A program made the position numbers and the translations under genes. This document shows positions 1 through 24,000 of a DNA stretch of 24,000 bases, piece after piece. Under the pieces are notes generated by a model. It saw only the letters and a list, made by a program, of their open reading frames with translations, was not told the DNA's origin and did no database searches. Each line of letters starts with the position of its first letter. Position 1 is the stretch's first letter. This DNA is from Prochlorococcus sp. AG-436-O09 (lineage in GTDB: Bacteria > Cyanobacteriota > Cyanobacteriia > PCC-6307 > Cyanobiaceae), in NCBI GenBank assembly GCA_003209775.1, contig QCPN01000004.1, forward strand, positions 23,059-47,058. The letters are read 5' to 3'.

Positions 1-1
1 G

Positions 2-457
2 GCTTACAACTCAGTCAGTTACTTGATGACTGATGTCAGTTTTGGTTGGCTTATTAGATCAGTCCATCGATGGAGTGCTTCGATGATGGTGCTCATGTTG
101 ATTTTGCATGTGTTTAGGGTTTATTTGACTGGAGGCTTCAAAAGGCCAAGGGAACTTACTTGGGTTACGGGTGTAGTAATGGCTGTAATTACAGTTGCTT
201 TTGGTGTTACTGGTTATTCTTTGCCATGGGATCAAGTTGGTTATTGGGCTGTAAAGATTGTTTCAGGTGTTCCTGCTGCCATTCCAGTAGTAGGTAACTT
301 CATGGTTGAACTCCTAAGAGGTGGCGAAAGTGTAGGTCAGACAACACTTACTCGCTTTTATAGCTTGCATACTTTTGTTCTTCCTTGGACTCTCGCAGTG
401 TTTATGCTCATGCACTTCCTTATGATTAGGAAGCAAGGAATATCAGGCCCCCTGTAA
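2..457 (+). CDS. petB: cytochrome b6 (PetB), C-terminal ~150 codons; the 5' end lies upstream of the window
   Basis: The frame is open from nt 2 ([54 protein letters not shown]..) and is near-identical to cyanobacterial/plastid cytochrome b6. Stop TAA at 455-457. petD follows 42 nt later, as in the conserved petBD operon. Confidence 0.97.
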
Positions 458-499
458 TTCATATCTCCAACAAAAAATTGCAATTTTTAATTCTCTGTT

Positions 500-982
500 A
501 TGTCGACTCTTAAAAAACCTGATTTATCCGATCCTAAGTTAAGAGCTAAGCTTTCTAAAGGCATGGGCCATAATTACTATGGTGAGCCTGCATGGCCAAA
601 TGATCTTCTCTATATCTTCCCAGTTGTTATTCTTGGCACTATTGCATGTGTTGTAGGTCTTGCAGTATTAGATCCAGCATTCCTTGGCGATAAAGCCAAT
701 CCATTTGCAACTCCCTTGGAAATCCTTCCAGAATGGTATTTATATCCAGTTTTTCAGATTCTTCGAGTAGTCCCAAATAAGCTTCTTGGAATTGCTTTGC
801 AAACACTTATACCTTTAGGCTTAATGTTGATTCCTTTTATAGAAAATGTAAATAAATTCTCTAATCCTTTTAGGAGACCTATTGCTATGGGTTTCTTCTT
901 GTTTGGCACTGTTCTTACAATTTACTTAGGCATAGGGGCTTGTCTTCCTATAGATAAGTCTTTAACTTTAGGTCTTTTCTGA
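500..982 (+). CDS. petD: cytochrome b6-f complex subunit IV (PetD), 160 aa
   Basis: ATG start. Sequence [60 protein letters not shown] is the classic subunit IV. Confidence 0.97.
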
Positions 983-988
983 ACACTT

Positions 989-2437
989 CTATTTCAGGTG
1001 TAAGTCCATCATTGATACGTCTGGAGGATGCACTTTTAAAAAGTGATGCATTAGAAGGAAACCGACAATGGTCCATGTTTGGTAGGTTCTAGATTGTTGT
1101 CCTACCCATGTTCCTGTAGGTCCGTCAAAATACTCCGCCCATTTTTGTTTAGGTAGTTGATTCAATTGACTCCAATAACACTCTTCTAATAGAGATCTCA
1201 TTTGTCCCATCAATAAGACATCAGCTTTTGGATATCTTTGTTCATGAAGAAGAATAGAGGCACCAAAAAACCAAAGAATGCTTGGCCAATGCCCTCCATT
1301 GTGGTAGCTCCAAGGCCAGTTTTTGGGATCTGATCCAGTTTTGTTTTGCCATTCATCTACTTCCATTGGAGGGTGACAGATTCGCATTGGCATTTGTGCC
1401 ATTAAATGTGAGCGGTTATGAAGCACTAAGCGAAAAAGAGCTCTTTGCTGAGGAGCTGTTAAGACACCAAACATACATGCGAGTGAATTTCCTAGGCTGT
1501 AAAAGCGGAAATCCGGCCTGCCTGTTCGAATATTTCCAATCAGATATCCTCCTCTATTCTCAAGCCAATCTTGCAACCATGGAGGAACTATCTGAGGTTG
1601 GACGTTGAATTCATTTTGATGTTGATCTTCACCATATTGTTCAGTAGGTCGTCTTCTAAGTACCTGCATGGTTTTACTTGTTACCCAGTAATGCTTTAAA
1701 AGAAATTGGCGCAGGTCATGAACCCATTGTCGTGTAAGTACAAGCCTTTGATCTAAGAGACGACTTACTTGGTGCTTACTACTTAAATCCATTAGTTCAA
1801 TGCAACTGCTTAGAGATGCATAAAGCAGTACTTCTACCTCTAACGGTGCGCCCCATACATCCATAGGGCGGTCAATCATGAATGAGCAATCTGGTACGAA
1901 AAGTACTGGGGTCCCTTCAAAAGTAGGGTGCAATACCAGGTCCAAAAGTAATTGGATCCCTCTTTGAACTTTTTGACTAATCCCAAATGTGGTATCTTTG
2001 CTTTTCCTTACGTAGAGCCAGCATAGAATCGGCCACCATAAGCTTGCATCCGCTGAAGTTATTCTTCCTATAGACCGTTGCCCATAATCAGCTATCAGTT
2101 CATTGTTTTCTTCAACAAAACTTGTTGGGAATACCCCTCTAGTCTGGTAGCTAGTGCTTTGAAGATCAAGGCATACAGTTAAGAATTTTTTAACAATGTC
2201 ATAGCGTTTCTGAGTAAGCAAATAAATCATTACAGGAACATTGTCCCTTAAGAAAATTTCCCCATAGTTGAGTGCATCATTGCTTGCAGGATGTTCAAGA
2301 GCTGCAACACTCCCTGCTAATTGGCCATCAATTTTGATCAAAGAACGCTCGAAATGTTCTTGAGCCCTTTTTATGACAGCTTCTTCATTGGAGTTCGGGC
2401 GTACTCTTTGACGTTGTTGACTAAATCGTTCTGCCAT
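989..2437 (-). CDS. neutral/alkaline invertase (glycoside hydrolase family 100-like), 482 aa
   Basis: Full-length ORF with ATG start. Motifs typical of plant/cyanobacterial alkaline-neutral invertases: NYGEIFLRDNVP, DFGQ-like GQRSIGRITSADASLWWPIL, FMIDRPMDVWGAP, GGYLIGN, YHNGGHWP. Confidence 0.9.
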   Translation of the reverse strand: MAERFSQQRQRVRPNSNEEAVIKRAQEHFERSLIKIDGQLAGSVAALEHPASNDALNYGEIFLRDNVPVMIYLLTQKRYDIVKKFLTVCLDLQSTSYQTRGVFPTSFVEENNELIADYGQRSIGRITSADASLWWPILCWLYVRKSKDTTFGISQKVQRGIQLLLDLVLHPTFEGTPVLFVPDCSFMIDRPMDVWGAPLEVEVLLYASLSSCIELMDLSSKHQVSRLLDQRLVLTRQWVHDLRQFLLKHYWVTSKTMQVLRRRPTEQYGEDQHQNEFNVQPQIVPPWLQDWLENRGGYLIGNIRTGRPDFRFYSLGNSLACMFGVLTAPQQRALFRLVLHNRSHLMAQMPMRICHPPMEVDEWQNKTGSDPKNWPWSYHNGGHWPSILWFFGASILLHEQRYPKADVLLMGQMRSLLEECYWSQLNQLPKQKWAEYFDGPTGTWVGQQSRTYQTWTIVGFLLMHHFLKVHPPDVSMMDLHLK

Positions 2438-2758
2438 TTATGTTTTTTTGATGCAATTCGCAAAGGCTTGTTGTGGCAAGCTGTTTTTATACTAGTTAAT
2501 AAAAAGAAGATCAACTAGAGGAAGTTTTTTACTTTTGCCTGTTGCGCATAAATGGCTTTGTAGTCTAAAATCAGGGACTGGATGTGAATCGGGTTTTACT
2601 CGTTTCATAGCTCTCTGAAAAAGTGCTTGATTTTCAATTGCTTTGTTAGTGAGCCCTTACATCAACACTGGAGGAATCCATTCGCTGATGTAGGTTTCTA
2701 GGGTGATCTTTTTGATCACAAGCCCAGGCTCCTTGATGAAAGTTAGAGAGCCGAAGCA

Positions 2759-2770
2759 GAACCTGGACAA
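2759..2770 (+). promoter_or_regulatory. rRNA leader boxA-like antitermination element
   Basis: agaacctGgacaact here versus agaaccttgacaact in the 16S-23S spacer (5101-5115), which is the conserved cyanobacterial boxA (GAACCUUGAAAA-type). It lies about 350 nt upstream of the 16S 5' end. Confidence 0.55.
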
Positions 2771-3117
2771 CTAAAAAGTTTAGGAACTGACGCTTTTGTC
2801 GCGTTCACAGTGCTTTTAGCTGCTGTGGATGTAAATGCGATAGAAGTGTGAGGTCCCGTCAAAAGAAATTAGTTGCATGATTCTGTCACTATTTTGAATT
2901 GGAGTTTCACGGCTCTATATTTGATATTCGCTGTTACAGAGTTAGAGCAACGACGGATCTGAGATCCGGGAAAGTCACGAAGATAAAACTAAGTGCACTC
3001 TTAGGAACCCTTATTAAAAACAAGGTGGCAACAATCACAATCAGTACGCCAGTGCTGTTATCTGTGGGAGAAGCAAATCAGACTGAGTAGAATTTATTTT
3101 TACAATAGGGCCTGACT

Positions 3118-4602
<1,485 letters not shown>

Positions 4603-4778
4603 CAGGGAGACATAAACTGATTATGATGTCTGATTTATAAATTTAGGCCGTAATCCTGTCACCTTAGGTCGATCGGTACCTCAGATTATTAACTTTTGAA
4701 ATTGAGAAATCACTTATCATTAGTCTTGTAATTTCAGTTCCTAAACTTGTCTAGGTCACACCCAACAAACTTTCTCCT

Positions 4779-4852
<74 letters not shown>

Positions 4853-4861
4853 TTCGTTGTT

Positions 4862-4934
4862 GGGGGTATAGCTCAGTTGGTAGAGCGCCTGCTTTGCAAG
4901 CAGGATGTCAGCGGTTCGAGTCCGCTTACCTCCA
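4862..4934 (+). tRNA. tRNA-Ala (anticodon UGC)
   Basis: gggggtatagctcagttggtagagcgcctgcttTGCaagcaggatgtcagcggttcgagtccgcttacctcca. The G3:U70 alanine identity pair is present. No encoded CCA. Confidence 0.97.
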
Positions 4935-5101
4935 CTGATCAACTACCTGATAACTTAAATTGGAGATTGTTATTTGTTAAATGTGATTTAGATGTTGTTC
5001 AACTGAAGGAACCTAGCTTCCTATCATTCCTGAATTAATTTTAGGCTGATAAGACGCTGGGCTCACTGAATGTTCTAAGGGACATACAGTTTGTTTCAGC
5101 A

Positions 5102-5122
5102 GAACCTTGACAACTGCATAGG
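5102..5122 (+). promoter_or_regulatory. spacer boxA antiterminator-like element, also the 5' strand of the 23S processing helix
   Basis: gaaccttgacaa matches cyanobacterial ITS boxA. The 20-mer 5103-5122 aaccttgacaactgcatagg is complementary (19/20) to 8215-8234 just downstream of 23S. Confidence 0.7.
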
Positions 5123-5287
5123 AAAATCTAGAAAAATAAAGCATCTCATAGATGCATAGAAGTTTTTTCATTTTTTAATGATTAGATTTTTATGTTCAAT
5201 TCTTGAGTTAGAGCAAATTTTCTATTACTTAATTCACTTAGAGATAAGTGATGACTAATTAATTTTAGCTAAGTTTAATAGATTAAT

Positions 5288-8161
<2,874 letters not shown>

Positions 8162-8214
8162 CTTCTTCATCTAACAATTTTATTGTCTTTACTTTTTTAG
8201 ATATTTAATAATTT

Positions 8215-8234
8215 CCTATGCAGTTCTCAAGGTT
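8215..8234 (+). other. 3' strand of the 23S rRNA processing helix
   Basis: cctatgcagttctcaaggtt is the reverse complement of 5103-5122 with one mismatch. The pair brackets 23S, as expected for an RNase III processing stem. Confidence 0.7.
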
Positions 8235-8258
8235 CATTCCTTGAACATGAAAATGTTT

Positions 8259-8377
8259 TCCTGGTGTTCATCGCGATGTGGACCCACTCCGATCCATCCC
8301 GAACTCGGTTGTGAAACGCATCAGCGGCGACGATATTTGGGGGGAAGCCCCCTGAGAAAATAGCTCAATGCCAGGTT
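8259..8377 (+). rRNA. rrf: 5S ribosomal RNA
   Basis: tcctggtg...ccatcccgaactcggttgtgaaacg...aaaatagctcaatgccaggtt. The ends pair (helix I) and the conserved ccgaac / gtgaaac loop blocks are as in cyanobacterial 5S. Confidence 0.93.
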
Positions 8378-8421
8378 AAACATTTTTATAAAACTTTTCT
8401 TTTTTAAAAAATATATATTTT

Positions 8422-8458
8422 AAAGCCCTTCCTTAAGATTAGGAGGGGCTTTATTTTT
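8422..8458 (+). terminator. Rho-independent terminator of the rRNA operon; its hairpin overlaps the mutM stop codon
   Basis: aaagcccttcct (8422-8433), loop taagatt, aggaggggcttt (8441-8452). This is a 12-bp stem with one G-U, followed by atttttgg. Confidence 0.65.
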
Positions 8459-9302
8459 GGCAGTTAGGGCACCAGTGAGTGCCTCGTCCTGATAATTTTT
8501 TTTTCATAATCTTAGTACCACACTTTTTACATGATTTATTTGCTCTTCCATAAACCCAAGCTTCACCACCATAATTACCATTACTGCCCTCCAAATCCCT
8601 AAAATCTTTAAATGAAGTTCCTCCTTTGCCAATACTGATTCTCAGCACCCTTATCAGAGAGTTGCATAACCTATTGATTTCAATCTCACTTAACTTTCTT
8701 GATTCTTTTGTTGGTATTATTCCTGCTTCAAAAAGACTTTCATCAGCATATATATTTCCAGCTCCAGCAACTACTGTTTGATCTAATAAAGATGCTTTAA
8801 TTGATCTTTTCCTCGTACTAAGAGATTTTTTAAGGTACACAGGATTGAAGTCATTGCTAAACGGTTCTGGTCCAAGTCTCATTAATCCATTGACTTTTTC
8901 ACTTGGCTTATGTTCAGGAGAAACCCACCACATTTGACCAAAATTTCGAGTATCAACAAAACGAATTTCATTTCCAATGCTATTCCAAAAACGCACACGT
9001 GTATGACTACAAGCAAGCTGCTTTGAATTTAACCATTTAAATTGACCAGTCATTCTTAAATGAACTACTAACCATCCAGTGTGATCGTCACTATTTTGAG
9101 ATTGAAGATAGCAAATTAAGTATTTGCCTCTTCTAGTCCAATTGCCCAAAACTGATCCTTTGATATTTTCACTGAAAACACTTATCCCTCCAATACTGGA
9201 AATAGTCCTTTCTGAAAGTACTTCTATATCTTGAACATAAAAATGCTTCAACCTGTCTTCTAAACCTCTTCGGACAGTCTCTACCTCTGGAAGCTCAGGC
9301 AA
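8451..9302 (-). CDS. mutM: formamidopyrimidine-DNA glycosylase (Fpg/MutM), 283 aa, TTG start
   Basis: The N-terminus (M)PELPEVETVRRGL carries the catalytic Pro2/Glu3. RGKYL, an H2TH region and the C-terminal zinc finger CKKCG..CPNCQ are present. The codon before Pro is TTG (9300-9302). Confidence 0.95.
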   Translation of the reverse strand: MPELPEVETVRRGLEDRLKHFYVQDIEVLSERTISSIGGISVFSENIKGSVLGNWTRRGKYLICYLQSQNSDDHTGWLVVHLRMTGQFKWLNSKQLACSHTRVRFWNSIGNEIRFVDTRNFGQMWWVSPEHKPSEKVNGLMRLGPEPFSNDFNPVYLKKSLSTRKRSIKASLLDQTVVAGAGNIYADESLFEAGIIPTKESRKLSEIEINRLCNSLIRVLRISIGKGGTSFKDFRDLEGSNGNYGGEAWVYGRANKSCKKCGTKIMKKKLSGRGTHWCPNCQK

Positions 9303-9307
9303 TCGAT

Positions 9308-9517
9308 TTAAACTGCCTCTAGTTCACTTTCAGAAAAATTATTGGTGTTGTTGCCACCGTCTACTCCACTGAATGCAGAATAATTAACCTTGGTAAAACG
9401 AACTACCACTGGGTATTTGATACCAGAAGTATCAACGGATGCTACTTTCCCGACTTCGTTGAACCAATAGGATTCAGGCCTTTTGACTCTAACCATGTCT
9501 CCTCTTGAAATAGCCAT
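9308..9517 (-). CDS. psaE: photosystem I reaction centre subunit IV (PsaE), 69 aa
   Basis: [39 protein letters not shown]....[11 protein letters not shown] is the canonical PsaE SH3-like sequence. ATG start. Confidence 0.97.
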
Positions 9518-9636
9518 TTTTTTTAAGCCGTTATTTCTACAATAAGGTTATCGTGTGATAAGTAACTTTTCTCTCTAGCGTCACAGAATGTCGTCCCTTT
9601 CTGCTTGTATTAGTAATATTTTTAAGTTCGCTTTCT

Positions 9637-10686
9637 GTGGATAAATTAGCTAGCCCAGACCTTTCTATTTTTCAGTTGGATTTACCTGATCCTGATCAGG
9701 ATGATATTAGTTCCCTTGAGTTCTCAGATCGTTTGCAAAAGGCTTGGTCGATATGTGAAAGATTTGATCTTCATACCGATATTTGGAGGGGGAGAATATT
9801 ACGTGCAATTCGAGATAGGGAGAAGCGAGGTGGAGAAGGCAGAGGTGCTGGCTTTTTACAATGGTTGAGAGAAATGGAAATTAGTAAAACGAGAGGGTAT
9901 TCATTGATTCAATTGGCGGAATCAGCTGATGAGCTTGTTGTAGAAGGCATTCTTGATGAAAAAAGTGTAAATAACTTTTCAAGGAGATCTTTTATCGAAA
10001 CTGCTCAGTCTTTGCCTGAAGTTCAGCAAATGATCGCTGAAGCAGCTAATAAAGGTAATGAGATTACTCGTAAGCAAGTAAGAAGATTATCTGATGAATT
10101 TACATCAGCTACTAGCCCTCTTTTACCAGATGAAATTCGACAACGAACACAAGAGAATCTTCTCCCACCAAAAATTGTGGCTCCTTTAGCAAAAGAATTA
10201 TCAAAGCTTCCTGAGAATTTGCAAAAAGATCTACGCAGTATTTTAAAAGAATCGCCAGATGTGGATTCCATTAAGGAGGTTACTATTGCAGCAAGATGTA
10301 TAGGGAAAACAAATGATGCATCATTATCTTTGCGTGCTTTACAACGTGACGATGTGGATTTAGATAAGGCAACTCAAGAAGCTCAGCGAATTGATGCTTT
10401 GGGGTATCTTGCAGATGCTTTGACACAGGCAAAAAGTATTGAAGCGGCTGTACTAAGGTTGCATTCTTCTTGGAGGAGGCTGGGAGATATTAATGAAAGA
10501 TTATGGGTAGAAAGTGGGAGCAGCACACCTTATCTAAGAGATGTACTTAATGCCCTACAAACTCTGAGTGGTGCAACTATGAGAGTTTCCCTAGGGGGAA
10601 TTTGTGGAGGGAAGAAGATTAGATTACAAATAGTAGAAGAACAGGCTGATCAAATAGAACCACCAGAAATTAGAAAACTAAGTTAA
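9637..10686 (+). CDS. conserved hypothetical protein, 349 aa, GTG start; the N-terminal region looks like a helix-turn-helix
   Basis: Long ORF with coding-like composition, divergent from psaE. The segment GAGFLQWLREMEISKTRGYSLIQLAESADEL resembles HTH segments of plasmid/phage DUF3102-type proteins (recalled similarity, not searched). The remainder is predicted helical and charged. Confidence 0.75.
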   Translation: MDKLASPDLSIFQLDLPDPDQDDISSLEFSDRLQKAWSICERFDLHTDIWRGRILRAIRDREKRGGEGRGAGFLQWLREMEISKTRGYSLIQLAESADELVVEGILDEKSVNNFSRRSFIETAQSLPEVQQMIAEAANKGNEITRKQVRRLSDEFTSATSPLLPDEIRQRTQENLLPPKIVAPLAKELSKLPENLQKDLRSILKESPDVDSIKEVTIAARCIGKTNDASLSLRALQRDDVDLDKATQEAQRIDALGYLADALTQAKSIEAAVLRLHSSWRRLGDINERLWVESGSSTPYLRDVLNALQTLSGATMRVSLGGICGGKKIRLQIVEEQADQIEPPEIRKLS

Positions 10687-10699
10687 TAGTTTTGTTATC

Positions 10700-11533
10700 T
10701 TAAACCTCATTAGTGTTTTCACAGAGGTCATCTAATAAATCAAACTCAAAATTATTTGTAGGTGCGAACCATTGATTCCATTTTCCATTTATTGCTTTCC
10801 AATTCAGCTTACTTGAATAACAATTGACTGCTAAATATAATGGCTTGCCTTTACTATTTAAACCCAAAGCAATTGAACTATTTTCAATTTTATTCCAAGT
10901 TGACCAGTTTAATCTAAGAGCACCATAGTCTCTCCAGTCTGCCTCCTTGGCCTTAACAATTTTTTCAAGAGACTTGTTAAAATTATTTTTATCGAGGAAA
11001 AGTTTTAAACCTATCTTGAGATTATTTGAGTTTTTTATATCATTTACTTTTGTAATATGACTGAGAGAGACATTGTATTTTTTTGAAATTTGGTAAAGAG
11101 TATCCCCTTCTTCTATTATGTGAAATCTAGGATTGTTGCTCTTAACTAGACTAGTAAAATTTGGTATTAAGATTGATTGATCCTCGAAGATTAAATATGG
11201 CTTTTGAAGATTATTTAATCTGATAATTTCACCTTTCTTTATTTTATATAATATAGAGATTGATTCAATGGTTTCGCCTTTTTGAATGACATGCTTGATG
11301 GGCAAAGGCTCATTGCCTAATGCTCTTAAATTAGGAATTACTAGCTTTTGGCCTGCTTTTAAATTATTTGGATCATTTAACCCATTGGATTCAATTATTG
11401 ATTCTAGGCTGACGTTATAATAATTTGCTAAAGTTGAAAGTGTTTCTCCAGGCTGAACTATCACTTCACCTGCGAATAAAGATAGTTGACCTGATAACGC
11501 TAAGGAAATAATTGGCCAGGTATATCTATTCAT
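10700..11533 (-). CDS. secreted LysM-repeat (peptidoglycan-binding) protein, 277 aa
   Basis: N-terminal signal-like segment WPIISLALSGQLSLFAG. Three LysM repeats: VQPGETLSTLANYYNVSLESII..LKAGQKLVIP; VIQKGETIESISILYKIKKGEII; IIEEGDTLYQISKKYNVSLSHIT..LKIGLKLFL. Confidence 0.85.
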   Translation of the reverse strand: MNRYTWPIISLALSGQLSLFAGEVIVQPGETLSTLANYYNVSLESIIESNGLNDPNNLKAGQKLVIPNLRALGNEPLPIKHVIQKGETIESISILYKIKKGEIIRLNNLQKPYLIFEDQSILIPNFTSLVKSNNPRFHIIEEGDTLYQISKKYNVSLSHITKVNDIKNSNNLKIGLKLFLDKNNFNKSLEKIVKAKEADWRDYGALRLNWSTWNKIENSSIALGLNSKGKPLYLAVNCYSSKLNWKAINGKWNQWFAPTNNFEFDLLDDLCENTNEV

Positions 11534-11608
11534 TGCTCACTATAAACTTTCTATTGTATTTCTCTTAAGATGTTACTGTAGACCTTAGGCGATTTCAAGA
11601 TGAGTAGG

Positions 11609-12979
11609 TTACTTTATAAGCTTATTAATAAATGAAATGTCTAGTTTATAAGGTGGATACCTGAAATTTATATCTAGCCAAAAAGGCCTATTTAAAATAG
11701 ACTTTAGATGGGAAAATACTTCAAAGCCTGCTTTGCCATGATAAGAACCTATGCCACTGAGGCCGACTCCTCCAAAAGGAAGTTCAGGTATTCCTGCCTG
11801 AATGATTACATCATTGAAGCAAACCCCACCAGAACTTGTTAGGTTAATCACTTTTTGCTGATCTTCTAGACAACCACCAAACATATAAATAGCAAGAGGC
11901 TTTGCTTCTTTTTGGATTATATCTAATCCTTCTTTAAGACTTTTGATAGTTAGAATAGGCATTATAGGGCCGAAAATTTCTTCTGACATTATTGCATCAT
12001 CAATGCTCTCTAATTTTATCAATGTAGGGCAAACTTTTTGCTCTGAATAATTGATTGAACCACCAAAAATAATTTTATTGTTCTCAAAGGCATTCTTAAT
12101 TAAGCTAACAACCTTTACAAATTGCCTATTATTTAATTTTGCTAGGTCAGGTGATTTTTCTGGATTTGTACCATAGAAACTACTTATATTTGTCTTAAGT
12201 TTAGAAATCAATTGCTCATTCAATTCCTCTTGTACTAAAAGATGGTTCGGTGCTAAACAAGTTTGACCGGAGTTTAGACTTTTGCCCCATGCAATTCTTT
12301 TTGCGGTAATATCTATATTTGCTCCTTCAAGAACTAAAGTTGGGTTTTTCCCTCCAAGTTCAAGAGTTACAGGTGTTAAATAGTTTGATGCGGACCTCAT
12401 AACTTTTTTTCCAATTTCGCTGCCTCCAGTAAAAAAAACATGGTCAAATTCATTCTCTAAAAGGCTTGCTGAAAAATTCGAGTCTCCCTGAAAAACTTGT
12501 ACAACGTCATTGGGGAAGAATTTTTCAATAAGTCTGGCTATTAATTCTGAGGTGGAAGGAGCAAATTCTGAAGGCTTGACAATGGCTGTGTTTCCTGCGG
12601 CTAGTGCAGATATCAAAGGCTGTAAGGTCAGCATGAAAGGATAATTCCATGGGCCAATAATTAAAACGCAACCTAAAGGTTCTGCTATTACGCTCGCTGA
12701 TCCTGGTTGAAGCCATAATGGAACTTTTATTTTCCTTGGTTGCATCCAGTTGAAAAGATGTTTATTAGCTATTTGGAGCTCTTGCTTTAAAGCAAGAATT
12801 TCAAAGAAGGCTTCTGTCGAAGGCTTTTGTAGATCCTCTGCTAATGCTTTTATAATTTGTTCTTCATTTTCTTCCAGAAGCTTCTTTATTCGGTTGAGTT
12901 GCGTCCTTCGCCAAGATTGAGGTCTTGTGTGGCCTTCGCGAACCTGGTTTCGGAGATCTTTGATTTTAAATTTTTTCAA
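11609..12979 (-). CDS. aldehyde dehydrogenase, class-3-like NAD(P)+ family, 456 aa
   Basis: ALDH signatures are present: GPWNYPF, the catalytic Glu motif LELGGKNP, the catalytic Cys motif NSGQTCLAPNH, and EEIFGPIMPI. Confidence 0.92.
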   Translation of the reverse strand: MKKFKIKDLRNQVREGHTRPQSWRRTQLNRIKKLLEENEEQIIKALAEDLQKPSTEAFFEILALKQELQIANKHLFNWMQPRKIKVPLWLQPGSASVIAEPLGCVLIIGPWNYPFMLTLQPLISALAAGNTAIVKPSEFAPSTSELIARLIEKFFPNDVVQVFQGDSNFSASLLENEFDHVFFTGGSEIGKKVMRSASNYLTPVTLELGGKNPTLVLEGANIDITAKRIAWGKSLNSGQTCLAPNHLLVQEELNEQLISKLKTNISSFYGTNPEKSPDLAKLNNRQFVKVVSLIKNAFENNKIIFGGSINYSEQKVCPTLIKLESIDDAIMSEEIFGPIMPILTIKSLKEGLDIIQKEAKPLAIYMFGGCLEDQQKVINLTSSGGVCFNDVIIQAGIPELPFGGVGLSGIGSYHGKAGFEVFSHLKSILNRPFWLDINFRYPPYKLDISFINKLIK

Positions 12980-13033
12980 TTATCAAACTCCAGTAAAAGA
13001 AGACTCTAGATAATTGCAGACTAATTAGTCGAA

Positions 13034-13210
13034 TTAACGTCTACGAGTTTTTCTTCTTTGTTGAAGTTTTCTTGTGTATTTCTCTACAGGCGTCTCATGA
13101 TGGCGAAGACGCTTTAATTCTCCAAAAATGCCAGCTTTAGAAACTTGACGTTTAAAACGTCTAAGCGCTGATTCAATCCCTTCGCTCTCCCCAACAGTTA
13201 CTAGTGTCAA
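13034..13210 (-). CDS. rpsU: 30S ribosomal protein S21; probable TTG start at 13210 (the longest ORF extends to a TTG at 13228)
   Basis: (M)[57 protein letters not shown] matches cyanobacterial S21, which begins MTQVTVGE. There is no in-frame ATG. Confidence 0.93.
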
Positions 13211-13284
13211 AATAAGAATCTTACACAAAGAGGCTTATTCTATCAGTAGGAATAAAGGAAAAATGCTTTTCTAAAAAGGTTTTT

Positions 13285-13674
13285 CTAAGTTACTTTTGAA
13301 AAATTTAACCCATCTTCCCGATTGAAGACTGCGCTCCAAATCCCATTACAAACAATCTGAAGCTCAGCCATAAGCTTTTCATTATCTCCTGTATTTATCC
13401 ATTGGGCTTTAATTATTGGGATTCTCTCTTGCATTAATTCCATAGGTATCTGAATCAATAGAAGACTTTGGTCCCCATTACTTCTCCTTAGTCTCCCTGA
13501 TTCACTTTTCTGAAAAACCCTAAGGAGTAAATCTGAAGCAAGGCCCTCTCCGGCAATCCCTGGGTTGCTGCTTGGATCAATAAACTTGCTAATTGACTTC
13601 CCACCTAATGGCATGAACCTTTTGCCTTCTTGGTCAATTAATGCAAGGGCAAGAAGATAGAGATGTTCGCTCAT
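13285..13674 (-). CDS. hypothetical protein, 129 aa
   Basis: ATG-initiated ORF filling the gap between rpsU and the flavoprotein gene on the same strand. No family recognised by eye. Confidence 0.65.
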   Translation of the reverse strand: MSEHLYLLALALIDQEGKRFMPLGGKSISKFIDPSSNPGIAGEGLASDLLLRVFQKSESGRLRRSNGDQSLLLIQIPMELMQERIPIIKAQWINTGDNEKLMAELQIVCNGIWSAVFNREDGLNFSKVT

Positions 13675-13816
13675 CTAGAATCTTTCTTCAATTAAGTTCA
13701 ATTAAAACAATACTTTAAACTTAATGTTTTAAACTTTCTTGCATTAGTAATTAATATACGTGCATCTTTGACCTCAATAAATTTGTCTTTCATTCGTTAA
13801 TTCTGCTGTTGATGAA

Positions 13817-15052
13817 TTATTTTTTGCTACTAGCAATTGCCCGCCCTGCAATCCATCCGCTTGTCCAACAGTGTTGAAAATTAAAACCACCAGTTACTCC
13901 ATCAATATTCAAGACTTCACCCGCAAAATAAAGTCCTTTGCAAACGAGACTCTCCATAGACTTTAAATCAATTTCTTTTAGACTTATACCTCCAGCGGTT
14001 ACGAACTCTTCGCCAAAAGGTCCTTTGCCTATTATTAATTGGTTGTTTTTAGTTAAATAGTTACATAATAAATCTTTCTTCGAATTCGAAAAGTTTGACC
14101 ACTTCGATTTAGAATCAATGCCTAAATTTTCTAAAAAAGCAACCCACAGTCTTCTAGGTAATTGTTTAAAAGGATAGTATTTTTTGATGCTATCACTTGA
14201 ATAATTTGACCTATAAGATTCTAGGAGCTTATTGACTTCATTGTAATCTTTATCTATCCAGTTAATACATAAAGAAGATTTATATTTGTCTAAATTTAGA
14301 TCCCTGGCAGCAAATGAAGATAATTTTAATACAGCAGGCCCACTTAATCCCCAATGTGTAATTAAAACTCTTCCAAATTCTTCGAAATGGTTATCATTAG
14401 ATATTAATCTTAGATTTACTCTGTCAACTGAAATACCAGAACATGATGTTAACCATTGTGCATTAAGCTTAAAAGTGAATAAAGATGGCACTGCATTGAT
14501 TAATTGATGGCCAAGATTCTTGGCTATTCTTTTACCACTTGGTGAACCACCTGTTGCTATTAAAACTCGTTTAGCAAAAAAAAATTTCTTATTTTGACAT
14601 TCTATTTGAAAAGTCTTATCACTAAGCTTTTTAATGGCTTTAACTTTTACTCCTGTTAGACATTGAACTCCTAAAGCTATAGAAGCCTTTTGTAGACATT
14701 TTATGACTTCTTTAGAAGAATTGGACTTAGGAAAAATGCGACCATCTTCTTCGACTTTCAACTCCAAACCTCTTTCCTCAAACCAATGGATTGCATCTCC
14801 AGTAGAGAATCGACTAAAAGCACCTAATAAAGCTTTCTCCCCTCTAGGATAATTGGTAGTCAACTCACGTATATCCAAGCATGCATTCGTAACATTGCAT
14901 CTTCCACCACCGCTAATGCGCACTTTCTCAAGTGTTTTCGCAGTTTCTTCTAAAATAGCAATTGAAGAAGTTCTTTCTTCAGCTGCTGTAATTGCAGACA
15001 TGAAACCTGATGCTCCTCCTCCAACTACGATTAAATCAAATGTTTCTTCCAA
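13817..15052 (-). CDS. HI0933/BaiN-type FAD flavoprotein (NAD(FAD)-utilising dehydrogenase family), 411 aa, TTG start
   Basis: Rossmann motif DLIVVGGGASG lies 5 residues from the start. Family signatures RISGGGRCNVTN and C-terminal GEVLNIDGVTGGFNFQHCWTSG are present. An upstream in-frame TAG at 15062-15064 leaves TTG as the only start ahead of the dinucleotide fold. Confidence 0.9.
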   Translation of the reverse strand: MEETFDLIVVGGGASGFMSAITAAEERTSSIAILEETAKTLEKVRISGGGRCNVTNACLDIRELTTNYPRGEKALLGAFSRFSTGDAIHWFEERGLELKVEEDGRIFPKSNSSKEVIKCLQKASIALGVQCLTGVKVKAIKKLSDKTFQIECQNKKFFFAKRVLIATGGSPSGKRIAKNLGHQLINAVPSLFTFKLNAQWLTSCSGISVDRVNLRLISNDNHFEEFGRVLITHWGLSGPAVLKLSSFAARDLNLDKYKSSLCINWIDKDYNEVNKLLESYRSNYSSDSIKKYYPFKQLPRRLWVAFLENLGIDSKSKWSNFSNSKKDLLCNYLTKNNQLIIGKGPFGEEFVTAGGISLKEIDLKSMESLVCKGLYFAGEVLNIDGVTGGFNFQHCWTSGWIAGRAIASSKK

Positions 15053-15335
15053 TTGGAACCCCTACCTTACTCTCAATTTAAAGATAAATTGTTGTTTGAC
15101 CAAGGTTGCTTAAAAAATTTGACTCATTAAGTTCTTTCCTGGAAGCTTTTGATTGAAAATTCTGAGAGATATACGAAGATCAGCCAATTGCTTTCAAGTA
15201 ATGTCCTTGGGCAAATGCTAGGAATTTAGATACCTTTTAACAAATTAATACCATCTTAAACCTCCCAAATCCCTTTGACCTTAGGTTGACTACTCGTAAG
15301 AAAAGATTCAAACTAAACTCTTCTGAAACTTATTT

Positions 15336-16061
15336 ATGAAATGTGCTTTGGATATTAAAAAAACTACTAAATATCTATTAGTGGCTTTTTTGATTTTCGT
15401 TTTAGTTATTGCTAATAATCTTTTTGATCTGGATTTAATCAATAATTTATTTGGAGACTCTGAAAGTATCTTAACTAATCAATTTATTACTGCAGCCTTG
15501 CTGATATTTCTTTTGCGAAGTGTAAGCATTGTTATACCTATTATACCTGGTACTTATTGCTCTGTAATTGCAGGTTATTTCTATGGAATTAAAGTTGGAA
15601 TGATTTTGATTTTCTTTGCTGATTTCATTTCTTGCTCTTGCTCCTTTTTCTTATCTAGAAAGTTAGGTCGAAATTTTGTTAAACGACTGTTAGGTACAAA
15701 ACAAATGCAAAGAGTTGAAAATATAAGTCAGAGATATTTAGAGCAGAATATCTTCTTAATGACGGGATTTTTAATGACCCAGTTTTTTGACTTTGTTTGT
15801 TATGCAATAGGTCTAACAAAGGTATCTTGGAAGAAATTCATGACTGCTCTTATAATAAGTATTTTAATCTCAGACTTACCCTTTGTCGCAGGTGGTCATA
15901 CACTGAAAGCTCTTAATGGCGTAACTCTTAGAGAGTTGTTAAATGGAGAAGTCCAGGCTCTTAGCGGCCATTACCTAATATTATTTATAATAACTGTTCT
16001 TTCTATATTTGGATTAGGTATATTAAGTCATTTTCTTACCAGAAAATCCATGGATCAGTAA
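15336..16061 (+). CDS. TVP38/TMEM64 (DedA/SNARE-associated) family membrane protein, 241 aa
   Basis: Multi-pass hydrophobic profile. Family-typical segment VIPIIPGTYCSVIAGYFYG followed by FFLSRKLGR. Confidence 0.85.
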   Translation: MKCALDIKKTTKYLLVAFLIFVLVIANNLFDLDLINNLFGDSESILTNQFITAALLIFLLRSVSIVIPIIPGTYCSVIAGYFYGIKVGMILIFFADFISCSCSFFLSRKLGRNFVKRLLGTKQMQRVENISQRYLEQNIFLMTGFLMTQFFDFVCYAIGLTKVSWKKFMTALIISILISDLPFVAGGHTLKALNGVTLRELLNGEVQALSGHYLILFIITVLSIFGLGILSHFLTRKSMDQ

Positions 16062-16093
16062 TTAAGTAGTTAGAAAAACTATTATTTAGAAAA

Positions 16094-16128
16094 CCAAACC
16101 TATTGTGTCTGGACTTAGGCAAGTTTGG
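16094..16128 (-). terminator. possible Rho-independent terminator downstream of the rubredoxin-like ORF
   Basis: On the minus strand, ccaaacttgccta..loop..taggtttgg (5+4 bp with a bulge) is followed by ttttct. Imperfect. Confidence 0.3.
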
Positions 16129-16175
16129 CTTGTGAGTTGGTATCAATAATTCAGTTAGAAATGAATATCTTTACT

Positions 16176-16352
16176 TCACAATGGTTTAAATCGCTTTTTG
16201 GTTGATTTGCAAGTAGGCCATAGCCATTTACTTGGCAGGTCTTCAAATGCTGTGCCAGGTTGAATGCCTTGAGAAGGTTCTCCTTTTAAAGGTTTATAAG
16301 CATAAATGCAATCTTTGCATTGATACTTTCTTCTAGAGAATATAGATGCCAT
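16176..16352 (-). CDS. rubredoxin-fold small protein, 58 aa, with a degenerate metal site (not in the supplied ORF track)
   Basis: Hand translation: MASIFSRRKYQCKDCIYAYKPLKGEPSQGIQPGTAFEDLPSKWLWPTCKSTKKRFKPL. It aligns without gaps to rubredoxin [47 protein letters not shown]. ATG start, TGA stop. Confidence 0.55.
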   Translation of the reverse strand: MASIFSRRKYQCKDCIYAYKPLKGEPSQGIQPGTAFEDLPSKWLWPTCKSTKKRFKPL

Positions 16353-16433
16353 TACTTTATTTGAACTACTTTAAAAATGTCAAAGAAGTGCTTACTTGGC
16401 AATTAAAATCTTTTGTTTAAAAACTTTTATTTT

Positions 16434-17600
16434 CTAAGAGGATTTACGAATTAAGTACTCACTACCAATTAGGAAGATTAGCACTGGTGACCATGCTGAA
16501 ATAATAGGATGCAAAGTTCCTGAAACCCCAAGAGCACTAAATAAGAATGAGACAGTGTAGTAAATGAGGATCAAAATGATACTCATTCCAAATGCGATTG
16601 ACTGGCCACTCCCTCTTGTTTTTGCTTTTCTTATAGCCAATGTGCTTCCTATTATTGAGAAAACCAAGCAAGATAAGGGAACCGTAAATTTTTCCTGAAT
16701 TTTTACCTTTAACCTATTCTCTTCCTTGAGATTGCCCGAGAGATTATATAACTTTAAAGCATTATATGCTTGATTTAAGTTCATATTATTAGAATTAGTT
16801 GGTATTTTTGCAATCATGACGGGACCATACCCAAGATTATAAGAATACTTTAAGAAATTTTCTTTTGATGAGGGCTGACTTTTGTTAAGAGAAAATATAC
16901 TACCATCTCTTAAGAGCCACTGCTCTTGCTCAACTTCCCACTCGCCTTCTTTTGCTAAGATTAATCTATTCTGTTGACCATCACCATACTCAACTAATGT
17001 CAAGTTATGCATTACGTTGTCTTTATATTCTTCTGCATGAAATAAGGCCTCTAAATTCTTTTCACTATCAAACTGACTGTAAATTATATCCTTTTTGTAG
17101 GAAATATCTGAAGATTGTCCTAGGCCTCTTCTGAATACTGAATTGGCTTTTAGATTTGAATTAGGAGCGATATAATTACTAAAGCTAAATGTAATAAATG
17201 ACATTAAGATCCCAATATATATGGCTGGCAAAAGTATTCTTCTACAGCTAATACCTAAGCTAGTTAAAGCTTTTATTTCACTATTATTATAAAGCTTAGA
17301 GAATGCAAGAAGACATCCAAGTAAAGTAGCCATAGGCAAAGCTAAAGTTAGATATCCAGGGAGTTTTAAAAATAATATTTCAATGGCTATTGACCAAGTT
17401 AGATTGGTATTTATAACCATTCTAATTAAGTATAGGAGTTCTCCAAAAGATAGACAAAGAACTATAAATGATGAGACGCTAAATGTTAGTGGAGGTATAA
17501 TTTCCGAAATCAACCATCTGTCAAGTAATGGCATAGCTTTAATGCTTTTCCCTATATATCTCTCGATTAAAGAAAATGCTTTTAATTTATATTTAGTCAT
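16434..17600 (-). CDS. LptF/LptG (YjgP/YjgQ) family permease; the longest ORF is 388 aa, and the family-typical N-terminus suggests a start at the internal ATG 17534
   Basis: MPLLDRWLISEIIPPLTFSV.. matches the LLDRYL-type N-terminus of the family. It has an N-terminal TM bundle, a central soluble domain and C-terminal TM helices. Confidence 0.88.
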   Translation of the reverse strand: MTKYKLKAFSLIERYIGKSIKAMPLLDRWLISEIIPPLTFSVSSFIVLCLSFGELLYLIRMVINTNLTWSIAIEILFLKLPGYLTLALPMATLLGCLLAFSKLYNNSEIKALTSLGISCRRILLPAIYIGILMSFITFSFSNYIAPNSNLKANSVFRRGLGQSSDISYKKDIIYSQFDSEKNLEALFHAEEYKDNVMHNLTLVEYGDGQQNRLILAKEGEWEVEQEQWLLRDGSIFSLNKSQPSSKENFLKYSYNLGYGPVMIAKIPTNSNNMNLNQAYNALKLYNLSGNLKEENRLKVKIQEKFTVPLSCLVFSIIGSTLAIRKAKTRGSGQSIAFGMSIILILIYYTVSFLFSALGVSGTLHPIISAWSPVLIFLIGSEYLIRKSS

Positions 17601-18118
17601 TCTCTTTCTCCATCCATGCAGATGATTGCAGCTTCTTGAATTGGACTTGTATGAAAAGCTAAAATAGCATTAATGAGATGATGCTCTGAGAAAAGAATAT
17701 CTGGGACATGAAATAATTCCTTTGCAGTGTCCTGCATTTTTTTCTGGATATTACTTAACTGACTTTTAATTTCTGATTTGAGGAATAACTTTTCTTTTAC
17801 CCAAACCTGGATCACGGCAAAGAATAACCTCCTACTTTGAGGTGTAGCCCCTAAATATGCCGCTGTCAATCTTTTAAGTGTCAGCAAAGGCTTCTCATCA
17901 CAAACAATATGATCAATCTCATTAAGCGTGAGCTTATTGCTTTGTAGGCAATCCTTCAAAGCTTCAACAGGGAAGTTTGAAACATGTTTTTTGTGTGTAA
18001 AGCTTTCTTCTTGTGCAGCAGTAATTCTTTCACCATCAGTATTTAAAGCTGCTGAAGCATTTCGGTAGTCAAGGGATAGACCAACTATCCTTTTAGGTTT
18101 TAAATTTATGTAGATCAC
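17597..18118 (-). pseudogene. N-terminal remnant (173 codons) of a NodU/CmcH-family carbamoyltransferase
   Basis: IVGLSLDYRNASAALNTDGERITAAQEESFTHKKHVSNFP..IVCDEKPLLTLKRL..QVWVKEKLFLKSEIK..PDILFSEHHLINAILAFHTSPIQEAAIICMDGERE* is collinear with the first ~170 of ~600 residues of carbamoyltransferases (ILGISAFYHDSAAAL..GEIVAAAQEERFTRKKHD..EHHLSHAASAF..EAAVLTLDGVGE). It ends where the family continues. Only a GTG start is available. Confidence 0.7.
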
Positions 18119-18551
18119 TTTTGAAGCGACTAAAACCTAACATGGTGGAATCTAATCACTCTAACTTATGATGATTAATCCTCTCAAGTCTTTTTGATGG
18201 TTGATTTTATTTAAGATTTCTAAACTTCGGGACCCTTAATTCCTGTCAATTTTTGATTTTAATAGTTACTCAAACTACTAGCAAAGAAAAGTCAAAGAAG
18301 GAAATGTACTTAATAGACAAAGATAGAAAGCTAAGTTAATATTCAATTTAGGAATATAACCCTAATTGATTGATTGATTTATGAAAGCAATATTTGGACA
18401 ATTTGCATACTATTTACTCCAATACTCAAGTCAATATTTAAATTTAATATTTTCTAAATCAATACATCCCCAAGAAATTAAAAGCATAGTTGACTCATAA
18501 GTTTGCAATATATTCTACAGCTCTCGTTCATACCCTTCCAATTTAGCTTTG

Positions 18552-18647
18552 TTATTTATATAATAAATGTCCTGTTAAATTTATTGCTATCCACATAAAT
18601 GATGAAATAGAGATCATAAAAAAGATAACTTGATCTATTGCTTTCAT
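18552..18647 (-). CDS. candidate 31-aa single-helix membrane peptide, 22 nt downstream of the PsbF-like gene
   Basis: ATG..TAA ORF encoding MKAIDQVIFFMISISSFMWIAINLTGHLLYK, with a hydrophobic core of about 20 residues. No homology recognised. It could be a chance ORF in AT-rich DNA. Confidence 0.2.
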   Translation of the reverse strand: MKAIDQVIFFMISISSFMWIAINLTGHLLYK

Positions 18648-18669
18648 AAAATTATATCTATCTCACTTT

Positions 18670-18972
18670 CTATGCATTGAATAAGCCTCTCCTAATGAAT
18701 TGCATGGCAAATATTGCACCAAGGAAAAAGACCGTTGGAATACCCAAAGCGTTTACTGCGAGAGTTCTCACGGTAAAAACTGGGTACCCTCCCTTAGGCC
18801 TATTATCTGGAACAATCCCACTGTCTTCCCAGTCTTGATAATTTTCTAATGATGGTGCGCCAGGTAGAACGCCGTCGTTCCATTTAAGTACTCCCCAATA
18901 TGATAGCCAGAAGACTGTTGAGAATGAAGCAATCAGTACGGGAGCCATTACAATTAAAATTTTGATAGCCAT
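18670..18972 (-). CDS. two-helix membrane protein with a C-terminal PsbF (cytochrome b559 beta)-like domain lacking the haem-ligand His, 100 aa
   Basis: ATG start. Residues about 62-96, [34 protein letters not shown], compare with PsbF [34 protein letters not shown]. An additional N-terminal hydrophobic helix is present ([27 protein letters not shown]). Confidence 0.8.
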
Positions 18973-19555
18973 TGTTAGTTCAATTTATATACAATTGCTT
19001 TTAATTCTTATCCCTATAAACTTTTCCTAAGTGTCATTCTTTAGGTTGATTGGTGATAAATGCCACTGGCTGAAGTTAGTTACACTTAACTGTGATTATT
19101 CCTATTTCTATGATGTCATATATTAGTCATTTATATGTATAAAAGCTTCCACTTAATTCGTAATTTTGAAGTTATATTAAAAATCGACGCTTAATATTCT
19201 TTAAGTTAATTGATTTTAGAACATTAATTGCCAATCTTTATTTATCAGTAATTCAGTAAAGTTGAATACCAACTCTATAATGGAAGCAACTACTAGTACC
19301 TGAGATAATTTCTCTTAGAAGAGTTTTCCAGCTATTCCTATGGATATGTGCCGCAATTCGATTCTACGAAAACATGGATAAGAGCTCAAGCTACTAGTAA
19401 TAACTTTCGGAGTCAATGAAGGCCGTTGGGAGACTCTTGATGCTCTTAAAAGAAGGCAGTTATAAAATGCTAAGGACTTATCAATGTTCGACGCCTATGG
19501 AAGTAGGGCTGAGAGCATGCGTAAAACAGAGAGGCAATCTGTTCTTAATACACCT

Positions 19556-19837
19556 TTAAGTGCTTTTAACCCTATTTGCTTTGAGACTCTTTTTTTTTTG
19601 TAGTTTATATCCGAATTCGATTAATTGATGGTATGTCATTCGTGCTTGCTCTTCTTGGAGTGAAAGGATTCTCTCGTCATCCTTCTTTAGATGGAAATTA
19701 CTTCGATCGCTTTTGTCTTTTTCAATAGTGATATGGGATTTGCCTTTCTTTAATTTCCAAGGTTGTTCTTGGTAGTTGCTATCTTCTATGTTCAGTTCCC
19801 AGGGAACTGGCTTTGAGTTTTTATTTTTTAATGGCAA
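19556..19837 (-). CDS. hypothetical basic protein, 93 aa, TTG start only
   Basis: Open frame in an otherwise stop-rich AT-rich region. Lys-rich, no family recognised, no ATG near the 5' end. Confidence 0.35.
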   Translation of the reverse strand: MPLKNKNSKPVPWELNIEDSNYQEQPWKLKKGKSHITIEKDKSDRSNFHLKKDDERILSLQEEQARMTYHQLIEFGYKLQKKKSLKANRVKST

Positions 19838-20113
19838 CTAATAAGCCTTTCAAACTACGTTCAATTTACTTAATCGAGGTCCAAAGATAGGTAATAAATG
19901 GCACTACTGAGTTTTCTCAACATATATTGACTGCTCATTGAGATGGGGAACAGTTCATAATGAATTCTTCTTTTTGTTCAAAACCATTTGCATTTCGTAC
20001 TAAGAGGCTTGTTATAACTGAACTTATAAGATCGCATTGAGCGCAAGTTGGAGTTTATGCAAGAAATTTTTTTATTTTTGTGAAAAGAATATTAGCGAAC
20101 TCTGTCTCTAAAT

Positions 20114-20395
20114 TCAAAGACTTTTCTTAAAACCTTTTTTGGAAAACATATTTTGAAAGTAAAGACGATTAATTGACCTTGAGTCGACACCATTTTGTAT
20201 AAGAAAGCCTGACAGGGCAGCTTGAATCAAACGATATTGGTCCCAGTTGGGATGATCGTCTATGAAGGCTTCCATAGCCTCCTTGATCGAAGGCGGAACT
20301 TCTGCTAAAAAACTGATCAATGAATCTTCAATGCTTGAATCTTTAGCCTCTTCGTTCTTGAGTGCTTCCATCATTTCAGTAGCCTGGTTGTGCAT
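20114..20395 (-). CDS. conserved cyanobacterial small protein (DUF2811-like by recollection), 93 aa
   Basis: ATG start. The segment EVPPSIKEAMEAFIDDHPNWDQYRLIQAALSGFLIQNG matches my memory of the cyanobacteria-restricted HP(D/N)WDQ family. Not verified by search. Confidence 0.65.
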   Translation of the reverse strand: MHNQATEMMEALKNEEAKDSSIEDSLISFLAEVPPSIKEAMEAFIDDHPNWDQYRLIQAALSGFLIQNGVDSRSINRLYFQNMFSKKGFKKSL

Positions 20396-21313
20396 TCTTG
20401 CCTCTTGCGAAATACTAGTAGCTCATATTTTGTGCTTCCCGTCAATCTTCAAAATAAAGCTTGTCTCAGTTGATCTCAACACGAGACTCTTGGGCTGGCG
20501 GTGATGTCAAGAGAGGTAAAGTATTGTTGTATAAAAAGTGACTTTTTGGAGGCATTATTTGAATTGCTTTCATCTTCTCCACAGGCACCAGTCTTGAAAA
20601 GAAAAAAAATGTGACAACTGTGGAGAGCCTGTGGAAAAGATTTCGCTTCTTAGGGGAAAAAGAAAAGAAGTTGACTGATTAAAATTTCTAATGACAAAGA
20701 TAAGAATCTCTATTTGTCTCACCTATTTTGCTCAGGATGGAGGTTTTGACAGATTTACATTAAGTTTAGAAATAGTAGATATGCAATACCTACGTACTAG
20801 CCTTTTTATTTCTAGAGAGTCCTTGTTTCTCCAGAGGCGCTGAAGTGACTTAGTTTTCTAAGGAGTCAATTTATGTTCTTTTAGTTTAGCGCCTAGGAAT
20901 GATGTACGGAAAACTATTGGAGAGAGTTTTTTCTGACTAAGGGATTAGATATTTCCATTCAGATTAATTTGATGATTCCCAATGCTGCCAGATTCGATAA
21001 TAAAGAAAAGTAAAATAATTAATTTCTGTGGAAAAGTAGTCTTGAATGTAAAGGTATTCATTGAAATATGAAGGAGCACGTCATGACATCTAAGTTGATT
21101 TAGAACAAAAAGCTTTTCGGGCTCTATCAAAAACATGCCAAACTGAACCCTTTTTGATGACTAGAATCTGCTATTGCTCTTTTGGATATTGAGCGAGAGG
21201 CTCAATTGCTTTGGTTGATAGCGGACATGCAAAGTTATTTATTTATGGATTAATTATAATAAAGATACTTATAAAGTGAAACTCTGGATTTAACTAATAA
21301 GCAGCCATATGAA

Positions 21314-22009
21314 GTGATTATTCTATGTGGAGGGCTTGGAAAAAGGCTCAGAGAAGTCGTTAGCGGCATTCCTAAACCAATGGCAGTTGTAAATAACAAA
21401 CCCTTTTTACATTATTTAATTAAATTCTGGATCAATAAAGGGATGAAATCATTTATCCTTTCAGTTGGTTACCTTAGTGATTCAATAAAGGAATATTTTG
21501 GAGATGAATTTGAAGGAGCTTCAATCAAATACGTAGAGGAAATTATTTCTTTAGGAACGGGCGGAGCTATTAAGAGGTCGTTAGATGCAGTTACCTATGA
21601 TTTGAATAATATAGTTGTATTAAATGGTGATACATGGAATAACATAGATATTAAGTCTTTCTATGATGATTTCCATAATTCTAGTCAGAGTATAACAATG
21701 TCTATAAAAAGGATAAAACAAAACGATCGTTATGGATCATTATTAATTGACGAATTAAATAGAGTTACTTCCTTTTCTGAAAAACAAGGTGGTAATCTTA
21801 TAAATACAGGGTGTTATTTATTAAGTAAATCATTTATCACGGAAGAATTAAGATCATTCCCTGAGAAATTCTCTTTTGAAAGAGATTTTTTACCAACCTT
21901 AGTTGAGAAAAGAATGCTAAATGCTAGTTGGCAAGAATACGAGTTTATTGATATTGGAATACCTTTTGATTATTATAGGTTCATAAAGGATTTCTCTAAA
22001 TTAATATAG
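21314..22009 (+). CDS. sugar-phosphate nucleotidyltransferase, HddC-like (D-glycero-D-manno-heptose 1-phosphate guanylyltransferase family), 231 aa, GTG start
   Basis: N-terminal (M)IILCGGLGKRLR (GxGxRL nucleotide-binding loop), KPM, LSVGY, GTGGA. Size and C-terminal FIDIGIP are typical of short HddC-type enzymes. Confidence 0.85.
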   Translation: MIILCGGLGKRLREVVSGIPKPMAVVNNKPFLHYLIKFWINKGMKSFILSVGYLSDSIKEYFGDEFEGASIKYVEEIISLGTGGAIKRSLDAVTYDLNNIVVLNGDTWNNIDIKSFYDDFHNSSQSITMSIKRIKQNDRYGSLLIDELNRVTSFSEKQGGNLINTGCYLLSKSFITEELRSFPEKFSFERDFLPTLVEKRMLNASWQEYEFIDIGIPFDYYRFIKDFSKLI

Positions 22010-22408
22010 CCAATACAATTAAAAATTCATTAGCTAAGAACTTAAATACTGCAAAAAGTATGATGGAAGAAAGATTTAAAGATACCCAATTTACTCAAAT
22101 TTCCTCTAAATCTTGCAAGTCCTTTTGTTAATGGTGGAAAGGTTTATATTGCAGGGAATGGTGGCTCAGCAGCAGACGCTTCACACTTTGCCATTTAATT
22201 AGTTGTCAGACTTTGAGTTGAAAGGCCTTGAATTCCATCGGAATCAATTACTTCCGAAACATCTGTTATTACAGCCACAGCAGATGATTATTGGTATGCA
22301 GGTGTCTTTTATAGGCAGATTCAGATCTCAGATTTCAATACAAAAGACAATAAATCAAGAAAATATACTCAATATGAAAAACAAAGAGAAAGAATCTTGT
22401 TAAACTAA
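22003..22408 (+). pseudogene. gmhA: phosphoheptose isomerase (gmhA, SIS domain) pseudogene
   Basis: The phase of 22130 reads ..FVNGGKVYIAGNGGSAADASHFAI*LVVRL*VERP*IPSESITSETSVITATADDYWYAGVFYRQIQ, compared with GmhA GGKVLxCGNGGSAADAQHFAAELVGRFxxERPxLPAIALTTDTSxLTAIGNDYGYxxVFSRQVE. In-frame stops lie at 22196-98, 22214-16 and 22229-31. The N-terminal part (IANTIKNSLAKNLNTAKSMMEE..) is in a different phase. The C-terminal half is missing. Confidence 0.8.
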
Positions 22409-22430
22409 TAAAATATTTAAATAAAATTAA

Positions 22431-22949
22431 ATGCTCTCAACTGAACTAGATGACTTAATAGAAGTTCACGCTGATTTTCCCAAAAAAGGCATACTTTTTA
22501 GAGATGTCTTACCAGTTTTACAAAAACCTAATGTTTTTAAAGAACTCATAAATATAATGTCCTCTGATGAAATTTTTGGAAAAGCAGAAGCAATAATAGC
22601 GGTAGATGCTAGAGGTTTTTTATTTGCATCTAGTATTGGAATAAAACTATCTAAACCTGTTATAGTAGCAAGAAAACCTGGCAAATTGCCTGGTCAATTA
22701 ATCACCAAATCATATGATTTAGAGTATGGTAAAAACTCACTTTCTATCCAGAAAGAATTAATCAGTAAATATCAATCATTCGTAATTGTTGATGATCTAC
22801 TTGCTACAGGAGGGACATTAGAATGTATTTATAATATAGTTTCATCAATGAAAAAAATTATATCAGGTGTATCAGTAATTATAGAATTAAAAGAACTACA
22901 AGGAAGGGAGAGATTGCCCTTTAAAGTTATCTCTCAAATCACTTACTAG
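22431..22949 (+). CDS. apt: adenine phosphoribosyltransferase, 172 aa
   Basis: DFPKKGILFRDV, AVDARGFLF, VARKPGKLPG, SYDLEYG and the PRPP-binding loop FVIVDDLLATGGT are collinear with E. coli Apt. Confidence 0.95.
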   Translation: MLSTELDDLIEVHADFPKKGILFRDVLPVLQKPNVFKELINIMSSDEIFGKAEAIIAVDARGFLFASSIGIKLSKPVIVARKPGKLPGQLITKSYDLEYGKNSLSIQKELISKYQSFVIVDDLLATGGTLECIYNIVSSMKKIISGVSVIIELKELQGRERLPFKVISQITY

Positions 22950-22953
22950 TAGC

Positions 22954-24000
22954 TTATCTAACCATTGCAGCAACATTCCCACCATCAACAGTAATTAAAG
23001 CACCAGTAGTTTTTTTCATCATTGATAAAGATACAAATGCATTAGATACATCAGATGGTTGAACTTCTAAGTTTAATAAATTACCCGACATATATTCATC
23101 TTGTGTAACACCTCTTGCAACCGATCTTGATTTAATCATCTCAGGAGTAAGTAATCCAGATTTGATTCGATCTGCATTCACTCCATTGGATCTAATACGA
23201 TTAGCGCCTTCTTCGACTGCATATTGTTTCATTAATGCTAATAAAGCAGATTTTGCTATTCCATAAGCTCCAAAGGATTTCCCAGGATTAAGTGCTTGTT
23301 TACTAATATTAAAAAGTAACTGGCCACCTATTAAATTAGATTTATCTTCTTCTAACTTATCCTGAGTTCTAAATATCTCAACAGATTTCTGTGCCATATA
23401 CTGATGGGAAAATAAATTAATCTCCATACTTTGACGAAAAGTTTTTTCATCTATTTCAGACATATCTCCTTGCAATGCATAACCAGCATTAGAGACCAAA
23501 ATATCTAAGCCGCCAAACCTAAGTATTATTTCATGAAATGCTTGATTGACTTGATATTTATCTGTTACATCACATTTAATACAAATAGAATGCTTAGAAG
23601 AAAAGTTTGCAGCCTTTCTAGCAGCTTCCATATCTAAATCTAGAATAACAATCTCAGCGCCCTTATTAGAAAAATCCTTAGCAATTTGAGAGCCTAAAAC
23701 TCCACCTCCTCCAGTTATCACCACCACATGACCATTTAATTCAGAGGTGCTTTTTTTAGCAAGCTTCGCTTGCTCTAGGCTCCAGTATTCAAGATCAAAA
23801 GTTTCAGATTCATTGACAGGAAAAAATTCACCAATAGATTCTGCCGCTAAAAGAGTTTCAACCCAGGCCTCTCCAATATCAGCAGTAATAATGGCTGATT
23901 GTTTATTTTCTCCAACTGAAATCAACCCAACATCAGGAATGAGAATTAATCTCGGAATTGGATCGAGTTTAGTCTTTGTCCCACCTAATCTATGATTATT
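22954..24000 (-). CDS. bifunctional class-II aldolase / short-chain dehydrogenase family protein, C-terminal SDR part; the ORF continues past the window end
   Basis: SDR motifs are present: VVVITGGGGVLGS, NAG, and the YGIAK catalytic Tyr-x3-Lys. The frame stays open upstream of the track start (..RLILIPDVGLISVGENKQSA..) to nt 24000. That matches the linker of rhamnulose-1-phosphate aldolase/alcohol dehydrogenase-type fusions. Confidence 0.88.
   Translation of the reverse strand, partial: NNHRLGGTKTKLDPIPRLILIPDVGLISVGENKQSAIITADIGEAWVETLLAAESIGEFFPVNESETFDLEYWSLEQAKLAKKSTSELNGHVVVITGGGGVLGSQIAKDFSNKGAEIVILDLDMEAARKAANFSSKHSICIKCDVTDKYQVNQAFHEIILRFGGLDILVSNAGYALQGDMSEIDEKTFRQSMEINLFSHQYMAQKSVEIFRTQDKLEEDKSNLIGGQLLFNISKQALNPGKSFGAYGIAKSALLALMKQYAVEEGANRIRSNGVNADRIKSGLLTPEMIKSRSVARGVTQDEYMSGNLLNLEVQPSDVSNAFVSLSMMKKTTGALITVDGGNVAAMVR

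Follow-up and report, generated by a model that had tools for sequence, protein, structure and literature searches.

The window, by which we mean the whole 24,000-nt stretch of Prochlorococcus DNA analysed here, carries an intact gene for a 58-residue rubredoxin-family protein in which the third cysteine ligand is replaced by a tryptophan found in this one genome only. The family is known and annotated, and the window copy adds to it a private ligand-loss mutation without defining a new protein class. From its substitution pattern we conclude, with moderate confidence, that this accessory rubredoxin is a ligand-loss allele on which selection has relaxed, which would make it an incipient pseudogene or a loss-of-function allele.

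The gene, its product and the metal site

16176 to 16352, minus strand: intact rubredoxin-family open reading frame (ORF) of 58 aa, ATG to TGA, PF00301 over its full length
16305 to 16319, minus strand: first knuckle, C12-K-D-C15-I16, both ligand Cys kept, Ile for the canonical Gly
16206 to 16220, minus strand: second knuckle, W45-P-T47-C48-K49, Trp for the third ligand Cys, Lys for Gly

The ORF is established as a real rubredoxin-family gene. Its translated product, MASIFSRRKYQCKDCIYAYKPLKGEPSQGIQPGTAFEDLPSKWLWPTCKSTKKRFKPL, matches the Pfam profile PF00301 (Rubredoxin) from position 1 to 47 of 47 with an E-value of 2.9e-18 and 66 bits (cut-off 23 bits), as a preliminary description of this DNA had anticipated in proposing the search. 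That description had also aligned the product residue for residue with rubredoxin, and the alignment with solved rubredoxins is indeed gap-free (best match 9zdi_A, E 7e-16). On the NCBIfam equivalog NF045768 (RubredRD) the product scores 66.4 bits, below the cut-off of 90. An AlphaFold2 model, which takes no account of metal and was built from nine clade sequences in an alignment of four-Cys relatives, reaches a pLDDT of 81.9. Foldseek matches this model to rubredoxin crystal structures (1rdg, 7rxn, 4rxn and others) with a probability of 1.00, TM scores of 0.83-0.94 and an rmsd of 0.7-0.9 Å. The product is predicted to adopt the rubredoxin fold, with its three-stranded sheet, two knuckles and aromatic core.

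The four ligand positions are occupied by C12, C15, W45 and C48, and the residues that follow the knuckles are I16 and K49, so the reading of the metal site as CKDC ... WPTC with Ile and Lys in place of the knuckle glycines was accurate. Codon 45 is TGG at 16220-16218 (plus strand cca), again as first described, and reads TGC in the five relatives L001, L081, L082, L002 and L003, of which the first four are the closest at the DNA level. The product holds no other Cys or His, which rules out a fourth thiolate or imidazole supplied by another residue. Instead of the paired CxxC and CPxC knuckles of a four-Cys site, the product has three cysteines. The earlier statement that an Fe(Cys)4 centre cannot form with the site as written is right: the exchange of TGC for TGG removed the third, buried thiolate and left an indole in its place. 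No second rubredoxin that could compensate was found within the window.

Canonical rubredoxins, such as those of Clostridium pasteurianum, Desulfovibrio and Pyrococcus, share with the product a gap-free alignment through the aromatic core and PGT.F..LP..W as well as the fold, predicted to within 0.7-0.9 Å. They differ in having CxxCG...CPxCG where the window has CKDCI...WPTCK, the third (buried) Cys being lost to a non-ligating Trp. Prochlorococcus also has the cyanobacterial RubA ('rub', PMM0295 in MED4), which likewise contains a rubredoxin domain. RubA is anchored in the membrane by its C-terminus, and its gene belongs to the core set, with a link to photosystem biogenesis, whereas the accessory paralogue in the window encodes a soluble protein of 58 aa that has no anchor. 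Transcriptome papers on Prochlorococcus 'rub' concern the membrane-anchored RubA, another paralogue, and were set aside as a source on the window gene.

Relatives and the origin of the tryptophan

The closest relatives of the product form a clade of soluble rubredoxins of 52-61 aa, carried by some Prochlorococcus lineages and labelled 'rubredoxin' by NCBI where they come from cultured strains. Length, start and stop are the same in these proteins (P0004, P0006; L001-L019), amino-acid identity is 62-88% (86-88% for L001, L081 and L082), and they share the CKDC[I/V]Y first knuckle and the CPxC[K/R] pattern of the second. In the closest clade the order lptFG, rubredoxin, VTT, HI0933-like flavoprotein is common to both as well. 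The window from 12179 to 17635 is 94.2% identical, gap-free over 5.5 kb, to a contig of Prochlorococcus sp. AG-402-G10 (L001), and both have in common an LptF/G permease, the rubredoxin, a VTT/DedA membrane protein, an HI0933-like flavoprotein, a 129-aa ORF and an aldehyde dehydrogenase. By both sequence and synteny the product is orthologous to the Prochlorococcus small soluble rubredoxin. It differs from every member of the clade at the third ligand, which is Cys in all of them, and by six further private replacements.

16434 to 17600, minus strand: LptF/LptG-family permease, upstream neighbour (PF03739, E 1.7e-70), control gene with dN/dS 0.15 against L001
15336 to 16061, plus strand: VTT/DedA-type membrane protein, downstream convergent neighbour (PF09335, E 4.9e-17), control gene with dN/dS 0.18 against L001

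Outside the nearest clades, in other Prochlorococcus, the rubredoxin gene sits in unrelated, island-like contexts among small hypothetical genes. By these sequence comparisons the small rubredoxin is an accessory gene in Prochlorococcus. Function was not deduced from an operon, given that the context of lptFG, rubredoxin, VTT and flavoprotein is confined to the nearest clades and no conserved partner can be named.

The third-ligand Cys is present in every one of the about 40 relatives compared, which comprise 8 database homologues, 19 species-representative Prochlorococcus genomes, 3 close metagenome contigs and 15 listed of the 17 members of the nearest 90% cluster. In a collection of 15 billion proteins the window product is present as a called protein, a singleton cluster on one NCBI contig of 47,060 bp, and a word-indexed search of the same collection, which picks up proteins with as little as one 5-mer in common (LWPTC, for example), gave no further protein with this Trp. 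A scan of metagenome contigs with an exact 32-nt pattern spanning codon 45, the variable base being left as N, gave no matches and hence no near-identical population sequences. Trp45 is private to this one genome.

The knuckles tell a different story from the ligand. All 19 species-representative Prochlorococcus genomes have I, V or T after the second Cys, and about two thirds of them have K, R or N after the fourth, the rest having G. The same pattern recurs in the 8 database homologues, the three close metagenome contigs and the 15 members listed, out of 17, of the nearest 90%-identity cluster, so that the about 40 orthologues read C-x-x-C-[I/V/T] and mostly C-P-x-C-[K/R], with four Cys in all. 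Among 194 rubredoxin domains (the best 150 representatives of a library of 1.84 billion proteins together with the clade members), the residue is other than Gly in about 36% at the first knuckle and about 31% at the second (Gly in about 64% and 69%). The best structural matches of the product include the clostridial mutants G10A (1b13), G43A (1b2j) and G10V/G43A (1b2o), whose solved structures we take to show that non-Gly knuckles are tolerated. The small-rubredoxin clade of Prochlorococcus as a whole has thus inherited its non-Gly knuckles from its ancestor, and they are compatible with four Cys.

This bears directly on the argument of the preliminary description, which had counted the Trp and the two knuckle residues as three independent departures that favour a diverged three-Cys protein over a one-off error. 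The first half of that argument falls, since the non-Gly knuckles belong to a clade whose other members all have four Cys; being inherited across it, they are therefore uninformative on a three-Cys design. Aligning the orthologues, as had been suggested, upheld the conservation of the non-Gly residues, throughout at the first knuckle and mostly at the second, and failed to uphold that of the Trp, in place of which all of the about 40 compared have Cys. Orthologues with CPxC had been named beforehand as the finding that would speak against the proposal, and they are what was found, the Trp being private to one genome.

Loss of a single Cys ligand is seen in about 2.6% of database rubredoxin domains, with two cases at the third-ligand position (C to R and C to Y). 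These two, the unrelated database rubredoxins P0117 and P0121, read WERPDCG and WKYPVCR, each a single-base change from TGY. Sporadic ligand loss at the third-Cys position recurs at a low rate in databases.

Substitution pattern and the state of the allele

Changes private to the window allele were polarised against L081, L001 and L082 with L002 and L003 as outgroups.

16205 to 16342, minus strand: span of the eight private substitutions (16342 T4I, 16337 T6S, 16299 synonymous, 16293 N20K, 16228 T42K, 16218 C45W, 16213 I47T, 16205 A50S)

Seven of the eight are nonsynonymous. Five are GC to AT, the direction in which mutation pressure should act when a genome is AT-rich. A relative-rate test counts 8 nucleotide changes private to the window allele over 177 bp, against 0-1 in L001, L081 and L082 (binomial P 0.008-0.04), while the flanks are balanced, with 87 changes on the window branch and 103 on the L001 branch. 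The dN/dS values set the gene apart from its neighbours in the same way:

Rubredoxin gene against L001: 1.08
Rubredoxin gene against L081: 1.9
Rubredoxin gene against L082: 2.2
The five genes of the flanks against the same three close relatives: 0.09-0.35
Rubredoxin gene against L002, a more distant relative: 0.14

The last value indicates that the clade is normally constrained. The purifying selection seen in the rest of the small-rubredoxin clade is not detected in the window allele, for which the counts are small (8 substitutions across 58 codons). With branch counts polarised by L001 and L002, the window branch has 51 synonymous and 36 nonsynonymous changes in the flanks and 2 synonymous and 6 nonsynonymous in the rubredoxin gene, where 1.5 nonsynonymous changes would be expected from the flanks (Poisson P 0.004); a contingency test of nonsynonymous against synonymous changes, gene versus flanks, comes out as no more than marginal (Fisher one-sided P 0.07). 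Had every site of the gene evolved at the synonymous, neutral rate of the flanks, 9.5 changes would be expected, a number that the 8 observed approach; a gene as constrained as the flanks would have 3.5, and the observed number lies above that (P 0.026). All private replacements other than C45W affect positions that vary in the wider family, and they need not damage the protein.

The course of events that we favour would start from a four-Cys small soluble rubredoxin, by homology a one-electron carrier with one Fe despite its non-Gly knuckles. In this lineage a single C-to-G change (TGC to TGG) would have turned the third ligand Cys into Trp45, which cannot ligate iron and is bulky enough to fill the site, and the Fe(Cys)4 centre would probably have been lost or badly impaired. 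Drift under relaxed purifying selection would have come afterwards, and its near-neutral build-up of replacements suggests that the role for which selection had kept the protein is no longer fulfilled. As the ORF and the conserved element upstream of it are still intact, the present state would be that of an incipient pseudogene or a loss-of-function allele.

The ORF retains its start, its stop and this upstream element. That they are intact counts against a reading of decay, and a loss of expression is not implied.

16366 to 16408, minus strand: conserved upstream element, TTTTAATTGCCAAGT(G/A)AGCACTTCTTTGACATTTTTAAAGTAG, shared by L001, L081, L082 and L002
16094 to 16112, minus strand: weak hairpin of terminator type with a T-run behind it, 64 nt past the stop codon, poorly conserved in relatives and tentative

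The upstream element is conserved even where the upstream gene differs, as in L081, and holds a perfect TTGACA (16383-16378) and two TAAAGT hexamers resembling a -10 box; it is probably the promoter or leader of the rubredoxin gene. A promoter consensus scan returned TTGACA-18-TAAAGT ending 2 nt before the ATG, a consensus match at a level not above shuffle expectation. This pair was not adopted as the promoter, in that transcription would start inside the ORF and the upstream TAAAGT is equally possible. Two G-to-A changes private to the window lie in or near the element, at 16393 and 16356 (minus strand), a rate (n=2) similar to neutral divergence. One of them breaks an AAGTG-AG-CACTT palindrome, and the other turns a Shine-Dalgarno-like AAGG, 4 nt before the ATG, into AAAG.

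An error of sequencing, amplification or assembly would make the true codon TGC and the protein an ordinary functional four-Cys Prochlorococcus rubredoxin. The difference is one base in a singleton sequence on one contig, the nearest relatives are single-cell amplified genomes, as the source itself may be, and the background of about 2.6% single-ligand loss, which includes C to R and C to Y at the third-ligand position, fits errors or lesions. One wrong base leaves unexplained the seven further private substitutions (six of them nonsynonymous) in the same 177 bp, and the surrounding 5.5 kb is gap-free, with an ordinary, balanced and mostly synonymous divergence and no signs of poor assembly. 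A lone base-call error at 16218 is probably not what happened, and error in general we regard as unlikely. As for the one-off error that the preliminary description had argued against, the excess of other private amino-acid changes means that it is not the best reading either.

A dN/dS near or above 1 would be produced equally by positive selection, and the same changes could then describe a functional, adaptively remodelled three-Cys derivative in which T42K, C45W, I47T and A50S create a new site at the second knuckle. Such a site might hold Fe or Zn with three thiolates and a water or hydroxyl (T47/S50), or a bridging [2Fe-2S] cluster, or the protein might be a metal-free, iron-sparing form stabilised by Trp. 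The values of 1.9-2.2 against L081 and L082 agree with this, as do the intact ORF and upstream element. So does the position of four replacements, out of seven in all, no more than nine residues from the lost ligand; two of the four add hydroxyl side chains. The engineered ligand variants that have been studied presumably have Ser or Ala at positions other than the ligand lost in the window (C42S, 1be7, included). That an altered rubredoxin can take up another cofactor is suggested by C42A, with one Cys ligand removed, in which a [2Fe-2S] cluster was assembled (PMC2946596); variants with Ser for a ligand Cys do fold (PDB 1be7). Yet the Trp and its associated changes occur in a single sequence, and neither another genome nor a metagenome contig or database protein has them; both the number of changes and their bias from GC to AT are as neutrality would have it, the clustering of the four nonsynonymous changes is not significant at these counts, and Trp is not a metal ligand. 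Adaptive remodelling strikes us as decidedly improbable on this balance, and still a little more so in its full form, in which positive selection in an iron-poor ocean lineage would have remodelled the knuckle at K42, W45, T47 and S50 into a site for another metal or cofactor, or into an iron-sparing form without metal.

Import by recombination from an unsampled divergent lineage with a Trp-type protein as its norm is very improbable: the locus is recombination-prone (a breakpoint in L081 lies ~50 nt upstream of the rubredoxin start) and the gene borders a variable island, but a functional allele brought in from elsewhere should show mostly synonymous differences, whereas seven of the eight are nonsynonymous, and a Trp-type lineage was found neither among 185,579 species genomes nor in the metagenome contigs or the protein collection.

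If relaxed selection on a ligand-loss allele is the right reading, the gene would be a snapshot of decay in a streamlined marine cyanobacterium, in which an accessory iron protein was disabled by one ligand missense and then drifted at a neutral rate as a seemingly intact ORF. It would add one data point on the loss of iron proteins in Prochlorococcus and a caution for annotation, as a strong Pfam match and an intact ORF need not amount to a functional protein. For metalloprotein chemists the allele would be of interest only if a functional three-Cys protein, the minority reading, were true.

The surrounding region

17635 to 19555: variable island beside the rubredoxin locus, without counterpart in the otherwise syntenic L001, L002 and L003
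17597 to 18118, minus strand: 173-aa ORF with a carbamoyltransferase N-terminal domain, matching only the first ~158 of 346 positions
18670 to 18972, minus strand: PsbF-like 100-aa ORF, its C-terminal ~40 residues matching cytochrome b559 (PF00283, E 2.3e-9)
3118 to 8376, plus strand: complete rRNA operon (16S 3118-4602; tRNAs 4779-4852 and 4862-4934; 23S 5288-8161; 5S 8260-8376)

Between the homologues of the ORF at 19556-19837 and lptFG, L002 has only about 360 bp. The carbamoyltransferase-like ORF overlaps with its end the first 4 nt of the LptF/G gene and looks like the remnant of a truncated gene. On the metagenome contig L081, lptFG (174-1265) is 70% identical to the window, while the rubredoxin gene is 95.5% identical and the stretch with the rubredoxin and VTT genes (1432-2061) 95-97%; the recombination breakpoint noted above corresponds to about 16400 in the window, at the start of the conserved upstream element.

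The rRNA operon is the reason for the higher GC content of the window overall (38.7%, compared with ~34% around the rubredoxin gene). The PsbF-like ORF has Asn at the position of the heme-ligand His, and a homologue with 84% identity and the same Asn lies directly upstream of the rubredoxin gene in Prochlorococcus MIT0603 (L018, 2963-3262). Judged from these two sequences, the PsbF-like ORF may represent a conserved heme-less paralogue of PsbF.
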